DNA from: a virus
Taxonomy: Duplodnaviria > Heunggongvirae > Uroviricota > Caudoviricetes
Reading direction: 5' to 3' (one strand)
Virus record (IMG/VR): IMGVR_UViG_2690316086_000021
Length of the DNA stretch: 39,472 bases
Shown here: positions 1 to 39,472 of the stretch, one piece after another
How positions within the stretch are numbered: position 1 is the first letter of the stretch
Layout: each line of letters starts with the position of its first letter
Notes under the pieces: model-generated
The model's input: the letters and a program-made list of their open reading frames with translations, nothing else
Databases searched by the model: none
What the model was told of the DNA's origin: nothing
Program-made: the position numbers and the translations under genes

Positions 1-1254
1 ATGCTGGAACAAATGGGCATTGCCGCGAAGCAAGCCTCGTATAAATTAGCGCAACTCTCCAGCCGCGAAAAAAATCGCGTGCTGGAAAAAATCGCCGATG
101 AACTGGAAGCACAAAGCGAAATCATCCTCAACGCTAACGCCCAGGATGTTGCTGACGCGCGAGCCAATGGCCTTAGCGAAGCGATGCTTGACCGTCTGGC
201 ACTGACGCCCGCACGGCTGAAAGGCATTGCCGACGATGTACGTCAGGTGTGCAACCTCGCCGATCCGGTGGGGCAGGTAATCGATGGCGGCGTACTGGAC
301 AGCGGCCTGCGTCTTGAGCGTCGTCGCGTACCGCTGGGGGTTATTGGCGTGATTTATGAAGCGCGCCCGAACGTGACGGTTGATGTCGCTTCGCTGTGCC
401 TGAAAACCGGTAACGCAGTGATCCTGCGCGGTGGCAAAGAAACGTGTCGCACTAACGCTGCAACGGTGGCGGTGATTCAGGACGCCCTGAAATCCTGCGG
501 CTTACCGGCGGGTGCCGTGCAGGCGATTGATAATCCTGACCGTGCGCTGGTCAGTGAAATGCTGCGTATGGATAAATACATCGACATGCTGATCCCGCGT
601 GGTGGCGCTGGTTTGCATAAACTGTGCCGTGAACAGTCGACAATCCCGGTGATCACAGGTGGTATAGGCGTATGCCATATTTACGTTGATGAAAGTGTAG
701 AGATCGCTGAAGCATTAAAAGTGATCGTCAACGCGAAAACTCAGCGTCCGAGCACATGTAATACGGTTGAAACGTTGCTGGTGAATAAAAACATCGCCGA
801 TAGCTTCCTGCCCGCATTAAGCAAACAAATGGCGGAAAGCGGCGTGACATTACACGCAGATGCAGCTGCACTGGCGCAGTTGCAGGCAGGCCCTGCGAAG
901 GTGGTTGCTGTTAAAGCCGAAGAGTATGACGATGAGTTTCTGTCATTAGATTTGAACGTCAAAATCGTCAGCGATCTTGACGATGCCATCGCCCATATTC
1001 GTGAACACGGCACACAACACTCCGATGCGATCCTGACCCGCGATATGCGCAACGCCCAGCGTTTTGTTAACGAAGTGGATTCGTCCGCTGTTTACGTTAA
1101 CGCCTCTACGCGTTTTACCGACGGCGGCCAGTTTGGTCTGGGTGCGGAAGTGGCGGTAAGCACACAAAAACTCCACGCGCGTGGCCCAATGGGGCTGGAA
1201 GCACTGACCACTTACAAGTGGATCGGCATTGGTGATTACACCATTCGTGCGTAA
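1..1254 (+). CDS. proA: gamma-glutamyl phosphate reductase (glutamate-5-semialdehyde dehydrogenase), complete 417 aa
   Basis: Full-length 417-aa ORF starting at position 1; sequence recognised as enterobacterial ProA; the gene is followed by thrW as in E. coli. Confidence 0.93.
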
Positions 1255-1368
1255 ATAAAACCGGGTGATGCAAAAGTAGCCATTTGATTCACAAGGCCAT
1301 TGACGCATCGCCCGGTTAGTTTTAACCTTGTCCACCGTGATTCACGTTCGTGAACATGTCCTTTCAGG

Positions 1369-1444
1369 GCCGATATAGCTCAGTTGGTAGAGCAGCGCAT
1401 TCGTAATGCGAAGGTCGTAGGTTCGACTCCTATTATCGGCACCA
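1369..1444 (+). tRNA. thrW: tRNA-Thr (anticodon CGU)
   Basis: 76-nt sequence GCCGATATAGCTCAGTTGGTAGAGCAGCGCATTCGTAATGCGAAGGTCGTAGGTTCGACTCCTATTATCGGCACCA with cloverleaf-compatible arms, anticodon loop ..TTCGTAA.. and 3' CCA; lies immediately upstream of an integrase gene. Confidence 0.9.
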
Positions 1445-1458
1445 TTTAAATCAATAAG

Positions 1459-2622
1459 TTACACATCATTAGTACCTTCCTTATTTTTTGACTGGGACAA
1501 ATTTGGGACCGATGGGTTCAGGATCGAGTCTATTTGCCGTGCGTGTTCGGTAAGGTGATTAGGTGCAAGGTGAGCATATCGACGAACCATTTCGATAGAC
1601 TCCCAGCCTCCCATTTCCTGTAACACTGACAACGGGACTCCGGCTTGAACCAGCCAACTTGCCCAGGTGTGTCTCAAGTCGTGAAATCTGAAATCATCAA
1701 TACCAGCCCGTCTCAGCGCCGCTTTCCAGGCTGTGTTTGCGTCATACCGCATCTTCCTTACTGTTGGCGCTTTCGTTCCGTCTGGTTTGGTACAGCTTTC
1801 CTTGTACACAAATACCCAACGGTGATGATTCCCGATTTGTTTTTTCAATACGCGACATGCAGTATCATTCAGCGCAACGCCAATTGCGCGGTTTGATTTA
1901 CTCTCTTCCGGGTTTATCCATGCCACCCGGCGCTGCATATCTATTTGTTGCCATTCAAGGTTGATGATGTTCGAGCGTCTTAAGCCTGTTGCCAGTGCAA
2001 ATTCAACAACAGACTTTAATGGCTCCGGACATTCATCAATCAGCCTTTGTGCTTCATGGGGCTCCAGCCAGCGGATCCGTTTATTCTTTGGTTGAGGCAC
2101 TTTAATAATTGGTGCCTTATCCAGCATTTTCCATTCACGCTCTGCGGCTCTTAGTAGGGCCTTTATAAATGAAAGATGCGTAGCCTTCGTTGCAACGGAC
2201 GCTGGTTTTGGCGTGTATTCTGGAACAGGTTTCCCTTTTTTTCTGCATGCTTCTGCCCTGAGTTTCCAGTTTTCCTCATGACGCCGGTTCGTCATTTTCT
2301 GCATTGCTGAATAAATTTTTGATTCAGTAATGTCTCTTAGTTGCATTCCTGCGAAATGTTGAAGCCAGAATCCGATCCGGCTTTTGTCATCGTCCAGTGA
2401 TTTTTTATGTGCTTTCTCTTCAAGCCACCTGACACACGCTTCCTCGAACGTTATATCAGGTATTTCACCAAGTTTGCTGACCCGCCATGCTTCAGCCTTT
2501 AGCTTGTCATGGAGTTCTGTCGCCTGCCTTTTGTCCTTTGTTCCAAGAGACTGTTTAAATCTTTTACCGTTCGGCAATGTGAAACTGGCGTACCATATTT
2601 CACCTCTGCGGAAGAGTGACAT
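1459..2622 (-). CDS. int: Phage tyrosine integrase (site-specific recombinase)
   Basis: 387-aa ORF with typical integrase N-terminus ([14 protein letters not shown]...) and C-terminal catalytic region (..[42 protein letters not shown]) containing the R..H..R..Y pattern; 3' end abuts thrW. Confidence 0.9.
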
Positions 2623-2849
2623 TTTCTTTCCTCTGTTATGCCATCACCCGCGCTCACCTGGACAGTATGCAGCGGAGACTGAAGAGCCGCAATGCAGGCT
2701 TGTCGTGTTGTGAGGTAAGGAGATTTATTCTTAGTGGGATCTTTGCGTGTTGCCTGAAGACGCCCTGTGCGTATCCAGTTAATAGCAGTCGGTCTGGATA
2801 TCTTGAGAAAATGACAGGCCTCATCGAGTGTGAGGCTGTATGGCTCCAT
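2499..2849 (-). CDS. xis: Excisionase / AlpA-like HTH DNA-binding protein
   Basis: Translation from internal ATG at 2849 begins [31 protein letters not shown], a typical Xis/AlpA HTH. It overlaps the integrase 5' end in another frame, so the true 3' end is uncertain. Confidence 0.55.
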
Positions 2850-3154
2850 TATTTCACCTCTTGCTGTGACATTGTTGAAAAATGGATACCAGCTCGTTGC
2901 TGCCAGACGATCCAACCGAGAGTCATATCCCATGCCATGTATTCGTTATCGCCGTTTTTTGATCTCCGACGATCTACTAAGTCACCGAAACGCTTTTCCA
3001 TGAATAATTCATAGGCTTCGCGTTCATCTGGCTCTACTTCCAGAGATACGAGTGCGATTTCATAAGCACGGCGCTCAATATCGTCTCGAACCTCTAGGCT
3101 GCTGATTCGTTCTTTGATTTCTTTAATCAGTTCTTTATTGGTAAATGTGGTCAT
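2849..3154 (-). CDS. Hypothetical prophage early protein (YfdT-like, 101 aa)
   Basis: 101-aa ORF tightly packed in the leftward early operon; size and position match recalled CPS-53 yfdT. Confidence 0.5.
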   Translation of the reverse strand: MTTFTNKELIKEIKERISSLEVRDDIERRAYEIALVSLEVEPDEREAYELFMEKRFGDLVDRRRSKNGDNEYMAWDMTLGWIVWQQRAGIHFSTMSQQEVK

Positions 3155-3516
3155 TATGCTCCAGCCTCCGGTGCTTTTGGCATTACTGCCCAGTGAGTGA
3201 TATTGACGTTTTCAAGGTCCCCAACCTGAAATGTCCACTGCCATTCTCTGGTTTCTTTTTGTCCCCAGGTGTACCAGAGAGAACGCCAGCCAATCAGCCA
3301 GCATTCTCCATTAGCATCAAATAACAGAACACTTTCATTTGCTGGTGGCAGTTCAGCTGACACTGGTATTATTTTGTTTTCCAGTGCCGCACATTTAGCT
3401 TCAAGCGCGTCGAATTTACGTACCAGGTACTCAGCATTTGTTTCGTTCACTTTCAGATCTCGCGGTACACATTTCCCGCGAAGAAACCCTTCCATTTCGA
3501 AAACATTCATGCGCAT
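3154..3516 (-). CDS. Hypothetical prophage early protein (YfdS-like, 120 aa)
   Basis: 120-aa ORF in operon context; start overlaps the upstream gene stop (translational coupling). Confidence 0.5.
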   Translation of the reverse strand: MRMNVFEMEGFLRGKCVPRDLKVNETNAEYLVRKFDALEAKCAALENKIIPVSAELPPANESVLLFDANGECWLIGWRSLWYTWGQKETREWQWTFQVGDLENVNITHWAVMPKAPEAGA

Positions 3517-4043
3517 TTGCGTAACTCCGATAAATCGTTAAAACGTTCCATAAACATCCCGTAGGCATGACCCGGTGCCAGTGGAATCACGTTGAACATC
3601 TCTGTTGCCGGGATGCCATCCAGTACAGGCCAGAAAGAGCCATCATCAAGCCCGAGATCACGGCGTTCGGTTGCCAGCATAATGAGATCGGCATATTTCA
3701 CTGGCGTGCTCATAACAGGAGGTAACCCGTATTTCTCACGGATTACTGCATCTATTTTTTCTTCCATCCGTTTATAGTCAGGAAGAAGGCGTTTCAGTGG
3801 TGCGGGGATGTCCTGGCAATACGCTTCTGTTGCATCATGCATTAACGCTTCAAAAGCAAATTCCTGCGGCACCAGCTGGCTGCAAAGCACCGCATGTTGG
3901 GCGACACTGTAGAAGTGAGAAAGATGACCGGCAAAGCGGCAGATATTTGAAAGGGAAACCGCGATATCGTTAATCACGATGTCGTCTTTATTTATCCTGT
4001 CATAATAAAAATGCTTCCCGGAAAAAGTTTTAATAAATGACAT
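3507..4043 (-). CDS. HD-domain phosphohydrolase (YfdR-like 5'-deoxynucleotidase)
   Basis: H...HD motif context (SVAQHAVLCSQ ... ALMHDATEAY). ATG at 4043 has a GGAG RBS 8 nt upstream and gives 178 aa, whereas the track's longer ORF begins at a GTG (4070). Confidence 0.65.
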   Translation of the reverse strand: MSFIKTFSGKHFYYDRINKDDIVINDIAVSLSNICRFAGHLSHFYSVAQHAVLCSQLVPQEFAFEALMHDATEAYCQDIPAPLKRLLPDYKRMEEKIDAVIREKYGLPPVMSTPVKYADLIMLATERRDLGLDDGSFWPVLDGIPATEMFNVIPLAPGHAYGMFMERFNDLSELRKCA

Positions 4044-4170
4044 TTTGTTCTCCACGTATATGCGCTGCACCGCGCTGAGTTTGGGTAAAAGGAAGCCCTC
4101 ACCATCCGGTGATTATTGAGTTAATTACGTTTCCATAAATGCCCCCGCAGGGGCATTTGCAGTAATGAAA

Positions 4171-4995
4171 TCAGGCGGTGAAAGTACCAATAAAGGTTTC
4201 TACTTTGCTGTCTTTGAATTTCTCAACAAGCAGATCACGAAATTCGTTAGCCATATCTTCCTGCACCGCTTCCAGCTGAATAATGCGCAGAACCAGTACA
4301 GGACGATCGCCAGTGATAATGCTGAGGCGTAATTTAAACGGACGTTCTTTCAGACCTTCAAACGGAACGCATTTAAATTCAAATGCCACTGGCATAATGT
4401 CTTTGGTCTTCGCTTCGACAGATTCCATCAGGGAGCGTTTGCCGCTGAAGTCATTATCTTCAAAATCAGCGGTCTGGTTTGCTTCAATCGTGATTTTACG
4501 GATTGCCGCAGCCGCTTTTGTTGCCTGAATGGCGTCACCATTAGCATCAAAGCCCACAAGGTAGTCGGCCCAGTCTTCAATCCATTCTGCCAGTGATTTC
4601 TGTGAGTTACGCTCGCCGTTAACAGACAACAGGGCAGAGAACGGTGCTGTCTTTTTCAGTTTGAGAGTGGCGGTGTTATCTGCGTGACCTGGTTCATCAA
4701 TAGTACCCAGGTTAAGCACACTGACGGCACGCATATTATCAGCATCGATAAAGCAGCGGGTGCCTTCATCTGCAAGATCTTTAGAATAACGGGTAAAGTC
4801 ATCGATGCTGGCAGTGGAAAGCGCACCACGGAAACGGAAGCGATTTAAATTAAATTTTTCCAGATCATGAATGCGGAAATTCTCAGGCAATGCCACAGCA
4901 TCGGCACCAATCTTACTGATAATTTCATTAACACCCTGAGCAGAAATAAGGGCATGGATTTGATTAATTGCGGTTGCGTCTAAGTTCTGAGACAT
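4171..4995 (-). CDS. YfdQ-like prophage protein (DUF2303-like, 274 aa)
   Basis: 274-aa ORF in the same leftward operon; recalled similarity to CPS-53 YfdQ. Confidence 0.6.
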
Positions 4996-5060
4996 AATAA
5001 GTCCTCACTATATTAAGATATTCAGTGATGAGATAAATAATTAGTTAATTAAGAATGATA

Positions 5061-5423
5061 TTAATGACCTGCTGCGCGGAGTTTTCCGTCAGGCTCACCG
5101 GCAAGAGTCAGTAATTGTCCCTGGTCTTCCTGCAGAATAGTCAGGCGACCACCGCGATTGACATACATCGGCGTTTCGGTGGTGTCTTCTTCGGAAATTT
5201 TCCCACGGTTAGTCGGGCGAACATATGAGAGTTTGTGTTTGATTTTCACACGGTTCTCATCAAATGGTTCGATTTCCAGGTTGAGTGAGACCTTACCTTT
5301 GGTTTTCGTGTTCATCACACCGGAAGCGACTTCACTGAGAACTGCGCCGATTTTGGTTTCAAATACGCCGCCGTCCAGCTCCCCGATAAATGCCTGCACA
5401 TCAGTACTGCGTTCGCTAGCCAT
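5061..5423 (-). CDS. YfdP-like prophage protein (120 aa)
   Basis: The track ORF 5061..5741 is trimmed to ATG 5423 (MASERSTDV...), which is preceded by GAGGAG at good spacing; the upstream 106 codons run through GC-rich structured sequence and look noncoding. Confidence 0.55.
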   Translation of the reverse strand: MASERSTDVQAFIGELDGGVFETKIGAVLSEVASGVMNTKTKGKVSLNLEIEPFDENRVKIKHKLSYVRPTNRGKISEEDTTETPMYVNRGGRLTILQEDQGQLLTLAGEPDGKLRAAGH

Positions 5424-5860
5424 TTTGCTGCTCCTCATCATATCGACCCTGCAAGGCCGATTAGTTTCTCCACAAAACAGAGAAGAACACCTGCGGCGGC
5501 AGCCGCCCGGATGGATTGGGTTATGAGCCCGTCGTCCGGTGATGCTCTTCTCTGTTTTGTAAAAAGGACGGTACCAGCCGGAAGCAAGGGTACAAACTGG
5601 TACCGCCAGGACTACACACAGCATAAAGTTGTGGTGCCGGGTGCCTCCCGGTGCCTGGCGAAGGTTGCACACCAGACGGGTGGGTATCCACAGAAGGTCG
5701 ACTGTCAGCCTCAACCTTAACCCGCGTGCGCTGAGCCGCATTCACCACAACGCTAAGGATTCTCTCTGGTTGAAAATACTTAGCTGTTATGTGCCTGTCT
5801 TTTCACCACTTCAGGCTCGGTGGTATCCTTTTAAGCCCGTATACATAAAAGGAAAATCAA

Positions 5861-6106
5861 ATGACTTTTGATGAAAAAGAACTTGATAATGCAATTAATA
5901 AAATCATCGTAACGTCGCTCTTTTCCTGTCTCAGCGACACTCAGCAGAAACAGTTCTACGAATCGGCTTTCAACATGATCGAGCGTTGTTGTTTCTGCGA
6001 TGCCGACGAGTTACCTGAAAAAATCAGGAAACAGTTGGCTGATGCTCTTCGAGTGCGACTTTCTGACCAATTTTCTGAAATGTGCTCTCCGAATTTGGAC
6101 AAATAG
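5861..6106 (+). CDS. Hypothetical small protein (81 aa)
   Basis: ATG preceded by AAGGA RBS (aaaaggaaaatcaaATG); opens the rightward side of the immunity-proximal region. Confidence 0.4.
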   Translation: MTFDEKELDNAINKIIVTSLFSCLSDTQQKQFYESAFNMIERCCFCDADELPEKIRKQLADALRVRLSDQFSEMCSPNLDK

Positions 6107-6551
6107 AAAAAGGCCATTTCCATTCAGGGTCTGATGGAAATACTTCAGCCTGTTCCAAAGCACGGCGTAAAGAGAACACAACTCCAGCCATAATCTGATG
6201 TTTCCCATTGGTCCAGCTATCGCCGCTCTGATCTACAGGGGCGGCTATGTCGTATGACCAAACGACTTCACAGTTATTGTTTAAAATCTGGACTTTCATT
6301 TCATACACCTGCTTTAACATGAGTGCCTGGTGGCACAACATGACTCAACGAATCATCCTGGACTTCATATGCCCCAGGCGGCTACTTCGTGGGCGTCCTG
6401 CCTGTTCGTTTTTGACATTTACTGACTGCTTACGACACATGCACCGTGTTGCAACCAGATTTTGTTGTAATCCGGTAGTTGGTCTGGAACAAAAGATAAA
6501 ATTAAATTGCGAGATATGCAAGTAATATTTGCGGGGTATGCAAATTTATAG

Positions 6552-6580
6552 GTAATAAAAAGCCACCTTTCGGTGGCCGT
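6552..6580 (-). terminator. Rho-independent terminator downstream of the cI-like gene
   Basis: GCCACC-tttc-GGTGGC hairpin; on the minus strand it is followed by a T-run (the plus strand shows aataaaa just before the hairpin); lies directly after the cI stop. Confidence 0.55.
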
Positions 6581-6597
6581 TGGATGGGATATTGAGG

Positions 6598-7290
6598 TTA
6601 ATTATGTCTCTTAAGGGTTTGCGACTGACTGATTAAGACCTTTCCAAAGACCATGAATCGGTGTTCGTTTTCGCTAGTAATTCCCCATTCACGGTAAATC
6701 TGGTTATCAGAAATCACCAGCAGTTTGTCAGGAATCATTTGAAGTCTTTTAACGTATATTTTGTCATCAAAACCAAAGACATATATACCATCACCATCAA
6801 ACTGATTGATGCTGACATCAACGAAGATGAGATCTCCTGGCTCAATGGTTGGACACATACTGTCCCCACGAACGTTGATAACTTTGATGTGATTGGCTGG
6901 TCGTCCGCCGAACATTGATACAGCATTATCAGTTCTGTATTCGATGGCATGAATCACATCAATGACATCACCGCCCTGGATAAGGCCATTTCCCGCACTG
7001 GCACTGATATCCAGCATTTCAATACGGAACACATCCTTCACCTGCGCAACATCCTCATTATTACTGTTTTTATATACAGTATTACTTTTGTGGGCAGAGG
7101 TAAAGAGATCAGCAATATCAACACCTAAGCTCTTGGCAATATTACTCAGTGTTTGTTCGGTAAATTGTTTTTGCTTACCCGTTTCTAAGCGCGAGATGTT
7201 CGCCGCATCTACTCCTATTGCTTCAGCGAGATCGGCGATTTTCATGTTCTTCGCTTGGCGAAGTTGTCTGACTCGGTTTCCTATGTTCAT
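6598..7290 (-). CDS. cI: CI-like prophage repressor (N-terminal XRE HTH + C-terminal S24 LexA-type peptidase)
   Basis: N-terminal HTH (VRQLRQAKNMKIADLAEAIGVDAANISRLETGK) and C-terminal S24-like region (..NVRGDSMCPTIEPGDLIFVD..KRL); transcribed divergently from the cro-like gene. Confidence 0.85.
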   Translation of the reverse strand: MNIGNRVRQLRQAKNMKIADLAEAIGVDAANISRLETGKQKQFTEQTLSNIAKSLGVDIADLFTSAHKSNTVYKNSNNEDVAQVKDVFRIEMLDISASAGNGLIQGGDVIDVIHAIEYRTDNAVSMFGGRPANHIKVINVRGDSMCPTIEPGDLIFVDVSINQFDGDGIYVFGFDDKIYVKRLQMIPDKLLVISDNQIYREWGITSENEHRFMVFGKVLISQSQTLKRHN

Positions 7291-7387
7291 GCGTTTATTA
7301 CATTTCTTTATTGCGTGATAAGCAAATCAACTTGCGCAAAATAATTGCGTGAAATAACATGCATAGCGCGCAATATTTGGAGGTTAT
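7291..7387. promoter_or_regulatory. Immunity operator/promoter region (OR/PRM/PR equivalent) with repeated TTGCG...CGCAA half-site palindromes
   Basis: Intergenic region between divergent repressor and cro-like genes contains TTGCGTGATAAGCAA (7311..7325), the perfect palindrome TTGCGCAA (7332..7339) and ATTGCGTGAAATAACATGCATAGCGCGCAAT (7344..7374). Confidence 0.6.
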
Positions 7388-7648
7388 ATGCAATCACCAT
7401 TACGAAATGTGCGTAAGGCGCATGGTTTCACTTTGCAGCATGTTGCTGCGGGTGTTCAAGTCAATCCAGCGACGTTGAGTCGTATTGAGAGGCTGGAGCA
7501 GATTCCATCTATCGAGCTTGCAGAACGTTTAGCCAATTTTTTTAAGGGTGAAGTCAGCGAAATGCAGATTCTTTATCCGGCACGTTTTCAATCTAGCCAA
7601 AACCAGAATGGGTTTAAACCACAGGAACAGGAGGTGAACCGTGGGTAA
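7388..7648 (+). CDS. cro: Cro-like HTH regulator
   Basis: 86-aa ORF with XRE-type HTH (GFTLQHVAAGVQVNPATLSRIER); GGAGG RBS; divergent from cI. Confidence 0.7.
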   Translation: MQSPLRNVRKAHGFTLQHVAAGVQVNPATLSRIERLEQIPSIELAERLANFFKGEVSEMQILYPARFQSSQNQNGFKPQEQEVNRG

Positions 7649-8201
7649 GCATCACTGGAAAGTAGAAAAACAGCCTGAGTGGTACGTGAAAGCTGTCAGA
7701 AAAACTATCGCAGCGTTGCCGGGGGGTTACGCTGAAGCTGCTGACTGGCTGGATGTAACAGAGAACGCATTATTTAACCGCCTTCGTGCCGATGGCGATC
7801 AGATTTTCCCGCTGGGATGGGCAATGATTTTGCAACGTGCTGGTGGAACTCACTTCATTGCTGACGCTGTGGCGCAGTCTGCAAATGGCGTCTTTGTGTC
7901 TCTTCCTGATGTCGAGGATGTGGACAACGCCGATATCAACCAACGCCTGCTGGAGGTCATTGAACAGATCGGCAGTTATTCAAAACAGATTCGTTCAGCA
8001 ATTGAAGACGGTGTAGTGGAACCGCATGAGAAGACAGCAATTAACGACGAGCTGTACCTCTCAATTTCGAAGCTGCAGGAGCATGCAGCACTGGTCTACA
8101 AAATTTTTTGCATTTCAGAAAGTAATGACGCCCGCGAGTGTGCAGCTCCGGGCGCCGTGGCGTGGCGTGTCGTGACTGTGGAGAAACTAACGCATGAATA
8201 G
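7641..8201 (+). CDS. CII/YdaT-like early regulatory protein (putative)
   Basis: 186-aa ORF directly after cro, GTG start with AGGAGG-like RBS; family assignment from position and recall only. Confidence 0.45.
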
Positions 8202-8532
8202 TTTAACAACACACTACCGTCGCTCGCAACTGATTGCGCTTCCTGTACCGGGTGGAAAAGCGAAGGTGGAGTATTGCTATGCAGTAAATGTACCAGGTGG
8301 CAGGGTAATTGTAACCCACAGCTTTGCAGAGTGGGCTGTGGGTGATTTTAACCGGCAAAAGGAGACAGTCCTTTGCGACAAGTTAACCGCTGGTTCAAAG
8401 ATCACTACGGAGTGCCCGTCAGAGTCATTCGTTGGGAGCCGGAAACACAACGGGTTATCTACCTCCGCGAAGGCTATGAGCATGAATGCTTCAGTCCGCT
8501 CGAACAGTTTCGTCGTAAATTCAGGGAAATAG
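8194..8532 (+). CDS. Hypothetical protein; 3' half of uncertain frame (see findings)
   Basis: ATG with GGAG RBS. The C-terminal half is Ser-rich and low-complexity, while an overlapping frame (8373..8552) encodes a more protein-like peptide. Confidence 0.35.
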
Positions 8533-8541
8533 AGGTCGGTC

Positions 8542-9483
8542 ATGAGCACTAAATTAACCGGCTATGTATGGGATGGTTGCGCAGCGTCAGGCATGAAATT
8601 ATCCAGCGTGGCAATTATGGCACGCCTGGCTGATTTCAGTAATGACGAAGGTGTGTGCTGGCCATCAATTGAAACCATTGCCCGCCAGATTGGCGCGGGG
8701 ATGAGTACCGTCAGAACGGCTATCGCACGGCTGGAAGCAGAAGGCTGGTTAACGCGTAAGGCGCGTCGCCAGGGTAACCGCAATGCGTCGAATGTTTATC
8801 AGCTTAACGTTGCGAAGCTTCAGGCTGCGGCTTTTTCTCAACTGTCAGATTCTGACCCGTCAAAATCTGACGCATCAAAATCTGACCCGTCAAAATTTGA
8901 TGCGTCGAAATCTGGCAAAAAAGCGGGTTTTCACCCGTCAGAATCTGGCGGGGATCCGTCAGTAAAATCAAAACATGATCCGTCAGATAAAAAAACTTCT
9001 CGTCCGGACGCTTCGCAACCGGACACGCGGAAGGCTGAACAGGATTTTTTAACTCGCCATCCTGATGCGGTTGTATTCAGCCCTAAAAAGCGCCAGTGGG
9101 GGACGCAGGATGATTTGACCTGCGCACAGTGGCTCTGGAAAAAAATCATCGCCCTGTACGAGCATGCCGCCGAATGTGACGGCGAGGTGGTTCGTCCCAA
9201 AGAACCGAACTGGACAGCCTGGGCAAACGAAATTCGCCTAATGTGTGTGCAGGATGGTCGTACTCATAAACAAATCTGCGAGATGTACAGCCGCGTCAGC
9301 CGCGATCCGTTCTGGTGCCGTAACGTGCTCAGCCCGTCGAAGCTGCGGGAAAAATGGGATGAGCTTTCCCTGCGCTTATCGCCGTCCGTCAGCACGTACA
9401 CCGAAAAACGCGAAGACCCGTACTTCAAAGCCAGTTACGACAACGTGGACTACAGCCAGATCCCGGCAGGATTCAGGGGGTGA
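8542..9483 (+). CDS. Replication initiation protein (lambda O-like) with internal iteron-type repeats
   Basis: N-terminal winged-helix DNA-binding region (..WPSIETIARQIGAGMSTVRTAIARLEAEGWL..) and internal tandem DNA repeats, as in lambdoid O genes that contain the origin. Confidence 0.7.
   Translation: MSTKLTGYVWDGCAASGMKLSSVAIMARLADFSNDEGVCWPSIETIARQIGAGMSTVRTAIARLEAEGWLTRKARRQGNRNASNVYQLNVAKLQAAAFSQLSDSDPSKSDASKSDPSKFDASKSGKKAGFHPSESGGDPSVKSKHDPSDKKTSRPDASQPDTRKAEQDFLTRHPDAVVFSPKKRQWGTQDDLTCAQWLWKKIIALYEHAAECDGEVVRPKEPNWTAWANEIRLMCVQDGRTHKQICEMYSRVSRDPFWCRNVLSPSKLREKWDELSLRLSPSVSTYTEKREDPYFKASYDNVDYSQIPAGFRG
8851..8995. repeat. Iteron-like tandem repeats (about 15-bp unit, consensus close to CCGTCAAAATCTGA) inside the O-like gene; candidate phage origin
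   Basis: Four perfect or near-perfect tandem copies (unit starts at about 8857, 8872, 8887, 8902) plus three degenerate CCGTCAG copies (8935, 8956, 8980), followed by an A-rich tract. Confidence 0.6.
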
Positions 9484-9974
9484 TCATGAGTCTGTTAAAT
9501 GACGTTCAGAAATTCATTGAAGCCCATCCGGGGTGTACTTCCGGAGACATTGCGGATGCTTTTACAGGTTACTCACGGCAGCGCGTTCTGCAGTCAGCAA
9601 GCAAGTTACGTCAGAGTGGGCGTGTGGCTCACCGTTGTGAAGGAGATACACGCAGACATTTCCCGCGCCTGACTGAGAGAGCGCAGGAACCGGAACCACA
9701 ACCAGTTCGTGAAACCAGACCTGTGCGCAATTTCTATGTCGGCACTAACGATCCCCGTGTGATTTTGTGCCTGACCCGCCAGGCGGAAGAACTGGAGTCC
9801 AGGGGCTTATACCGTCGTGCTGCAACCGTGTGGATGGCGGCATTCCGTGAAAGCCACTCCCAGCCAGAACGAAACAATTTTCTGGCGCGTCGTGAGCGGT
9901 GCTTACGGAAAAGCAGCAAGCGCGCTGCATCGGGTGAAGAGTGGTATCTGTCAGGGAATTACGTGGGGGCTTAA
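9480..9974 (+). CDS. YfdN-like prophage protein with PerC/ANR-like C-terminal motif (putative regulator)
   Basis: 164-aa ORF (GTG 9480 or ATG 9486) following the O-like gene; C-terminal ..LESRGLYRRAATVWMAAFRE.. resembles PerC-family regulators; assignment by recall. Confidence 0.45.
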   Translation: MIMSLLNDVQKFIEAHPGCTSGDIADAFTGYSRQRVLQSASKLRQSGRVAHRCEGDTRRHFPRLTERAQEPEPQPVRETRPVRNFYVGTNDPRVILCLTRQAEELESRGLYRRAATVWMAAFRESHSQPERNNFLARRERCLRKSSKRAASGEEWYLSGNYVGA

Positions 9975-10627
9975 TGAGTAATAAATATTGCCAGGCGCTG
10001 GTGGAACTGCGGAACAAACCAGCCCATGAACTGAAGGAAGTGGGCGATCAGTGGCGCACGCCGGACAACATTTTCTGGGGAATTAACACCCTGTTTGGCC
10101 CGTTTGTTCTGGATCTGTTCACTGACGGTGATAACGCCAAATGTGCCGCGTATTACACGGCGGAAGACAACGCGCTGGCGCATGACTGGTCAGAACGTCT
10201 TGCGGAGCTTAAAGGTGCTGCCTTTGGTAATCCCCCATACAGCCGCGCCAGTCAGCATGAGGGGCAATACATCACCGGCATGCGTTACATCATGAAACAT
10301 GCCAGTGCCATGCGTGATAAGGGCGGGCGCTATGTTTTCCTGATCAAAGCTGCCACCAGCGAAGTGTGGTGGCCGGAAGATGCAGATCATATTGCTTTTA
10401 TTCGCGGGCGTATTGGTTTTGAACTGCCTGTCTGGTTTATCCCGAAAGACGAGAAGCAGGTACCGACAGGAGCTTTTTTCGCTGGTGCTATTGCTGTTTT
10501 TGACAAGACCTGGAAGGGACCGGCAATCAGCTACATCGGGCGCGATGAACTTGAGGCATGTGGTGAGGCGTTTCTGGCGCAGGTTCGCCAGCAGGCGGAA
10601 AAACTGGTCAGGGAGATGGCGGCATGA
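9974..10627 (+). CDS. Phage N6-adenine DNA methyltransferase (Dam family)
   Basis: Catalytic motif FGNPPY (..AAFGNPPYSRA..); ATG 9974 overlaps the upstream stop (TAATG); the track's 9941 start would overlap the preceding gene. Confidence 0.8.
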   Translation: MSNKYCQALVELRNKPAHELKEVGDQWRTPDNIFWGINTLFGPFVLDLFTDGDNAKCAAYYTAEDNALAHDWSERLAELKGAAFGNPPYSRASQHEGQYITGMRYIMKHASAMRDKGGRYVFLIKAATSEVWWPEDADHIAFIRGRIGFELPVWFIPKDEKQVPTGAFFAGAIAVFDKTWKGPAISYIGRDELEACGEAFLAQVRQQAEKLVREMAA

Positions 10628-10950
10628 CGACGTTAACTCAATGCCAGCAGCAGGTGCTGGATATGCTGATTTCTTATCAGAAAGAACGTGGTTTCCCGCC
10701 AACCAATCAGGAGGTGGCAACCATGCTGGGATACCGTTCAGTGAATGCAGCGGTGGAGCATCTTCGCGCACTGGAGAAAAAAGGTGTCATCACGATAAAG
10801 CGTGGCGTGGCCCGGGGGATAACGCTTCATACCGCGGTGAAGGACGACGACAGCGAGGCGGTCGGGATTATCCGCTCACTGCTTGCTGGTGAGGAAAACG
10901 CAAGGCTGCGTGCAACCCACTGGTTACATGAGAGAGGCCTGAAAGCATGA
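10624..10950 (+). CDS. LexA-N-terminal-like winged-helix DNA-binding protein (no peptidase domain)
   Basis: 108-aa ORF; ..QQQVLDMLISYQKERGFPPTNQEVATMLGYRSVNAAVEHLRALEKKGVI.. resembles the LexA DNA-binding domain. Confidence 0.5.
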   Translation: MTTLTQCQQQVLDMLISYQKERGFPPTNQEVATMLGYRSVNAAVEHLRALEKKGVITIKRGVARGITLHTAVKDDDSEAVGIIRSLLAGEENARLRATHWLHERGLKA

Positions 10951-11336
10951 AGCTGATCCTGCCTTTTCCGCCCAGCGTGAACACGTACTGGCGACACCCC
11001 AACAAAGGGGCGTTTGCAGGTAAGAGCCTGATAAGCGCGGCGGGGCGAAAATTCCAGAGCGCGGCGTGCGCAGCAATAGTTGAGCAGTTACGTCGTCTGC
11101 CGAAACCAATGTCGACACCTTCTGCAGTGGAGATCGTGTTGTTTCCTCCGGATAACCGGATCCGCGATCTGGACAACTATAACAAGGCGCTGTTTGACGC
11201 CCTGACCCACGCGGGTGTGTGGGAAGACGACAGTCAGGTGAAAAGAATGCTGGTTGAGTGGGGACCGGTTATCCCGAAAGGGAAGGTCGAGATCACTATC
11301 AGTAAGTTCGAGAAAACGGCGGGTGCAGCCGCCTGA
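10947..11336 (+). CDS. rusA: Holliday junction resolvase RusA
   Basis: 129-aa ORF with RusA-like sequence (..ILPFPPSVNTYWRH..DLDNYNKALFDALTHAGVWEDDSQV..) in the nin-region position. Confidence 0.8.
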   Translation: MKLILPFPPSVNTYWRHPNKGAFAGKSLISAAGRKFQSAACAAIVEQLRRLPKPMSTPSAVEIVLFPPDNRIRDLDNYNKALFDALTHAGVWEDDSQVKRMLVEWGPVIPKGKVEITISKFEKTAGAAA

Positions 11337-11355
11337 TTAAGAGGAGAAACGAAGT

Positions 11356-12153
11356 ATGAATAATCTGATGGTCATTGATGGTATTGAAGTTCGTCGTGAT
11401 GCTTATGGGCGTTACAGCCTGAACGATCTGCACAGGGCTGCCGGTTCTCTGGATAAGCATAAGCCTGCATTCTGGCTCCGCAATGAGCAAACTGAACGTT
11501 TAATAAGCGAGTTGCAGATTTGCAACTCGGTCAATATAGAGCCAGTTAACGTTATTCGTGGCGGAAATAACCAGGGGACGTATGTCTGCAAAGAACTGGT
11601 GTATGCCTATGCAATGTGGATCAGCCCGTCATTCCATCTGAAGGTGATCCGTACTTTCGACATGGTAACCAGCGCACCTGAAAAATTATCCGGACAGGCT
11701 GCTGACAAGATGCAGGCTGGCGTGATTCTGCTGGACTTTATGCGCCGGGAGTTAAATCTGTCTAACTCTTCAGTGCTTGGAGCCTGTCAGAAACTTCAGG
11801 AGGCTGTTGGCTTACCGAATCTGGCACCGCGCTATGCCATTGATGCTCCTGCTGATGCACACGATGGCTCAAGTCGCCCGACACTGTCACTGAGTGCACT
11901 GCTGAAACAGTATGGTATCCGCCTGACGGCTAATCAGGCATATCACCAGATGGTGAAGCTGGGGATCGTCGAGCAGCGCGAACGATACAGCCGTACCGCG
12001 ATTAACAACATCAAAAAATTCTGGTCGCTGACAGCGAAAGGCTGCATGTTCGGCAAGAACATCACCAGTCCCGCAAATCCGCGCGAGACGCAGCCGCACT
12101 TTTTCGAATCCCGATTCCCTGAGCTGTTAAAGCTGCTCGATACCGTTCATTGA
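11356..12153 (+). CDS. KilA-N domain protein
   Basis: N-terminal KilA-N-like region (..RYSLNDLHRAAG....YAYAMWISPSFHLKVIRTF..); strong RBS GAGGAG. Confidence 0.65.
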   Translation: MNNLMVIDGIEVRRDAYGRYSLNDLHRAAGSLDKHKPAFWLRNEQTERLISELQICNSVNIEPVNVIRGGNNQGTYVCKELVYAYAMWISPSFHLKVIRTFDMVTSAPEKLSGQAADKMQAGVILLDFMRRELNLSNSSVLGACQKLQEAVGLPNLAPRYAIDAPADAHDGSSRPTLSLSALLKQYGIRLTANQAYHQMVKLGIVEQRERYSRTAINNIKKFWSLTAKGCMFGKNITSPANPRETQPHFFESRFPELLKLLDTVH

Positions 12154-12154
12154 G

Positions 12155-13150
12155 GTGACCGTGAGAGCACTACTGACCCCTGAAATTGCCCCGCGTATGG
12201 GGATCGTATTGTTCAGACCAGGTTCAGAGCTGATGCCCCTGTTTATGCAGGGGCGTGTCCTGCTGGAGCCTGAGCCGGAACGTTATTCATCTTTTGCCAG
12301 TGGTGCCGTTCCGGCGGCATCACAACCGCTGGCGGATGATCCTGCCGTTCGGGCCGTGTTCCGCAATGAGGCAGTGATCCGTCGTGCTGGTGGAGTGGAA
12401 TGTCTTGAAAGCTGGTTACTTCGTGAAAAAGGCTGCCAATGGCCTCATTCCGACTGGCACAGCGAGAACATGACCACAATGCGACACGCGCCGGGCGCAA
12501 TCCGTCTGTGCTGGCACTGCGATAACCAGCTGCGCGATCAGTTCACGGAACGGCTGGAATCAATGGCAACGGATAACTGTGCCCGCTGGGTGTTATCTGT
12601 TGTGCGCCGTGATCTCGGTTTTGATGATAGTCACGTTGTAACAATGCCGGAACTGTGCTGGTGGCTGGTTCGTAATGACCTGGCTGATGCCTTACCGGAA
12701 AGTGCAGCCCGTAAGGCACTGAGATTACCTAAGCCTGTTGTGCCGTCTGTCACCCGGGAGAGTGACCTTGTTCCTTCGGTTCCTGCCACCAGCATTATCC
12801 AGGATAAAGCGAAAAAGGTGCTGGCGCTGAAAGTGGATCCAGAGTCGCCGGAGTCTTTTATGTTACGCCCAAAATGTCGCCGCTGGGTTAATGAAAAGTA
12901 CACGCGCTGGGTTAAGACACAGCCGTGTGCATGTTGTGGAAAGCCTGCTGATGATCCCCACCACCTGATAGGCCACGGTCAGGGTGGAATGGGTACAAAA
13001 GCGCATGACCTCTTTGTGTTGCCTTTGTGCAGAAAGCATCACGACGAGCTGCATGCGGATACCGTGGCATTTGAAGAGAAGTATGGCTCCCAGCTGGAGC
13101 TGATATTTCGTTTTATCGATCGTGCGCTGGAAATAGGCGTGCTGGCCTGA
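12155..13150 (+). CDS. DUF968-like prophage protein with C-terminal Cys/His (HNH-like) motif
   Basis: 331-aa ORF; C-terminus ..CACCGKPADDPHHLIGHGQGG...CRKHHDELH.. suggests a metal-binding His-Me finger; family by recall. Confidence 0.45.
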   Translation: MTVRALLTPEIAPRMGIVLFRPGSELMPLFMQGRVLLEPEPERYSSFASGAVPAASQPLADDPAVRAVFRNEAVIRRAGGVECLESWLLREKGCQWPHSDWHSENMTTMRHAPGAIRLCWHCDNQLRDQFTERLESMATDNCARWVLSVVRRDLGFDDSHVVTMPELCWWLVRNDLADALPESAARKALRLPKPVVPSVTRESDLVPSVPATSIIQDKAKKVLALKVDPESPESFMLRPKCRRWVNEKYTRWVKTQPCACCGKPADDPHHLIGHGQGGMGTKAHDLFVLPLCRKHHDELHADTVAFEEKYGSQLELIFRFIDRALEIGVLA

Positions 13151-13167
13151 TTTTGTGGAGAAATTTG

Positions 13168-13533
13168 ATGCGTGATATTCAGATCATCCTTGAACGTTGG
13201 GGGGCATGGGCAGCTAGTGATAGCTCAGGAGTGGACTATTCGCCTATAGCTGCTGGGTTTAAGGGACTTCTTCCCTATACCAGTAAGGCACGCCAAGCTT
13301 GTTCAGATAATGATGCGCTAATTATTGAAAGTTGCTTGGAGCAACTAAAAAAAAGAAAACCTTATGAGCATTCTCTACTGGTTGCGCATTATTTGTACGG
13401 GTTTTCAAAGCGGAAGATTGCCAAAGTACAAGGAAAGGATGAGAAATTAATCCGTATAGAAATATTGTTAGCAGAGGGATTCATTGATGGTTGCCTTTCT
13501 ACTCTCGATATTCATTTAGATATGGAGTTATAA
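13168..13533 (+). CDS. Late-gene antiterminator Q (QuuD-like)
   Basis: From ATG 13168: MRDIQIILERWGAWAA...IAAGFKGLL.., closely resembling recalled DLP12 QuuD; sits just upstream of the lysis cassette. Confidence 0.7.
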   Translation: MRDIQIILERWGAWAASDSSGVDYSPIAAGFKGLLPYTSKARQACSDNDALIIESCLEQLKKRKPYEHSLLVAHYLYGFSKRKIAKVQGKDEKLIRIEILLAEGFIDGCLSTLDIHLDMEL

Positions 13534-13542
13534 TAAAAATAA

Positions 13543-13567
13543 CCCCGTAAACTTTATGTTTACGGGG
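13543..13567. terminator. Bidirectional hairpin between convergent Q and the TIR gene
   Basis: Perfect 10-bp stem CCCCGTAAAC/GTTTACGGGG with 5-nt loop; T-rich runs on both sides. Confidence 0.55.
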
Positions 13568-13572
13568 GAAGG

Positions 13573-14412
13573 TTATTTCTTTTTTTTATTACTTTCAGAT
13601 AATCGTCGGTTTAATGTGTATTTTATTTGGTTCCTAATCATTTTTTCAGGAATGTCATATTTGTCTAAGAATGATATTATTTCATCCTCGTCAAGCAATC
13701 CATTCTTTATAATTTCATCTATCTGTTTTTGTAGATACCAAACATCCTTCTGTTCTACAGGAGTTAAATTCATATGGCTATTTATGGAGTTGATAGTAGC
13801 ATCACGTTCAAGAACTCTAATCCTTTGATTTAATGAACGAGTGTTTTGTAATATTTCAGATAAAAGATCTTGTTCAGTACGTGGTTTTACTTCTTCAGTT
13901 GGAGGGTATTGATCTAAAGCTCGTTTAAAATTTTTTTCAAATTGCTCCCAGTATGTATTAAAAACTTGCTTTAGAATACGGTCATCTAAAGATTTATCGA
14001 CAAGACAATTGTTTATTGTCCTTACTAATTCCCAAACACTCTCTTTATTTGGCGTTGTGTGATTGAATTGAGCAAGTGGATCTTTTAAATCTTCTGGTTT
14101 TAAGTCAATCAAGAATGTACAAACTTTATTTGTTGAAAGTCCTTTTGCTAGTGCTCCTGTTTCAAACAAAATCCATGGTTTATTTTTATTTTCTTGTGTC
14201 AAACATACAATGCCGACAGATACATCTTTTAATTTATCATTAATTTCAGAGAACCATATAGCGCCACGATCAATATCTCTGGTTGAAATCCATGGCTGCG
14301 AAGCTTGGATAACACACTTCAGCCAGTCGCTAATAAGTTCTGCAACAGCTTGACTTCTTTGCCCAGACCAACTTATGAACACTTTCATTATGTACTCCAT
14401 GTAATCACTCAA
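13573..14412 (-). CDS. TIR-domain protein with uncharacterised C-terminal helical domain (candidate anti-phage defence gene); likely start at ATG 14388
   Basis: N-terminus MKVFISWSGQRSQAVAELISDWL..GIVCLTQENKNKPWILFETGALAKG matches the TIR beta-A motif (VFISxS) and a W(I/C)LxE-type putative catalytic Glu. ATG 14388 has GGAG at 6-nt spacing; the track start at 14412 is a TTG. Visibly AT-rich; opposite strand to neighbours. Confidence 0.7.
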   Translation of the reverse strand: MSDYMEYIMKVFISWSGQRSQAVAELISDWLKCVIQASQPWISTRDIDRGAIWFSEINDKLKDVSVGIVCLTQENKNKPWILFETGALAKGLSTNKVCTFLIDLKPEDLKDPLAQFNHTTPNKESVWELVRTINNCLVDKSLDDRILKQVFNTYWEQFEKNFKRALDQYPPTEEVKPRTEQDLLSEILQNTRSLNQRIRVLERDATINSINSHMNLTPVEQKDVWYLQKQIDEIIKNGLLDEDEIISFLDKYDIPEKMIRNQIKYTLNRRLSESNKKKK

Positions 14413-14511
14413 AAGGGACTGAAATTTACATTAAAAATTAAATAAAATCACTCACGCGGTCCGCAGAAACCATTGTAATCTGTTATGAGTGGTTACTTCG
14501 CCACACAACTT

Positions 14512-14540
14512 AAACCCGCCGTCGAGCGGGTTTTGTCGTT
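14512..14540 (+). terminator. Rho-independent terminator-like hairpin upstream of the holin (candidate tR'-type Q target)
   Basis: AACCCGC-cgtcga-GCGGGTT followed by TTTTGTCGTTTC, between the Q region and the lysis genes. Confidence 0.4.
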
Positions 14541-14685
14541 TCTGGGCCTAGGGATTAATTGCTTCTGCCCTATCCCGCAGTTATCCATTGGCTCGGCTTC
14601 TTTTACGTTTCCGCTTCTGATTTGCGGTTCGTGGTACACCCTCAATTTGCACCTCCTTTATCGGCGAGGTGAGAGATAACTACAA

Positions 14686-15012
14686 ATGCCTCATAACCCA
14701 AATACCTGGCTGGAGTTGTTCCAGAGCTGGTGGCGTGGAGACACACCACTGGGCGCAGTAATTATGTCGATCGTTATGGCTGGCTTGCGCATTGCCTATT
14801 TTGGCGGTGGTGGTGGCTGGAAGCGAAAAACGCTCGAGATTTTTCTCTGTGGCGCTCTGACACTGACTTTTGCATCCGCTCTTGAGTATGTCGGATGGCC
14901 TAAATCTCTTTCTGTTGCCATTGGTGGCGGCGTTGGGCTGATCGGGGTCGATGCTATTCGTGGTGCGGCAATGAGAGTAATCGGTAACAAGTTTGGTAGC
15001 TCGAAGGAGTAA
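14686..15012 (+). CDS. Holin (lambda S-family-like, class I)
   Basis: 108-aa ORF with hydrophobic segments and Gly-rich tracts, directly upstream of the endolysin; architecture parallels lambda S. Confidence 0.7.
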   Translation: MPHNPNTWLELFQSWWRGDTPLGAVIMSIVMAGLRIAYFGGGGGWKRKTLEIFLCGALTLTFASALEYVGWPKSLSVAIGGGVGLIGVDAIRGAAMRVIGNKFGSSKE

Positions 15013-15015
15013 TTT

Positions 15016-15492
15016 ATGCAGGCACTAAATTCCCAGCGTAAAGCTTTCCTCGATATGGTGGCATGGTCAGAAGGAACGGATAACGGACGGCAAAAAACCA
15101 GAAATCATGGTTATGACGTCATTGTAGGCGGAGAGCTATTTACTGATTACTCCGATCATCCTCGCAAACTTGTCACACTAAACCCAAAACTAAAATCAAC
15201 AGCCGCCGGACGTTATCAGCTTCTTTCACGCTGGTGGGATGCTTATCGTAAGCAGCTTGCTCTGAAAGACTTCTCTCCGAAAAGCCAGGACGCTGTGGCA
15301 TTGCAGCAGATTAAGGAGCGTGGCGCTTTACCGATGATTGATCGCGGTGATATTCGTCAGGCAATTGACCGTTGCAGCAATATCTGGGCTTCACTGCCGG
15401 GCGCTGGTTATGGTCAGTTCGAGCATAAGGCTGACAGCCTGATTGCAAAATTCAAAGAAGCAGGCGGAACGGTCAGAGAGATTGAGGTATGA
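15016..15492 (+). CDS. R: Endolysin (lambda R-type lytic transglycosylase)
   Basis: 158-aa ORF near-identical to recalled lambda R (..[48 protein letters not shown]..). Confidence 0.93.
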
Positions 15493-15950
15493 GCAGAGTA
15501 ACCGCGATTATCTCCGCTCTGGTTATCTGCATCATCGTCTGCTTGTCATGGGCTGTTAATCATTACCGCGATAACGCCATTACCTACAAAGCCCAGCGCG
15601 ACAAAAATGCCAGAGAACTGAAGCTGGCGAACTCGACAATTACTGACATGCAGGTGCGCCAGCGTGATGTTGCTGCGCTCGATGCAAAATACACGAAGGA
15701 GTTAGCTGATGCGAAAGCTGAAAATGATGCTCTGCGTGATGATGTTGCCGCTGGTCGTCGTCGGTTGCACATCAAAGCAGTCTGTCAGTCAGTGCGTGAA
15801 GCCACCACCGCCTCCGGCATGGATAATGCAGCCTCCCCCCGACTGGCAGACACCGCTGAACGGGATTATTTCACCCTCAGAGAGAGGCTGATCACTATGC
15901 AAAAACAACTGGAAGGAACCCAGAAGTATATTAATGAGCAGTGCAGATAG
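15489..15950 (+). CDS. Rz: Spanin inner-membrane subunit Rz
   Basis: 153-aa ORF matching lambda Rz ([48 protein letters not shown]..). Confidence 0.9.
15709..15891 (+). CDS. Rz1: Spanin outer-membrane lipoprotein Rz1 (embedded in Rz in the +1 frame)
   Basis: 60-aa ORF wholly inside Rz; lipobox ..LVVVGC.. and Pro-rich sequence as in lambda Rz1. Confidence 0.85.
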
Positions 15951-15981
15951 AGCTGCCCATATCGATGGGCAACTCATGCAA

Positions 15982-16275
15982 TTATTGTGAGCAATACACA
16001 CGTGCTTCCAGCGGAGTATAAATGCCTAAAGTAATAAAACCGAGCAATCCATTTACGAATGTTTGCTGGGTTTCTGTTTTAACCACATTTTCTGCGCCGC
16101 CACAAATTTTGGCTGCATCAACAGTTTTCTCCTGTCCAATTCCCGAAACGAAGAAATGATGGGTGATGGTTTCCTTTGGTGTTACTGCTGTCGGTTTGTT
16201 TCCAACAGTAAACGTCTGTTGAGCACATCCTGTAATAAGCATTGCCAGAGCGGCAGAAAACAACATTTTTTTCAT
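15982..16275 (-). CDS. bor: Bor lipoprotein (serum-resistance lipoprotein of lambda)
   Basis: From ATG 16275: MKKMLFSAALAMLITGCAQQTFTV..KICGGAENVVKTETQQTFVNGLLGFITLGIYTPLEARVYCSQ, near-identical to recalled lambda Bor; the track's longer start is trimmed. Confidence 0.88.
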   Translation of the reverse strand: MKKMLFSAALAMLITGCAQQTFTVGNKPTAVTPKETITHHFFVSGIGQEKTVDAAKICGGAENVVKTETQQTFVNGLLGFITLGIYTPLEARVYCSQ

Positions 16276-16455
16276 CTTATTATCCTGCATTGTTAAAAAC
16301 GGCAGAATCCTATGTGACAACAATTAAACGATAGTTAAATGGATTGATGAAAATTAAAACTATATAGGTGTACGGTCAGACTATTGGAGGTAGTCAGGAT
16401 TTGAATGTCAGTCTGTTGTCGGCATTCTGGCAATGCAATTTGGATAAAGCGGGGA

Positions 16456-16578
16456 TTAAAAAGATAGAGGCGAGCCGGTCAGGTAGAAATGAATCAGGCT
16501 TAAAGTGAAGCGGAAAAGGTCTGTGGCACAAGCTGATGCAGCCATAATTACAGCCTGATGATTTGTGGAATGAAACAT
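16456..16578 (-). CDS. Small hydrophobic ORF (40 aa) with strong RBS, not in the ORF track
   Basis: Own translation of the minus strand: GGAGG, 6 nt, ATG; MFHSTNHQAVIMAASACATDLFRFTLSLIHFYLTGSPLSF. Confidence 0.25.
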   Translation of the reverse strand: MFHSTNHQAVIMAASACATDLFRFTLSLIHFYLTGSPLSF

Positions 16579-16800
16579 GTTGAACCTCCTTAATTGATGT
16601 TATTCGAGTGATGAAGGCATTCTGTCCTTCTATAGTGTCCAGTAAATCAAACAGGAAACTTGTCCAACGTGTTGGACAAGCCTCTCCATTAGTGAGTTGT
16701 ATTGATCACAACTCTACAAAGAATTCATTACTGGGTAGATGAAAATAGTTTCACGATGAATGGAGGAGGCTATGTCGGTGGCTTCTTCATTGGAGTACAT

Positions 16801-17151
16801 ATGCCATCACGAATCCCAAAAGCCTGCCGTGTTCGTGGCTGCCGCCATACCACCACAGACCCGTCAGGCTACTGCGAAAGCCACAAAAGCGAAGGCTGGA
16901 AGCAATACAAGCCAGGACAATCCCGTCATCAGCGCGGCTACGGTTCGAAATGGGATGCTATCCGTGAACGTGTACTGAAGCGTGACAAAGGCCTGTGTCA
17001 GTTATGTCTGCGTGCCGGTGTGGTGCGTGAGGCGAAAACCGTTGACCACATCATCCCTAAAGCGCATGGCGGCACTGATGCAGACAGTAATCTGCAGAGT
17101 CTGTGCTGGCCGTGTCATAAGGCGAAGACGGCCCGTGAACGGTTAAAGTGA
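16801..17151 (+). CDS. HNH endonuclease (packaging-associated)
   Basis: From ATG 16801: ..CRVRGC...C..LC...DHIIPKAHGGTDADSNLQSLCWPCHKAKT.. (HNH motif); sits just upstream of the terminase small subunit as in HK97-like phages. Confidence 0.8.
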   Translation: MPSRIPKACRVRGCRHTTTDPSGYCESHKSEGWKQYKPGQSRHQRGYGSKWDAIRERVLKRDKGLCQLCLRAGVVREAKTVDHIIPKAHGGTDADSNLQSLCWPCHKAKTARERLK

Positions 17152-17277
17152 TAATAATTCTCAACTGTCTGTGGGGGAGGGGCGGGTTAAATCCCTGTGA
17201 CCTGACGTCTTCCGGACTGCCCGCCCCATCGTTTTTTTATACCCGCGAAAAATGAAATTTAACCAGGAGTGCCGCAT

Positions 17278-17772
17278 ATGGCTGGAACGGCGGGGCGTTC
17301 CGGGCGTCGCCCCAAGCCAACGGCGCGCAAGGCGCTGGCCGGAAACCCCGGCAAGCGAGCCCTGAACAAAGATGAACCTGTTTTTACGCCCATCAAAGGT
17401 GTTGAGCCACCGGAGTGGTTCGCTGAAGAAGAGCTCCCTCTCGCCACGATCATGTGGCAACTGACAACCAAAGAACTCTGCGGTCAGGGCCTGCTGTGCG
17501 TGACTGACCTTGCGGTACTTGAGCGGTGGTGTGTGGCCTATGAGTTCTGGCGACGTGCTGTGAAAAATATTGCCATACAGGGCAACACCATCACCGGCGC
17601 AATGGGCGGCAGGGTCAAAAATCCGGAGCTGACAGCCAAAAAAGAACAGGAGTCCGAGATGAGCAGCACGGGGGCAATGCTCGGACTCGACCCCAGCAGC
17701 CGCCAGCGTCTGATTGGCCTGGCGGGGCAGAAGAAAGCCACTAACCCGTTTCTGAAAATTATCGAATCATGA
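17278..17772 (+). CDS. Terminase small subunit (P27 family-like)
   Basis: ATG 17278 with AGGAG RBS at 8 nt; directly upstream of and overlapping the large terminase start. Confidence 0.7.
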
Positions 17773-19502
17773 GCCGGAAATCTTACCCCAACGTAAATGC
17801 TGCCAATCAGTATGCCCGGGATGTCGTGCGCGGAAAGATTGTGGCCTGCCAGTTTGTGATTCAGGCCTGCCAGCGCCATCTTGATGACCTGATGGCGGAA
17901 AAAAGTAAGTCGTTTCGTTACCGCTTCGACAAGGACCTGGCTGAACGGGCCGCCAAATTTATTCAGCTGTTGCCGCATACCAAGGGTGAGTGGGCATTTA
18001 AACGGATGCCCATCACGCTGGAGCCGTGGCAGCTCTTTGTGATCTGCTGTGCGTTTGGCTGGGTCAATAAAGGCACCCGGTTGCGCCGCTTCCGGGAGGT
18101 GTATACCGAAATTCCCCGTAAGAACGGCAAATCGGCAATCTCTGCCGGTGTTGCCCTGTATTGTTTTGCCTGTGATAACGAGTTCGGTGCGGAAGTGTAT
18201 TCCGGTGCCACGACGGAGAAACAGGCATGGGAAGTCTTTCGTCCGGCACGACTGATGTGTAAACGCACACCCATGCTGACGGAAGCGTTCGGGATTGAGG
18301 TTAACGCCTCAAACATGAACCGTCCGGAGGATGGTGCGCGGTTTGAACCGCTGATCGGTAACCCCGGTGATGGTTCATCACCCCACTGTGCCGTGGTGGA
18401 TGAATATCACGAGCACGCCACAGATGCGCTTTACACCACGATGCTTACCGGGATGGGGGCGCGACGCCAGCCACTGATGTGGGCCATTACCACCGCCGGG
18501 TACAACATTGAGGGGCCGTGCTACGACAAACGGCGGGAAGTCATCGAGATGCTCAACGGCTCGGTGCCCAACGATGAACTGTTCGGGATCATCTATACCG
18601 TTGACGAAGGCGACGACTGGACCGACCCGCAGGTACTTGAAAAAGCTAACCCGAATATCGGTGTGTCGGTTTATCGCGAGTTTTTGTTAAGTCAGCAGCA
18701 GCGTGCGAAAAATAACGCCCGTATGGCAAACGTCTTTAAAACAAAACACCTCAATATCTGGGTGTCGGCGCGTTCGGCGTATTTCAACCTGGTGAGCTGG
18801 CAGAGCTGCGAGGATAAATCACTGACCCTTGAGCAGTTTGAGGGGCAGCCGTGCATTCTGGCCTTTGACCTGGCGCGTAAGCTGGATATGAACAGTATGG
18901 CGCGACTTTATACCCGCGAGATTGACGGTAAAACGCATTACTACAGTGTGGCTCCGCGCTTCTGGGTACCGTATGACACGGTGTACAGCGTCGAGAAAAA
19001 TGAAGATCGCCGGACAGCCGAGCGCTTTCAGAAATGGGTGGAAATGGGCGTTCTGACCGTTACCGATGGTGCGGAGGTGGATTATCGCTACATCCTCGAG
19101 GAGGCCAAAGCGGCGAACAAAATCAGCCCGGTCAGTGAGTCACCCATCGACCCCTTCGGGGCGACCGGGCTGTCGCATGACCTTGCGGATGAAGATCTGA
19201 ACCCCATCACCATCATTCAGAACTACACCAACATGTCCGACCCGATGAAAGAGCTGGAAGCGGCAATTGAATCGGGGCGTTTTCATCATGACGGCAATCC
19301 CATCATGACCTGGTGTATCGGCAACGTGGTCGGCAAAACCATTCCGGGTAACGATGATGTGGTGAAGCCCGTCAAGGAGCAGGCGGAAAACAAAATTGAT
19401 GGTGCAGTTGCGCTGATTATGGCGGTTGGCAGAGCCATGCTGTACGAGAAAGAAGACACGCTGTCTGATCACATTGAGTCCTACGGGATCCGCTCGCTTT
19501 AA
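17769..19502 (+). CDS. Terminase large subunit
   Basis: 577-aa ORF with ATPase and nuclease regions (..[10 protein letters not shown]..), placed between TerS and portal. Confidence 0.88.
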
Positions 19503-19513
19503 CTGAGGTAATT

Positions 19514-19696
19514 ATGATCATGCTGATTCTCGCGCCTCTGGTGGGCGTGCTGGGTGCGCTTTTGCTGGCGTATGGTGCCTGGCTGATTTATCCCCCGTCG
19601 GGGTTTGTTGTTGCCGGGGCGCTGTGCCTGTTCTGGTCGTGGCTGGTGGCGCGATATCTCGACCGTACACAGCCGTCTGTCGGCGGAGGTAAATAG
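19514..19696 (+). CDS. Small putative membrane protein (60 aa)
   Basis: GAGG RBS 6 nt upstream of ATG; two hydrophobic segments; lies between terminase and portal. Confidence 0.35.
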
Positions 19697-20937
19697 TGTT
19701 CTTTTCGGGATTATTTCAACGAAAAAGTGACGCACCGGTGACCACGCCAGCAGAGCTGGCGGATGCTATCGGGCTGTCCTACGACACCTATACCGGAAAG
19801 CAGATCAGCAGCCAGCGGGCCATGCGACTGACGGCGGTTTTTTCCTGCGTCAGGGTGCTGGCGGAGTCGGTCGGGATGTTGCCCTGCAACCTGTATCACC
19901 TGAACGGCAGCCTGAAACAGAGAGCCACCGGCGAACGTCTGCATAAGCTGATCTCCACGCATCCCAATGGCTATATGACGCCGCAGGAGTTCTGGGAGCT
20001 GGTGGTCACCTGTCTGTGCCTGCGGGGAAACTTTTACGCCTACAAAGTGAAAGCATTTGGCGAAGTGGCTGAACTGCTGCCCGTCGACCCCGGTTGTGTG
20101 GTACCGAAGCTTAACAGTAGCTGGGAACCGGTTTACCAGGTCACATTCCCGGACGGCTCCACGGATGTACTGAGCCAGGAAGATATCTGGCATGTGCGCA
20201 CGCTGACGCTGGACGGTCTGGTGGGACTGAATCCCATCGCCTATGCCCGCGAGGCAATATCGCTGGCAGCTGCGACCGAAGAGCACGGGGCCAGACTGTT
20301 CAGCAATGGTGCGGTGACGTCCGGTGTGTTGCGTACAGAGCAGACGCTGTCGGATCAGGCTTATGAGCGTCTGAAGAAAGATTTTGAGGAGCGTCACACC
20401 GGGCTTGGTAATGCTCACCGCCCGATGATCCTTGAGATGGGGCTGGACTGGAAGTCGATGGCGCTGAACGCCGAGGACAGCCAGTTCCTGGAAACCCGCA
20501 AGTTTCAGCTTGAAGAAATCTGTCGTCTGTTCCGTGTGCCATTGCACATGGTGCAGAACACCGATCGTGCCACCTTCAACAATATCGAAGAACTGGGGCT
20601 GGGATTTATCAACTATTCACTGGTGCCGTATCTGACCCGCATTGAGCAGCGGATCAACACCGGACTGGTACGAAAAAGTAAGCAGGGCGTTTATTACGCC
20701 AAATTTAACGCCGGGGCGTTACTGCGCGGGGATATGAAGTCCCGTTTTGAAGCCTACGCCACCGGGATTAACTGGGGAATTTACTCTCCCAATGACTGCC
20801 GCGACCTGGAAGATATGAATCCGCGTCCCGGTGGGGATGTCTATCTCACACCGATGAACATGACCACGAAACCCTCCGATGGCAGTAAAGCCGGTAAGCA
20901 GAAGGATAACGCCAATGCAGACGAAACAACGTCTTGA
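19696..20937 (+). CDS. Portal protein (HK97 family)
   Basis: GTG start with GGAGG RBS; N-terminal ..AMRLTAVFSCVRVLAESVGMLP.. is typical of HK97-type portals. Confidence 0.85.
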   Translation: MFFSGLFQRKSDAPVTTPAELADAIGLSYDTYTGKQISSQRAMRLTAVFSCVRVLAESVGMLPCNLYHLNGSLKQRATGERLHKLISTHPNGYMTPQEFWELVVTCLCLRGNFYAYKVKAFGEVAELLPVDPGCVVPKLNSSWEPVYQVTFPDGSTDVLSQEDIWHVRTLTLDGLVGLNPIAYAREAISLAAATEEHGARLFSNGAVTSGVLRTEQTLSDQAYERLKKDFEERHTGLGNAHRPMILEMGLDWKSMALNAEDSQFLETRKFQLEEICRLFRVPLHMVQNTDRATFNNIEELGLGFINYSLVPYLTRIEQRINTGLVRKSKQGVYYAKFNAGALLRGDMKSRFEAYATGINWGIYSPNDCRDLEDMNPRPGGDVYLTPMNMTTKPSDGSKAGKQKDNANADETTS

Positions 20938-21565
20938 TGTACCGCTGAGTCTGAAATCTGTCAGTGACTCCGGTGAGTTTGAAGGGTATGGCTCCGTCTT
21001 TGGTGTAAAGGACAGCCACGATGATGTGGTGATGTCCGGGGCATTTGCTGCTTCCCTGCGGGCGTGGAGTGACAGAAAAGCGTTACCTGCGCTGCTCTGG
21101 CAGCACCGCATGGATGAACCCATCGGTGTTTACACCGAAATGAAGGAAGACGATGTCGGGCTTTACGTCAGGGGACGGTTGCTTATTGATGATGATCCCC
21201 TCGCAAAACGCGCACATGCACACATGAAGGCCGGTTCGTTAACCGGCCTTTCTATTGGGTACGTCCTGAAAGACTGGGAATACGACCGGAGCAAAGAAGC
21301 CTTTCTGCTGAAAGAAATCGACCTCTGGGAAGTCAGCCTGGTGACGTTCCCGTCTAACGACGAGGCGCGGATCAGCGACGTCAAGAACGCACTGGCCCGC
21401 GGGGAAATCCCCGAACAGAAAAAAATCGAAAGAGTCCTGCGTGATGTCGGACTCTCCCGTACCCAGGCCAAAGCATTCATGGCCGGGGGCTATGGCGCAC
21501 TGTCCCTGCGCGACGCTGAGGATGTGGGCTCTGCACTGAATGCACTGAAAAATCTGAACTTCTAA
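20915..21565 (+). CDS. Prohead maturation protease (HK97 family)
   Basis: Start at ATG 20915 (AAGGA RBS at 8 nt); ..GEFEGYGSVFGVKDSHDDVVMSGAF.. typical of HK97 prohead protease. Confidence 0.82.
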   Translation: MQTKQRLDVPLSLKSVSDSGEFEGYGSVFGVKDSHDDVVMSGAFAASLRAWSDRKALPALLWQHRMDEPIGVYTEMKEDDVGLYVRGRLLIDDDPLAKRAHAHMKAGSLTGLSIGYVLKDWEYDRSKEAFLLKEIDLWEVSLVTFPSNDEARISDVKNALARGEIPEQKKIERVLRDVGLSRTQAKAFMAGGYGALSLRDAEDVGSALNALKNLNF

Positions 21566-21579
21566 TCAGGAGGAATACG

Positions 21580-22785
21580 ATGGCGGTTGATATTAAAGAT
21601 GTGGAACAGGTCGCGCAGGAGCTGCAGCAGAAGTTTGACGACTTCAAGGCAAAGAACGACAAGCGCGTGGATGCGATTGAGCAGGAAAAAGGCAAACTTG
21701 CCGGACAGGTGGAAACCCTGAACGGGAAACTCAGCGAGCTGGAAAACCTCAAAAGCGATCTTGAAAAAGAGCTGCTTGAGCTGAAACGTCCGGCAGGTGG
21801 AGCGCAAAATAAACTGGCCACCGAGCATAAAGAGGCGTTTGTTGGCTTCCTGCGTAAAGGCCGTGAAGACGGTCTGCGCGATCTGGAGCGTAAGGCATTG
21901 CAGGTGGGCACCAATGAAGACGGTGGCTACGCCGTGCCGGAAGCACTGGATCGCAACATTCTTAACCTGCTGAAAGATGAAGTGGTGATGCGTCAGGAAG
22001 CCACGGTGATCACCGTTGGCGGTTCCGACTACAAAAAACTGGTGAATCTGGGCGGTACGGCTTCCGGATGGGTGGGGGAAACGGATACGCGATCCCAGAC
22101 TGCCACCTCCAGACTGGAGCTGATTGAACCTCTCATGGGGGAAATCTACGGCAACCCGCAGGCTACCCAGAAAATGCTGGACGATGCCTTCTTCAACGTG
22201 GAGGCCTGGATCAACAGCGAGCTGGCAACCGAATTTGCCGAACAGGAAGAAATTGCCTTTACCTCAGGCGATGGTACCAAGAAGCCGAAAGGGTTCCTGG
22301 CGTATGAATCCACCGATGAAACCGATAAGGTCCGGGCGTTCGGCAAACTTCAGCATATTGTATCCGGCGAAGCGACGGGGGTGACCGCAGACGCCATTAT
22401 CAAACTGATTTACACGCTGCGTAAGGCACACCGCACTGGCGCGAAGTTCATGATGAACAACAACAGCCTGTTTGCCATCCGTCTGCTGAAAGACAGCGAG
22501 GGTAACTATCTGTGGCGTCCGGGGCTGGAGCTGGGGCAGCCGTCCTCTCTGGCGGGTTACGGTATCGCTGAAAACGAACAGATGCCGGATATCGCCGCTG
22601 ATGCGAAAGCCATTGCATTTGGTAACTTCAAACGGGGTTACACCATCGTTGACCGTATCGGCACCCGCATTCTGCGTGACCCGTACACCAATAAACCGTT
22701 TGTCGGTTTTTATACCACCAAGCGCACCGGCGGGATGCTGGTCGATTCGCAGGCCATCAAACTGCTGAAGATTGCAGCGGCGTAA
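21580..22785 (+). CDS. Major capsid protein (HK97 family) with N-terminal coiled-coil delta domain
   Basis: 401-aa ORF; strong RBS; coiled-coil-rich N-terminus followed by the capsid domain; follows the protease. Confidence 0.85.
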   Translation: MAVDIKDVEQVAQELQQKFDDFKAKNDKRVDAIEQEKGKLAGQVETLNGKLSELENLKSDLEKELLELKRPAGGAQNKLATEHKEAFVGFLRKGREDGLRDLERKALQVGTNEDGGYAVPEALDRNILNLLKDEVVMRQEATVITVGGSDYKKLVNLGGTASGWVGETDTRSQTATSRLELIEPLMGEIYGNPQATQKMLDDAFFNVEAWINSELATEFAEQEEIAFTSGDGTKKPKGFLAYESTDETDKVRAFGKLQHIVSGEATGVTADAIIKLIYTLRKAHRTGAKFMMNNNSLFAIRLLKDSEGNYLWRPGLELGQPSSLAGYGIAENEQMPDIAADAKAIAFGNFKRGYTIVDRIGTRILRDPYTNKPFVGFYTTKRTGGMLVDSQAIKLLKIAAA

Positions 22786-22834
22786 TCACTCAGGGGCGCG
22801 GAACCGCGCCCCCTGTTCTGACGGGTGAAGAATC

Positions 22835-23035
22835 ATGATCCTGAAACAAGATCTGAAATGGTCACCGGACGGTATGCGTGTTGAGGTCATTCGGGCCGGT
22901 GAGTATGACGACGGGGCGCTTCCTGCCCGGGTGCAGGAGATTGCACTTCAGGCCGGGTTAGCAGAGCGCGGAATCAGTGCAAAAAGCAGTAAAGCGGCAA
23001 AAGAGAAAAAAGCCACGACCAGTAAAGAGGGCTGA
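22835..23035 (+). CDS. Hypothetical small head-module protein (66 aa)
   Basis: ORF between capsid and connector genes; no recognisable motif. Confidence 0.35.
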   Translation: MILKQDLKWSPDGMRVEVIRAGEYDDGALPARVQEIALQAGLAERGISAKSSKAAKEKKATTSKEG

Positions 23036-23037
23036 GT

Positions 23038-23361
23038 ATGCTTCTGACAATGGAAGAGATTAAAGCCCAACTCCGGCTGGATGAGGATTACGATGCTGAT
23101 GACCGCCATCTGCAACTGCTGGCCTGTGCGGCACAAAAGCGGACGGAAACGTATCTGAACCGGAAGCTCTATGCACCGGATGAAACCATTCCGGACAGCG
23201 ATCCGGACGGGCTGCACCTGTCGGATGATATTCGTCTGGGGATGCTGATGCTTATCAGCCATTTTTACGAAAACCGCTCGTCGGTTACGGAAGTGGAGAA
23301 ACTCGACATGCCGCAGAGTTTTGGCTGGCTTGTCGGCCCGTACAGGTACTTTCCGCAATGA
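23038..23361 (+). CDS. Head-tail connector protein (gp6-like)
   Basis: 107-aa ORF in the conserved position after the capsid gene; MLLTMEEIKAQLRLDEDYDADD.. typical of this family. Confidence 0.6.
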   Translation: MLLTMEEIKAQLRLDEDYDADDRHLQLLACAAQKRTETYLNRKLYAPDETIPDSDPDGLHLSDDIRLGMLMLISHFYENRSSVTEVEKLDMPQSFGWLVGPYRYFPQ

Positions 23362-23768
23362 AAATTCGTCAGGCGCAGACCAGCGCAACCTACATTCTGC
23401 CGGACCCCGGTGAACTGAATAAACGCGTCCTGATCCGCCTGCGGGTGGATATGCCCGCGGATAACTTTGGCGTGGAGCCTCAATACCCGGTTACGTTCCG
23501 GACATGGGCGAAGGTTATCCAGACCAGTGCCACCACCTGGCAGGAAACCGCGCAGACAGGGGACGCCATCACCCATTACATCACCATTCGTTATCGCCGG
23601 GGGATCACCGCTGATTATGAGGTGGTCTGCGGTGACAGTGTGTACCGGGTGAAACGTCAGCGCGATCTGAACGGGGCGCGGCGCTTTCTGCTGCTGGAGT
23701 GTACGGAGCTGGGCGAATGTAGGCAGAGTCACGGAGGCAACAATGACGACTTCCTTTTTGCACGTTGA
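23358..23768 (+). CDS. Head closure / head-tail adaptor protein
   Basis: 136-aa ORF, translationally coupled (ATGA overlap), in the conserved head-tail joining position. Confidence 0.5.
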   Translation: MKIRQAQTSATYILPDPGELNKRVLIRLRVDMPADNFGVEPQYPVTFRTWAKVIQTSATTWQETAQTGDAITHYITIRYRRGITADYEVVCGDSVYRVKRQRDLNGARRFLLLECTELGECRQSHGGNNDDFLFAR

Positions 23769-24249
23769 TTTTCAGCAGCCCGCGGAGATGCGCTTTAACC
23801 GCGCCCGTGTCCGGCGGGCGTTTGTCACGATTGGTCAGCGTCATATGCGTGATGCCCGTCGGCTGGTGATGCGCCGTGCGCGGTCGGCACCGGGTGAAAA
23901 CCCCGGTTATCAGACCGGACGCCTGGCTCGTTCGATTGGTTACATGGTACCCAGAGCCAGTAAACATCGCCCTGGTTTTATGGCACGTATAGCCCCTAAC
24001 CAGCGTAATGGAGAGGGAAACCGCCGTATCACCGGTGATTTTTATCCGGCTTTTTTGTTCTATGGCGTGAGGCGAGGGGCAAAGCGTCGTCGCAGCCATC
24101 ATCGTGGTGCATCCGGTGGCAGCGGCTGGCGACTGGCTCCACGTAATAACTTCATGGTGGAAACGCTTGAAAAGAACCGCAGCTGGACACGCTATTTTCT
24201 GGCGCGGGAATTGCGTAAATCACTGAAGCCGGAGCGACGACACAGATGA
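23743..24249 (+). CDS. HK97 gp10-like tail completion/neck protein
   Basis: 168-aa basic protein in the conserved position. Confidence 0.5.
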   Translation: MTTSFLHVDFQQPAEMRFNRARVRRAFVTIGQRHMRDARRLVMRRARSAPGENPGYQTGRLARSIGYMVPRASKHRPGFMARIAPNQRNGEGNRRITGDFYPAFLFYGVRRGAKRRRSHHRGASGGSGWRLAPRNNFMVETLEKNRSWTRYFLARELRKSLKPERRHR

Positions 24250-24806
24250 AACTGACGCCTGTTATTGCTGCACTGCGTGCCCGCTGCCCATATTTTGAAA
24301 ACCGGGTGGCAGGCGCCGCACAGTTCAAAAATTTGCCGGAGGTCGGAAAGCTGAAACTCCCGGCGGCATATGTGGTACCGGGTGATGATTCTCCGGGAGA
24401 AAACAAAAGCCAGACCGACTACTGGCAGGAGCTGAAAGAGGGTTTCTCCGTGGTTGTCATACTGAGTAACGGGCGTGATGAGCGCGGTCAGTTTGCCTCG
24501 TATGATGTGGTGGACGATGTCCGGCAGATGCTCTTTAAGGCCCTGCTGGGCTGGAGCCCGGAGGCGTGCGGTAACCCGATTACCTATGACGGCGGCACGC
24601 TGCTGGATCTGAATCGTCATGAGCTGATTTATCAGTTCGATTTTTCGGTCATCAGCGAGCTGACCGAAGACGATACCCGCCAGCAGGATGACCTGAACAG
24701 TCTGGATGAACTGCGAACGCTAGCGATTGATGTTGATTATCTCGATCCCGGTAACGGGCCTGACGGCGATATCGAACATCACACCGAAATAACCCTTCCT
24801 TCCTGA
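24246..24806 (+). CDS. Tail terminator-like protein (hypothetical)
   Basis: 186-aa ORF immediately upstream of the sheath gene. Confidence 0.4.
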   Translation: MKLTPVIAALRARCPYFENRVAGAAQFKNLPEVGKLKLPAAYVVPGDDSPGENKSQTDYWQELKEGFSVVVILSNGRDERGQFASYDVVDDVRQMLFKALLGWSPEACGNPITYDGGTLLDLNRHELIYQFDFSVISELTEDDTRQQDDLNSLDELRTLAIDVDYLDPGNGPDGDIEHHTEITLPS

Positions 24807-24814
24807 GAATCTTC

Positions 24815-24985
24815 ATGTTTGTGAAACCTGTTAAAGGGCGGTCAGTTCCTGACCCTGCCCGCGGCGACCTTTTGCCCGCCGAAGGGCGAAATGTTGATGA
24901 GAACAACTACTGGCTGCGCCGTGAAGCAGCGGGTGATATCCGGCGCGTGAATAAAAAGGTGAACACCGATGACGATAAGCTTTAA
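24815..24985 (+). CDS. Small protein upstream of the sheath gene (DUF2635-like position, 56 aa)
   Basis: Own translation MFVKPVKGRSVPDPARGDLLPAEGRNVDENNYWLRREAAGDIRRVNKKVNTDDDKL; not in the ORF track because it is under 60 aa. Confidence 0.4.
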   Translation: MFVKPVKGRSVPDPARGDLLPAEGRNVDENNYWLRREAAGDIRRVNKKVNTDDDKL

Positions 24986-26465
24986 CACCATTCCGTCGAA
25001 TACGCTGGTTCCGCTGTTTTATGCGGAAATGGATAACCAGGCGGCGAATACTGCACAGGACAGCGGAGCATCGCTGCTGATTGGTCATGCCAATAACGGT
25101 GCAGAGATTGTTGCCAACAGTCTGGTGCTGATGCCATCGGCAGACTATGCACGCCAGATTTGTGGTGCGGGAAGTCAGCTGGCGCGTATGGTCGAGGCTT
25201 ATCGCCAGACCGACCCGTTTGGCGAGCTGTATGTGATTGCCGTTCCTGAATCCACGGGCGCGGCAGCAACAGTTACGCTGACGGTGACCGGGGCGGCAAC
25301 CGAAACCGGCACGGTGAATGTTTATGTGGGACGTACCCGCGTGCAGGCACCGGTGACCAATGGCGATAACGTCGCGACGATTGCCAGCAGTATCCAGGAT
25401 GCCATCAATGCCGTTCCGGCCCTGCCGTTTACGGCCTCATCTTCGGCAGGCGTGGTCACACTGACCGCGCGTCATAAGGGGCTTTGCGGGAATGAAATTC
25501 CTGTCAGCCTCAATTACTACGGCTTTGGTGGGGGCGAAGTGCTGCCTGCGGGCGTACAGATTGCCGTGGCGACGGGGACCGCCGGAACGGGCTCTCCTGT
25601 TCTCACTGGCGCGGTGGCTGCAATGGCGGATGAGCCGTTTGATTATATCGGCCTGCCGTTCAACGACACGGCCTCCGTTAACACGCTGGTGACCGAGATG
25701 AACGATACCAGCGGTCGCTGGAGCTATGCGCGTCAGCTGTATGGTCATGTGTATACGGCAAAGACCGGCACACTGTCAGAACTGGTGAACGCAGGTGACC
25801 AGTTTAACCAGCAGCACATCACCCTGGCGGGGTACGAAAAAGAGACCCAGACGCCTGCCGACGAGCTGGCGGCAAGCCGTACCGCCCGCGCAGCAGTGTT
25901 TATCCGCAACGATCCGGCACGTCCCACGCAGACCGGTGAGCTGGTGGGTATGCTGCCTGCGCCGAAGGGGAAACGGTTCACGATGACCGAACAACAGACC
26001 CTGCTGTCTCATGGCGTGGCAACGGCGTATGTCGAAAGCGGGGTACTGCGCATTCAGCGTGATGTCACCACGTACAGGAAAAACGCTTACGGGGTTGCGG
26101 ATAACAGCTACCTCGACAGCGAGACGCTGCATACCAGTGCGTATGTACTGCGCAAACTGAAATCCGTCATTACCAGTAAGTACGGGCGTCACAAGCTTGC
26201 CAGTGACGGTACCCGCTTTGGTCCCGGTCAGGCGATTGTCACCCCGGCAGTGATCAAAGGGGAACTGCTGGCAACCTACCGTCAGCTCGAGCGTGCGGGG
26301 ATCGTGGAAAACTACGAACTGTTCAAGCAGTACCTGGTTGTGGAGCGTGATGCCAGCGATCCGAACCGCCTGAACACGCTGTTCCCGCCTGACTATGTTA
26401 ACCAGTTGCGTGTCTTTGCCGTGGTTAACCAGTTCCGTCTTCAGTATTCAGAGGAGTCTGCATAA
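24969..26465 (+). CDS. Contractile tail sheath protein (Mu gpL-like)
   Basis: 498-aa ORF followed by a tube gene, in Mu-like tail module order. Confidence 0.85.
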   Translation: MTISFNTIPSNTLVPLFYAEMDNQAANTAQDSGASLLIGHANNGAEIVANSLVLMPSADYARQICGAGSQLARMVEAYRQTDPFGELYVIAVPESTGAAATVTLTVTGAATETGTVNVYVGRTRVQAPVTNGDNVATIASSIQDAINAVPALPFTASSSAGVVTLTARHKGLCGNEIPVSLNYYGFGGGEVLPAGVQIAVATGTAGTGSPVLTGAVAAMADEPFDYIGLPFNDTASVNTLVTEMNDTSGRWSYARQLYGHVYTAKTGTLSELVNAGDQFNQQHITLAGYEKETQTPADELAASRTARAAVFIRNDPARPTQTGELVGMLPAPKGKRFTMTEQQTLLSHGVATAYVESGVLRIQRDVTTYRKNAYGVADNSYLDSETLHTSAYVLRKLKSVITSKYGRHKLASDGTRFGPGQAIVTPAVIKGELLATYRQLERAGIVENYELFKQYLVVERDASDPNRLNTLFPPDYVNQLRVFAVVNQFRLQYSEESA

Positions 26466-26821
26466 TGGCCCGTATCGGGGGAACCTGTTATTTCAAAATT
26501 GACGGTCAGCAGCTATCGCTGACCGGCGGCATTGAGGTGCCCATGAACAGGACGGTCAATGATGACATCATCGGCCTGGACGGTTCAGTGGACCGCAAGG
26601 AAACTCACCGTGCGCCTTATGTCAAAGGGACCTTCAAGGTGCCGAAGAATTTTCCGGTGAGCAAAATCACCTCGTCTGATGAGATGACCATCACTGCCGA
26701 GCTGGCGAACGGTCAGGTCTATGTATTGTCGTCCGCCTGGCTGCACGGTGAAGCGAACCATAATGCCGAAGAAGGCACGGTCGATCTTGAGTTCCACGGT
26801 GAAGAAGGGGATTACCAGTAA
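26465..26821 (+). CDS. Tail tube protein (Mu gpM-like)
   Basis: 118-aa ORF immediately after the sheath, coupled by ATGs. Confidence 0.7.
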   Translation: MARIGGTCYFKIDGQQLSLTGGIEVPMNRTVNDDIIGLDGSVDRKETHRAPYVKGTFKVPKNFPVSKITSSDEMTITAELANGQVYVLSSAWLHGEANHNAEEGTVDLEFHGEEGDYQ

Positions 26822-27090
26822 TGAAAGAGCTTGAGTTAAAGAAACCGATTATTGCTCATGGCGAGACACTCTCCGTACTGGAGTTTGATGAACCCACCGG
26901 GAAGGATGTCCGCGAGCTGGGGTATCCCTACCAGATGAATCAGGATGAGTCCGTCAGACTTCTGGCGCATGTGGTGTCGAAATACATTGTGCGGCTGGCG
27001 AAAGTGCCGCAAAGCTCTGTCGACCAGATGTCTCCGGCAGACCTGAATGCAGCGGCGTGGCTTGTGGCCGGTTTTTTCCTCCAGGCCTGA
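26821..27090 (+). CDS. Tail assembly chaperone (short form)
   Basis: 89-aa ORF before the tape measure gene; ends just after the slippery heptamer T TTT TTC. Confidence 0.6.
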   Translation: MKELELKKPIIAHGETLSVLEFDEPTGKDVRELGYPYQMNQDESVRLLAHVVSKYIVRLAKVPQSSVDQMSPADLNAAAWLVAGFFLQA

Positions 27091-27239
27091 CGGCTGAATA
27101 CCTCACTGATCGCTTCTTTGACTGCGCCAGTTACTGGCGCATTAATCCCTTCGAATTGCTGAATATGCCGATCAGTGAAATTCCCTTGCTGGTCAGTCAG
27201 GCAAACAGGATAGAGCAGGAGAAACGCACACATGGCTGA
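27057..27239 (+). CDS. Tail assembly chaperone -1 frameshift extension
   Basis: ORF in the -1 frame relative to 26821..27090, overlapping its 3' end and running to the tape measure start; its own ATG is probably not used. Confidence 0.5.
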   Translation: MACGRFFPPGLTAEYLTDRFFDCASYWRINPFELLNMPISEIPLLVSQANRIEQEKRTHG

Positions 27240-29067
27240 ATTTGAGCTTAAGGCGTTGATCACCGGTGTCGACAGGCTTTCTCCCGCGCTGTCGAAAATG
27301 CAAAAGAAAATCCGGGGATTTAAACGCCAGGCGGAAGAAGCGTCACAGGGTGGGCTGGCGCTTGGTGGCGGACTAGCTGCGGGTCTGACGCTTTCCCTGA
27401 AATCTTATGCCGATCAGGAAAACGCCGCCACCGGGCTGAAAGTCGCCATGATGGATGCGAACGGCGAGGTTGGAAAGAGCTTTCAGGACATCAATAAACT
27501 GGCTATTGGCCTGGGTAACCAGCTACCCGGTACAACGGCTGATTTCCAGAACATGATGCAGATGCTGGTGCGTCAGGGGATCCCGGCAGAAAACATTCTG
27601 GGCGGTGTGGGTAAAGCGACAGCTTATCTTGCGGTACAACTGAAAAAAACACCGGAAGCGGCTGCTGAGTTTGCTGCAAAGATGCAGGATGCTACCGGAA
27701 CGGCGTCAGAAGACATGATGGGGCTGTTCGACACTATCCAGAAGGCGTTTTATCTGGGCGTTGACGATACCAACATGTTGTCCTTCTTCACTAAAACCAG
27801 TTCTGTTCTGAAGATGGTGAACAAGGACGGTCTTCAGGCTGCACAGAGCCTTGCCCCTATCAGCGTCATGATGGATCAGATGGGGATGAACGGGGAGTCG
27901 GCAGGTAATGCCCTGCGAAAAGTTATCCAGTCCGGATTAAGCGTTAAGAAAATCAGGGACGTTAATAAAGTTATGGCCCGCCAGAAACTCGGAGTGCAGC
28001 TCGATTTTACTGACAGCAAAGGGAGTTTTGGCGGTCTTGATAACATGTTTAAGCAACTGGCAAAGCTGCGAAAACTGACCGACGTTAAGCGAACAGGTGT
28101 ACTTAAGGCAATATTTGGTGATGATGCCGAAACCCTTCAGGTGGTCAATGCTCTGATCGATAAAGGAAAGGATGGCTACGATCAGATCCAGCAGAAGATG
28201 AATAAACAGGCCAGCCTGAATAAACGTGTTCAGGCCCAGCTTGGTACGCTGTCCAACTTGTGGGAGGCAATGACGGGGACCGCAACTAACGGCCTTGCGG
28301 CTATTGGCGGCGCATTTTCTGGTGACGCCAAAAATATCACGCAATGGCTGGGGGAGTTGGGGGAAAAATTCACGAAGTTTGCGGATGAAAATCCCCGGGT
28401 TATTCGCGGCGTCGTCGGGCTTGCTGCCGGTCTTGCGATTCTGAAACTGGGATTGATGGGCGTGGGCAGTGCCATCAGTATTGTCAGCAGGATCATGTCG
28501 ATGACGCCGATTGGCATGATTGCGACGGCGATAGCCCTGGCTGCGGGATTAATTATCACTAACTGGGATGTTGTCGGACCTTATTTCAAGAAGCTCTGGG
28601 AAACCATTGGTCCTTATTTTGAGGCTGGCTGGGAACTCCTTAAGAAAGTTTTTGCCTGGTCGCCGCTGGGGATGGTGATCAATAACTGGGGGCCGGTTGT
28701 TAAGTGGTTTCAGGATATGTGGGACAAGCTGAAGCCAATTATTGAGTGGTTTACCGACAGTTCCGGTGACACGGTCGATGCCATTAACTCGGCGCAGTGG
28801 GGCGCGGGTGCTTATGATGCTTATGGGACGGGAATACCGGCGCGGGGATACACACCTTATCCGGCGGTGGATCCGGCTCAGTCAAACAACGCCTCCGATG
28901 CCACAGGCCCGAATCCCTTCATGATTAACAAAGCTTCTGCGCCAAAAGTTGATGGTGAGATCAAGGTCTCTTTTGTGAATTCGCCTCCGGGTATGCGGGT
29001 TATGGAAACGCGATCCAGCGGTTTTGATGTCAGCCATGATGTTGGCTATACGCGCTTTGGCAGGTAA
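27232..29067 (+). CDS. Tail tape measure protein
   Basis: 611-aa ORF with helical N-terminus and a hydrophobic, Gly/Ala-rich central region; follows the chaperone pair. Confidence 0.85.
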   Translation: MAEFELKALITGVDRLSPALSKMQKKIRGFKRQAEEASQGGLALGGGLAAGLTLSLKSYADQENAATGLKVAMMDANGEVGKSFQDINKLAIGLGNQLPGTTADFQNMMQMLVRQGIPAENILGGVGKATAYLAVQLKKTPEAAAEFAAKMQDATGTASEDMMGLFDTIQKAFYLGVDDTNMLSFFTKTSSVLKMVNKDGLQAAQSLAPISVMMDQMGMNGESAGNALRKVIQSGLSVKKIRDVNKVMARQKLGVQLDFTDSKGSFGGLDNMFKQLAKLRKLTDVKRTGVLKAIFGDDAETLQVVNALIDKGKDGYDQIQQKMNKQASLNKRVQAQLGTLSNLWEAMTGTATNGLAAIGGAFSGDAKNITQWLGELGEKFTKFADENPRVIRGVVGLAAGLAILKLGLMGVGSAISIVSRIMSMTPIGMIATAIALAAGLIITNWDVVGPYFKKLWETIGPYFEAGWELLKKVFAWSPLGMVINNWGPVVKWFQDMWDKLKPIIEWFTDSSGDTVDAINSAQWGAGAYDAYGTGIPARGYTPYPAVDPAQSNNASDATGPNPFMINKASAPKVDGEIKVSFVNSPPGMRVMETRSSGFDVSHDVGYTRFGR

Positions 29068-29127
29068 TGAAAAATTAATCTGTTAATGAGTCCCACTCCG
29101 GTGGGATTTTTTATGTACGGAGTTTAT

Positions 29128-30456
29128 ATGACGTGGAAAGACAGACTTCAGGACGCGTCATTTCGCGGTGTGCCGTTTAAGGTTGAAGAAGAAAGTGCGG
29201 GAACCGGTCGTCGTGTGGAAACGCACGAATACCCGAACCGCGACAAACCCTATACCGAAGACCTGGGGAAAATCACTTTCCGCCCGTCCATCACGGCTTA
29301 TGTGGTGGGAGATGACTGCTTTGACCAGCGCGATCGCCTGATTGACGCGCTGAATAAACCCGGTCCCGGCACGCTTGTCCATCCGACTTACGGTGAGCTG
29401 AAAGTCTGTGTTGACGGAGAGGTTCGGGTCAGCACATCGAAGAGTGAAGGGCGTATTGTCCGCTTTGACCTGAAGTTTGTCGAAGCGGGAGAACTCTCTT
29501 ACCCCACATCAGGTGCGGCGACGGCGCAGACGCTGATGTCATCCTGTTCTGCACTGGATGACTGCATCAGTGACAGCTTCAGCGGTTTCAGTATCGATGG
29601 CGTGGCGGATTTTGTGCAGAACGACGTCGTCGGTAATGCCGGCACAATGCTTGGGTATGTTTCTGATGCGATGAAAGTGGTGGATTCTGCCGTATCGGAT
29701 GCTGCCAGGCTGTTGCAGGGGGATATCTCGGTACTTCTGCCGCCACCATCGTCAGGCAAAAATTTCGTTGAGCAGGTGCAGAAAATGTGGCGTACCGGGA
29801 AACGCCTTTATGGTAACGCCAGCGACCTGGTCACCATGATCAAAACGCTTTCCGGTGTCAGCCTCGGCAGCGATCTGCAACCGCGCGGCGTCTGGAAAAC
29901 GGACAGTAAAACCACCGCCACGGCGACGCATCAGCGTAACGAGGTTGCCAGCACCCTTCGTACGACCGCAATCAGCGAAGCGGCGTATGCCGTCACCCGA
30001 TTGCCTGCGCCAACAACTTCCGCGGTGATGCAGAATGCCGCAGTGGGGCAGGCAACAACACCTGCGCAGAGCACTGGCTGGCCTTCCGTCACGCATCCGG
30101 CACTGAACAATGCACCGGCGGTGAAAAACACGGTTGACCTGCCAACGTGGGAAGAACTGACTGACATTCGCGACACACTGAATACGGCAATTGATAAGGA
30201 GTTGTCCCGTACAACCAGTGATGCGCTGTTTCTGGCACTGCGCCGGGTGAAAGCAGATCTGAATGCGGATATCAACACGCGCCTTGAACAGTCTGCACGG
30301 ATCATTCAGCGCACACCGGATGAGGTTTTACCCGCGCTGGTGCTGGCGGCGACCTGGTTTGATAACGCGGCGCGTGATGCGGACATTATCCGGCGTAATG
30401 CCATTACGCATCCCGGCTTTGTGCCGGTGATCCCTCTGAAGGTGCCAGTGCAATGA
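29128..30456 (+). CDS. DNA circularisation protein (Mu gpN-like)
   Basis: Start at ATG 29128 (GGAG RBS): MTWKDRLQDASFRGVPFKVE.., the signature N-terminus of Mu N-like proteins. Confidence 0.78.
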   Translation: MTWKDRLQDASFRGVPFKVEEESAGTGRRVETHEYPNRDKPYTEDLGKITFRPSITAYVVGDDCFDQRDRLIDALNKPGPGTLVHPTYGELKVCVDGEVRVSTSKSEGRIVRFDLKFVEAGELSYPTSGAATAQTLMSSCSALDDCISDSFSGFSIDGVADFVQNDVVGNAGTMLGYVSDAMKVVDSAVSDAARLLQGDISVLLPPPSSGKNFVEQVQKMWRTGKRLYGNASDLVTMIKTLSGVSLGSDLQPRGVWKTDSKTTATATHQRNEVASTLRTTAISEAAYAVTRLPAPTTSAVMQNAAVGQATTPAQSTGWPSVTHPALNNAPAVKNTVDLPTWEELTDIRDTLNTAIDKELSRTTSDALFLALRRVKADLNADINTRLEQSARIIQRTPDEVLPALVLAATWFDNAARDADIIRRNAITHPGFVPVIPLKVPVQ

Positions 30457-31532
30457 ACGACAATGTCACGCTACGGGTAAATGGCCGGGAGTGGAATGGC
30501 TGGACATCGGTGCGCATCGGTGCCGGTGTTGAACGACTGGCGCGGGATTTCAGTGTGGAGATCACCCGCCAGTGGCCGGGTGATGAGGGTATCACCACGC
30601 TTCAGCCGCGCATTAAAAACGGTTCAAAAGTGGAGGTGCTGATTGGTGATGAGCTGGTGATCACCGGCTGGGTGGAGGCGACGCCCGTTCGTTACGATGC
30701 CCGTTCGGTCAGCACCGGTATTGCCGGACGCAGTCTGACCGCTGACCTGATTGATTGTGCAGCCGAACCGACACAGTTTAACGGACGATCACTGGTACAG
30801 ATTGCGCAGGCGCTTGCTGCGCCCTTCGGCATTGAGGTGGTGAACAGCGGTGCGCCGTCGGGTGTTATTCCTGATGTCCAGCCTGATCACGGTGAAACGG
30901 TGATCGAGGTGATTAACAAAATACTCGGTCAGCAGCAGGCGCTGGCTTATGACGACCCGCACGGCAGGCTGGTGATTGGCGGTATTGGCTCAACGCGGGC
31001 ACATACCGCGCTGGTACTCGGGGAAAACATCCTTTCCTGCGATACGGAGAAGAGTATCCGGGAGCGGTTTTCTGTTTACCAGGTGGCGGGGCAGCGTGCC
31101 GGAAACGACGATGATTTCGGTGAGGCCACCACAACTGCGCTGCGGGCCCGCACAGAGGACGCATTTATTGCCCGTTACCGTCCGATGTATATCAGGCAGA
31201 CAGGGCAGGCTACGGGGGCAGGCTGTATTGCGCGTGCTGACTTTGAAGCCCGACAACGGGCGGCGCGGACGGATGAAACCACCTATGTGGTGCAGGGCTG
31301 GCGACAGGGTAACGGTACGCTGTGGCAGCCCAACCAGCGGGTGATTGTCTTCGATCCGGTCTGTGGTTTCGACAATACCGAACTGCTTGTCTCGGAAGTC
31401 ACGTTTACTCAGGACCAGAACGGCACCCTGACGGAAATCCGTGTCGGCCCACCTGATGCTTATCTGCCTGAACCCGAAGCCCCCGGCGCGCGGAAAAAGA
31501 AAAAAGCCAGAGTACAGGAGGACCCGTTCTGA
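30453..31532 (+). CDS. Baseplate hub / tail protein (Mu gpP-like)
   Basis: 359-aa ORF in conserved Mu tail order, coupled to the upstream gene. Confidence 0.7.
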   Translation: MNDNVTLRVNGREWNGWTSVRIGAGVERLARDFSVEITRQWPGDEGITTLQPRIKNGSKVEVLIGDELVITGWVEATPVRYDARSVSTGIAGRSLTADLIDCAAEPTQFNGRSLVQIAQALAAPFGIEVVNSGAPSGVIPDVQPDHGETVIEVINKILGQQQALAYDDPHGRLVIGGIGSTRAHTALVLGENILSCDTEKSIRERFSVYQVAGQRAGNDDDFGEATTTALRARTEDAFIARYRPMYIRQTGQATGAGCIARADFEARQRAARTDETTYVVQGWRQGNGTLWQPNQRVIVFDPVCGFDNTELLVSEVTFTQDQNGTLTEIRVGPPDAYLPEPEAPGARKKKKARVQEDPF

Positions 31533-32080
31533 TGAGGACGATTGAAGCCATGCAGCGACAACTCCTCGGCCTGATTGGGCGGGCCGTGGTGAAAAGCATC
31601 AGTGCCGCCACGAAATGTCAGACCGTGGATGTGTCCCTGATTGCCGGTGAACCCAAAGCCGGGGTTGAACATCTTGAACCCTACGGTTTTACCGCAAGGG
31701 CAAACAGCGGTGCGGAAGCGGTGGTGTTGTTTCCGGATGGCGACCGTTCTCATGCGGTGGTTGTTACGGTGTCGGACCGGCGCTACCGCCTGAAAGGGCT
31801 GCAGACGGGTGAGGTGGCTGTCTATGACGATCAGGGGCAGTCCGTGACGCTGACCCGGGAGGGGATCGTGGTGGACGGTGCAGGTAAAACGATTACGTTT
31901 CGCAATTCACCTAAAGCACGTTTTGAAATGGACCTGGAAGTGACAGGACAGGTGAAAGACCTGTGCGACTCCAGCGGCACCACCATGTCAGCGATGCGGC
32001 TTGCCTATAACGGGCATCGTCACAGAGAGAACGGTCAGGGCAGTAACACCGACAAACCTGATAAAGCGATGGAGGCATGA
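31532..32080 (+). CDS. Baseplate assembly protein V-like (spike)
   Basis: 182-aa ORF in conserved order (Mu gp45 position). Confidence 0.65.
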   Translation: MRTIEAMQRQLLGLIGRAVVKSISAATKCQTVDVSLIAGEPKAGVEHLEPYGFTARANSGAEAVVLFPDGDRSHAVVVTVSDRRYRLKGLQTGEVAVYDDQGQSVTLTREGIVVDGAGKTITFRNSPKARFEMDLEVTGQVKDLCDSSGTTMSAMRLAYNGHRHRENGQGSNTDKPDKAMEA

Positions 32081-32505
32081 TGGAACTGTGGCTGACGGTG
32101 AACGGTAAACGCACCTGCGCCAGCGCACCGCTGGATCCGCTGACCCGCGCCGTGGTGATTTCCCTGTTTACCTGGCGGCGGGCGGAGCCTGATGACAACG
32201 CCGACGTCCCGATGGGATGGTGGGGGGATACCTGGCCTGCGGTACAGAATGACCGTTACGGCTCCCGGCTGTGGCTGCTTCAGCGCAGCAAACTGACCAA
32301 TCAGCTGGTGCTGACGGTAAGGGGGTATATCCGCGAATGCCTGCAATGGATGATTGATGACGGCGTGGTGTCCCGTATTGATCTGGATATCCGCCGCACC
32401 GGGATTAATGAACTGGGTAACAGTATCACTCTCTGGCGTCGTGACGGACCGGTAATGATTTCTTTTGATGATCTGTGGAGTGCGATAACGCATGGCGGAC
32501 AGTGA
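32077..32505 (+). CDS. Baseplate protein (Mu gp46 / gp25-like)
   Basis: 142-aa ORF in conserved order. Confidence 0.65.
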   Translation: MMELWLTVNGKRTCASAPLDPLTRAVVISLFTWRRAEPDDNADVPMGWWGDTWPAVQNDRYGSRLWLLQRSKLTNQLVLTVRGYIRECLQWMIDDGVVSRIDLDIRRTGINELGNSITLWRRDGPVMISFDDLWSAITHGGQ

Positions 32506-33550
32506 ATTTCAGCGCCCGACGCTGGCAGAAAATATCAGTATGCTCCGTAACGATTTATTCGCCAGGCTGGACGTCAGCGACACGCTCCGGCGCATGGATG
32601 AAGACGTGCGGGCAAAGGTGTATGCGGCGGCGCTGCATACGGTTTACGGTTACATCGATTATCTGGCAATGAACATGCTTCCTGACCTGTGCGATGAGTC
32701 CTGGCTGGCGCGACATGCTGCGATGAAACGGTGTCCGCGCAAGGGGGCCACGGCTGCCAGCGGGTATATGCGCTGGGAAGGTGTCAGCGATGGCCTGAAA
32801 GTGACTGCCGGGAGTGTTATTCAGCGCGATGACCTGGTTCAGTACACGGCAACTGCCGATGCAACCAGCTCCGGTGGTGTCCTGCGCGTGCCGATCGCCT
32901 GCTCAAGTGCAGGCGCGGTCGGTAACGCTGACGACGGTACGGCATTAATCCTGGTCACGCCGGTGAATGGTCTGCCGTCTTCCGGTGTGGCTGACACTCT
33001 GACAGGCGGATTTGATACTGAAGAGCTGGAAACGTGGCGCGCCCGCGTCATTGAGCGGTATTACTGGACGCCGCAGGGCGGGGCTGACGGGGACTATGTC
33101 GTCTGGGCTAAAGAAGTGCCCGGCATTACCCGCGCATGGACATACCGCCACTGGATGGGAACGGGAACTGTCGGTGTGATGATTGCCGGCAGTGACCTGA
33201 TTAATCCCATTCCGGAAGAGTCAACGGAAACGGCAGTACGACAACACATCGAGCCACTGGCCCCGGTGGCAGGTTCTGATTTGTATGTGTTCAGGCCGGT
33301 GGCGCATACGGTGGATTTTCATATCCGCGTGACGCCGGACACACCGGAAATACGGGCTGCCATCACCGCCGAGTTGCGTTCGTTCCTGCTGCGTGATGGT
33401 TATCCGCAGGGAGAACTGAAGGTGTCACGTATCAGTGAAGCGATTTCCGGTGCGAACGGGGAATACAGCCATCAGTTGCTTGCCCCGGCGGACAATATCT
33501 CCATTGCAAAAAATGAGCTGGCAGTTCTGGGGACGATTTCATGGACGTGA
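32492..33550 (+). CDS. Baseplate J-like protein (Mu gp47-like)
   Basis: 352-aa ORF in conserved order. Confidence 0.75.
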
Positions 33551-34125
33551 CAAACGATGATTATATCCGTCTGTTGTCGGCACTGTTGCCGCCCGGTCCG
33601 GCGTGGTCAGTCAGCGATCCGGCGATTGCCGGTGCGGCACCGTCATTAACCCGCGTTCATCAGCGTGCGGATGCCCTGATGCGGGAGCTGGATCCGCGCA
33701 CCACCACTGAACTGATAAACCGCTGGGAGCGTCTGTGCGGTCTGCCGGATGAATGTATTCCCGCAGGGACACAAACCCTTCGCCAGCGTCAGCAACGGCT
33801 GGATGCGAAGGTTAATCTGGCGGGCGGCATCAATGAGGATTTTTACCTTGCACAGCTTGCTGCCCTGGGCAGACCAGACGCCACTATCACGCGATACGAT
33901 AAAAGCACGTTCACCTGCTCATCGGCCTGTACTGACGCAGTGAATGCGCCGGAATGGCGGTATTACTGGCAGGTCAACATGCCAGCCGCCACCAACACCA
34001 CCTGGATGACATGTGGCGATCCCTGTGATTCCGCACTGCGTATCTGGGGCGACACCGTTGTCGAGTGCGTGCTTAACAAACTCTGCCCTTCGCATACCTA
34101 CGTAATTTTTAAATATCTGGAGTAA
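33541..34125 (+). CDS. Tail protein (Mu gp48-like, DUF2313-like)
   Basis: 194-aa ORF between baseplate J and the tail fiber. Confidence 0.6.
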
Positions 34126-34128
34126 TCC

Positions 34129-34920
34129 ATGCATCGTATAGACACGAAAACCGCGCAGAAGGATAAGTTCGGCGCGGGTAAGAACGGTTTTACCCGTGGT
34201 AACCCCCAAACCGGCACACCTGCCACCGATCTGGATGATGACTACTTTGACATGTTGCAGGAAGAACTTTGTAGCGTGGTGGAGGCCTCCGGTGCCAGCC
34301 TGGAGAAAGGGCGGCATGACCAGCTGCTTACCGCACTTCGTGCGCTGCTGTTAAGCCGCAAGAATCCGTTTGGCGATATCAAATCGGATGGCACAGTGCA
34401 AACGGCTCTCGAAAACCTTGGTTTAGGAGAAGCGGCGAAAAGGGATGTGGGCACGACAGTCGGAACCGTTGCCGCTGGTGATGATTTACGCATAACAGGA
34501 GCACTTCAAAAGGCAAATAATCTTTATGAGTTAACAAATAAATCTGATGCAAGAGCTAATCTTGGGTTAGGAACCGTTGCAACAAAAAACGTGGGAAATA
34601 GTGCTGGGCAAATACCTGATATGTCTTACTGGTCTTCACCGGCAGGCGGAATTAATTTCCCGAATGGGTTCCAGATGCGATTCGGGACTATCGCTGGTAC
34701 TGGTGGAAAATTATTTTCTACGCCATTTACAAATCAGTGCTATGGCATTGTTTTCGGACAAACATATGGAGCCAACTACTGGATGTTCAGCCCGATGTAC
34801 AGAGCATCTGATCTGAGTAATACCAGTTTTGCATTCATTAACAAAGCCTGGTCTGGCGTTCCGGGGGTAGGTTCTCAGGACGCTGGTGAATCAGTTTTTT
34901 ATATTGCAGTAGGGTATTAA
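34129..34920 (+). CDS. Tail fiber protein (constant N-terminus + currently expressed variable C-terminus)
   Basis: N-terminus ..[27 protein letters not shown].. is the conserved tail-fiber N-terminal motif; the crossover site lies inside the gene at about 34406..34432; the 3' part is visibly AT-rich. Confidence 0.72.
34406..34432. repeat. Left recombination site of the invertible tail-fiber segment (hix/gix-like)
   Basis: CTCTCGAAAACCTTGGTTTAGGAGAAG contains the GAAAACC..GGTTT core typical of Hin/Gin sites and is repeated in inverted orientation at 36384..36408. Confidence 0.6.
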
Positions 34921-34921
34921 T

Positions 34922-35365
34922 ATGGAAATGGTTTATAGCGCCTCAAATAATAGTTTTTTCGCTAAAAATGATGTGGCGAAATATGAACAGGCCGGATGGG
35001 AACTTGCTGATATTGTCGAAGTGACATATGACACTTACCTGGAATTTATTGAAGACAGAACGTTGCAAGGGAAAGTACGCATCGCGGGTGATGATGGCCT
35101 TCCCACCTGGGGGGAAATTCCACCGCCAACTCATGAGGAACAAATTGCCGCAGCCGAACTGGAAAAGCAGCAATTGATTAATCAGGTCAACGAATACATA
35201 TACAGTAAGCAATGGCCTGGTAAAGCAGCGATTGGTCGCCTGAAAGGTGAGGAACTGGCGCAATATAATTTGTGGCTGGATTATCTGGACGTACTGGAGC
35301 TGGTCGATACTTCCGGTGCGCCAGATATTGAATGGCCTACGCCTCCGGCAGTTCAGGCCAGATGA
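34922..35365 (+). CDS. Tail fiber assembly protein (Tfa)
   Basis: 147-aa ORF with typical Tfa N-terminus (MEMVYSASNNSFFAKNDV..). Confidence 0.72.
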   Translation: MEMVYSASNNSFFAKNDVAKYEQAGWELADIVEVTYDTYLEFIEDRTLQGKVRIAGDDGLPTWGEIPPPTHEEQIAAAELEKQQLINQVNEYIYSKQWPGKAAIGRLKGEELAQYNLWLDYLDVLELVDTSGAPDIEWPTPPAVQAR

Positions 35366-35930
35366 CATCCGGCGCGGTGCTCGTATCTGTTGCCGTCACC
35401 GCGTCAATGTAATCAAGCACGGCGTTAAGCCGGGTGGTTTCTGCCTGCGTCAGCTTCCGCCCGGCCTGTAATTTCAGCTGAATCAGGCTGATGGAAGCCA
35501 TTGCAGCATCAATCAGTGACTGGCGCTGTGCTTCTGCCGCTTCTACTGCGGCACCGTGTTGTGCCTCAGTATCTGTCACCCATTTCTCACCATCCCATTT
35601 ATCATATGGCGTTAACGGTGAAAGCGTGACATAACCGTTTTTGATGGCACCGATATAATCCACTGTAACAGCTGCGCCATTTTCGATTGAGTAAACAGTC
35701 TCATTGCGATGGTCTTCTTCATGGCTCCATCCCTTACCCGTAAATACTGCCACTTTTCCCGGAATGTTTTCGCCAGGGTCAATACCAGTGGAACAGGCGG
35801 GCATACTTACGCCAGTATTAATATATTCATCAGACCAGCCCGTATATTCATACGTTACTGCATCATAATAAAAACAACGCATATCACCCGGCACTGTAGC
35901 CAGTCCATTTTCATCAAAAACAGGTTTCAT
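35337..35930 (-). CDS. Alternative tail fiber assembly protein (inverted orientation, Tfa')
   Basis: 197-aa minus-strand ORF; its C-terminus (..DYIDAVTATDTSTAPDVIWPELP) parallels the plus-strand Tfa C-terminus (..DVLELVDTSGAPDIEWPTPP). Confidence 0.68.
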   Translation of the reverse strand: MKPVFDENGLATVPGDMRCFYYDAVTYEYTGWSDEYINTGVSMPACSTGIDPGENIPGKVAVFTGKGWSHEEDHRNETVYSIENGAAVTVDYIGAIKNGYVTLSPLTPYDKWDGEKWVTDTEAQHGAAVEAAEAQRQSLIDAAMASISLIQLKLQAGRKLTQAETTRLNAVLDYIDAVTATDTSTAPDVIWPELPEA

Positions 35931-36439
35931 TATTTAGCCCTTACTAAAAAGTTGAATGCGATGTTACGGGGACGCGTTTCAGTACCGCCTGGGTTTTGAA
36001 AAGCGGGCAAAGCACTTCCAGCCGGCTGACTAACGCCGCTGGTATATAATGGAGAAGCATTCGAAACGGTGCCAAACACTACATTACTGCCACTTCCATT
36101 TAGCCCTAAAATTTTATGCTCGTGCGTTTTGAAATCGTCTGATTGTGCGGAAAGTAATGCACGGCCACTGTCAACGCCACGGCCATCATCCCAGATACGA
36201 ATAAATTCACCGCGTGCTTCAGGCAGTGTTAATGCAGGAAACACCAGAGCGAGTTTTGGATAATTCGACGCTGAGAATGTGGCTCCGTTGAACTTCAGAA
36301 ACACCATACTGGACCAGCTGTCGATTACAGTATTTGGCATTGCAGCGGACGGCCAGAAGAACGGAACGCCAATAGCTGGAGCACCTTCTCCCAAACCAAC
36401 ATTTATGAAAATGCAGAAATAACGAGCAAATGGCATCAT
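35930..36439 (-). CDS. Alternative tail fiber C-terminal segment (silent until inversion)
   Basis: Minus-strand ORF ending ..RNIAFNFLVRAK (conserved fiber C-terminal motif); shares the junction peptide GLGE with the expressed fiber at the recombination site. Confidence 0.6.
   Translation of the reverse strand: MMPFARYFCIFINVGLGEGAPAIGVPFFWPSAAMPNTVIDSWSSMVFLKFNGATFSASNYPKLALVFPALTLPEARGEFIRIWDDGRGVDSGRALLSAQSDDFKTHEHKILGLNGSGSNVVFGTVSNASPLYTSGVSQPAGSALPAFQNPGGTETRPRNIAFNFLVRAK
36384..36408. repeat. Right recombination site of the invertible segment (inverted copy)
   Basis: The reverse complement TTCATAAATGTTGGTTTGGGAGAAG matches the left site over TTGGTTT(A/G)GGAGAAG. Confidence 0.55.
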
Positions 36440-36465
36440 TCCTGCTTTTGCTAGGGAGATCTACC

Positions 36466-36594
36466 ATGCTTATTGGCTATGTACGTGTGTCAACAAATGA
36501 CCAGAACACAGATCTACAACGTAATGCGCTGAACTGTGCAGGATGCGAGCTGATTTTTGAAGACAAGATAAGCGGTACAAAGTCCGAAACCTAG
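36466..36594 (+). pseudogene. Truncated DNA invertase (Gin/Pin/Hin serine recombinase), first 42 codons only
   Basis: MLIGYVRVSTNDQNTDLQRNALNCAGCELIFEDKISGTKSET then stop; N-terminal catalytic-serine motif (YVRVSTNDQ) present, but the rest of the roughly 190-aa enzyme is missing. Confidence 0.78.
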
Positions 36595-36641
36595 GGCTGA
36601 CACTGCTGTTCTTGTTGCAAATTAAAGGATTTAATAGTGAG

Positions 36642-36669
36642 TAGCGGCCTTACTAATGTAAGGCCGCTA
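36642..36669. terminator. Hairpin between the invertase remnant and the GmrSD-like gene
   Basis: TAGCGGCCTTA-ctaat-TAAGGCCGCTA perfect inverted repeat followed by T-rich sequence. Confidence 0.45.
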
Positions 36670-36689
36670 TAATCATTTTATTAATTGCA

Positions 36690-38639
36690 TTAATCGTGTT
36701 TTGGCCATACTTTCAATGCAATTTCCCCCAACATTTTACCCCGCTCCAGGATTTCATCCTCATCCCATTTATCCTTAACTATAAGTGGAATGTTCAGTCG
36801 TAGATTGGTGTGGACGATGAGAGCATCACGTTTTTTCAGAAATACAGCATTCTGAACAGAACGGTTTACGCTAAGGTTAAGCAAAGTTAGATTTCCCAAC
36901 GTAGCTATCGCTTGTTGCCGTTTCCTTACCAGTAGCTGTTCTGGGGTAAGATCGGTTCCAGACAGAACAATTTGGTTCAATACCGTAGCATCTGAATTTG
37001 TCACCATATGACCATTTTCGAGAGGCCAACAGGAATACCAACTTTGAGGCATAAGATGATCGATATCGAGGTTAGAAAGATTTGGAACATCAGGCTTCTC
37101 TGTCTTCACTTGGCGACAAAGTTCTCTTTCAAGTTCCGTTAACATTGAGCGCATTTTCGGTGCGTCGAGCCTGCCAGGATAAAGTGGAGCATTGATGCAA
37201 GCGTTGAGAAATTCTGAGTCCCCAGGCCAACGTGAGGCTTCGCCATTTAAGCTATTGAGGATATTACGTAACTCAACACTGGAAATTTCTGTTTTAGACA
37301 AGTGCCGCAATACATTCATAAATACATTGTTGTAATTCTTTGGCGTCAGGCCACATACGGCTCTTCGTACTACGTAGGAGACAAGATCATTATACATGGC
37401 TGCTTTCTCATCATCGGCGATGTTAGCTATCGAAATGAACAAAGCAAGCGGATAAAGTGTCGTCACATCATAGGCTGCGATGCGATGTCCAAAGTGTGAG
37501 ATGGGGGTTGTGCCAAAACCACCAACCAATTCTTTATATTGTGATGCATATTGTTTGAGGCGCTTTACTTGCAGATCTGCTCGTTGTGAAGGCAAGTCCT
37601 TACTTACATAATCACGATACTCATTGTAAAGACGAGACAGATCGATTTCACGTTGCCTTTCTGATTGCAATGTTGCATGCACTAGCCACTCCATGCGTGG
37701 TTTATTAATACGACCACGACGTTGTCTTTCTGACCAGTACGTATCTTCAAAGATCTTCCACTCATTCTCATATAATTCAACAGCATTAATATTTTCATGT
37801 TCAGCGCACATAAAAATATAATTGCGAATAAGATCTGTGGCATGAAGTTCCGCACCTCTGCCATTTAATGTTTCAAAAATTATTTGAGCGTCATCTTCAG
37901 CCTCGAGAAATATGCTTACTAGTTTCAGATCCGTCAAGACAGCCTCAATTAATGCTACAGCATTTTCTCGTGGTGAGTGATTTTCTATTTTAATCCACTT
38001 TATAAAGGCTTCAGTAAAAAAACATAATGCTTCTAGTGATGGCGGGTGATTAAAATGCTTACGCAACGTACCATGCTGCGTGAAACTATCAGAGAATACA
38101 TTCCGGATATCGTCAATATTTTCAACATTAAAACTTTGAATAAAATGAGTTTGATCCCGAAAAGTTGGCCACAGTTTGAAGCGCTCTACTTCTTTATTTC
38201 GCATTGTGTCTTCGTTTGAGTTTTTCAGGCAAGACGAAATGAGAGGCTCTAAGTAGGAAAGATCTGTTGCACGTAATGCTAATCGGATGGATGCCAGAAC
38301 ATATTGAAGAGTGGTCAATCGTTGCTGACCATCAATAATATGTATGGAATCTACACCGAATAATCCTTTTTTTGGTTGAGGTTCCAGTACAACTGCACCA
38401 AGGAAATGGGGAGTTGGTTTTGTACCCGAGAGCCGGGATTGTGCTTTCTCTAGGATATCCTCCAGTAGAGCTGACCATTGGTTTCGCTGAGTCCATACAT
38501 AGGCACGTTGATAGAATGGAACACAGTATTGTCGGCGGTCTTGAAAAAGTTGTTGGACAGTTAGCGTCTCGGATTTCATGGTATACCTGTAAGCGACATT
38601 GTACAAAAGTGAGGAGTTAATCTGATTTAGAACAATCAT
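36690..38639 (-). CDS. GmrSD-like type IV (modification-dependent) restriction endonuclease: N-terminal DUF262 + C-terminal DUF1524
   Basis: N-terminal ..FYQRAYVW....IIDGQQRLTTL.. (DUF262 DGQQR motif) and C-terminal ..DIDHLMPQSW.. region (DUF1524 His-Me finger-like); visibly AT-rich; start is either 38639 or ATG 38579. Confidence 0.75.
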   Translation of the reverse strand: MIVLNQINSSLLYNVAYRYTMKSETLTVQQLFQDRRQYCVPFYQRAYVWTQRNQWSALLEDILEKAQSRLSGTKPTPHFLGAVVLEPQPKKGLFGVDSIHIIDGQQRLTTLQYVLASIRLALRATDLSYLEPLISSCLKNSNEDTMRNKEVERFKLWPTFRDQTHFIQSFNVENIDDIRNVFSDSFTQHGTLRKHFNHPPSLEALCFFTEAFIKWIKIENHSPRENAVALIEAVLTDLKLVSIFLEAEDDAQIIFETLNGRGAELHATDLIRNYIFMCAEHENINAVELYENEWKIFEDTYWSERQRRGRINKPRMEWLVHATLQSERQREIDLSRLYNEYRDYVSKDLPSQRADLQVKRLKQYASQYKELVGGFGTTPISHFGHRIAAYDVTTLYPLALFISIANIADDEKAAMYNDLVSYVVRRAVCGLTPKNYNNVFMNVLRHLSKTEISSVELRNILNSLNGEASRWPGDSEFLNACINAPLYPGRLDAPKMRSMLTELERELCRQVKTEKPDVPNLSNLDIDHLMPQSWYSCWPLENGHMVTNSDATVLNQIVLSGTDLTPEQLLVRKRQQAIATLGNLTLLNLSVNRSVQNAVFLKKRDALIVHTNLRLNIPLIVKDKWDEDEILERGKMLGEIALKVWPKHD

Positions 38640-39039
38640 TTTATGTTGCTATGATACAACGTATTTGTTACCGGTTAAGTAAAAAACGCGTCTGAACGCT
38701 GACGTTTTAGGGCTTTACTAGTTATTCTTTCTTATCTCTTCATCATCCCATCGGCATCCTGTCGAGGTTGTTGACTTGTTGTTATTTATTTTGTTTAGGC
38801 GCTGTTTAATTATTATTGATGGGACTGGTGGTGAGAGGTGATTGAAACCGCAGACAGGTCGTATGCAAGACGTGCTGCGGTTGGCTGATGCACTTTTGAT
38901 AGTGCAAGTATTGAATGATTGCCAGTCACAGCGGATTGTACTTAGGTAATATGACGGTTCAAGGCGTTTAAACTGAAACCATCCACATATCAGTCTCTTC
39001 AAACATTTCCTAAATCGTTCGGCTTATCTGTTCTTTCTC

Positions 39040-39472
39040 ACGTTTGCTGACGTCAGTGCTGATTGCCGGCAGTGTCATCATCGGTTTTACACGATACCCT
39101 TTGCGTTGAACGAGTCGTACTACTGTAACAACGCGTCGGTGAAGCTGCTCATCCCGACACAGGACAGTCGGGATATCATTGCAGTAGCAACGGGGAGTCT
39201 GGATGCAATATGGAAAGACGGACACCGATATCAGAAAGCCGGGGTAATGCTGGGGGACTTCTTCAGTCAGAGCATGCCCTAACCTATTCGACGATAACGC
39301 GCTGGGTCCTGGGAGCGAAAAGTTAATGAGCGTGCTGGAGCACCTCAACGCAAAAGACGGGAAGGAAACACTCTGTTTCGCTGGGCAGGGCATTCAGCAG
39401 CAGTGGCAGATGAAACGCGAGATATTTTCGCACCGGTATACAACTAGATTTTCTGGCATTTTAGGTGGTTAG
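39040..39472 (+). pseudogene. umuC-like (Y-family polymerase V subunit) 3' remnant, frameshifted
   Basis: Two consecutive frames give ..DIIAVATGSLDAIWKDGHRYQKAGVMLGDFFSQ then NLFDDNALGPGSEKLMSVLEHLNAKDGKETLCFAGQGIQQQWQMKREIFSHRYTTR.., which I recognise as the UmuC/MucB C-terminus; frameshift near 39280; the 5' two-thirds of the gene are absent. Confidence 0.5.

Follow-up and report, generated by a model that had tools for sequence, protein, structure and literature searches.

A non-coding folded RNA region with a DicF/STnc100-like architecture in the early-left operon of an SfV-type prophage

The stretch at positions 5424-5860 of the window (the whole analysed stretch of DNA, 39,472 nt) is a real non-coding, folded RNA region within the early-left operon of an SfV-type prophage, and its architecture resembles that of the dicF part of the Qin dicBF operon and of the ~200-nt prophage sRNAs STnc100 and PasD. 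We consider it fairly probable that the region is a precursor of an sRNA of the DicF/STnc100/PasD type, produced by termination and by processing with RNase III and RNase E, and that it also attenuates the operon. A structured non-coding leader or spacer of the leftward early operon had already been proposed in the preliminary description, and on this point the results of folding, covariation analysis and coding tests agree.

Genomic context

The prophage contained in the window is of the SfV type (99.5% identity to SfV). Its immunity genes are cI (6598-7290) and cro (7388-7648), and the operator palindromes TTGCGnnnTAnGCAA at 6507-6521 and 6529-6543, situated directly to the left of the cI terminator, match OR at 7311-7325 (direct-repeat family D1). 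The same layout of OL and PL is seen in mEp460. The likely PL hexamers, as read from the sequence, are TTGCAT-N17-TATCTT on the minus strand. The features surrounding the region are the following.

6507-6543, minus strand: OL operators TTGCGAGATATGCAA and TTGCGGGGTATGCAA with the putative PL, outside the flagged region
5431-5436, minus strand: Shine-Dalgarno sequence of yfdP, GAGGAG, read from the sequence (the K-12 context is identical)
5061-5423, minus strand: yfdP, 120 aa, the first gene past the RNA region (PGAP and K-12 annotation; phrog_204)

Given the position of OL and PL, the RNA region begins approximately 650-700 nt into the PL transcript, 3' of orf33. The PL-type promoter had been expected inside the region; OL and PL are instead located about 650 nt to the right of it. 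As yfdP starts with the ATG at 5423 according to both the K-12 annotation and PGAP, the extension 5424-5741 of the long ORF 5061-5741 is spurious, and the earlier judgement that this part is non-coding was right. The gene-free stretch may extend to 6023, if the ORF 5861-6106 on the plus strand is not real. The region had also been called GC-rich, which holds only at ~5440-5760 (GC content 0.53-0.58, with 0.40-0.45 in the flanks), the part 5760-5860 being AT-rich.

The RNA region is deleted from the CPS-53 prophage of K-12. We also considered a functional coupling between the RNA and orf33, and rejected it, as ST64B retains the RNA and has no orf33 homologue, and the ORF occupying the orf33 position in phiES15 is unrelated to orf33 (neither ORF has a Pfam family).

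Folding of the region

Folding of both strands, a check suggested in the preliminary description, demonstrated that each is more stable than its shuffled versions and that the minus strand is the stronger one: for the 437 nt, the folding energy is -180 kcal/mol on the minus strand (z = -5.8, none of 100 shuffles reaching this value) and -158.8 kcal/mol on the plus strand (z = -3.2). From 5' to 3', the modules are a long hairpin, a pseudoknotted core, a single-stranded stretch, a DicF-like terminator, a hairpin with a 22-bp stem, and the ribosome-binding site of yfdP. Together with a small hairpin upstream, they are positioned as follows.

5804-5823, minus strand: small conserved hairpin CCACC-GAGCCUGAA-GUGGUG, 5' of the putative processing hairpin
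5746-5794, minus strand: long irregular hairpin of ~20 bp, GCACAUAAC-A-GCUAAG-UAUUUUC...GAGAAU-CCUUAGC-GUUGUG (-18.9 kcal/mol, z = -4.6)
5628-5751, minus strand: 124-nt pseudoknotted core RNA (Rfam STnc100 match, our own models, covariation and a pseudoknot test)
5610-5623, minus strand: single-stranded stretch UGCUGUGUGUAGUC linking the core and the terminator, a candidate seed or Hfq module
5561-5608, minus strand: intrinsic terminator with a 13-bp stem, a 15-nt loop and a UUUUU tract (-23.8 kcal/mol, z = -3.4)
5472-5560, minus strand: long hairpin of ~22 continuous bp with a branched apex (-51.3 kcal/mol, z = -7.3)

All three inverted repeats reported earlier for the region were found in their places; described as nested, they in fact form consecutive hairpins lying side by side. 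The first belongs to the hairpin 5472-5560, whose arm ACAAAACAGAGAAGA (5472-5486) pairs with TCTTCTCTGTTTTGT (5546-5560). The 15-bp arms are thus present, the spacing between the 15-mers being 59 nt rather than about 50 nt, and they extend to 25 nt with 84% complementarity and 39 nt between them. The second repeat is contained in the terminator stem, where CGGTACCAG (5569-5577) is paired with CTGGTACCG (5597-5605); on the minus strand the stem strands are GGTACCAG/CTGGTACC. The third is a hairpin of the core. Absent from the preliminary description were the closing helix of the core, the pseudoknot and a hairpin at 5784-5752.

In the small hairpin, the stem is kept and the loop varies in 118970_sal3, phiES15 and E. 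coli L133, as compared by eye. The basal 3' strand of the long irregular hairpin is at the same time the 5' strand of the closing helix of the core; an equivalent hairpin forms in 10 of the 11 related loci, with covariation in the basal helix. By analogy with K-12, we predict this hairpin to be an RNase III site. The single-stranded stretch 5610-5623 is conserved in ST64B, phiES15, Citrobacter L139, and E. coli L133 and L146, with differing flanks, and both its position and its analogy with the 5' region of DicF suggest a role as a seed or in Hfq binding. The A/U-rich positions 5627-5624 are a candidate RNase E site.

The terminator is DicF-like (UGGCGGUACCAGUUUGUAC, compared with UGGCGGUAUCAGUUUUAC in DicF), and intermediate forms of it are present in Citrobacter L139 and E. 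coli L146. A simple terminator scan missed it because its loop exceeds 8 nt. As the relatives PasD and STnc100 (RT-PCR) accumulate as terminated RNAs, we conclude that the terminator works. The hairpin 5472-5560 lies directly 3' of the terminator U tract (two nucleotides past the last U in the MFE fold), stays with the terminator irrespective of whether yfdP or rdgC is the downstream gene, and carries one compensatory change, from G-C to A-U, relative to ST64B. It is predicted to be an RNase III-type processing site, or a stabiliser, before yfdP.

The pseudoknotted core and its family

The core was identified by a search against Rfam, another check suggested earlier, as a relative of STnc100 (RF02076): it is aligned over model positions 1-206 of 206 with 41.2 bits (E = 4.3e-7), which is below the gathering score of 47. 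Like STnc100, it has the UGGUGAAU junction block and an identical CACCGGGAGGCACCCGGCACCA block, a closing helix joining the two, and an intrinsic terminator at the 3' side. The 5' hairpins differ, GCGGCUCAGCGC... in the window versus CCCCU-GUGCGG-AGGGG in STnc100, and the Rfam consensus of STnc100 does not contain the pseudoknot. The core consists of the following elements.

5751-5743 / 5636-5628, minus strand: closing helix P1, GUUGUGGUG with CACCACAAC, 9 bp
5724-5721 / 5680-5677, minus strand: core helix, from the fold
5718-5712 / 5667-5661, minus strand: pseudoknot S1, AAGGUUG with CAACCUU in the S2 loop
5676-5670 / 5660-5654, minus strand: helix S2, from the fold and covariation
5651-5637, minus strand: near-invariant hairpin CCGGG-AGGCA-CCCGG, noted earlier on the other strand as CCGGG-tgcct-CCCGG (5637-5651)

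P1, S2, the AGGCA hairpin with compensatory changes, and the pseudoknot place the core in a superfamily, defined in this work, that comprises STnc100 type A plus type B. Our models R1 and R2 score the minus strand of the core at 147 and 110 bits, respectively (plus strand, 10.6 bits with R1). At least 120 viral contigs contain the 20-mer CCGGGAGGCACCCGGCACCA, from which 87 distinct cores were obtained, and R1 finds 113 copies across 100 loci. Tandem arrays are also observed (four cores in locus L018, three in L027). In the window the core is present once, with no copies in the PR or late operons when searched with filters off.

Conserved structure in homologous prophages had been named as a test of the initial proposal, and covarying helices were indeed found. 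In more than 80 distinct prophage copies, aligned by fitting to the model's own structure, 90.2% of the cells are paired, compared with 75.0% in shuffles, and changes on both sides occur in 20 of the 29 pairs. The covariation score is 0.335, versus 0.112 for shuffles, none of 500 of which scored as high, and at most 0.071 for slid partners. For helix S2, compensatory changes are seen in all seven pairs. The MAFFT alignment was structurally wrong in the variable part of divergent cores, hence the use of a model-based alignment and of a pseudoknot test applied to each sequence separately. For 35 of 38 representatives, the sequence that best complements the S2 loop begins at a distance of 30-36 nt from the 5' end, and 28 of these form at least 6 bp. 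About 18 different sequences are used for this pairing (e.g. AAGGUUG/CAACCUU in the window and AAGGCUG/CAGCCUU in phiES15), and the mean score of true partners is 15.6, compared with 11.5 +/- 2.7 for swapped ones.

The lambda late leader and the K-12 region 5' of dicF resemble the core by eye and are not detected by R1 or R2; reading them as degenerate relatives is unproven.

Comparison with DicF, STnc100 and PasD

The dicF-dicB spacer of K-12 is a member of the core family (R1, 64.4 bits; R2, 74.3 bits), with a closing helix of 21 bp. Its 5' edge (position 2955 of locus L149) adjoins the 3' end of the 72-nt DicF (annotated 2883-2935 plus 19 nt). The 72-nt DicF is made by RNase III (PMC5069750), as is the 5' end of the 190-nt DicF (PMC10448788). 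The latter end maps within the homologous upstream hairpin of K-12, and the published K-12 RNase III cuts map to the helices flanking such cores. In the dicBF operon no internal promoter has been found (PMC10448788), its RNAs arising by termination together with RNase III and RNase E (PMC10448788, PMC5069750).

Like the operon in the window, Qin dicBF is a PL-equivalent operon 3' of a CI-like repressor (DicA in Qin), with the same pseudoknotted core, an sRNA module with a closely similar terminator hairpin (UGGCGGUAYCAGUUU...), a long 5' hairpin with the basal strand GUUGUG, and a long duplex directly after the U tract. The order of the modules differs: in the window, the core is followed by the sRNA with its terminator, the hairpin and yfdP, whereas in Qin a putative degenerate core is followed by DicF with its terminator, the core and dicB. 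The 5' "seed" of DicF is UUUCUGGUGACGUU rather than the UGCUGUGUGUAGUC of the window, the ftsZ-pairing loop of DicF is not conserved in the window, and the downstream genes of the two cassettes are unrelated. Sequence similarity to the Rfam DicF model (RF00039) is limited to a match at 5566-5620 on the minus strand with 15.7 bits (E = 3.2), below the threshold of 48, the K-12 DicF itself scoring 76.7 bits with the same tool. The location is that of DicF, i.e. a PL-type operon next to a CI/Cro-like immunity region, with an intrinsic terminator at the end. With RNAduplex, pairing to the ftsZ segment -60..+40 was no better than that of shuffles, and the same was observed for DicF itself.

PasD1 and PasD2 are sRNAs of EPEC lambdoid prophages, validated as Hfq-dependent, 80-240 nt in length and ending with a terminator (PMC8550237). 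STnc100 and PasD are reported to be structural relatives in a preprint (bioRxiv 10.64898/2026.05.13.724894). We likened PasD to the window RNA by description only, and the three RNAs differ in location. The window core belongs to the early-left operon, behind the putative processing hairpin; PasD lies in the late region, near Q and lpxR, and STnc100 proper, also a prophage RNA, lies between Q genes and lysis or esterase genes, in many cases at a promoter. One conserved pseudoknotted core links three prophage RNAs, DicF, STnc100 and PasD, that have been studied separately.

In lambda, the RNase III hairpin of the N leader and sib determine mRNA ends and expression. As in the window, these are long perfect duplexes in the PL transcript that immediately precede or follow a gene; they share no sequence similarity with the window hairpins, for which cleavage is a prediction.

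Proposed mechanism

If the region is a precursor of a DicF-type sRNA, it would be transcribed from PL only. A polymerase starting at PL (~6500) would pass orf33, the hairpin 5794-5746, the core 5751-5628, the stretch 5623-5610 and the terminator 5608-5561, where termination would yield an RNA of ~190-230 nt. RNase III, by cutting the hairpin 5794-5746, would make the GUUGUGGUG strand available for closing the core, giving an ~190-nt species, and RNase E, by cutting the A/U-rich linker, would produce a DicF-like sRNA of ~65 nt, which may bind Hfq and act in trans on its targets via 5623-5610. These cleavage sites are transferred from K-12 by coordinate arithmetic based on gel sizes and are accurate to +/- a few nucleotides. 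The terminator would also attenuate the downstream genes yfdP, yfdQ and yfdR. Polymerases reading through would reach the 22-bp hairpin 5560-5472, a second putative RNase III-type site, and a cut there would trim the 3' end of the sRNA and provide the yfdP mRNA with its own 5' end.

An sRNA of the Hfq type does not account for the conserved 124-nt pseudoknot with its near-invariant loops. In P1-like phages, tciA follows the core immediately, and neither a terminator nor an sRNA module is present. This arrangement, along with the position directly before dicB in K-12, suggests that the core may have a cis role of its own.

Alternative explanations

It is possible, if on balance somewhat doubtful, that the core represents an RNA class of its own, whose folding is gated by RNase III, since the 5' strand of the closing helix is tied up in the upstream hairpin. 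The near-invariant junction UGGUGAAU and the AGGCA loop would then bind a conserved host factor (candidates being RNA polymerase, the ribosome and RNases), resulting in control of downstream phage gene expression in cis or in titration of the factor in trans. Such a module may be common to STnc100, PasD, the dicB 5' UTR, the tciA leaders of P1-like phages and the PL operons of the SfV/ST64B type, and the variable "seed plus terminator" part may be a separate, exchangeable module. As the K-12 copy of the core is located in the dicB 5' UTR, its role can be tested in K-12 with the existing rnc, rne and hfq tools.

Less likely, the core acts as a cis-acting leader, providing read-through of the terminator in the manner of HK022 put, or influencing the next gene through its translation or stability, with the sRNA as a by-product. 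In every case the core is situated in a leader or spacer of a phage operon whose transcription has to proceed past terminators, including PL-type operons (the window, ST64B, phiES15 and Qin) and Q-dependent late leaders, where it often begins at +1 of a sigma-70-like promoter. In the tciA-ban leader of P1-like phages, which has no terminator, it is separated from the start codon by only ~27 nt. No N-like protein was found in the interval from cI to the terminator, where neither orf33 nor the phiES15 ORF in the same position belongs to a Pfam family, and the near-invariant loops suggest binding to a conserved host machine. What weighs against a put-like or other cis role is the lack of sequence or structure similarity to putL/putR, the single copy in the window, the accumulation of the relatives as terminated RNAs, the reversed order in Qin (the terminator, then the core), and the fact that the potential antiterminator pairing CGCCAGG (5660-5654)/CCUGGCG (5610-5604) is not conserved in ST64B or phiES15. 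If the core did control terminator read-through or processing, this would bear both on expression of the early-left operon in N-less lambdoid phages and on the restraint of the toxic dicB and dicF.

We regard as unlikely an autonomous "moron" sRNA gene with its own constitutive promoter at 5860-5790, expressed in the lysogen independently of PL, which appears to hold for many type-A copies of STnc100. Many type-A relatives do have TTGACn-N17-nTAAAT approximately 7 nt before the start of UGGUGAAU, tandem core arrays exist, and both STnc100 and PasD have been detected without induction of the cultures. However, a simple promoter scan, which missed the putative PL too, found no promoter-like site on the minus strand of 5790-5860, the sequence 5' of the core is itself conserved in the form of RNA hairpins in which the core's 5' strand takes part, and the homologous dicBF operon is, as mentioned above, devoid of an internal promoter (PMC10448788).

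The initial reading, that the region contains the PL promoter with antitermination signals of the nut or put type, is very improbable, although the region lies on the side of cI and on the strand that this reading requires, and provides a structured RNA before a terminator. In addition to the distant OL and PL, there is no nut signature: the only match to the boxA pattern (YGCUCUUWA) in the window is at 24529, outside the region and at the chance level, and orf33 has neither an arginine-rich N-terminus of the N type, as read from its sequence, nor a Pfam family. The boxA-like UGCUCUUU seen 5' of the core copies of lambda, JL22, L075 and L096 was dismissed as a candidate, as it forms the 3' strand of the hairpin located upstream, where its partner is AAGAGCA. 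HK022 put is likewise a structured early-operon RNA before terminators in a phage without an obvious N protein. Yet put is ~70 nt long, consists of two stem-loops and is located at the promoter in both the PL and PR operons, whereas the window RNA is a single copy ~700 nt from PL, with no second site downstream of PR, and its relatives terminate efficiently. The putL/putR sequences have no similarity to it, R1 and R2 had no match in the HK022 locus, and we therefore rejected put as a counterpart. The GGTACCAG hairpin is an intrinsic terminator and not an antiterminator.

Highly improbable is a ligand-sensing riboswitch with the core as the aptamer and the terminator as the expression platform: the layout, with a multi-helix junction that P1 closes and an intrinsic terminator after it, is the classic one for riboswitches, and the junction nucleotides are near-invariant, but Rfam gives no riboswitch match, the distance and order of the core and terminator vary, some copies have no terminator, and there is no conserved terminator/antiterminator alternative. 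The switch pairing CGCCAGG/CCUGGCG described above was rejected as it is not conserved in ST64B or phiES15.

Coding potential

That the region encodes a protein, be it the 226-aa ORF 5061-5741, the PGAP product at 5438-5748 or a 49-aa ORF matching a PHROG, is hardly credible, despite the PGAP pseudogene ("frameshifted hypothetical protein"), the match of the ORF 5438-5587 to phrog_33599 (E = 7e-15), and the difference in length of the terminator region from ST64B by 21 nt, a multiple of three. A conserved protein was looked for, since it had been named as an observation that would contradict the initial proposal; no frame is conserved across the family (none open in more than 44 of 80 core copies), and the ORFs of the region have no Pfam match. 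Taken modulo 3, the spacing between the 5' end and the motif is distributed as 31/30/19 among the 80 copies. In the ORF across the hairpin 5472-5560, pN/pS is 0.83 and pS is 0.21, compared with pS of 0.79 in yfdP, so its "synonymous" sites are four times more conserved than those of yfdP. The ORF starts with a TTG within the terminator hairpin, with no ribosome-binding site, and the base-pair covariation also argues against coding. The region is currently either unannotated or mis-annotated as a frameshifted pseudogene, and its reading as an RNA cassette corrects this annotation. The sequence is common in E. coli, being present in 2785 of 5426 complete genomes, about half.

Genomic context of the structured region

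The window carries an SfV-type prophage integrated beside tRNA-Thr(CGU), consistent with a thrW-type integration site. The 437 nt at 5424-5860 are 99.5% identical to Shigella phage SfV 24617-25053. Of 5426 complete E. coli genomes, 2785 contain them, 1814 of these with a coverage of at least 80%. The GC-richness ascribed to the region holds for 5400-5800 (GC 0.53-0.58; flanks 0.40-0.45). The relevant features are:

1369-1444, plus strand: tRNA-Thr(CGU), prophage edge
7311-7325: operator palindrome TTGCGnnnTAnGCAA (OR), with two more copies at 6507-6521 and 6529-6543 (OL)
7290-6598, minus strand: cI
6578-6561, minus strand: cI terminator
6341 or 6299 to 6024, minus strand: orf33
between orf33 and yfdP, minus strand: gap of about 600 nt
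5423-5061, minus strand: yfdP, then yfdQ, yfdR and onward to xis and int

From the two TTGCGnnnTAnGCAA copies within 6507-6543 it follows that PL fires leftward from about 6500, and thus the region lies 650-1050 nt into the PL transcript, away from the promoter. The preliminary description correctly saw a structured noncoding leader of the early-left operon, but the PL-type promoter that it placed there is elsewhere, and its nut or put-like signals are not borne out, being in our estimate highly improbable. The SfV record annotates the OR region only, while the palindromes define both OL and OR.

Upstream of the region, two ORFs on opposing strands, 5861-6106 (plus) and 6024-6341 (minus), have 83 nt in common; each has a full-length match among the PHROGs of unknown function (3311 and 3195). 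Of this pair, the SfV and PGAP annotations contain the minus-strand ORF only; the plus-strand one, if real, runs antisense to the transcript from PL. The isrK and C4 antisense RNAs, which all pass the Rfam thresholds, are encoded on the right-hand side of cro in SfV, ST64B, mEp460 and a Stx2a phage (compared loci L001 6487-6675; L002 5731-5919; L005 5675-5863; L006 5730-5918). Neither is found in the window, and thus its immunity-right region is unlike that of SfV.

A pseudoknotted core related to STnc100

Folding of both strands, as had been proposed, yielded -180 kcal/mol (z = -5.8) for the minus strand and -158.8 kcal/mol (z = -3.2) for the plus strand. The three inverted repeats described previously are all real, although they form consecutive hairpins rather than nested ones. 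The suggested Rfam search gave nothing for STnc100 or DicF at gathering thresholds, but a permissive scan produced a full-length STnc100 match on the minus strand (5781-5559; 41.2 bits, E = 4e-7, gathering score 47) and a very weak DicF match (5620-5566). Block CCGGGAGGCACCCGGCACCA, which the window has in common with the STnc100 consensus, was found in at least 120 IMG/VR contigs; these yielded 87 distinct cores with one common architecture. In the window the core comprises:

5751-5743 with 5636-5628, minus strand: closing helix P1, GUUGUGGUG with CACCACAAC
minus strand: GAAU junction and 5' hairpin
5676-5670 with 5660-5654, minus strand: helix S2
5718-5712 with 5667-5661, minus strand: pseudoknot S1, AAGGUUG with CAACCUU, in which the strand after the 5' hairpin pairs with the S2 loop
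5651-5637, minus strand: near-invariant hairpin CCGGG-AGGCA-CCCGG

Cores of type A, or STnc100 proper, have the 5' hairpin CCCCU-GUGCGG-AGGGG; those of type B, including the core of the window, have GCGGCUCAGCGCACGCGGG.

R1, a covariance model derived from four type-B copies, scored 147 bits on the minus strand of the window and 10.6 bits on the plus strand, with no second core copy there, and matched 113 copies in 100 loci. In the alignment fitted to R1, from which the covariation statistics come, paired cells make up 90.2% versus 75.0% after shuffling, both sides change in 20 of 29 pairs, compensatory changes affect all seven S2 pairs, and the covariation score is 0.335; shuffles gave 0.112, none of 500 reaching the real value, and sliding the partners gave 0.071 at most. 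The AGGCA loop is retained even in copies where its stem covaries (CCUGG/CCAGG in K-12, UCGGG/CCCGA in Enterobacter).

Pseudoknot S1 was assessed by a per-sequence test on 38 representatives. In 35 of them the S2 loop has its best complement starting 30-36 nt from the 5' end, and S1 has at least 6 bp in 28 of these 35. Approximately 18 different sequence pairs are used (e.g. AAGGCUG/CAGCCUU in phiES15 vs AAGGUUG/CAACCUU in the window), and the mean score is 15.6 for true partners vs 11.5 +/- 2.7 for swapped ones.

The region was judged noncoding in the preliminary description, and we agree: ORF 5061-5741 is an artefact where it crosses the region, since yfdP has its start at 5423, in agreement with K-12 and PGAP. 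Of 80 distinct copies, at most 44 have any one reading frame open through the core, and the distance from the 5' end to the motif, modulo 3, is distributed as 31/30/19, that is, indels ignore codon phase. In identical E. coli sequences the RefSeq/PGAP annotation has a pseudogene, "frameshifted hypothetical protein", on top of the RNA (5438-5748, minus), and PHROG 33599 is built on a 49-aa ORF that crosses the long hairpin downstream of the core. Compared to ST64B, this ORF has pN/pS of 0.83 and "synonymous" divergence of 0.21, vs 0.79 in the adjacent yfdP. Both annotations appear to be artefacts reflecting nucleotide conservation, not translation; frames, indel phase and pN/pS exclude a protein-coding reading, to which we give almost no weight. 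The region is very probably a noncoding, structured minus-strand RNA of the STnc100/pseudoknot-core superfamily.

The dicBF region of K-12

In a scan of species-representative genomes, type-B motif matches were observed in Escherichia, Shigella, Citrobacter and Enterobacter, those in Escherichia mostly between dicF and dicB of Qin-like prophages. The K-12 MG1655 dicF-dicB spacer (2955-3082 of the dicBF locus L149; NC_000913 1649454-1649581) scores 64.4 bits with R1, 74.3 with R2, another model of this analysis, and 34.4 with STnc100. Its pseudoknot, read from the sequence, is CAGUUAA/UUAACUG, and its closing helix reaches 21 bp. The dicB 5' UTR is clearly a full member of the family.

The 72-nt DicF is made by RNase III from read-through transcripts (PMC5069750). 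As DicF is annotated at L149 2883-2935, the 72-nt form ends at 2954, one base before the core; therefore, by our arithmetic, RNase III would cut within the 21-bp closing helix. RNase III also sets the 5' end of the 190-nt precursor, and RNase E next produces the 53-nt form; the same study detected no internal promoter in dicBF (PMC10448788). Counted back, 190 nt lead to approximately L149 2746-2750, within a predicted hairpin of about 22 bp. This hairpin has a homologue in the window:

L149 2673-2759: K-12 hairpin upstream of dicF, CCAUAAC-GC-GAAAGCGCAUGG...CCGUGCGCUUC-CG-GUUGUGG (fold prediction)
5794-5746, minus strand: upstream hairpin of the window, GCACAUAAC-A-GCUAAG...CUUAGC-GUUGUG (-18.9 kcal/mol, z = -4.6)

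When only the 5' flank and the first P1 strand were folded, this arrangement was observed in 10 of 11 type-B-like loci, the eleventh, ST64B, folding in a more complicated way. The basal helix covaries (CGUAAC/GUUGCG in P1-like JL22, GCACAAC/GUUGUGC in lambda, ACCAGAU/AUGUGGU in L020). In nearly every type-B copy its 3' strand is the 5' strand of P1 (window 5746-5794; L149 2673-2759; lambda, L131, about 988-1066; also L005, L007, L009, L010, L020, L075 and L096), hence the hairpin and P1 are mutually exclusive. RNase III cleavage of the hairpin would then free the shared strand and allow the core to close.

The lambda late leader (L131 988-1142; lambda 44787-44941, the tR'-S interval) contains the upstream hairpin plus GUUGUGCUGAAU...CAGCACAAC. 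Undetected by R1 and R2, it looks, from its sequence, like a reduced relative of the element.

Linker, terminator and long hairpin

The core is followed by UUUA-UGCUGUGUGUAGUC, kept in Salmonella ST64B, Cronobacter phiES15, Citrobacter and E. coli despite differing flanks, and by a terminator (13-bp stem, U5 tract; -23.8 kcal/mol, z = -3.4). The 5' half of the DicF terminator is UGGCGGUAUCAGUUUUAC, the window having the near-match UGGCGGUACCAGUUUGUAC; intermediate forms occur in Citrobacter (L139) and E. coli (L146). The distance from the core start to the U tract, about 190 nt, matches the long DicF species in size.

Right after the U tract comes the long hairpin, formed by the 15-bp arms noted previously (22 continuous bp, -51.3 kcal/mol, z = -7.3). 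Both with yfdP and with rdgC as the following gene, it is found together with the terminator. In K-12, an RNase III-cut helix follows the DicF terminator; the long hairpin holds the same position, and therefore the same role is predicted for it.

mEp460 and Stx2 phages, which have different cores, share this hairpin at 96%. In mEp460 (L005 3197-3331, minus), and identically in Stx2 phage L006, there is a divergent core (R2, 20.8 bits), situated upstream of the same terminator and long hairpin, with the hairpin CCGG-AGAUCAGCA-CCGG and another linker. Thus, core, seed and terminator appear to be exchanged as separate modules.

The wider family and possible functions

Type-A copies follow Q antiterminator genes and precede holin, lysozyme or nanS-p esterase genes. 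Many start about 7 nt past a TTGACn-N17-nTAAAT promoter (e.g. L080 5442-5556, L045, L114, L017, L024) and resemble the first RNA made from a late promoter. Tandem arrays consist of two to four cores about 250 nt apart, each with its own terminator (L018 2325-3351, L027 374-989, L072, L033, L068, L073). In P1-like phages a type-B core lies about 27 nt ahead of tciA, without a terminator.

According to one report (bioRxiv 10.64898/2026.05.13.724894), STnc100 and PasD are relatives; the former is known here through Rfam and its detection by RT-PCR, and the latter is a validated Hfq-dependent prophage sRNA (PMC8550237). Among known prophage sRNA loci, the window element is a common variant that falls under database thresholds. 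We consider it rather likely that the region works as a DicF-type cassette. A cis role of the core, in read-through, translation or stability, seems to us unlikely; its main support comes from the near-invariant loops and from the copies ahead of tciA and dicB, which have no terminator. A riboswitch is scarcely plausible. In the DicF-type cassette, attenuation of yfdP and the genes after it would be a further role of the terminator.

No published description of the pseudoknot, the dicB 5' UTR copy or the DicF link was found in the limited literature covered, which is not proof of novelty. The interest lies in the highly conserved pseudoknotted core, directly testable in K-12.

In the K-12 prophage CPS-53 (L132 9248-9604, upstream of yfdP), iteron-like repeats (GACGGGTCAGATTTT...) take the place of the RNA region, of which only the last 25 nt or so before the yfdP start codon are kept.

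Follow-up and report, generated by a model that had tools for sequence, protein, structure and literature searches.

The window analyzed here, a stretch of 39,472 bp, comes from an SfIV-like lambdoid phage of Shigella and E. coli. Its replication initiator gene shares 98.7% nucleotide identity with SfIV gp41 and lies downstream of cro and a cII-like gene in the pR operon; it is followed by a PerC-like gene, dam, a LexA-like gene, and rusA, in that order. In the encoded protein, a disordered linker joins an N-terminal winged-helix domain to a C-terminal domain of the lambda O type. The features of the gene are as follows (strand is given for coding features only).

8542..9483, + strand: replication initiator gene, 313 aa (PHROG 391, "replication initiation O-like"; E = 2.9e-135)
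8542..8838, + strand: N-terminal winged-helix DNA-binding domain, aa 1-99 (Pfam HTH_36, E = 4.2e-11, aa 23-70)
8844..8856: iteron 1, GTCAGATTCTGAC, a perfect 6+1+6 palindrome
8859..8871: iteron 2, GTCAAAATCTGAC
8874..8886: iteron 3, ATCAAAATCTGAC
8889..8901: iteron 4, GTCAAAATTTGAT
8904..8916: iteron 5, GTCGAAATCTGGC, degenerate
8937..8949: iteron 6, GTCAGAATCTGGC, set apart from the array
8953..8967: conserved box 1, GATCCGTCAGTAAAA, with a Dam site; kept across loci
8961..9000: A-strand-biased, A/T-rich stretch with the lowest stability of any 40-mer in the gene; candidate DNA-unwinding element
8977..8995: conserved box 2, GATCCGTCAGATAAAAAAA; contains another Dam site, with an A run after it
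9031..9387, + strand: helical C-terminal domain, aa 164-282; homologue of the lambda O and phi80 gp15 C-terminal domains

The N-terminal domain (aa 1-99) is presumably the reader of the iterons. An AlphaFold model shows a helix-turn-helix with a beta wing (pLDDT of 65-89 per ten-residue block), and the top matches of this domain in a PDB fold search were MarR/ArsR-type winged helices, which are generic regulators. In Pfam, the best match to the initiator was HTH_36, with no match to Phage_rep_O (PF04492) at E <= 0.01; phi80 gp15 scores 6e-25 for Phage_rep_O in the same Pfam library. No plasmid Rep family matched above its curated cutoff, RP-C alone appearing at 17.2 bits versus 24.4, and a PDB sequence search with the initiator found no close solved structure. 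The C-terminal domain is clearly of the lambda O type. BLASTP aligned lambda O with the initiator at E = 3e-26 (31% identity over 216 aa), and in hhalign only the C-terminal domain aligned (probability, 99.7%; E = 3.4e-25; 105 columns), the N termini being without a profile match. The C-terminal domain of phi80 gp15 is 36% identical to that of the initiator (E = 4e-25). This domain was modeled with pLDDT values of 87-94 in most blocks (residues 191-280), and a PDB fold search with it returned nothing informative. The C-terminal domain of lambda O is the half that interacts with P. The initial annotation had called the gene O-like; that description holds for the C-terminal half but not for the N-terminal domain, which matches HTH_36, whereas the N terminus of lambda O is Phage_rep_O.

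Residues 103-163, between the two folded domains, have pLDDT values of <50 in the AlphaFold model and are predicted to form a disordered linker. The array and boxes encode aa 101-153, inside this linker, and the peptide from the array reads SDPSKSDASK... The repeat peptide given in the initial annotation, SDPSKSDASKSDPSKFDASKS, is correct for the ORF at 8542..9483, and its interpretation as a linker agrees with the predicted disorder.

The array comprises six copies of a 13-bp near-palindrome, GTCA(A/G)A-W-TCTG(A/G)C, within 106 bp (8844-8949). Iterons 1 to 5 are arranged head to tail with a 15-bp period, the repeat unit being the near-palindrome plus 2 bp, and this period places neighboring iterons on nearly opposite faces of the helix. 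Tandem Repeats Finder reported 8851-8914 with a period of 15 (4.3 copies, 81% matches, score of 86) and, at a period of 30, gave 88% matches and a score of 100; no other tandem array in the whole 39,472-bp window scored >38. When up to 2 mismatches were allowed, GTCARAWTCTGRC had 17 strand-matches, compared with 5.84 +/- 2.97 in shuffled sequence, and 0 of 100 shuffles reached 17. Eleven of the 17 fell on the six iterons; the remaining six, at five sites, each had 2 mismatches. The tandem repeats of about 15 bp described in the initial annotation are thus real, but their start, placed there at 8851, moves 7 bp upstream to 8844, where the palindrome array begins. The three "degenerate copies" of that annotation match iteron 6 and the two boxes, GATCCGTCAGTAAAA and GATCCGTCAGATAAAAAAA. 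Spacings between successive elements are 15, 15, 15, 15, and 33 bp, and then 21 and 24 bp. All are multiples of 3, which a peptide repeat alone would also produce.

We compared the gene with a homologous set of 67-68 loci from many genera of Enterobacterales; flank and gene-context counts refer to 72 loci. Box 1 is close to invariant in this set. Its codons across 67 loci were GAT (67/67), CCG (63/67), TCA (57/67), and GTA, a rare valine codon (66/67). The sequence GATCCRTYAGTA of box 1 was found in 67 of 72 loci, box 1 is the same in initiator subfamilies A, B, and C, and 56 of 67 loci have a second GATCC no more than 30 nt away. The two boxes together form an element of ~45 bp, GATCCGTCAGTA-N12-GATCCRTCAGATAAAAAA (8953-8995), that is conserved nearly base for base and is common to three initiator subfamilies with different iterons and to two unrelated C-terminal domains. 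The A-rich stretch that the initial annotation placed after the repeats corresponds to 8961-9000, which has a G+C content of 28% and a nearest-neighbor dG of -46.2 (mean over the window, -55.9 +/- 4.4) and falls within the least stable 2.4% of the window. At about 40 bp, it is short relative to the corresponding stretches of well-studied origins, and its instability is only moderately extreme. No DnaA box (<= 1 mismatch) was found inside the initiator gene, although two lie nearby, at 7919 and 8177, and no promoter-like site was found within the gene. A terminator-like hairpin on the minus strand (8937..8924) was set aside because it is not conserved in the other loci.

The conservation of the array and boxes is evident at synonymous positions. 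In the N-terminal domain, synonymous sites are near saturation: residues with four-fold or six-fold degeneracy had a third-position entropy of 1.56 bits out of a possible 2, and two-fold residues had 0.90 out of 1. Normalized synonymous codon entropy was 0.14 in the post-array box but 0.81 in the N-terminal domain (Mann-Whitney p = 5e-8), and pairwise third-position identity was 0.83 in the box but 0.45 in the adjacent N-terminal domain (67 loci). Several post-array codons vary at position 1 or 2 and never at position 3 (TCA/CCA/GCA, TCA/TTA, and GAC/CAC). A similar bias was seen within the repeats. Among 381 in-register units, the serine preceding lysine was encoded by TCA in 276 and by TCG in 10, and the serine preceding aspartate by TCT in 253 and by TCC in 19. 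AGY codons were absent among the eight commonest codons listed at both serine positions; by contrast, AGC, AGT, and every TCN codon occur at conserved serines of the N-terminal domain. The number of iterons varies from about 3 to 10 among relatives. Synonymous positions that are frozen while amino acids change support the view that the repeats behave as DNA sites and not as a peptide repeat.

Consensus units of the individual loci are all 13-bp near-palindromes, and their sequence differs by initiator subfamily: GTCA(A/G)AnTCTGAC, GTCAACnGTTGAC, TCCAGAnTCTGGA, and TTCAGAnTCTGAA. Between subfamilies, the palindromes change symmetrically in both half-sites, and the encoded peptides (SKSDx, DPSxV, RPExE, and SERSD) are unrelated. 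Iteron 6 changes along with the iteron type in subfamily C, to TCCAGAATCTGGA. Palindrome type thus varies with the N-terminal domain, but the two are adjacent and therefore inherited together, so the association across subfamilies is not independent evidence of recognition. Homologues with 34-41% identity have different repeats in this position (periods of 18, 22, and 23 bp), and one distant homologue has three copies spaced 33 and 25 bp apart; periods of 22-23 bp make a peptide repeat impossible in those homologues. In phiNP and most other loci, the N-terminal domain, array, and boxes are kept but are joined to a Phg_2220_C C terminus. The N- and C-terminal modules are exchanged at a point just after the boxes, as would follow from a need to keep the DNA-binding domain with its sites.

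We propose that 8844-9000 is probably the replication origin of this SfIV-like phage, embedded in the phage's own initiator gene; the sequence evidence supports the reading of an origin within the initiator gene that the initial annotation had offered. Dimers of the N-terminal winged-helix domain would bind the six 13-bp palindromes, five of them at a 15-bp period and one 33 bp further on. The resulting nucleoprotein complex would melt the adjacent A/T-rich stretch (8961-9000), which carries both GATC-headed boxes, and the lambda-O-type C-terminal domain would bring in the host replicative helicase, with origin firing as the predicted outcome. The peptide encoded by the array would serve as a disordered linker, with a sequence that arises mainly as a by-product of the sites in the DNA. 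A literature search, including a query with the repeat sequence, found no description of this origin, its binding, or its activity; the SfIV genome paper mentions just a "replication module."

The candidate origin resembles that of lambda, in which an array within O is the established origin (PMC7466680). As here, ori-lambda has repeated sites with dyad symmetry in the middle of the initiator gene, in the linker between two domains, and an A/T-rich stretch lies downstream of the sites. The two genes occupy the same place in the pR operon and have homologous C-terminal domains. By sequence comparison, the lambda-like arrangement claimed in the initial annotation holds: the array sits after an N-terminal DNA-binding domain and before a C-terminal domain with homology to that of lambda O, and the most easily melted stretch of the gene comes next. 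The sites themselves differ, being 18 bp long at 20-24 bp in lambda and 13 bp long at a 15-bp period here, with unrelated sequences. Unlike lambda, the present phage has two GATC-headed boxes in the A/T-rich part and has no P gene. Gene 15 of phi80 has the same architecture as the gene studied here, with four annotated gp15 sites inside it; its iterons have a 21-bp period and are unrelated to those in the window, and gene 15 is followed by gp14, a P analogue that is absent from the window. Both the lambda and phi80 records annotate initiator-binding iterons at the equivalent place.

Similar arrangements occur in other phages. P22 gene 18 contains four repeats of about 20 bp within its coding region, and gene 18 of phage L contains six imprecise 11-bp repeats that were proposed as an origin from sequence alone; both initiators are paired with a DnaB-type helicase, gp12 (PMC8022706). 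Both initiators are lambdoid and distantly related, and each gene contains repeats of a different sequence; we liken them to the present gene by repeat arrangement. SfV orf39 has a repeat array at the same gene position, with five copies of GTGCAnnnnnTTCAC spaced 21-24 bp apart. The gene order in SfV is as in the window and the N-terminal domains are distantly related, with 39% identity, but the only close nucleotide match between the two initiator genes is in the last 76 nt. The SfIV-like locus is very probably a new example of a known arrangement, extending the lambda paradigm, and not a new kind of system.

A search of the whole window by tblastn for lambda P, phi80 gp14, or a DnaC-like protein gave nothing with an E value below 0.7, and a P, gp14, or DnaC-like gene was present in the fetched flank of 3 of 72 related loci. 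With no P or DnaC-like loader, the initiator presumably works with host DnaB-DnaC directly or with some other partner. Iteron plasmids are the closest analogy for this step without a P protein. In pSC101, F, R6K, and RK2, a winged-helix initiator (RepA, RepE, pi, and TrfA, respectively) binds direct repeats next to an A/T-rich unwinding element; these plasmids encode no dedicated loader and use host DnaB-DnaC. Plasmid iterons are about 17-22 bp long with a spacing of roughly 22 bp, and they lie outside the rep gene, whereas the present sites lie inside the initiator gene. The 15-bp spacing also differs from that of iterons in lambda, phi80, and plasmids, which is about two helical turns; this difference, the shortness of the A/T-rich stretch, and the lack of a loader gene all weigh against the origin proposal.

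The near-invariance of 8953-8995 invites a more ambitious version of the proposal, which we consider unlikely. The element would be not a mere A/T-rich spacer but a portable, host-read origin core for unwinding or helicase entry; its two Dam sites would tie firing to methylation by the phage Dam and to host SeqA; host DnaB would be loaded directly at this element by an initiator that has no P- or DnaC-type partner; and the palindromes at 15-bp intervals would form a continuous initiator filament in place of a lambda-like wrapped O-some.

We weighed four other explanations against an origin at 8844-9000. In the first, the palindromes are genuine initiator-binding sites that serve control (autoregulation or a block of the pR operon, titration, or "handcuffing"), with the start site elsewhere. 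Constraint at the DNA level and co-variation fit any binding-site function, dense 15-bp packing is atypical for origins, and iteron plasmid repeats are established to serve both initiation and control. However, the window has no other repeat array, the least stable DNA of the gene directly adjoins this one, and the homologous position holds annotated initiator-binding iterons in lambda and phi80 and the established origin in lambda (PMC7466680). We regard a purely regulatory cluster as quite improbable.

Alternatively, the repeats could be bound by another protein (the DUF4222 product, the PerC/MarR-like protein, or a host factor), with the initiator binding elsewhere. In 65 of 72 loci, a gene for DUF4222, a small conserved protein, precedes that of the initiator, the PerC/MarR-like protein encoded downstream has a weak MarR_2-type winged-helix match, and the constancy of the GATC boxes across subfamilies means that a reader other than the N-terminal domain may exist. 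This explanation is nevertheless very unlikely. Palindrome type tracks the N-terminal subfamily of the initiator (subject to the linkage noted above), and a PerC-like gene is near just 22 of 72 loci (fetched flanks of ~900 nt downstream); phiNP, with a nearly identical array, has a methyltransferase gene directly 3' of rep instead. Moreover, in lambda, phi80, P22, and L, this position is occupied by sites for the initiator itself.

A third possibility is that only the low-complexity peptide is selected, for flexibility or charge, and that the DNA repeat is a slippage or duplication by-product of S-K-S-D-x. Spacings in multiples of 3, predicted disorder, and a copy number that varies between relatives would all fit. 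Such a peptide would not account for synonymous sites that are far more conserved than those of the neighboring folded domain, and more conserved than some nonsynonymous sites of the same codons, or for two serine positions fixed to two different codons. Nor would it account for subfamilies in which a palindrome persists although the peptide is entirely different, or for the 22-23 bp periods of distant homologues; we find it extremely unlikely.

It is equally hard to credit a structured RNA, a DNA cruciform, or a recombination junction kept alike by recent phage exchange, despite an RNA-fold z-score of -6.97 for 8836-9000 and a module exchange point just after the boxes: tandem palindromes by themselves produce the low folding energy, long-range pairing is predicted between different copies of the repeat, whose number ranges from about 3 to 10, the 1-nt palindrome center is too short for a hairpin loop, the Rfam match was subthreshold (30.7 bits versus a gathering score of 97), and recent exchange cannot explain conservation across 67 loci of many genera whose flanking synonymous sites are saturated. 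The same 67-locus conservation rules out recent recombination as the source of the near-identity of phiNP in the repeat zone. A search of 7300-10000 against Rfam at E <= 1 gave a chance match to mir-5880 alone.

An origin at 8844-9000 would provide a candidate for very common prophages of E. coli, Shigella, and other Enterobacterales (SfII, SfIV, and their relatives). The closest protein cluster has 5,414 member sequences, and public records of these phages annotate just "replication protein O" or "primosomal protein" there. The locus is also a natural experiment in dual coding, in that one stretch of DNA specifies both predicted palindromic binding sites and a translated linker; the subfamilies have solved this with different palindromes and, as a result, quite different peptides. 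A lambda-O-type C-terminal domain without an adjacent loader raises the question of how such "solo" initiators recruit the host helicase.

Possible use of the replicon by plasmids was considered and rejected. Most PLSDB matches were prophages in large or misassigned records or 40-kb circular phage genomes, and a 16-kb record, with cro, rusA, and Q-like genes, resembled a fragment of a prophage. These matches are not independent evidence of autonomous replication. Two further ORFs across the array, at 8783..8965 on the + strand and 8804..8971 on the - strand, are by-products of the repeat.

The initiator gene (8542..9483, plus strand) has 98.7% nucleotide identity to gp41 of Shigella phage SfIV and to its counterparts in SfII and several E. 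coli phages. The public annotation of these genes reads "DNA replication protein O" or "primosomal protein." The position of the gene is that of a lambdoid early-right operon:

6598..7290, minus strand, CI-like repressor gene
7388..7648, cro-like gene
7641..8201, cII/CP76-like gene
8373..8552, plus strand, small DUF4222 gene (Pfam DUF4222, E = 8.6e-19)
8542..9483, plus strand, initiator gene
9480..9974, PerC-like gene
9941..10627, Dam methyltransferase gene
after the Dam methyltransferase gene, LexA-like DNA-binding protein gene, then rusA

Of 72 related loci, 65 have a DUF4222 gene immediately 5′ of the initiator, an adjacency that hints at a functional link to replication. A 112-aa open reading frame (ORF) (8194..8532, plus strand; gp40 in the SfIV annotation; PHROG 1170) overlaps the 59-aa DUF4222 ORF in a different frame. 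Because the DUF4222 match is solid, and PHROG 20047 matches no more of the 112-aa product than residues 1-63, the longer ORF is probably a run-on across the real DUF4222 gene.

Tandem Repeats Finder detected an array within the initiator gene at 8851-8914 (period 15, 4.3 copies, score 86; score 100 at period 30) and no further array scoring >38 in the 39.5-kb window. Read as sites, the repeat unit is a 13-bp near-palindrome plus 2 bp, and the array is followed by two conserved boxes headed by GATC:

8844-8856, site 1, GTCAGATTCTGAC, perfect
8859-8871, site 2
8874-8886, site 3
8889-8901, site 4
8904-8916, site 5
8937-8949, site 6, isolated, GTCAGAATCTGGC
8953-8967, box 1, GATCCGTCAGTAAAA
8977-8995, box 2, GATCCGTCAGATAAAAAAA

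With ≤2 mismatches allowed, GTCARAWTCTGRC gave 17 strand-matches, compared with 5.84 ± 2.97 in shuffles, none of which reached 17; 11 of the 17 fell on the six array sites. The initial annotation had described repeats of about 15 bp from 8851, followed by an A-rich stretch. These data bear out its description of the array, although the first site begins 7 bp earlier. The A-rich stretch is real but short: no 40-mer of the gene is less stable than 8961-9000 (28% G+C), which ranks among the least stable 2.4% in the window. Three matches to the iteron core, each with two mismatches, also occur left of the repressor gene (6187-6199, 6281-6291, and 6455-6465), in a number within chance for the window. 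Between iterons 5 and 6, the minus strand carries CGGGTGAAAACCCG (8937..8924), a terminator-like hairpin with a T run after it; this hairpin is probably fortuitous, since its codons vary in other loci.

To compare related loci, we used residues 1-100 of the initiator as the query in a scan of one genome per species, which yielded 79 loci. Statistics for the N-terminal domain were taken from 68 complete Enterobacterales homologues (69-100% identical in that domain), and those for the boxes and array were taken from the 67 with a box after the array. Each of these 67 loci has 3-10 copies of the 15-bp unit. Third-position entropy in the N-terminal domain was 1.56 of 2 bits for conserved four-fold/six-fold degenerate residues and 0.90 of 1 bit for two-fold residues; synonymous sites there are close to saturation. 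Downstream of the array, codons 0-18 are TTT SAC CCG YCA GAA TCT GGN GGG GAT CCG TCA GTA AAW TCA AAA nnn GAT CCA TCA, with almost no third-position variation. In several of them the differences fall on the first or second base (TCA/CCA/GCA, TCA/TTA, GAC/CAC), and the rare valine codon GTA is conserved in 66 of 67 loci. Normalized synonymous codon entropy was 0.14 for the box versus 0.81 for the N-terminal domain (Mann-Whitney p = 5e-8), and third-position pairwise identity was 0.83 versus 0.45. Among 381 in-register array units, chosen without selection on the motif, the serine preceding lysine was encoded by TCA 276 times and by TCG 10 times, and that preceding aspartate by TCT 253 times and by TCC 19 times. 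At neither position did an AGY codon rank among the eight commonest listed; in the N-terminal domain, conserved serines are encoded by AGC, AGT, and every TCN codon. The unit is hypervariable at its fifth codon, which combines the 2-bp spacer with the initial base of the site that follows. Judged from codon usage, the array pattern is the reverse of that expected from peptide selection.

Other N-terminal subfamilies of the initiator have another palindrome, with the 15-bp period unchanged. Palindromes and recognition helices are paired as follows (L-numbers are related loci):

GTCA(A/G)A-W-TCTGAC, recognition helix STVRTAI
GTCAAC-n-GTTGAC, recognition helix STVKSAI (L083)
TCCAGA-n-TCTGGA, recognition helix STVIGLI (L084, L086)
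TTCAGA-n-TCTGAA, recognition helix STVITAI (L069)

Changes in one half-site are mirrored in the partner half-site, and in subfamily C the isolated sixth site changes along with the iteron type. The two GATC boxes are unchanged across all subfamilies, and the peptides encoded by the arrays are unrelated (SKSDx, DPSxV, RPExE, and SERSD). Hairpin formation does not plausibly account for the symmetry, because each palindrome has a single-base centre; binding by a dimeric protein does.

Pfam placed HTH_36 at initiator residues 23-70 (E = 4.2e-11) and gave no match to Phage_rep_O. An AlphaFold model built on 39 homologues predicts that residues 1-99 form a winged-helix domain; residues 103-163 have pLDDT of <50, and a helical domain makes up the C-terminal part (blocks in residues 191-280 mostly at pLDDT 87-94). 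The array, boxes, and A/T-rich stretch encode residues 101-153, i.e., the linker. We conclude that this unique array of palindromes, which are specific to the N-terminal subfamily, is under selection at the DNA level, lies in a linker predicted to be disordered, and adjoins the most meltable DNA of the gene.

BLASTP (E = 3e-26) and hhalign (probability, 99.7%) show the C-terminal domain to be homologous to that of λ O; it is likewise homologous to that of φ80 gp15 (36% identity, E = 4e-25). The N terminus of gp15 is of the Phage_rep_O type. Both phages have iterons at the equivalent position; those of φ80 are its own and are annotated in the public record. phiNP and most related loci share the N-terminal domain, array, and boxes but have Phg_2220_C as the C-terminal domain. 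The exchange point is immediately 3′ of the boxes; the DNA-binding domain and its sites therefore travel together.

Distant homologues (N-terminal domain 34-41% identical; Psychrobacter, Thorsellia, Phlomobacter, and others) also have repeats, located at nucleotides 280-450 of the gene. These are built from unrelated units, with periods of 18, 22, and 23 bp, and one homologue has three copies spaced by 33 and 25 bp. Periods of 22 and 23 bp cannot be peptide repeats. At the same relative position, SfV orf39 (L089:1758-2576) has five GTGCAnnnnnTTCAC units (spacings of 24, 21, 21, and 24 bp) and then three AGAACCAGTCA repeats; neither a repeat nor an origin is among the features that the SfV record lists there.

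A cluster of sites serving control only, or one read by another protein (DUF4222, the PerC-like protein, or a host factor), is a less probable alternative that fits less well both with palindromes specific to each subfamily and with what is known at the homologous position in other phages. The comparative data contradict a repeat maintained purely as peptide, recent recombination, and a structured RNA (Rfam negative; the RNA fold z-score of -6.97 is accounted for by the palindromes).

For the candidate origin, by precedent of λ, φ80, P22, and L (PMC7466680; PMC8022706), winged-helix domain dimers would occupy the palindromic sites, the initiator-DNA complex would open 8961-9000, and the O-type C-terminal domain would recruit the helicase. 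Neither λ P, φ80 gp14, nor a DnaC-like gene was found anywhere in the 39.5-kb window, and just 3 of the 72 relatives had a loader-type gene in the fetched flank; SfV shares this gene order, again without a loader. For this reason, an iteron-plasmid Rep that uses host DnaB-DnaC directly is the nearest working analogy for the helicase step. Since the 15-bp period sets neighbouring sites on nearly opposite helix faces, the complex may differ in shape from the λ O-some. Both GATC sites of the boxes are conserved in almost all relatives: 67 of 72 loci have GATCCRTYAGTA, and 56 of those 67 have another GATCC ≤30 nt away. A phage Dam methyltransferase gene lies in the short fetched flank of 31 of 72 loci, as well as in the window, and methylation is possibly tied to origin firing.

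An origin inside the initiator gene is the classical lambdoid arrangement. What is new is this member of it, which combines an HTH_36-type presumed reader, a 13-bp palindrome at a 15-bp period, a strongly conserved GATC-headed box pair, and the lack of a loader gene. We found no published description of the candidate origin, or of the repeat sequence itself, in the literature; no origin is mentioned in the SfIV genome paper, and the top-scoring entries of the phage database have only protein-coding genes annotated beneath the match.

In two E. coli chromosomal loci (L055 and L073, from position 1501), initiator residues 1-79 are fused in frame to sequence of a different protein, a structure suggestive of prophage remnants that have undergone an extensive internal deletion or rearrangement. 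Initiators of the Enterobacterales type (82-88% amino acid identity) also occur in loci labelled Vagococcus sp. (L012), Chryseobacterium sp. (L034), and Martelella alba (L039); these non-Enterobacterales records are probably contaminated assemblies.

Follow-up and report, generated by a model that had tools for sequence, protein, structure and literature searches.

The 2TM_1TM_TIR system of P2_AC1, cloned as a three-gene system, protects against lambda, LF82_P8, and P2; those who described it put forward signaling to the membrane proteins, and not NAD+ depletion, as the role of the TIR protein (Rousset et al. 2022, PMC9122126). Other TIR proteins defend alone. SpbK is a 266-aa protein, encoded on a mobile element, in which a TIR domain is combined with a small helical domain; the latter docks on a phage portal, and the resulting clustering of the TIR domains gives an active NADase, which also makes N1-cADPR (PMC12847820). 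In E. coli, the chromosomal TIR proteins that defend alone need the TIR active site and cause faster cell death at high multiplicity, and the triggers of these single-protein systems are portal or tail-fiber proteins. In the same survey, 20 of the 32 candidates tested gave no defense (PMC11350192), so a TIR domain alone is no proof of a defensive role.

The locus described here lies in a 39,472-nucleotide stretch of viral DNA (Caudoviricetes; IMG/VR record IMGVR_UViG_2690316086_000021), which we refer to as the window. A first-pass annotation had singled out a TIR-domain gene lying alone between the Q antiterminator gene and the lysis cassette as a candidate single-gene anti-phage system. We found no published experiment on the window protein or on any solo relative. 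On balance, we think it somewhat probable that the gene encodes a single-gene abortive-infection TIR NADase, borne as cargo on a lambdoid prophage of E. coli, with a variable tail that senses a phage protein. This explanation draws on the identity of the TIR domain, the links to defense genes, the autonomy of the gene, its sensor-like tail, and the precedents of SpbK and the E. coli TIR proteins.

The TIR gene and its catalytic domain

The gene and the parts of its product are laid out as follows.

13573..14388, minus strand: TIR gene (ORF and RefSeq CDS of equal extent)
14395..14398, minus strand: Shine-Dalgarno sequence GGAG, 6 nt 5′ of the ATG, read off the sequence
13999..14388, minus strand: TIR domain, residues 1-130, with the beta-A motif FISWSG and the catalytic-glutamate motif WILFE
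13792..13998, minus strand: conserved helical stalk, residues 131-199, with two long helices and the motif PPR(S/T)EQD(I/L)LSEIL.NTR
13576..13791, minus strand: hypervariable tail at the C terminus (residues 200-271), forming a small bundle of helices; candidate sensor/specificity domain

The open reading frame originally reported, 13573..14412 on the minus strand, does exist if it is read from an upstream TTG, but the ATG at 14386-14388, with GGAG placed 6 nt before it, is the likely start, giving 271 codons and a stop codon at 13573-13575. The 271-aa product begins MKVFISWSGQ and is the same as the RefSeq “TIR domain-containing protein” WP_024221339.1 of an identical E. coli locus; its closest homologue was matched at an E value of 5e-174. 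In the 25 E. coli genomes found to contain it, the gene is without exception intact and at least 99.6% identical, and the hosts of these strains include poultry, pigs, and humans. As the first-pass annotation had noted, the gene is AT-rich (GC content of 0.325, or 32.5%, versus 0.510, or 51%, for the window) and is opposed in strand to Q and the lysis genes. Open reading frames on the opposite strand within the gene (e.g., 13556-13828, plus strand) were rejected as by-products of the AT-rich sequence and left out of the family scans.

The assignment of a TIR domain, made at first from short motifs, was borne out by several comparisons. The Pfam TIR_2 match exceeds the Pfam cut-off, and a Foldseek search, one of the checks that had been proposed, returned TIR domains as its top matches, with TcpB/BtpA and MAL/TIRAP also among the structural matches; a search of NCBIfam with the protein gave no match. 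Against PDB sequences, a profile of the full-length protein produced only chance-level matches (DrrA and EpiD), so a profile of the TIR domain alone was needed to reach the TIR NADases deposited there. This TIR-only profile matched AbTir (8g83, deposited as NAD(+) hydrolase AbTIR) and plant RPP1 (7xoz, deposited as ADP-ribosyl cyclase/cyclic ADP-ribose hydrolase) at E values of 5.5e-4 and 0.03, respectively, and aligned both the catalytic glutamate and the beta-A serine motif; the kinship is at the level of the domain only, the architecture and biology of those proteins being unlike those of the window protein. Glu76, encoded at 14161-14163 within WILFE, falls on the W-x-x-x-E glutamate of RPP1 (WCLDE) and AbTir (WTNYE) and does not vary among 31 sequences drawn from several phyla. 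The AF2 model is of low confidence (pLDDT under 50) near the active-site loop at residues 75-83. Judged by these alignments, the window protein has a TIR (flavodoxin-like) fold, the catalytic glutamate in place where helix alpha-C starts, and a putative NADase role.

Partners, neighbors, and distribution of the family

A PADLOC scan of the window ORFs, also among the checks proposed, matched the TIR protein to the model “TIR-TM” (PDLC03016) at an E value of 1.2e-57, aligning residues 1-255 with positions 1-246 of the 293-position profile, and found no partner genes. The P2_AC1 TIR protein scores 2.7e-118 against the same model, and the window protein is matched by PHROG 13899 as well. Despite the name TIR-TM, there is no hydrophobic segment in the window protein, and a reading of it as a membrane protein was rejected. 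The two TIR proteins share 32% identity over 276 residues (E = 1e-36); in both, an N-terminal TIR domain with FISWSG and PW.(L/N)FE.GAL is followed by a helical C-terminal part, and both are cargo of temperate phages. They differ in length, with 315 aa and C-terminal insertions in the P2_AC1 protein, and in setting: the P2_AC1 gene, situated in the P2 hotspot, comes after the 2TM-TIR and 1TM-TIR genes, the three having been cloned and tested together, whereas the window gene lies beside Q and both membrane partners are missing from the window and from almost all of its relatives. When the window was searched by tblastn, the best match to the P2_AC1 1TM protein had an E value of 0.57, and there was no significant match to the 2TM protein among the matches listed; a PADLOC scan of the 56 further window ORFs and, separately, of the GmrSD gene detected neither 1TM-TIR nor 2TM-TIR. 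On sequence grounds, then, the window gene is a homologue of the named TIR-TM component, and its system is incomplete. The first-pass annotation would have given up its proposal for a member of an already named defense family, and half of this applies: the component has a name, but the partners that complete the three-gene system are absent here. Since the partners are missing, rule-based tools that require the three genes of 2TM_1TM_TIR would miss the solo gene. The only validated relative, that of P2_AC1, works in a three-gene context, an observation that weighs against the single-gene explanation.

An incomplete system could also be a decayed one. If the gene were the orphan of a 2TM_1TM_TIR system with no function alone, the finding of TIR-TM without 1TM-TIR and 2TM-TIR, which a PADLOC-type rule would class as an incomplete system, would be accounted for, and the match that stops at profile position 246 of 293 could be taken in the same sense. 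Such an inactive remnant is nevertheless very improbable in our estimation, because solo members number in the thousands and keep a strongly conserved core (omega, 0.02 to 0.07), the gene is intact in 25 of 25 E. coli genomes, a terminator and a ribosome-binding site of its own are present, and it recurs as an independent cassette.

The statement that the gene stands alone held up. Among the other 56 window ORFs there is no ThsA, SAVED, STING, or cyclase gene (PADLOC), and, with Q and a holin gene as its flanking genes, the arrangement is neither a canonical Thoeris or CBASS arrangement, as had been said, nor a Pycsar one. The same was found across the family. In 80 genomic loci, the only 1TM/2TM homologues at an E value of ≤0.01 were those of P2_AC1 itself, and such homologues were absent from 78 of 79 viral loci, the partners occurring only in a P2-like one (L160). 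All-against-all clustering of 433 neighboring ORFs from 80 diverse loci found no conserved neighbor, the largest cluster being drawn from 4 loci, and in Vibrio cholerae a family member forms a single-ORF integron cassette that is present twice; these two results are in keeping with a single-gene unit. The solo family comprises 3401 clusters at an E value of ≤1e-30 and 9389 at ≤1e-10, spread over many phyla. Its hosts include environmental and marine bacteria (Planctomycetota, Bacteroidota, Nitrosomonas, and Thiobacillus among them), and most members lie outside phages, with no Q close by. Among the direct neighbors recorded for 78 other genomes are Gabija/PARIS/Septu-like ATPases, Old, further TIR proteins, SLATT, and ThsA_Macro, and two or three of these 78 loci adjoin type II Thoeris genes (ThsA_Macro in L024 and L074, ThsB_TIR in L038). 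The gene is thus found on mobile elements and beside defense genes, and the prophage in the window also encodes a type IV restriction gene, GmrSD. Should the TIR gene defend alone, several thousand clusters now labeled “TIR domain-containing protein” or placed in a PHROG without assigned function would be recognized as a defined single-gene immune system.

The neighboring Thoeris genes raise the question of whether the protein might generate a signal in the manner of ThsB, making an ADPR-derived messenger for an effector encoded elsewhere in the host genome or on another element. ThsB, too, is a bacterial TIR protein of small size with a presumed phage-sensing role, and a few relatives of the window gene do adjoin type II Thoeris; however, ThsB is without the helical stalk and tail, the ThsA effector (SIR2-SLOG or Macro-TM) is absent from the window and from most loci, and the PADLOC ThsB1 model scores only an E value of 0.018, over 30 residues. 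Unlike the TIR effectors of CBASS and Pycsar, the window protein has no SAVED, STING, or cNMP-binding fusion and no cyclase gene nearby. A signaling role would be in keeping with the P2_AC1 arrangement, where the TIR protein sits with two membrane proteins proposed as messenger-activated effectors (PMC9122126), with the 3 of 78 loci beside type II Thoeris genes, and with the production of N1-cADPR by SpbK, for which a receptor may exist (PMC12847820). We regard it as unlikely all the same: no effector-like partner is present in at least 75 of the 78 genomic loci, in 78 of the 79 viral loci, or in the window, and a one-ORF integron or prophage cassette found across many phyla cannot rely on a receptor in each host.

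The helical stalk, the variable tail, and a proposed mechanism

The first-pass annotation described the C-terminal part as helical, and AF2 agrees, placing helices at residues 136-160, 172-203, 210-228, 234-240, and 248-270. The first two form the stalk, where the pLDDT is 83 to 97 in a half-length AF2 model, mean pairwise identity is 69%, and P169, R170, E178, I179, L180, T183, and R184 are invariant. Nearly all family matches stop near residue 195, and beyond the stalk the character of the protein changes. Within the same proteins, identity is 87% in the TIR domain versus 25% in the tail, and in close pairs the tail diverges 10 to 40 times faster. Omega is 0.31 to 0.52 in the tail, a value that comes from only two locus pairs with usable divergence, versus 0.02 to 0.07 in the N-terminal part. 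The tail values in those two pairs lie above those of the core but below 1 and do not show positive selection; with a mean omega below 1 and only two informative pairs, relaxed constraint may account for the divergence of the tail. Despite its fast divergence, the tail is predicted by AF2 to be a folded helical bundle.

This layout can be set beside those of the single-protein systems. Like SpbK of the Bacillus subtilis element ICEBs1 (PMC12847820, PMC8880864), the window protein is the product of one gene on a mobile element and joins a TIR domain to a small helical candidate sensor. In SpbK, however, the order is reversed, with the helical sensor N-terminal and the TIR domain C-terminal, and there is no counterpart of the conserved 70-residue stalk; the two proteins are 16% identical in a structural alignment, and no SpbK was present among the PDB sequence and profile matches. 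TIR-V and TIR-IX of the E. coli survey have superimposable C termini and differing N termini, the opposite of the window protein. The near-invariant enzyme and stalk with a changeable 70-residue tail would make the window protein a compact model for the coupling of a TIR enzyme to pathogen recognition.

For the single-gene NADase explanation, we infer NADase activity, trigger, oligomerization, abortive outcome, and expression in the lysogen along the following lines. In the lysogen, the TIR protein would be expressed from its own promoter and kept idle. Upon infection by another phage, the C-terminal helical bundle would bind one of its proteins, the most plausible candidate being a structural protein that forms multimers. 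The N-terminal TIR domains would thereby be brought together, with the helical stalk as a scaffold, and active sites would be completed between neighboring TIR domains, allowing Glu76 to cleave NAD+. Depletion of NAD+ would then lead to growth arrest or death before progeny are released, i.e., to abortive infection. The proposal raises the question of how the prophage avoids setting off its own abortive-infection gene.

The slot between Q and the late-promoter candidate

The surroundings of the gene contain the following further features.

13153..13533, plus strand: Q antiterminator gene, tail-to-tail with the TIR gene (Pfam Phage_antitermQ, E = 9.6e-49)
13543..13567, no strand assigned: hairpin flanked by the Q stop codon (13531-13533) and that of the TIR gene (13573-13575), from the terminator scan
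14423..14451, minus strand: candidate TIR promoter, with −35 GTGATT (14446-14451), a 17-nt spacer, TG, and −10 TAAATT (14423-14428)
14419..14533, plus strand: candidate late-promoter region, with −10 TAAAAT (14443-14448), CGCGGTCCGCA (14456-14466), and a hairpin (14512-14533)

The first-pass annotation saw the gene as bracketed by hairpins, of which only one is its own. The hairpin at 13543-13567, whose 10-bp stem contains 6 G-C pairs and is followed on the minus strand by TTATTTTTAT, is a terminator of the TIR transcript and probably acts in both directions; at the equivalent position in phage mEp390, terminators are annotated on both strands. The hairpin at 14512-14533, in contrast, lies on the plus strand as a terminator 3′ of the late-promoter candidate and does not belong to the TIR gene. 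The late-promoter candidate, the conserved CGCGGTCCGCA, and this hairpin are all upstream of the holin gene (14686) and are conserved across the loci of an alignment (A6), and homology to the holin-upstream regions of more than 1000 E. coli prophages starts at about 14434-14454. By analogy with lambdoid phage biology, 14419..14533 would function as the late promoter. The candidate TIR promoter, which overlaps the −10 element of the late-promoter candidate, has T-A-n-A-n-T invariant in its own −10 element in the 12 Q-linked loci of alignment A6; a consensus promoter scan did not pick it out, so it stays a weak candidate.

Lying between Q and the late-promoter candidate, the TIR gene is outside the late operon. 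In this respect, it differs from stx, which is downstream of the late promoter, and from bor, which comes after Rz. The earlier comparison with the stx and bor cargo sites was right in taking the position for a prophage cargo slot and wrong as to its place, which is upstream of the late promoter. In related prophages, the same slot holds other antisense cargo, either a KAP NTPase or a two-gene cassette, and, as the same Q family is also found with the unrelated KAP NTPase in the slot, the slot behaves as a cargo hotspot. The solo family occupies it in lambdoid prophages of Escherichia and Klebsiella, and the pairing of Q with the TIR gene recurs in 15 of the 79 viral loci as well as in the Klebsiella prophages. 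Such recurrence, with the TIR gene, the KAP NTPase, and other cargo in turn, points to a defense hotspot in lambdoid phages comparable to those of P2 and P4.

A persistent link to one Q family would also be explained if the TIR gene served the life cycle of the prophage or counter-defense, for instance, in a Q-dependent late switch, in lysis timing, or by consumption of immune nucleotides. The tail-to-tail arrangement with its shared terminator is kept in Escherichia prophages, Klebsiella prophages, and additional viral contigs despite changes in the lysis cassette, the two promoter candidates overlap, and Q, too, is AT-rich (GC content of 0.40). We give this idea little credence, as the bulk of the family lives outside phages and away from any Q, and the same Q family accommodates a KAP NTPase in the slot, as expected of a cargo hotspot. 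We know of no TIR protein with a late-switch, lysis-timing, or counter-defense role of this sort.

Returning to single-gene defense, the observations on the family and on the slot can be combined into a wider proposal, which we advance tentatively and regard as doubtful: that the solo family of TIR domain, stalk, and three-helix tail is among the most widespread single-protein anti-phage sensor-effectors and, in lambdoid prophages, is wired to the junction of Q and the late promoter. The family may be distinct from Thoeris and 2TM_1TM_TIR, with a short tail that may read a core phage protein and diversify in an arms race, and in enterobacterial lambdoid prophages it may share a terminator with Q and have a promoter that overlaps the late promoter. 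If so, the prophage could silence its own abortive-infection gene at lytic growth through antisense read-through or promoter competition.

The prophage also carries the serum-survival gene iss, 1.6 kb from the TIR gene, which could suggest a lysogenic-conversion gene whose product disturbs Toll-like-receptor signaling in animals, as for TcpC and BtpA. The poultry, pig, and human hosts of the 25 genomes and the structural matches to TcpB/BtpA and MAL/TIRAP would suit such a virulence factor. We find it scarcely credible, since the structural matches reflect the generic TIR fold, the family is widespread in environmental and marine bacteria of many phyla, the protein has no hydrophobic N-terminal or transmembrane segment, and a fast-evolving tail suits an arms race with phage better than it suits a conserved animal target.

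The TIR gene and its place in the late region

The open reading frame claimed by the first-pass annotation is real: read from a TTG codon, it spans 13573-14412 on the minus strand, and the N terminus that had been reported for it, MKVFISWSGQ, is the one obtained from the ATG at 14388, which has a GGAG at 14395-14398 and a spacer of 6 nt. This ATG is also the RefSeq start for the identical gene of Escherichia coli 268.2, whose product is a 271-amino-acid "TIR domain-containing protein" (WP_024221339.1). As had been noted, the gene is AT rich (32.5% G+C, versus 40.4% for Q and 51.0% for the window), and it lies antiparallel both to Q (13153-13533; Pfam Phage_antitermQ, E = 9.6e-49) and to the holin, lysozyme, and Rz genes found from 14686 on. 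It is present at ≥99.6% identity in 25 of 5426 complete E. coli genomes, all of which annotate it as intact, and we regard it as improbable that the gene is a dead remnant.

Because the Q family ends at 13533 and sequence homologous to that of more than 1000 E. coli prophages carrying a lambda-family holin starts at ~14434-14454, we place the cassette at ~13537-14433. The following features lie in and around it.

Features flanking the TIR gene
13543-13567: hairpin with a 10-bp stem and a T-run, 3' of the TIR stop codon and 10 nt past the Q stop
14423-14428, minus strand: candidate TIR promoter -10 (TAAATT) with TG just upstream; a -10-like T-A-n-A-n-T occurs in 12 Q-linked loci
14443-14448, plus strand: promoter-like site with -10 TAAAAT, from the scan and the alignment of the 12 Q-linked loci
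14446-14451, minus strand: possible TIR -35, overlapping the late-promoter candidate -10
14456-14466, plus strand: CGCGGTCCGCA, invariant in the same alignment
14512-14533, plus strand: terminator hairpin

The hairpin at 13543-13567 serves to terminate the TIR transcript and probably terminates Q as well. In the Q-to-holin intergenic region, the 12 loci also share a conserved GTGGTT..CCAC element 5' of the terminator hairpin, and on the basis of lambdoid phage biology, we read the plus-strand elements at 14443-14533 as the probable late promoter of this Q family and its probable Q-utilisation site with terminator. Thus, of the two hairpins said to bracket the gene, the first does serve it, but the one at 14512-14533 belongs to the late-promoter unit. 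Similarly, the gene does sit between Q and the holin gene, but upstream of the late-promoter candidate and outside the late transcript. TAAATT at 14423-14428, with 14446-14451, is a candidate only for the promoter from which the TIR gene would be expressed and was not called by the consensus scan.

In related prophages, other antisense cargo occupies the same slot, either a KAP family NTPase or a 404-amino-acid hypothetical protein together with an NA37-family "nucleoid-associated" protein (L085 2908-4239 in E. coli SEC470; L084 68-2460 in E. coli STS73-1-E). Judged from these sequences, the slot between Q and the late promoter looks like a variable cargo hotspot, and a role for the TIR gene in the prophage's own cycle has a low likelihood.

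A conserved TIR core joined to a variable tail

A profile built over residues 1-135 from 31 sequences of several phyla was compared at the sequence level with solved TIR NADases and matched the RPP1 TIR (E = 5.5e-4) and AbTir (E = 0.03-0.06). The glutamate of ..KPWILFETG.., proposed earlier to be catalytic, has held up: E76 is invariant and aligned with the glutamates of WCLDE in RPP1 and WTNYE in AbTir, the catalytic residues of these enzymes according to published work.

Pairwise identity in a set of 69 homologues averaged 87% over residues 1-130, 69% over residues 131-192, and 25% over residues 193-271, and pairs that were 96-99% identical over the first 192 residues had a tail identity of only 54-87%. 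Omega was 0.02-0.07 for the core versus 0.31-0.52 for the tail (Nei-Gojobori method; no more than two locus pairs were divergent enough to use, with dS 0.74-0.85), and constraint is therefore far weaker on the tail than on the core; the tail values from these two pairs do not demonstrate positive selection. Tail length and a predicted helical bundle are retained. This is the pattern expected for a specificity domain joined to a conserved effector.

The best-supported reading is that the protein is a one-protein abortive-infection system. The variable tail would bind a phage protein, and binding would cause the TIR domains to cluster, with the conserved helical stalk (residues 131-199) as a scaffold; active sites would arise between adjacent TIR domains, Glu76 would cleave NAD+, and growth would halt ahead of phage release. 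The analysis itself shows the fold, catalytic residue, autonomy, evolutionary pattern, and genomic surroundings; the enzyme activity, trigger, oligomerisation, phenotype, and expression are inferred. A precedent is SpbK, a 266-amino-acid mobile-element protein that combines a TIR domain with a four-helix domain; the latter docks on the SPbeta portal, and the NADase is activated by clustering (PMC12847820). A second is provided by single-protein E. coli TIR systems, the triggers of which are portal or tail-fibre proteins (PMC11350192). We give little weight to the idea that the protein is instead a TcpC-like virulence factor.

Relation to 2TM_1TM_TIR and distribution of the family

The window protein strongly matched PADLOC-DB PDLC03016 "TIR-TM" (E = 1.2e-57) and phrog_13899, a PHROGs family of unknown function (E = 3e-100). 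A tblastn search of phage records yielded two relatives. One, mEp390 gp47, is 59% identical and has the same position, with Q, annotated terminators on both strands, the opposite-strand gene, and then holins. The other is a 315-amino-acid protein of P2_AC1 (32% identity over 276 residues, E = 1e-36), and the two small genes ahead of its gene match PADLOC 1TM-TIR and 2TM-TIR. Rousset et al. cloned this three-gene locus and found protection against lambda, LF82_P8, and P2; in their proposal, its TIR protein acts by signalling to the membrane proteins (PMC9122126). Because of the TIR-TM match and the P2_AC1 homology, we assign the window gene, on sequence grounds, as a homologue of one component of the named and validated 2TM_1TM_TIR system. 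Unlike that system, however, the window locus has only one of the three genes: among the tblastn matches listed, those to the P2_AC1 1TM and 2TM partners were at chance level. The claim that no partner is present was also borne out, since the other 56 ORFs of the window, scanned with PADLOC, revealed no ThsA, SAVED, STING, cyclase, or TM-TIR partner; the matches were confined to regulators, the phage adenine methyltransferase, and the HNH type.

The gene is thus not categorically new, as single-gene TIR defence is known and the TIR component of a named system is homologous to it. No experiment on, or description of, the solo family was found in the literature searched; the E. coli TIR survey (PMC11350192) may already have tested the window gene's cluster, with either outcome.

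The homologue search returned 2083 clusters, the best 120 of which were nearly all 265-300 amino acids long and 58-72% identical, with a few fragments, from Enterobacter, Klebsiella, Vibrio, Shewanella, Halomonas, and other genera. An exhaustive search of 50%-identity representatives found 3401 at E ≤ 1e-30 and 9389 at E ≤ 1e-10, mostly of 240-300 amino acids, with the match nearly always ending near residue 195. Scanning one genome per species gave more than 546 loci, 41-78% identical to the query over residues 1-194, in Proteobacteria, Bacteroidota, Planctomycetota, Verrucomicrobiota, Bacillota, Acidobacteriota, and other phyla.

The 80 genomic loci kept contained no 1TM or 2TM homologues, and all-against-all clustering of their 433 flanking ORFs gave no recurrent neighbour, the largest cluster covering four loci (three from Pseudomonas). 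Defence genes are scattered among the direct neighbours (Gabija/PARIS/Septu-like ATPases, Old, other TIR proteins, and SLATT). In 3 of 78 genomic loci, the family gene adjoins type II Thoeris genes.

Thoeris genes beside the TIR family gene
L024 5100-5939: ThsA_Macro (ThsA with a Macro domain)
L074 7009-7869: ThsA_Macro
L038 6861-7376: ThsB_TIR (ThsB-type TIR)

At these loci, the family gene may be an extra ThsB, or the association may reflect simple defence-island clustering. The main rival to a self-contained system is a ThsB-like signalling role with the effector encoded elsewhere; the three Thoeris-adjacent loci and the P2_AC1 context with its membrane proteins speak for it, and the lack of any linked effector in a gene that travels singly between phyla speaks against it.

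Relatives are encoded on 105 IMG/VR contigs. Among the 79 viral loci kept, 15 have the gene tail to tail with the same Q family, with a variable lysis cassette, and only one, P2-like, has membrane partners; in Klebsiella prophages, Q and TIR are arranged in the same way and the lysis cassette is different again. A homologue on Vibrio cholerae chromosome 2 forms a one-ORF cassette of 1116 nt bordered by 138-nt repeats and present as exact duplicates 2.1 kb apart (L166 4832-8187), in an array that looks like a superintegron. A large and widespread family, a sharp split between core and tail, and recurrent placement next to Q make the one-protein system a good and easily tested candidate.

Other genes of the prophage

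At the far prophage end, directly past a tail-fibre assembly gene, 36690-38639 (minus strand) encodes a 649-amino-acid GmrSD-family type IV (modification-dependent) restriction enzyme (Pfam GmrSD_N and GmrSD_C; PADLOC mREase_IV, 1434 bits), a second defence cargo gene of this prophage. An iss/bor-type serum-survival lipoprotein gene lies antisense directly after Rz (15982-16323, minus strand) and bears the annotation iss in the identical locus of E. coli; the post-Rz site is the classical lambdoid moron position. In the early region, 9941-10624 (plus strand), assigned through the RefSeq annotation of the identical locus, encodes an orphan phage N6-adenine DNA methyltransferase (PADLOC MTase_II, E = 4e-158), for which the window yielded no restriction partner.

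The left end carries an aldehyde-dehydrogenase-family ORF (1-1254, plus strand) followed by a 387-amino-acid ORF (1459-2622, minus strand) that presumably encodes the integrase. The same Q-TIR-lysis block is found in E. coli 268.2 within a closely related prophage, which looks e14-like and adjoins an icd-type pseudogene of truncated isocitrate dehydrogenase. It may therefore be that prophages at different attachment sites carry the module.

What the first reader, a model, noticed from the sequence alone, without database searches (positions are those of the whole stretch)
27057..27090. Programmed -1 frameshift site in the tail assembly chaperone
The slippery heptamer T TTT TTC (27072..27078) lies in the overlap of the chaperone ORF and a -1 frame ORF that runs to the tape measure start. 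This is the conserved G/GT-type arrangement. The predicted fusion reads ..AAWLVAGFF then PPGLTAEYLTDRFF...
Basis: partly seen in the sequence, partly recalled or inferred. Interest (0 to 1): 0.5.

Follow-up and report, generated by a model that had tools for sequence, protein, structure and literature searches.

The report
Frameshift site in phage tail chaperone
This is a genuine but ordinary programmed -1 ribosomal frameshift site in the tail assembly chaperone gene of an SfV-like E. coli prophage, homologous to the proven E/E+E' site of phage P2 and missing from public annotations.

Summary
T TTT TTC (27072..27078) sits in X_XXY_YYZ register (GGT TTT TTC) near the end of an 89-aa tail assembly chaperone gene (26821..27090, Pfam PF10109). 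That gene lies between the tail tube and tape measure genes. The -1 frame is open from 26949 to 27239 and ends 8 nt inside the tape measure ORF.

The window alone is weak evidence. Given the protein GFF, 26% of synonymous recodings produce such a heptamer. The comparative evidence is decisive:
- All parsed relatives keep T TTT TT[C/T/G] at the homologous position: 89 unique loci, plus 93 sequences of the enterobacterial clade.
- GC-rich hosts keep it with otherwise rare codons.
- Third-codon-position variation switches from the 0 frame to the -1 frame exactly at the heptamer.
- 58 of 89 relatives have no start codon for the -1 ORF.
- The fusion aligns over both parts with P2 gpE+E' (hhalign 95%), whose slip site T TTT TTG lies at the same place.

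No conserved nearby stimulatory structure exists. A clade-specific hairpin 45 nt downstream (27124..27140) is conserved at synonymous sites and unexplained.

Verdict: interpretation supported. It is a new, unannotated member of a well-known kind, of low to moderate interest.

The parts
26821..27090 (+). Tail assembly chaperone gene, zero-frame product of 89 aa (9.9 kDa), the gpE/gpG-like short form
   Evidence: ORF. PF10109 Phage_TAC_7 E=2.4e-15, residues 4-86 on profile positions 2-78 of 79. PHROG 166 'tail protein' E=4e-23. PGAP names it 'phage tail assembly protein' in the near-identical E. coli O103 ML775 prophage.
27072..27078 (+). Slippery heptamer T TTT TTC (X_XXY_YYZ; P-site UUU, A-site UUC, both read by tRNA-Phe)
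   Evidence: Register verified. Invariant in 80/80 species-level genome loci (78 TTTTTTC, 2 TTTTTTT), in 93/93 unique enterobacterial-clade sequences, and T TTT TT[C/T/G] in 10 divergent phages and P2. Column entropy is 0 at its three wobble positions while neighbouring wobble positions score 1.4-1.8. U_UU.U_UU.C belongs to the shift-prone class in E. coli (PMC4066793).
27078..27239 (+). -1 frame extension: 53 codons PPGLTAEYLTDRFFDCASYWRINPFELLNMPISEIPLLVSQANRIEQEKRTHG plus stop TGA 27237..27239, the E'/T-like C-terminal part of the fusion. Fusion CDS = join(26821..27078, 27078..27239), 139 aa
   Evidence: Third-position variability follows the -1 frame from the heptamer onward in two clades. 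The conserved motif F/Y-W-(R/K)-x-(N/D)-P is shared with P2 E' (FHWPPSEL). PHROG 32181, 'unknown function', E=3e-41.
27088..27090 (+). Zero-frame stop codon TGA of the short form, 10 nt after the heptamer
   Evidence: The distance from heptamer to stop varies among relatives (12, 30, 33, 51, 66 nt), so the stop is not part of a conserved signal.
27124..27140 (+). Conserved hairpin GCGCCAG-TTA-CTGGCGC (7 G+C-rich pairs, -9.8 kcal/mol), 45 nt 3' of the heptamer inside the extension. Role unknown; a candidate modulator, not shown to belong to the frameshift signal
   Evidence: Folds. Present in 93/93 unique enterobacterial-clade sequences; the only stem change is C->T, which keeps a G-U pair. All 4 free wobble positions in the stem are (near-)invariant, against 4 of 24 elsewhere (Fisher p=0.003; p=0.007 on 11 genera). 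Absent from the Pseudomonas/Burkholderia clade and unique in the window.
27217..27234 (+). Shine-Dalgarno AGGAGA (27217..27222) and ATG (27232..27234) of the tape measure gene. The extension's stop overlaps the ATG (ATGGCTGA)
   Evidence: Sequence. In 80 relatives the -1 ORF ends within about 10 nt of the tape measure start (22 nt in one locus), typically overlapping it by 4 or 8 nt.
26465..26821 (+). Tail tube gene immediately upstream (context)
   Evidence: PF10618 Tail_tube E=2.4e-33.
27232..29067 (+). Tape measure protein gene immediately downstream (context)
   Evidence: PF10145 PhageMin_Tail E=3.5e-27.

Best explanation
During late expression of this SfV-like prophage, most ribosomes translate the chaperone gene 26821..27090 and stop at TGA 27088, giving an 89-aa chaperone. 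A minority slip back one nucleotide on U UUU UUC (27072..27078). The tRNA-Phe molecules on UUU and UUC re-pair with UUU and UUU. Those ribosomes continue in the -1 frame through CCU CCA GGC... to TGA 27237. The result is a 139-aa protein with the same N-terminus plus a 53-residue extension.

By homology with P2 gpE/gpE+E' and analogy with lambda gpG/gpGT, the shared N-terminal domain is expected to coat the tape measure protein. The rarer extension is expected to recruit the tube protein, so that a fixed short:long ratio sets up tail assembly.

Shown here: the anatomy, the selection on the nucleotide run, -1 frame coding after the site, the lack of an own start, and homology to P2 E+E'. Inferred: that the shift is ribosomal, its efficiency, and the roles of the two proteins. 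No conserved stimulator lies next to the site, so efficiency is probably low, as is usual for this class.
For: 1. Position and identity. The order is sheath, tube, chaperone (PF10109), tape measure, then Mu-type baseplate genes.
2. Conservation of the heptamer. It is kept in register in 80/80 genome loci, one per species, in 10 divergent phages and P2, and in 93/93 enterobacterial-clade sequences. The residue before FF varies (G, S, R, N, D, P) but its codon always ends in T.
3. Codon usage. In 68 GC-rich loci GGT, AGT and TTT make up 13%, 4% and 9% of their codon families elsewhere in the same genes, but 100% at the site.
4. Coding phase. Column entropy peaks at zero-frame third positions upstream of the heptamer and at -1 frame third positions downstream, in two independent clades. 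It is zero across the heptamer.
5. No independent start. 58 of 89 unique relatives have no ATG/GTG/TTG in the -1 ORF up to 30 nt past the heptamer. Only 2 have a start with an SD-like tetramer.
6. Narrow shift zone. Across the family the -1 frame opens as little as 9 nt before the heptamer, and the zero frame closes as little as 12 nt after it.
7. Homology to P2. The profile of fusions against P2 gpE+E' gives hhalign probability 95%, E=3.5e-8, over 122 columns spanning both halves, with GFF aligned to GFL. PF10109 ends at the slip site in both proteins. RefSeq marks the P2 -1 frameshift site, and PMC3091744 describes it at TTTTTTG.
8. Motif competence. U_UU.U_UU.C is shift-prone in E. coli: 0.12% alone, 0.89% and 7.6% with the IS911 and IS3 stimulators (PMC4066793 Table S3).
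Against: There is no experimental detection of the 139-aa product from this element. In a reporter context the bare heptamer gives only about 0.1% frameshifting, and no conserved stimulator is found within the usual 5-9 nt, so the native efficiency is unknown. The motif alone is not improbable given the GFF peptide (26%). Transcriptional slippage on the T run would give the same protein and is not excluded by sequence. The extension does not hit Pfam PF06528 (P2 GpE) directly. One relative (Paraburkholderia phage IPK, an unverified record) lacks the heptamer (GGC TTC TTC), so the signal is not universal.
Confidence: 0.85

Rival explanations
1. Transcriptional slippage. RNA polymerase occasionally adds one extra U while copying the T6 run, giving an mRNA in which standard translation yields the same 139-aa protein (GGU UUU UUU CCU... 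= G F F P).
For: Homopolymeric T/A runs are known slippage sites, and U7/A7 are avoided in E. coli genes in all frames, possibly for this reason (PMC4066793). Some relatives carry T7 (SfIV, ST64B, phiP27). A weak terminator-like stem (27058..27070) directly precedes the T run. Genomic alleles with a 1-nt insertion at the site encode exactly the predicted fusion.
Against: T6 is short for efficient bacterial slippage (general knowledge; not tested here). 78 of 80 species-level loci have TTC, not the synonymous TTT that would lengthen the run. The sequence upstream of the run folds no better than shuffles across 70 unique relatives (mean z=+0.21), and ST64B has no stem at all. The homologous P2 site is annotated and described as a translational frameshift.
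Confidence: 0.07
2. Independent initiation. The -1 ORF is a separate small gene translated from GTG 27057 into a 60-aa protein, as annotated in Escherichia phage vB_EcoM-689R6 and as many 'hypothetical protein' entries.
For: A GTG lies in the -1 frame at 27057. Public records call a 60-aa protein there. PHROG 32181 treats it as its own family.
Against: No Shine-Dalgarno-like sequence precedes the GTG; the upstream sequence is CCTGAATGCAGCGGC. The GTG/ATG there is a by-product of the conserved Trp codon of the zero frame. 58 of 89 relatives have no start codon at all before the conserved part, and only 2 have a start with an SD-like tetramer. Pantoea phage AH07, SfIV, ST64B, phiP27 and the Burkholderia, Pseudomonas and Bordetella phages lack any upstream start.
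Confidence: 0.03
3. No recoding. The -1 ORF is a non-coding spacer that happens to be open, and only the 89-aa protein is made.
For: Current RefSeq, PGAP and most phage records annotate only the 89-aa gene and leave 27091..27231 empty.
Against: The 141-nt 'spacer' shows clear -1 frame codon periodicity (variable columns 27/17/41 by codon position). Its protein motif is conserved from Enterobacterales to Pseudomonas and P2. It stays open for 50-63 codons in every one of the 89 unique relatives.
Confidence: 0.02

Closest known systems
Phage P2 gpE / gpE+E' (-1 frameshift at T TTT TTG in the FETUD tail operon; Christie et al. 2002 as cited in PMC3091744; RefSeq NC_001895 features P2p25/P2p26)
   Same: Same Pfam family for the shared part (PF10109, ending at the slip site in both). 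Same position between the tube (FII) and tape measure (T) genes. The same U6N heptamer follows a GGT codon at the aligned ..VGFL / ..AGFF position. The -1 extension has similar length (53 vs 57 residues) with an aligned aromatic-W-x-x-P motif and ends overlapping the tape measure start. No nearby downstream hairpin is reported for P2 (PMC3091744), and none is conserved here.
   Different: Pairwise sequence similarity is undetectable by BLASTP (E=0.65); only the profile comparison shows it. The seventh base is C rather than G. The extension does not match Pfam PF06528 (Phage_P2_GpE). The surrounding tail module is Mu-type (DNA_circ_N, gpP-like, Gp45), not P2-type. This clade has a conserved hairpin 45 nt downstream. 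No counterpart was looked for in P2 here.
Phage lambda gpG / gpGT (-1 frameshift at G GGA AAG; Levin et al. 1993; Xu, Hendrix and Duda 2004, 2013, 2014 as summarised in PMC5009743)
   Same: Same logic: a chaperone gene between the major tail gene and the tape measure gene, a low-level -1 shift near its 3' end, and two products sharing an N-terminus. In lambda their ratio matters for tail assembly.
   Different: Different slippery heptamer and a different protein family (no lambda-type family was hit here; one search shows only PF10109). Lambda has a non-contractile tail. The binding partners of the two domains are known for lambda and only inferred here.
Phage Mu gp41 (Mup41) tail assembly chaperone with a -2 frameshift (Xu et al. 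2004 and Baranov et al. 2006 as cited in PMC5009743)
   Same: Same gene position in a homologous tail module (sheath L, tube M, gp41, tape measure gp42, DNA circularisation protein, gpP, gp45). Mu gp41 reaches PF10109 only marginally (24.7 bits against a cut-off of 25).
   Different: Mu gp41 is 144 aa and belongs to PF23746, which the window's protein does not hit. Mu has no X_XXY_YYZ heptamer in the overlap, and its extension lies in the +1/-2 frame (PMC5009743). Here the +1 frame is closed (open only 27047..27097) and the extension is in the -1 frame.
Stimulated bacterial -1 frameshift signals (dnaX, IS911, IS3: heptamer plus a downstream hairpin or pseudoknot 5-9 nt away and/or an upstream SD-like element)
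   Same: An X_XXY_YYZ heptamer of the efficient class (PMC4066793).
   Different: No conserved structure begins within about 10 nt of the heptamer. No SD-like element was seen upstream by inspection, and no selected fold lies upstream. The only conserved hairpin is 45 nt away and clade-specific.

Membership tests
Tail assembly chaperone genes with a programmed frameshift (G/GT-type arrangement, Xu et al. 2004) | The gene lies between the major tail/tube gene and the tape measure gene | tested here: met
   Tube gene PF10618 26465..26821, chaperone 26821..27090, tape measure gene PF10145 27232..29067.
Tail assembly chaperone genes with a programmed frameshift (G/GT-type arrangement, Xu et al. 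2004) | A second ORF in an alternative frame overlaps the 3' end, runs to the tape measure gene and lacks its own translation start | tested here: met
   The -1 frame is open 26949..27239. 58/89 relatives have no start codon, and only 2 have a start with an SD-like tetramer. The window's own GTG 27057 has no SD.
Tail assembly chaperone genes with a programmed frameshift (G/GT-type arrangement, Xu et al. 2004) | A slippery sequence in the correct register inside the overlap, conserved among relatives | tested here: met
   T TTT TTC 27072..27078. Conserved in 80/80, 93/93 and 11/11 sets. Codon-usage anomaly. Entropy 0 at the heptamer.
Tail assembly chaperone genes with a programmed frameshift (G/GT-type arrangement, Xu et al. 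2004) | The alternative-frame segment is protein-coding (purifying selection in that frame) | tested here: met
   Third-position variability switches to the -1 frame at the heptamer in two clades. The extension has a conserved motif.
Tail assembly chaperone genes with a programmed frameshift (G/GT-type arrangement, Xu et al. 2004) | Two proteins with a common N-terminus are made at a fixed ratio, and both are needed for tail assembly | not testable with these tools
   Needs a Western blot, mass spectrometry and genetics. Known for lambda (PMC5009743).
P2 gpE / gpE+E' family | The N-terminal part matches Pfam PF10109 (Phage_TAC_7) above the gathering threshold | tested here: met
   56.7 bits against a cut-off of 25, residues 4-86. 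P2 gpE+E' scores 47.8 bits, residues 7-85.
P2 gpE / gpE+E' family | A U6N slip site at the homologous position, the C-terminal edge of the PF10109 domain (..GF[FL]) | tested here: met
   hhalign aligns window ..VAGFF with P2 ..VVGFL. The DNA is GGT TTT TTC here and GGT TTT TTG in P2.
P2 gpE / gpE+E' family | The frameshifted extension matches Pfam PF06528 (Phage_P2_GpE, the E' part) | tested here: inconclusive
   hmmscan of the extension gives no PF06528 hit even at E<=10. The profile-profile alignment does extend through P2 E' (columns to residue 136), and a Bordetella relative gives a weak PF06528 hit (E=0.064).
Mu gp41 family (-2 frameshift) | The protein matches Pfam PF23746 (Gp41_Mu) | tested here: not met
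   Only PF10109 is reported for the window protein. Mu gp41 hits PF23746 at 119.5 bits.
Mu gp41 family (-2 frameshift) | The extension is encoded in the +1/-2 frame | tested here: not met
   The window's +1 frame is open only 27047..27097. The extension is in the -1 frame.
Structure-stimulated -1 frameshift signals (dnaX/IS3/IS911 type) | A stable hairpin or pseudoknot starts 5-9 nt downstream of the heptamer and is conserved | tested here: not met
   Only a weak 4-bp stem (27084..27095) that is broken in 7 of 11 relatives. The consensus folds of the enterobacterial clade show only the distant hairpin, and the Pseudomonas clade fold is -2.4 kcal/mol. No Rfam match.

The most novel reading that the evidence does not exclude
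The invariant hairpin GCGCCAG-UUA-CUGGCGC (27124..27140) may be a new kind of distal control element for this recoding cassette. It lies 45 nt past the slip site, in a stretch that only frameshifted ribosomes translate. It could tune frameshift efficiency at long range, for instance through ribosome pausing or queuing, or it could set tape measure translation or mRNA stability in the 141-nt gap left untranslated by the roughly 95-99% of ribosomes expected to stop at 27090. Rare natural alleles with a 1-nt insertion (GGG TTT TTT or T7) that hard-wire the fusion would then be natural tests of whether the short form is dispensable.
Probability: 0.12. Interest if true: 0.45.

Novelty: new member of a known kind. 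Interest (0 to 1): 0.25.

Why it matters
The practical value is for annotation. This prophage family is in about one in five complete E. coli genomes (1104 of 5426) and includes the Shigella serotype-converting phages SfV, SfII and SfI. None of the records inspected (RefSeq SfV, a PGAP-annotated E. coli genome, Pantoea phage AH07, Edwardsiella phage EPP-1) joins the two frames. The extension is either left blank or called a 60-aa hypothetical protein, and PHROGs files it as a family of unknown function. Recognising the site assigns a function to that orphan ORF.

It also shows that a Mu-type tail module can carry a P2-type (-1, U6N) rather than a Mu-type (-2) recoding signal. The chaperone and its recoding signal therefore do not track the rest of the module. 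Biologically it adds no new principle.

Tried and rejected
- Locus retrieval. The search for related loci with the 10-sequence alignment failed because no stretch was conserved enough. A 5-sequence alignment worked.
- Direct similarity. BLASTP of the fusion against P2 gpE+E' is not significant (E=0.65); homology needed the profile comparison.
- Other libraries. No NCBIfam family, no solved structure by sequence, and no Rfam family (one sub-threshold CRISPR-repeat chance hit).
- Slippery site pairing with the tape measure Shine-Dalgarno region. RNAalifold paired UUUUUCCU (27073..27080) with AGGAGAAA about 140 nt downstream. I rejected this as coincidence: CCUCC is simply anti-SD-like, and the bases after the heptamer differ in the other clades.
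- Proximal 4-bp stem 27084..27095. Its closing pair uses a Thr wobble base that is G in only 4 of 11 relatives, so I rejected it.
- Long-range stem CACUGAUCG/CGAUCAGUG (27104..27112 with 27169..27177; the 102-nt fold has z=-3.3). It is not conserved: 26 of 85 sequences form 4 or fewer of its 9 pairs.
- Terminator-like stem 27058..27070 before the T run. It is weak, and the upstream 30-mers of 70 relatives fold no better than shuffles.
- Ribosome-collision geometry for the distal hairpin. By my arithmetic a trailing ribosome would sit 2-4 codons away from the slip site. I left this as speculation.
- Literature. The P2 frameshift paper (PMC135442) is not held. I found no paper on the SfV, SfII or ST64B chaperone frameshift. 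The ST64B 'frameshift in the tail assembly gene' mentioned in PMC7067206 is described there as a disabling mutation, not as programmed recoding.
- Structure prediction was not attempted.

Full report
**What is there**

The window is a prophage integrated next to proA at a tRNA-Thr(CGU) gene (1369..1444). It is 99.99% identical to a prophage of E. coli O103 strain ML775, apart from one inverted segment. The 1.4 kb around the finding is 98.6-99% identical to Shigella phages SfII, SfV and SfI, and homologous DNA is present in 1104 of 5426 complete E. coli genomes.

Around the finding the plus strand carries a contractile-tail module:

| Coordinates | Gene | Pfam evidence |
|---|---|---|
| 24969..26465 | sheath | Phage_sheath domains |
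| 26465..26821 | tube | PF10618 |
| 26821..27090 | 89-aa ORF | PF10109 Phage_TAC_7, E=2.4e-15 |
| 27232..29067 | tape measure | PF10145 |
| 29086..30456 | DNA circularisation protein | PF07157 |
| 30453..31532 | Mu gpP-like hub | gpP-like domains |
| 31532..32080 | Mu gp45-like spike | PF06890 |

**Checking the observation**

- The zero-frame codons are GGT TTT TTC CTC CAG GCC TGA. TTTTTTC at 27072..27078 is therefore in X_XXY_YYZ register.
- The -1 frame is open from 26949 to the stop at 27237..27239, which overlaps the tape measure ATG (27232) as ATGGCTGA.
- The +1 frame is closed (open only 27047..27097).
The masses are 9.9 kDa for the short form and 15.8 kDa for the fusion.

The motif is not remarkable in isolation. 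TTTTTTC occurs 21 times in the window. Given the peptide GFF and local codon usage, 26% of synonymous recodings create a T_TTT_TTN heptamer in the overlap. The case rests on comparison with relatives.

**Comparative evidence**

I collected three sets of relatives:
- Divergent phages from GenBank: Pantoea AH07, Edwardsiella EPP-1, SfIV, ST64B, phiP27, Burkholderia BgVeeders33, Pseudomonas DVM-2008 and PG1, and Bordetella PBb002. They are 29-76% identical at protein level.
- 80 genome loci, one per bacterial species.
- About 130 further viral contigs of the enterobacterial clade.

Every parsed locus has T TTT TT[C/T/G] in register at the homologous ..x-F-[FL] position. Each also has a -1 ORF of 50-63 codons that ends within about 10 nt of the tape measure start (22 nt in one locus).

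The residue before FF varies (G, S, R, N, D, P), but its codon always ends in T. In 68 GC-rich loci GGT, AGT and TTT account for 13%, 4% and 9% of their codon families elsewhere in the same genes, yet 100% at the site.

Column entropy tells the same story in two separate clades. Variation sits at zero-frame third positions upstream of the heptamer and at -1 frame third positions downstream. The three wobble positions inside the heptamer are invariant, while the neighbouring ones (-9, -6, -3) score 1.4-1.8 bits.

The shift zone is narrow. Across the family the -1 frame opens as little as 9 nt before the heptamer, and the zero frame closes as little as 12 nt after it. The heptamer is the only conserved element in that zone.

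Independent initiation is not a conserved route. 58 of 89 unique relatives have no ATG/GTG/TTG in the -1 ORF up to 30 nt past the heptamer, and only two have a start with an SD-like tetramer. The window's GTG at 27057 has no Shine-Dalgarno sequence and is a by-product of the conserved zero-frame Trp codon.

**Relation to known systems**

P2 is the closest relative.
- A profile of the fusions aligns with P2 gpE+E' at 95% probability (E=3.5e-8) over 122 columns spanning both halves, with ..VAGFF aligned to P2 ..VVGFL.
- The P2 DNA reads GGT TTT TTG at that point. RefSeq marks it as the site of the -1 translational frameshift, and PMC3091744 describes the P2 shift at TTTTTTG producing E (91 aa) and E+E' (142 aa).
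- PF10109 ends at the slip site in both proteins.

This is therefore the P2-type recoding signal in a homologous chaperone. Phage Mu differs, even though the rest of this tail module resembles Mu. Mu has a PF23746 chaperone, no heptamer in the overlap and an extension in the +1/-2 frame. The recoding review PMC5009743 states that Mu uses -2 frameshifting. Lambda G/GT is the functional analogue with a different heptamer and protein family. Its products bind the tape measure protein (G part) and the major tail protein (T part), and their 30:1 ratio is crucial for tail assembly.

**Mechanism**

In E. coli, U_UU.U_UU.C belongs to the efficient H_HH.U_UU.Y class (PMC4066793). Measured values are 0.12% without a stimulator, 0.89% with the IS911 stimulator and 7.6% with the IS3 pseudoknot. 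P2's UUUUUUG gives 0.12, 0.25 and 0.77% (Table S3).

I looked for stimulators.
- Nothing conserved begins within about 10 nt downstream. A 4-bp stem at 27084..27095 is broken in most relatives. The consensus folds of the enterobacterial clade and the Pseudomonas clade (-2.4 kcal/mol) show nothing proximal.
- Rfam has no match.
- A terminator-like stem just upstream (27058..27070) is weak, and upstream sequences of 70 relatives fold no better than shuffles.

This agrees with the reported absence of hairpins at the P2-type sites (PMC3091744). The likely picture is a low-efficiency slip driven by the heptamer alone.

Transcriptional slippage on the T run would give the same protein. I rate it unlikely but cannot exclude it from sequence. 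The reasons are that T6 is short, 78 of 80 loci keep TTC rather than the synonymous TTT that would lengthen the run, and there is no selected upstream hairpin.

**An unexplained extra**

Forty-five nt downstream, inside the extension (codons C-A-S-Y-W-R), lies a perfect hairpin GCGCCAG-TTA-CTGGCGC (27124..27140, -9.8 kcal/mol).
- All 93 unique sequences of the enterobacterial clade keep it.
- The only stem change is C->T, which preserves a G-U pair.
- The loop wobble base and all flanking wobble bases vary freely.
- The four synonymous-free stem positions are (near-)invariant, against 4 of 24 elsewhere (Fisher p=0.003; p=0.007 on 11 genera).
- It is absent from the Pseudomonas/Burkholderia clade and from SfIV, ST64B and phiP27.

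Its distance from the heptamer is far outside the range of known direct stimulators. It lies in RNA that only frameshifted ribosomes translate. Its role is open: frameshift tuning, tape measure translation or mRNA stability.

**State of public annotation**

RefSeq SfV, the PGAP-annotated E. coli O103 ML775 genome, AH07 and EPP-1 annotate only the 89-aa gene and leave 27091..27231 blank. One phage record and many genome records call a 60-aa hypothetical protein there. PHROGs holds it as family 32181 of unknown function.

The exact 139-aa fusion does exist in NCBI (KDU40741.1, STK26617.1). This is only because those assemblies carry a 1-nt insertion at the site: GGG TTT TTT in four assemblies and T7 in one.

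**Verdict**

This is a new, unannotated member of a well-known kind: the P2 gpE/gpE+E' type of tail-chaperone frameshift. It is useful for annotation but not surprising to a specialist. The distal hairpin is the only element that might repay an experiment.

Noticed in passing
window 27124..27140: Perfect 7-bp G+C-rich hairpin GCGCCAG-TTA-CTGGCGC, 45 nt 3' of the slippery heptamer. It is invariant at synonymous sites in 93/93 unique enterobacterial-clade relatives (the only stem change keeps a G-U pair), while flanking wobble positions vary. It is absent from other clades of the same chaperone family. Function unknown.
   Followed up: partly
window 34418..36399 (end repeats TTGGTTTAGGAGAAG at 34418..34432 and its 14/15 inverted copy at 36385..36399): A 1,982-bp segment is inverted relative to the otherwise 99.99% identical prophage of E. 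coli O103 ML775. The ends carry a gix/hix-like AAACCTTGGTTT motif. Inside are facing tail-fibre C-terminus and tail-fibre-assembly ORFs (34129..34920 +, 34922..35365 +, 35337..35930 -, 35930..36439 -). This looks like a Mu G-segment-type host-range switch. Only a 123-nt recombinase remnant is annotated beside it in ML775, so inversion may depend on an invertase supplied in trans.
   Followed up: partly
L006 and L007 (1731..1760), L178 and L180 (about 845..860), L179 (about 845..860): Rare assemblies carry a 1-nt insertion at the slip site (GCT GGG TTT TTT CCT in four, GGT TTT TTT CCT in one). The whole 139-aa fusion is then one ORF and no short form would be made. L179 also has a split tape measure gene, which suggests assembly errors there. 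The GGG allele recurs in four assemblies from several sources (two IMG/VR contigs, one NCBI genome, one ENA metagenome) and may be real.
   Followed up: partly
L090 (Paraburkholderia phage IPK, PV588664.1, unverified record), about 1040..1100: This homologue has GGC TTC TTC instead of the T run. The -1 frame is closed by two stops just after it and opens only about 10 nt before the zero-frame stop, yet the conserved extension (..FDLAHFWNVSP..) is intact. Either it uses a different recoding site or the record contains errors.
   Followed up: no
window about 13573..14412 (- strand), 15982..16323 (- strand), 36690..38639 (- strand): Probable accessory genes, named from the PGAP annotation of the near-identical ML775 prophage. 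A TIR-domain protein lies between the Q antiterminator and the holin genes. The serum-survival lipoprotein gene iss lies next to the lysis genes. A 649-aa ORF (PGAP calls it at 629 aa) encodes a DUF262-domain protein beyond the tail-fibre segment (ORFs). The TIR and DUF262 genes could be anti-phage defence cargo.
   Followed up: no
window 27073..27080 with 27217..27224: The consensus fold pairs the slippery site and following bases (UUUUUCCU) with the tape measure Shine-Dalgarno region (AGGAGAAA/G) in the enterobacterial clade. I judged this coincidental because CCUCC is anti-SD-like and the post-heptamer bases differ in other clades. It was not tested.
   Followed up: partly

Follow-up and report, generated by a model that had tools for sequence, protein, structure and literature searches.

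The window analyzed here, a stretch of 39,472 nucleotides, contains a prophage of Escherichia coli. The prophage is a myovirus of the e14/SfV type, integrated at the tRNA-Thr gene beside proA. Because PHROGs matches identify an integrase, a large terminase, a major capsid protein, a sheath, and a tape measure among the products encoded in the window, the prophage looks complete. The region from 30 to 36.6 kb is the tail end of the prophage and encodes Mu-like baseplate proteins, including a Baseplate_J protein (32492–33550) and a Mu Gp48/YmfQ protein (33541–34125), both assigned by Pfam.

The gene that follows encodes the tail fiber and is divided into a constant and a variable part. The constant 5′ part, Sc (34129..34417, plus strand), comprises about 97 codons, ends in the residues ENLGLGE, and lies outside the invertible segment (34418..36399), which measures 1,982 bp from core to core and 1,952 bp between the repeat arms. 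In the present orientation Sc is joined to the variable part Sv, and the complete gene (34129..34920, plus strand) specifies a fiber of 263 residues that matches the phrog_1396 tail fiber protein (E = 9e-83), although a Pfam search with this protein returned no match. Over its N-terminal 109 residues the fiber shares 95% identity with StfP of e14. The fiber gene is followed on the same strand by a gene for a fiber assembly chaperone of 147 residues (34922..35365; Pfam Caudo_TAP, E = 2e-29; phrog_188).

A second cassette occupies the minus strand. Its chaperone gene (35337..35930, minus strand), which is silent in the present orientation, encodes 197 residues that match Caudo_TAP (E = 1.8e-27) and phrog_105 and display 63% identity to TfaE of e14. 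The adjoining alternative fiber 3′ part, Sv′ (35930..36399, minus strand), has no 5′ end of its own; the ATG, at 36439, is outside the segment. After inversion Sv′ would complete a fiber of 252 residues. The fusion computed for this state matches the tail fiber families phrog_1858, phrog_3100, and phrog_523, and the annotation of E. coli strain ML775 contains the same gene of 759 nt. In the PHROGs matches the two fiber versions have residues 1 to about 100 in common, and their C-termini differ. The segment therefore holds alternative fiber C-termini together with their paired chaperones, and the constant N-terminus lies outside it. Related fiber cassettes are found at several places in many genomes, with a median of two places per genome.

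This anatomy bears out the original prediction of a G-segment-like switch, in which a constant fiber N-terminus would serve two opposed fiber-plus-chaperone cassettes: both chaperones belong to Caudo_TAP, and both fibers match PHROGs families. The accompanying term “shufflon” was ill chosen. Shufflons of the R64 type consist of four or more short repeats that undergo multiple inversions catalyzed by the tyrosine recombinase Rci, and their target is pilV. The present locus has a phage fiber as its target, and the term is a misnomer for a system with just two sites and the remnant of a serine (Resolvase-family) enzyme as its recombinase.

The ends of the segment are defined by two recombination sites of 26 bp, whose boundaries were set by register with the hix, gix, cix, and pix sites. 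The left site (34406–34431) reads CTCTCGAAAACC TT GGTTTAGGAGAA, with its central dinucleotide at 34418–34419; the right site (36386–36411) reads TTCTCCCAAACC AA CATTTATGAAAA, with its central dinucleotide at 36398–36399. The two sites are in opposed orientation and have one central dinucleotide, read oppositely as TT on the left and AA on the right. Their e14 counterparts, CTCTCGAAAACC TT GGTTTGGGAGAA and TTCTCCCAAACC AA CGTTTATGAAAA, differ from them by one base per side, so that 25 of 26 positions match at the left site and 25 of 26 at the right. The gix sites of Mu, including gixL, and the cix sites of P1 align in the same register. The assignment to the Hin/Gin type made beforehand is thus sustained, both by these alignments and by the AAACC/GGTTT half-site elements. 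The repeat coordinates first proposed were right to one base on the left and off by two to three bases on the right. The peptide GLGE, which had been noticed at the junction of both fiber variants, is indeed encoded by the repeat on both strands. The outer half of the right site is weak: by manual count about 7 of its 12 positions agree with the corresponding half-site of Mu gixR.

Considered as a bare inverted repeat, the pair of sites is unremarkable and not significant. The true complementarity between them extends over 15 nt with one mismatch (34418–34432 and 36385–36399), and the longest exact run is 7 nt. A generic inverted-repeat search with a 9-nt seed did not find the pair; with a 7-nt seed it ranked fourth among 15 similar pairs within 2.2 kb. 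Repeat statistics alone cannot carry the finding, and motif-based and comparative tests are therefore needed. The motif TTCTCCNAAACCAA, which combines the inner half-site with the core, has exactly two occurrences in the 39-kb window, inverted relative to each other, and was matched in none of 100 shuffles. A search of the window for extra crossover sites yielded a single near-match at chance level (34748–34761), with two mismatches, one of them in AAACC.

Beyond the right site lies what is left of the invertase gene pin (36466..36594, plus strand), an open reading frame of 42 codons. Its native part ends at 36585, after which two foreign codons lead to a stop. Homology to the intact gene breaks off at 36585/36586, after codon 40 (nucleotide 120). 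Up to that point the remnant is closely similar to its relatives: residues 1–40 are identical to those of the intact 184-residue PinE of strain E4, and the first 120 nucleotides agree with e14 pinE at 117 positions. The Pfam match to the Resolvase N-terminal domain covers residues 3–41 only. The cognate invertase is thus truncated, as had been proposed, with only 40 of about 184 codons remaining. The catalytic Ser9 is among the residues kept; most of the catalytic domain, the oligomerization helix, and the DNA-binding domain are missing. With these parts lost, the pin product cannot be active. No intact serine invertase gene lies adjacent to the segment, and the locus by itself is no complete system but a substrate for this enzyme family.

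The 3′ four-fifths of pin were displaced by acquisition of a restriction gene of the GmrSD type (DUF262/DUF1524). This gene (36690..38639, minus strand) encodes 649 residues, with matches to GmrSD_N (E = 7e-34) and GmrSD_C (E = 6e-20). A hairpin can be discerned by eye at about 36640–36672, between the pin remnant and the GmrSD gene. When the junction of pin and GmrSD was used as a query of 201 nt, at least 80% of it was covered in 304 of 5,426 complete E. coli genomes, among them UTI89, S88, NU14, IHE3034, APEC O1, and ATCC 11775. The truncated allele appears to be of sufficient age for wide dispersal and probably arose in a single event.

The surviving part of pin retains in full the equivalent of the recombinational enhancer (36484..36555). 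In the GenBank record of P1 the Cin enhancer is annotated at nucleotides 19–90 of cin, and the same interval of the invertase gene in the window is identical to e14 pinE at 70 of 72 positions and to cin at 55 of 72. The stretch lies 85–157 bp from the right core and would be expected to act as an enhancer; that of Hin is about 100 bp from its site (PMC3798978). A match to the Fis consensus at nucleotides 71–85 of the invertase gene is conserved in pin, gin, and cin. A simple consensus scan recognized this one of the two expected Fis sites, and the second was absent from its output. Both recombination sites are intact, and the cis enhancer, to judge from its sequence, is probably intact as well; only the enzyme is missing.

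Loss of the resident enzyme had suggested that the segment is probably locked. This view is contradicted at the population level by genomes that share the truncation. In E. coli O103 strain ML775 this prophage is found again, likewise at tRNA-Thr/proA and with pin truncated at the same point; it is 99.99% identical to the window over 39 kb. The flanks align in parallel, with 99.991% identity for window positions 1–34432 (34.4 kb) and 99.968% for 36385–39472 (3.1 kb), whereas 34418–36399 is 100% identical on the opposite strand, from TT core to AA core. Each flank alignment contains one mismatch that represents the variable base of the repeat, which travels with the segment, as deduced from the ends of the alignments. 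The two sequences are separated by a single substitution and a single indel over 37.5 kb, and their orientations are opposite. The exchange maps to the seven bases TTGGTTT, which include the core dinucleotide.

A second pair of strains leads to the same result. UTI89 and IHE3034 carry a related set of cassettes and the same truncation of pin as the window. Their flanks are 100% identical over 3,122 and 5,365 nt (about 8.5 kb in all), and the segment is exactly inverted between them. Since their repeat arms are identical, this pair places the exchange only somewhere within the repeat. The frequencies of the two states were assessed with 700-nt queries for the right junction, linked to the truncated pin and GmrSD, in the UTI89 form and in a synthetic inverted form. 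The UTI89 form was found in 79 genomes and the inverted form in 24, 23 of these at an identity of at least 99.9%. The orientation in which the window itself was assembled had no match in any complete E. coli genome. Because genomes with the identical truncation carry both orientations in otherwise identical sequence, inversion must postdate loss of the invertase. Core-to-core inversions have occurred since the truncation, and very recently relative to sequence divergence.

It is very likely, in our view, that the locus is a fiber switch of the e14 P type whose own invertase is dead, and that inversion of the orphan segment depends on the presence of some other invertase in the cell. The late operon would run through the constant 5′ part of the fiber gene into the 1,982-bp segment. 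In the present orientation its products would be the 263-residue fiber and the 147-residue chaperone; in the inverted orientation they would be the 252-residue fiber, with its different C-terminus, and the 197-residue chaperone. By analogy with the rest of the family, a serine DNA invertase would cut each 26-bp site at its central dinucleotide, AA/TT, with the help of Fis bound to an enhancer within the initial 90 bp of the gene for the invertase. Possible sources of the enzyme include a second prophage, a plasmid, and an infecting phage. An altered host range would be the expected consequence of the exchange of fibers.

Supply of the enzyme from elsewhere is plausible on general grounds. Gin, Cin, Pin, and Hin complement one another, and Fin acts on hix. 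The need for a recombinase in trans, which had also been foreseen, is supported, and inversion presumably proceeds by means of an invertase so supplied. A precedent is PinQ of prophage Qin, which inverts the P segment of e14 (PMC12529663); expression of PinQ from a plasmid brought inversion of this segment to 88% (PMC12529663), and in a pinE deletion of K-12 the segment was locked at native levels of PinQ (PMC12529663). The locked state of the deletion strain argues that flipping without the cognate enzyme is infrequent. Candidate sources were surveyed with chimeric queries, in which a strain-specific tag was combined with the 3′ part of pinE, the 3′ part of gin, and pinQ, and the matching places were counted per record. 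By this indirect count ML775 has one extra invertase-like place, and carriers of the ST95 type have from zero to four extra chromosomal places. In about half of the ST95-type carriers listed, blastn revealed no further chromosomal locus resembling pinE, gin, or pinQ, and either orientation is represented among these strains. Flipping is most likely episodic, taking place when an invertase is present, and not continuous.

The most serious competing explanation is that the locus is a frozen relic, which no longer inverts in this strain, and that the two orientations are leftovers of rare events in the past. The dead cognate invertase, the locked pinE deletion of K-12 at native expression (PMC12529663), the many carriers in which no other chromosomal invertase-like locus is seen, and the uniform orientation of the segment in all four UTI89 assemblies are each in keeping with it. 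Against it, the window and ML775 form a near-clonal pair with opposite orientations, as do UTI89 and IHE3034, whose flanks are identical. The flips are thus very recent compared with sequence divergence, and the two states are each common (79 genomes against 24). On balance this explanation seems unlikely to us.

Inversion might also have arisen without site-specific recombination, through RecA-dependent recombination or a replication error between short inverted repeats. Inverted repeats can in principle allow inversions, and the locus itself does not encode an active invertase. RecA-dependent recombination, however, needs far more than a 7-nt exact match, which is the longest run in a repeat of only 15 nt with a mismatch. 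Moreover, the exchange between the window and ML775 falls in TTGGTTT, which contains the core, and the 14 comparable pairs of repeats in the same 2.2 kb are not inversion endpoints here. Such an origin is very improbable. It is harder still to believe that the opposite orientations are an assembly artifact or that the segment was replaced by homologous recombination with another prophage: related fiber cassettes do reside at several places in many genomes (median two), but an assembler cannot be misled by a repeat of 15 nt, the orientations recur in 24 and 79 independent complete genomes, and a donor would have to be 100% identical yet inverted, which itself presupposes inversion.

The preferred interpretation, an orphan switch served in trans, can be carried a step further. 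The segment might be kept and not decaying, as a switch that is run from elsewhere and flips only when a foreign element brings an invertase. This extension is speculative, and we regard it as unlikely. If it were true, the type of fiber, or a host-protective product like StfE2 of e14, would be coupled to the arrival of foreign elements, and it would be for a functional reason, not by accident, that such a switch repeatedly comes together with a restriction gene, mcrA in e14 and GmrSD at the present locus.

The orphan switch accounts for a recurrent pattern in E. coli annotations, “phage tail protein, recombinase (partial), DUF262.” The fiber products annotated at such loci depend on the orientation that happened to be caught in the assembly. 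Such a switch is not frozen when its resident invertase is lost. That an orphan switch can flip matters for the prediction of prophage host range, for the use of these fibers in engineered phages and tailocins, and for the reading of inversion calls when genomes are compared.

Within the Hin/Gin/Cin/Pin family, the locus is identified by gene order and homology as the counterpart of the e14 P segment, the Pin system of K-12. The order of genes is the same, namely ymfQ, fiber, chaperone, chaperone′, fiber′, and pin, represented in K-12 by ymfQ, stfP, tfaP, tfaE (reverse), stfE (reverse), and pinE, followed by mcrA. The AA core is shared, as is the presence of a restriction gene just downstream of pin, mcrA in e14 and GmrSD here. 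The two loci differ in that pin is cut after codon 40 in the window, and the variable cassettes are divergent alleles, with protein identities of 42–63% to StfE, TfaE, and TfaP. The distance between the repeats is 1,952 bp here and 1,797 bp in e14. Furthermore, e14 is a cryptic prophage and a remnant, whereas the prophage described here appears complete.

More distant resemblances connect the locus with the G segment of Mu (Gin) and the C segment of P1 (Cin). All have a constant 5′ part of the fiber gene, two opposed sets of fiber 3′ part and chaperone, and 26-bp sites with AAACC and GGTTT half-sites. Each also has, or in the present case putatively retains, an enhancer within the 5′ coding region of a serine invertase gene. 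In Mu the core is GA/TC instead of AA/TT, and the cassettes of the window bear almost no similarity to those of Mu. The fibers of Mu and P1 are also much longer, at about 500 to 990 residues compared with 263 and 252 here. In P1, cin points toward the segment, whereas pin and gin point away from it. Unlike the invertases of Mu and P1, the one at the present locus is defective.

The Shigella phages SfV and SfIV resemble the prophage in their baseplate genes and in the constant 5′ part of the fiber gene, which are about 93–95% identical up to the left site. In SfV the homology stops just past the recombination site, where the match ends at window position 34446, and no invertible segment was seen in the match of SfV to the window.

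A functional parallel is the action of PinQ on the P segment of e14, which accounts for the way in which a segment without its own invertase can flip. At the locus described here a foreign invertase is indispensable, and this dependence is fixed in 304 of the 5,426 complete genomes. The mechanism is that of the textbook, and what is new is the set of cassette alleles and the orphaned, trans-dependent status of a P segment of the e14 type.

The left recombination site of the invertible tail-fibre segment (34406-34431) lies close to the point at which similarity to the Shigella phage SfV is lost. The SfV match over window 34000-34446 ends about 15 nt beyond this site, so that the left site also marks a boundary of fibre-module exchange between phages.

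Within the segment, the two chaperone genes converge and share 29 nt at their 3' ends (35337-35365), and the same overlap is seen in the cryptic prophage e14 of E. coli K-12, in UTI89 and in strain E4. The open reading frame of the silent fibre 3' part, the alternative C-terminus on the minus strand, occupies 35930-36439 (-) and continues across the right recombination site to an ATG at 36439, within the upstream region of the serine invertase gene pin. Annotations of other genomes treat this read-through frame as a separate "phage tail protein", 163-169 residues long, the N-terminus of which is probably an artefact of annotation.

The O103 strain ML775, which carries a near-identical prophage with the segment inverted, helps to place the prophage ends. 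A 56-nt stretch beside tRNA-Thr and proA (window 1399-1454) has a second copy in ML775, 98% identical and situated about 2.7 kb past the right end of the window. This stretch probably represents the att repeat, in which case the prophage reaches beyond the window and takes in the GmrSD region.

Several genes carried by the prophage were recognized through their ML775 counterparts, and for two of them the window coordinates are estimates mapped from the ML775 annotation. The first, at 13573-14412 (-), is annotated in ML775 as a TIR domain-containing protein; its neighbours there are the Q antiterminator on one side and the holin on the other, and it may be a defence gene carried by the prophage. 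The second, at 15982-16323 (-), corresponds to a gene that ML775 has annotated as iss (increased serum survival lipoprotein); this gene is associated with virulence and adjoins the lysis genes. At the right end, window 39010-39472 holds fragments of a umuC-like gene (DUF4113) together with, going by the ML775 annotation, dinI. Both are marked in ML775 as incomplete pseudogenes, and the fragments appear to be leftover SOS-related cargo within the prophage.

The 3' part of pin is replaced by a type IV restriction gene of the GmrSD type (DUF262/DUF1524; 36585-38639). The stretch from pin to the end of the prophage appears to be a hot spot for cargo genes with a role in defence. At the corresponding position 3' of pin, IS3, a GIY-YIG gene or a cytosine methyltransferase is found in other relatives, and e14 has mcrA where the window has the GmrSD-type gene.

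What the first reader, a model, noticed from the sequence alone, without database searches (positions are those of the whole stretch)
36466..38639. GmrSD-like DUF262/DUF1524 restriction gene occupies the place of the missing invertase 3' end
The invertase ORF stops after 42 codons. It is followed by a hairpin and then a 649-aa minus-strand ORF with DGQQR (DUF262) and DxDH (DUF1524) motifs, the domain pair of GmrSD/BrxU-type modification-dependent nucleases. The segment is visibly AT-rich compared with the tail genes. This looks like a defence cargo gene acquired at the fiber-invertase end of the prophage at the cost of the invertase.
Basis: partly seen in the sequence, partly recalled or inferred. 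Interest (0 to 1): 0.65.

Follow-up and report, generated by a model that had tools for sequence, protein, structure and literature searches.

The report
Known GmrSD restriction gene replacing prophage invertase
An E. coli prophage carries, just after its tail-fibre genes, an allele of the already characterised GmrSD enzyme that cuts the sugar-modified DNA of T4-like phages; it sits where most of the tail-fibre invertase gene used to be, a layout shared by about 5% of complete E. coli genomes and largely described before.

Summary
A 42-codon stub of a Pin-type invertase (36466-36594) is followed by a strong hairpin (36641-36670). A minus-strand GmrSD gene follows. Its real CDS is 36690-38579 (629 aa), not the 649-aa maximal ORF.

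The protein has both Pfam GmrSD domains. It is colinear with characterised enzymes: 94.0% identical to Eco94GmrSD and CT596 GmrSD, 96.2% to UTI89 GmrSD. DGQQR and the catalytic D507/H508/N522 are intact. He et al. 2015 already placed this gene just downstream of the tail-fibre genes of SfII-like prophages. An invertase neighbour was reported for CT596 in 2007. So the finding is already known.

Refinements from this work:
- The pin'-gmrSD junction is old and occurs in 289 of 5426 complete E. coli genomes.
- DNA that normally follows a pin stop codon survives at 38845-38924, so the cassette replaced pin codons ~50-184.
- The same slot holds McrA, an McrBC-like pair or a Mom-like gene in other prophages.
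- The tail-fibre segment still inverts without a cis invertase. Both orientations occur at 100% identity among stub-carrying prophages.

I infer, but did not test, that the stub persists because it carries the Fis-dependent inversion enhancer.

The parts
34406..34431 (.). Left crossover site (pix-like, CTCTCGAAAACC-TT-GGTTTAGGAGAA) inside the tail-fibre gene 34129-34920.
   Evidence: Read from the sequence. It is the exact left end of the inversion relative to strain ML775.
34420..36397 (.). Invertible tail-fibre segment. It holds two alternative fibre C-termini and two tail-fibre assembly genes: 34922-35365 (+), 35337-35930 (-) and 35930-36397 (-).
   Evidence: Window 34418-36399 equals the reverse complement of L001 8419-10400 at 100% identity, while the flanks are collinear at 99.8-99.97%.
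36386..36411 (.). Right crossover site (TTCTCCCAAACC-AA-CATTTATGAAAA).
   Evidence: Sequence read; it is the right end of the inversion.
36466..36594 (+). pin' stub: the first 41-42 codons of a Pin/Gin-type serine invertase. They end at a TAG created by a 1-bp deletion relative to the PT62 allele. Faint pin similarity continues to about 36615.
   Evidence: Pfam Resolvase positions 2-48 of 145. 100% identical to intact pinE of strain WR3-3 up to 36589. tblastn finds PinE residues 1-44 only.
36487..36550 (.). Inferred position of the Fis-dependent recombinational enhancer within the stub.
   Evidence: Inference only. The Hin enhancer lies about 100 bp from hixL (PMC3798978), and here the crossover centre is at 36398/36399. 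No binding or sequence-model test was done.
36641..36670 (.). Hairpin with a 13-pair stem between the convergent pin' and gmrSD. Probably a bidirectional terminator.
   Evidence: Terminator-like site. Folding z-scores are -7.2 and -7.9. 93-100% conserved between alleles.
36690..38579 (-). gmrSD coding sequence, 629 aa. N-terminal DUF262/ParB-like NTPase domain with DGQQR at residue 83; C-terminal DUF1524 HNH nuclease with D507/H508/N522.
   Evidence: Pfam. PADLOC mREase_IV scores 1434.7 bits over residues 21-649 of the long ORF. 94.0% and 96.2% identity to the characterised enzymes. dN/dS between alleles is 0.11-0.17.
38651..38678 (-). Promoter-like site (TTAACC-16-TATCAT) 72 nt upstream of the gmrSD ATG.
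   Evidence: Consensus scan only. The scan found 10 sites in the region against 6.6 expected, so this is weak evidence.
38845..38924 (+). Relic of the DNA that normally follows a pin stop codon. It marks the right edge of the replacement.
   Evidence: 88.75% identity over 80 nt to L008 4001-4080, which starts at the last base of a decayed pin gene and is followed there by McrBC-like genes.
39010..39472 (.). Gene fragments beyond the cassette: a dinI-family remnant (39010-39096, -) and a umuC C-terminal/DUF4113 remnant (39091-39472, +). Still inside the attL-attR interval.
   Evidence: RefSeq annotation of the 99.97%-identical ML775 region. The attR copy of the thrW 3' end lies about 2.7 kb beyond the window end.

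Best explanation
Window 36690-38579 (minus strand) encodes a single-chain GmrSD Type IV restriction enzyme. It is an allele of the CT596/Eco94/UTI89 enzyme group and is carried as cargo at the tail-fibre/attR end of an SfII/e14-like myovirus prophage integrated at thrW.

Mechanism, by homology to the characterised enzymes. The N-terminal ParB-like DUF262 domain (DGQQR) binds and hydrolyses NTP. The C-terminal HNH domain (D507-H508-N522) cuts DNA containing glucosyl-5-hydroxymethylcytosine or 5-hydroxymethylcytosine. The lysogen would thereby be protected from T-even phages that lack a matching injected inhibitor such as T4 IPI*.

Origin. The gene, its promoter region and its terminator hairpin form a roughly 2.2-kb AT-rich cassette (about 36616-38844). 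The cassette replaced codons ~50-184 of the Pin-type invertase in an ancestral prophage. The resulting pix-pin'-gmrSD block has since spread among several prophage types by recombination.

Basis of each step.
- Shown here: domain content, motifs, identity to the tested enzymes, breakpoints, population frequency, purifying selection, and continued inversion of the fibre segment.
- Inferred: enzymatic activity and phage range of this particular allele.
For: - Pfam GmrSD_N 7e-34 and GmrSD_C 5.9e-20, both far above their cut-offs.
- PADLOC Type IV model scores 1434.7 bits end to end.
- The protein aligns without gaps to Eco94GmrSD/CT596 GmrSD (94.0%) and UTI89 GmrSD (96.2%). D505, D507, H508, N522, N528, E271, E273 and E278 are all conserved (sequences taken from the supplement of PMC4437046).
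- Eco94GmrSD activity, the D507A/H508A/N522A knock-outs, restriction of T4 delta-ip1 by more than 10^6-fold and the prophage location are published (PMC4437046).
- dN/dS is 0.11-0.17 between alleles.
- Breakpoints are mapped. The junction is in 289 genomes and the module in 300 of 5426.
- Intact pinE followed by mcrA occupies the same slot in e14.
Against: - No activity data exist for this allele.
- It carries T280 where Eco94 has K280. The E278A/K280A double mutant lost most activity. However, T280 is present in 5 of the 10 full-length natural cluster members read.
- Purified UTI89 enzyme, the closest relative, was inactive in vitro.
- The gene is frameshifted in some genomes, so it is dispensable.
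- The promoter call is a weak consensus match.
Confidence: 0.88

Rival explanations
1. The gene is an inactive or decaying relic. It is carried along with the prophage but no longer restricts any phage.
For: - K280T lies at a residue within a mutagenised pair important for Eco94GmrSD activity.
- Purified UTI89 GmrSD, 96.2% identical, showed no in vitro activity.
- Frameshifted copies exist in PCN061 and 23S01245-7.
Against: - The 629-codon frame is intact and all catalytic and NTPase motif residues are kept.
- dN/dS is 0.05-0.13 in both halves of the gene.
- T280 occurs in half of the full-length cluster members sampled.
- The UTI89 strain is reported to restrict T2 and T6 (PMC4437046).
Confidence: 0.1
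2. The enzyme works as part of a larger system (BREX-associated BrxU type, or phosphorothioate-sensing SspE type) rather than as a stand-alone restriction enzyme.
For: PADLOC also gives partial hits to SspE models (up to 1.3e-15, N-terminal ~100 residues only) and to Orf5/HEC-06 models. BrxU is a GmrSD-family member (PMC8565348).
Against: - The best model is the stand-alone Type IV enzyme at 1434.7 bits, against at most 258.5 bits for any other.
- The neighbours are a pin stub, tail-fibre genes and gene fragments. No BREX or ssp genes are annotated within 8 kb in the 99.9-100%-identical ML775 region.
- Eco94 and CT596 enzymes act alone when cloned.
Confidence: 0.02

Closest known systems
Eco94GmrSD (E. 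coli STEC_94C, WP_000834395) and single-chain CT596 GmrSD
   Same: 629 aa and colinear with no indels, 94.0% identical. DGQQR and D507/H508/N522 are conserved. Both are encoded in an SfII-like prophage immediately downstream of the tail-fibre genes.
   Different: 38 substitutions, 28 of them in residues 8-204 of the N-terminal domain, including K280T. Sensitivity to T4 IPI* and the phage range of this allele are unknown.
UTI89 GmrSD (UTI89_C2960, the 'UT enzyme')
   Same: The closest characterised relative at 96.2% identity. The N-terminal third is mostly UT-like. UTI89 carries the same pin'-gmrSD junction and hairpin (H198-H201).
   Different: 24 substitutions. The window allele is a mosaic that agrees with Eco94 at 14 of the 51 variable positions. 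It sits in a prophage at thrW with a different invertible-segment cargo.
e14 pinE-mcrA arrangement (E. coli K-12)
   Same: Same prophage architecture: ymfQ, tail fibre, invertible segment, pin, then a Type IV restriction gene before attR.
   Different: In e14 the invertase is intact, the nuclease is McrA (an HNH enzyme targeting methylcytosine) and it is read in the same direction as pin. Here the invertase is cut to 42 codons and the nuclease is GmrSD on the opposite strand.
BrxU (GmrSD-family enzyme inside a BREX locus)
   Same: Same two-domain fold family (DUF262 plus DUF1524) and the same kind of target, modified cytosines (PMC8565348, PMC12409352).
   Different: Only distant in sequence; phmmer at E 0.01 returned a single PDB entry, 9jfl, whose molecule name is only 'DUF262 domain-containing protein' (8.5e-8). 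No BREX genes are nearby.
Phage Mu gin-mom end
   Same: An invertase at the end of the tail-fibre module is followed by a DNA-modification or restriction-related accessory gene. Strain WAT even has a Mom-like gene fused to the pin N-terminus in this slot.
   Different: Mom is an anti-restriction modification function and gin is intact in Mu (own knowledge). The Mom match in WAT is below the Pfam cut-off (23.5 against 27.1 bits).

Membership tests
[quoted passage not shown] | N-terminal DUF262/GmrSD_N (ParB/Srx-like) domain | tested here: met
   PF03235 scores 118.1 bits against a cut-off of 33.2 and covers profile positions 1-199 of 199.
[quoted passage not shown] | Conserved DGQQR motif, the predicted NTP-binding site | tested here: met
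   IIDGQQRLTTLQ, with DGQQR at residue 83 of the 629-aa protein. The motif is defined in PMC4619093.
[quoted passage not shown] | C-terminal DUF1524/GmrSD_C domain with the HNH-type D-H...N catalytic residues | tested here: met
   PF07510 scores 72 bits against a cut-off of 23. D507, H508 and N522 are at the same positions as in Eco94GmrSD, where alanine substitutions abolish cleavage.
[quoted passage not shown] | Close sequence relationship to an experimentally characterised member over the full length | tested here: met
   94.0% identity to Eco94/CT596 and 96.2% to UTI89, with 629 of 629 positions aligned without gaps.
[quoted passage not shown] | NTP-stimulated cleavage of glc-5hmC/5hmC DNA and restriction of T-even phages | not testable with these tools
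   Needs cloning, plaque assays and nuclease assays. Inferred from homologues only.
BrxU subgroup (BREX-embedded GmrSD) | Gene embedded in a BREX operon (pglX, pglZ, brxC and others) | tested here: not met
   Annotated neighbours within 8 kb on either side are prophage tail genes, a pin stub, dinI/umuC fragments, two hypothetical genes and parA.
Pin/Gin/Hin/Cin DNA invertases (for the 42-codon ORF) | Complete ~140-aa serine-recombinase catalytic domain plus a C-terminal helix-turn-helix DNA-binding domain (~185-190 aa in all) | tested here: not met
   Only Resolvase profile positions 2-48 of 145 are present. PinE residues 45-184 are found nowhere in the window. It is a gene fragment, not an invertase.
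Pin-type invertible tail-fibre switch | Two inverted 26-bp crossover sites flanking alternative fibre C-termini, and actual inversion between them | tested here: met
   Sites at 34406-34431 and 36386-36411. An exact flip separates the window from ML775 at 100% identity. Both orientations are found at 100% identity among UTI89-type stub-carrying prophages.

The most novel reading that the evidence does not exclude
The 5' stub of pin is not mere debris. It is retained because it carries the Fis-dependent recombinational enhancer, expected about 100-165 bp from the right crossover site, i.e. around 36490-36560 and inside the stub that ends at 36589.

If so, invertases encoded by other prophages in the same cell can keep flipping the tail-fibre switch in trans. 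The prophage would have outsourced its invertase and re-used the freed space for a defence gene.

The slot immediately 3' of pin also looks like a recurrent exchange site for nucleases and enzymes that deal with modified DNA. It holds McrA, an McrBC-like pair, GmrSD or a Mom-like gene in different prophages.
Probability: 0.35. Interest if true: 0.45.

Novelty: already known. Interest (0 to 1): 0.22.

Why it matters
The gene itself adds nothing new. It is an allele of one of the best-studied Type IV restriction enzymes, in the prophage position already published for it. For annotation, RefSeq's label 'DUF262 domain-containing protein' can safely be upgraded to GmrSD-family Type IV restriction enzyme.

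Three by-products have modest value.
- There is population-level evidence that a tail-fibre switch keeps inverting after its own invertase gene has been destroyed. This fits recent work showing that PinQ acts in trans on e14.
- Several unrelated modification-dependent nucleases alternate in the slot next to pin.
- GmrSD alleles are mosaics. The N-terminal third has diverged about five times further at synonymous sites than the rest of the gene. That is the expected pattern if that part determines escape from phage inhibitors such as IPI*.

Tried and rejected
- Intact invertase elsewhere in the window: tblastn with PinE found only residues 1-44 at the stub. Rejected.
- The 649-aa reading: rejected in favour of 629 aa. 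The extension is interrupted by a stop codon in two other alleles and is absent from all characterised proteins.
- attR inside the window: there is no second copy of the thrW 3' end in the window. It lies about 2.7 kb beyond the end, so gmrSD is inside the attL-attR interval.
- Sequenced free phages: none of the 50,697 phage records matches the gmrSD part at megablast sensitivity. Matches stop at about window 36410.
- Solved structures: the sequence search found only one distant DUF262 entry, 9jfl at 8.5e-8. No structure prediction was run, because 94-96% identity to tested enzymes makes it unnecessary.
- Orientation counts for the window's own segment type: only ML775 has its orientation, and no complete genome has the window's at 99% or more. 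The population test was therefore repeated on the abundant UTI89/IHE3034 type.
- Donor of the cassette: the one-genome-per-species scan gave a single close relative. It is 79% identical, in Enterobacteriaceae bacterium B14, next to mltC and an integrase fragment, with no pin stub. No donor was identified.
- Excess conservation of the stub: I looked for constraint relative to gmrSD synonymous sites. The result is uninformative, because the adjacent 3' two-thirds of gmrSD is equally conserved and gene conversion with intact pin genes cannot be excluded.
- Source of the trans-acting invertase: I could not determine which invertase acts in stub-carrying genomes. Protein searches of single E. coli genomes are not available with these tools.

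Full report
**Context.** The window starts in proA and contains tRNA-Thr (thrW) at 1369-1444. A complete-looking SfII/SfIV/e14-like myovirus prophage follows, running from integrase to tail fibres. The window is 99.9-100% identical to the chromosome of E. coli O103 strain ML775, whose RefSeq annotation I used as a guide. The second copy of the thrW 3' end (attR) is not in the window. It lies about 2.7 kb beyond the window end, just before the yagP/paoD region. The finding therefore sits inside the attL-attR interval, at the tail-fibre end of the prophage.

**Check of the observation.**
- The plus-strand ORF 36466-36594 has 42 codons and matches only the first third of the Resolvase catalytic domain (profile positions 2-48 of 145).
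- A perfect hairpin lies at 36641-36670. Folding gives z = -7.2 on the plus strand and -7.9 on the minus strand, with no shuffle folding as well.
- The minus-strand ORF 36690-38639 carries Pfam GmrSD_N (7e-34) and GmrSD_C (5.9e-20). It contains DGQQR and DIDH.
- G+C is 0.41 for the gene against 0.56 for the structural genes (profile).
- One correction concerns length. The 649-aa figure is the maximal ORF. RefSeq, the PADLOC profile (which matches residues 21-649) and all three characterised homologues start at MKSETL. In two other alleles the putative extension contains an in-frame TAA. The CDS is 36690-38579 and the protein is 629 aa.

**What the gene is.**
- The PADLOC model for stand-alone Type IV enzymes matches end to end at 1434.7 bits. 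The next best model reaches 258.5 bits.
- I took the sequences of Eco94GmrSD, single-chain CT596 GmrSD and UTI89 GmrSD from the supplement of He et al. 2015 (PMC4437046).
- The window protein aligns to all three without a gap. It is 94.0% identical to Eco94 and to CT596, and 96.2% identical to UTI89.
- D505, D507, H508, N522, N528, E271, E273 and E278 are all conserved.
- The one difference at a mutagenised position is K280T. T280 occurs in 5 of the 10 full-length members read from its 90%-identity cluster.
- Between natural alleles dN/dS is 0.11-0.17, so the protein is under purifying selection.
- Published work shows that Eco94GmrSD is an ATP-stimulated nuclease specific for glc-5hmC and 5hmC DNA. 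D507A, H508A and N522A inactivate it. It restricts T4 lacking IPI by more than 10^6-fold.
- The GmrS domain is predicted to have a ParB/Srx fold with DGQQR as the NTP site, and GmrD is predicted to be an HNH nuclease (PMC4619093).
- I therefore assign the same mechanism to this allele, as an inference from homology.

[quoted passage not shown] They say the same of the UTI89 and APEC O1 copies. I found no statement that the invertase is truncated. He et al. never use the word invertase.

**Anatomy of the replacement.**
- Aligned with intact pinE of strain WR3-3 and of K-12, the window is identical or nearly so up to 36589. Similarity then fades over about 25 bp.
- The PT62 allele still reads ...SGTKSESLGLTLLF against PinE ...SGTKSERPGLKKLL. 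The window has a 1-bp deletion there, which creates the TAG.
- On the other side, window 38845-38924 is 88.75% identical to DNA in strain KBN10P04869. That DNA begins at the last base of a decayed pin gene, whose reading frame ends ...VSTLYKRFPARII*. There it is followed by an AAA_5 ATPase and an McrC-family protein.
- The simplest reading is that a cassette of about 2.2 kb (roughly 36616-38844) replaced pin codons ~50-184. The cassette comprises the hairpin, gmrSD on the opposite strand and its upstream region.
- In e14 of K-12 and in WR3-3, the same slot holds an intact pinE followed by mcrA.
- In strain WAT the first ~36 codons of pin are fused in frame to a Mom-like gene. The Pfam Mom score is 23.5 bits, below the 27.1 cut-off.
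- The slot next to pin thus repeatedly holds genes that deal with modified DNA.

**Age and spread.**
- The 261-bp pin'-gmrSD junction is present in 289 of 5426 complete E. coli genomes. The cassette is present in 300.
- It occurs at thrW (this window), at the e14 icd site (JNE21-003) and next to a P4-like integrase (PT62).
- It also occurs behind different baseplate and fibre modules. A lambdoid prophage carries the junction too, but IS903B has removed gmrSD there.
- Alleles sharing the junction differ by dS of about 0.25 overall, so the event is old.
- The divergence is very uneven. Codons 1-210 have dS 0.62-0.67 and codons 211-629 have dS 0.12-0.13. The upstream region is only 65-72% identical, whereas the hairpin region is 93-100% identical.
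- The alleles are therefore recombinant mosaics whose N-terminal third and promoter come from more distant lineages.
- A 79%-identical homologue in Enterobacteriaceae bacterium B14 has no pin stub.
- No sequenced free phage in the phage collection carries the gene at megablast sensitivity.

**Is the invertase really lost as a function?**
- The window and ML775 both have the stub. Yet window 34418-36399 is the exact reverse complement of the ML775 segment at 100% identity, with collinear flanks.
- The ends of the flipped segment fall on two inverted 26-bp sites that resemble hix/gix sites.
- For a population test I took the abundant UTI89/IHE3034-type prophage and flipped its segment in silico between its two sites. 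I then searched 551-bp queries spanning the inner segment end, the site, the stub and the gmrSD junction in both orientations.
- The IHE3034 orientation is found at 100% identity in IHE3034, PMV-1, APEC O1 and others. It gives 72 records with at least 80% coverage.
- The computed opposite orientation is found at 100% identity in UTI89, S88, NU14, APEC O18, ATCC 11775 and others. It gives 159 records.
- Inversion has therefore continued after the invertase was destroyed, presumably through invertases encoded elsewhere in the genome.
- Trans action is documented for PinQ of prophage Qin on the e14 segment (PMC12529663).
- I could not identify the acting invertase in these genomes.

**A hypothesis.** In the Hin system the Fis-bound enhancer lies about 100 bp from hixL (PMC3798978). 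From my own knowledge, the enhancers of hin, gin and cin lie within the 5' end of the invertase coding sequence. Here 100-165 bp from the crossover centre (36398/36399) corresponds to about 36490-36560, inside the stub that ends at 36589. The independent truncation in strain WAT, at about 36572, also lies beyond it. The stub may therefore persist because it supplies the cis enhancer needed for trans inversion. This is inference only. I could not show extra constraint on the stub.

**Verdict.** The feature is an already known enzyme in an already described prophage position. Interest is low for the gene itself. The continued inversion without a cis invertase, the recurrent use of the pin-adjacent slot by modification-dependent nucleases, and the mosaic N-terminal third of gmrSD are small but real additions.

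Noticed in passing
window 34418-36399, compared with L001 8419-10400; also L020: The tail-fibre invertible segment is in opposite orientation in otherwise 99.9-100% identical prophages that all lack an intact invertase. Among UTI89-type prophages both orientations occur at 100% identity, with 72 and 159 records. Inversion therefore continues in trans.
   Followed up: yes
window 36690-38579, compared with L002 8689-10578 and L009 5091-6980: gmrSD alleles are mosaics. Codons 1-210 have dS 0.62-0.67 and codons 211-629 have dS 0.12-0.13. The promoter region is only 65-72% identical. Both parts are under purifying selection.
   Followed up: partly
window 13573-14388 (-): A second AT-rich cargo gene (G+C 0.325) lies between the Q antiterminator and the holin. 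It encodes a TIR-domain protein (Pfam TIR_2 3.8e-7; PADLOC TIR-TM 1.2e-57) and is a likely second defence gene of the prophage.
   Followed up: partly
window 15982-16275 (-): An iss (increased serum survival lipoprotein) gene sits next to the lysis cassette, according to the RefSeq annotation of the matching ML775 region.
   Followed up: no
window 39010-39472, and L001 13511-16205: Between gmrSD and attR lie fragments of dinI and umuC (DUF4113), two hypothetical genes, a parA-family gene and a fragment of an SOS-response-associated peptidase. They look like debris of another mobile element trapped inside the att interval.
   Followed up: partly
L007 5027-5731 (strain WAT): The first ~36 codons of pin are fused in frame to a Mom-like 'XF1762 family' gene. 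This is an independent replacement of the invertase 3' end by a DNA-modification gene. The Pfam Mom score is 23.5 bits, below the cut-off.
   Followed up: partly
L008 3555-7425 (strain KBN10P04869 and about 230 other genomes): A decayed pin gene is followed by the same 80-bp post-pin sequence as window 38845-38924, and then by an McrBC-like pair (AAA_5 ATPase plus McrC).
   Followed up: partly
L006 5197-6197 and L010 4089-5090: IS903B is inserted exactly at the start of the hairpin (CAVP761), or further into the stub (strain 167), in a lambdoid prophage. gmrSD has been lost there and a Type I hsdR gene lies beyond.
   Followed up: no
L017 2817-4707 and L019 2641-4529: gmrSD is annotated as frameshifted in strains PCN061 and 23S01245-7, so the gene decays in some lineages.
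   Followed up: no
window 8845-8952: Five overlapping copies of a ~15-bp unit (TCAAAATCTGAC-like) lie inside the replication-initiator-like gene of the prophage. They look like origin iterons.
   Followed up: no
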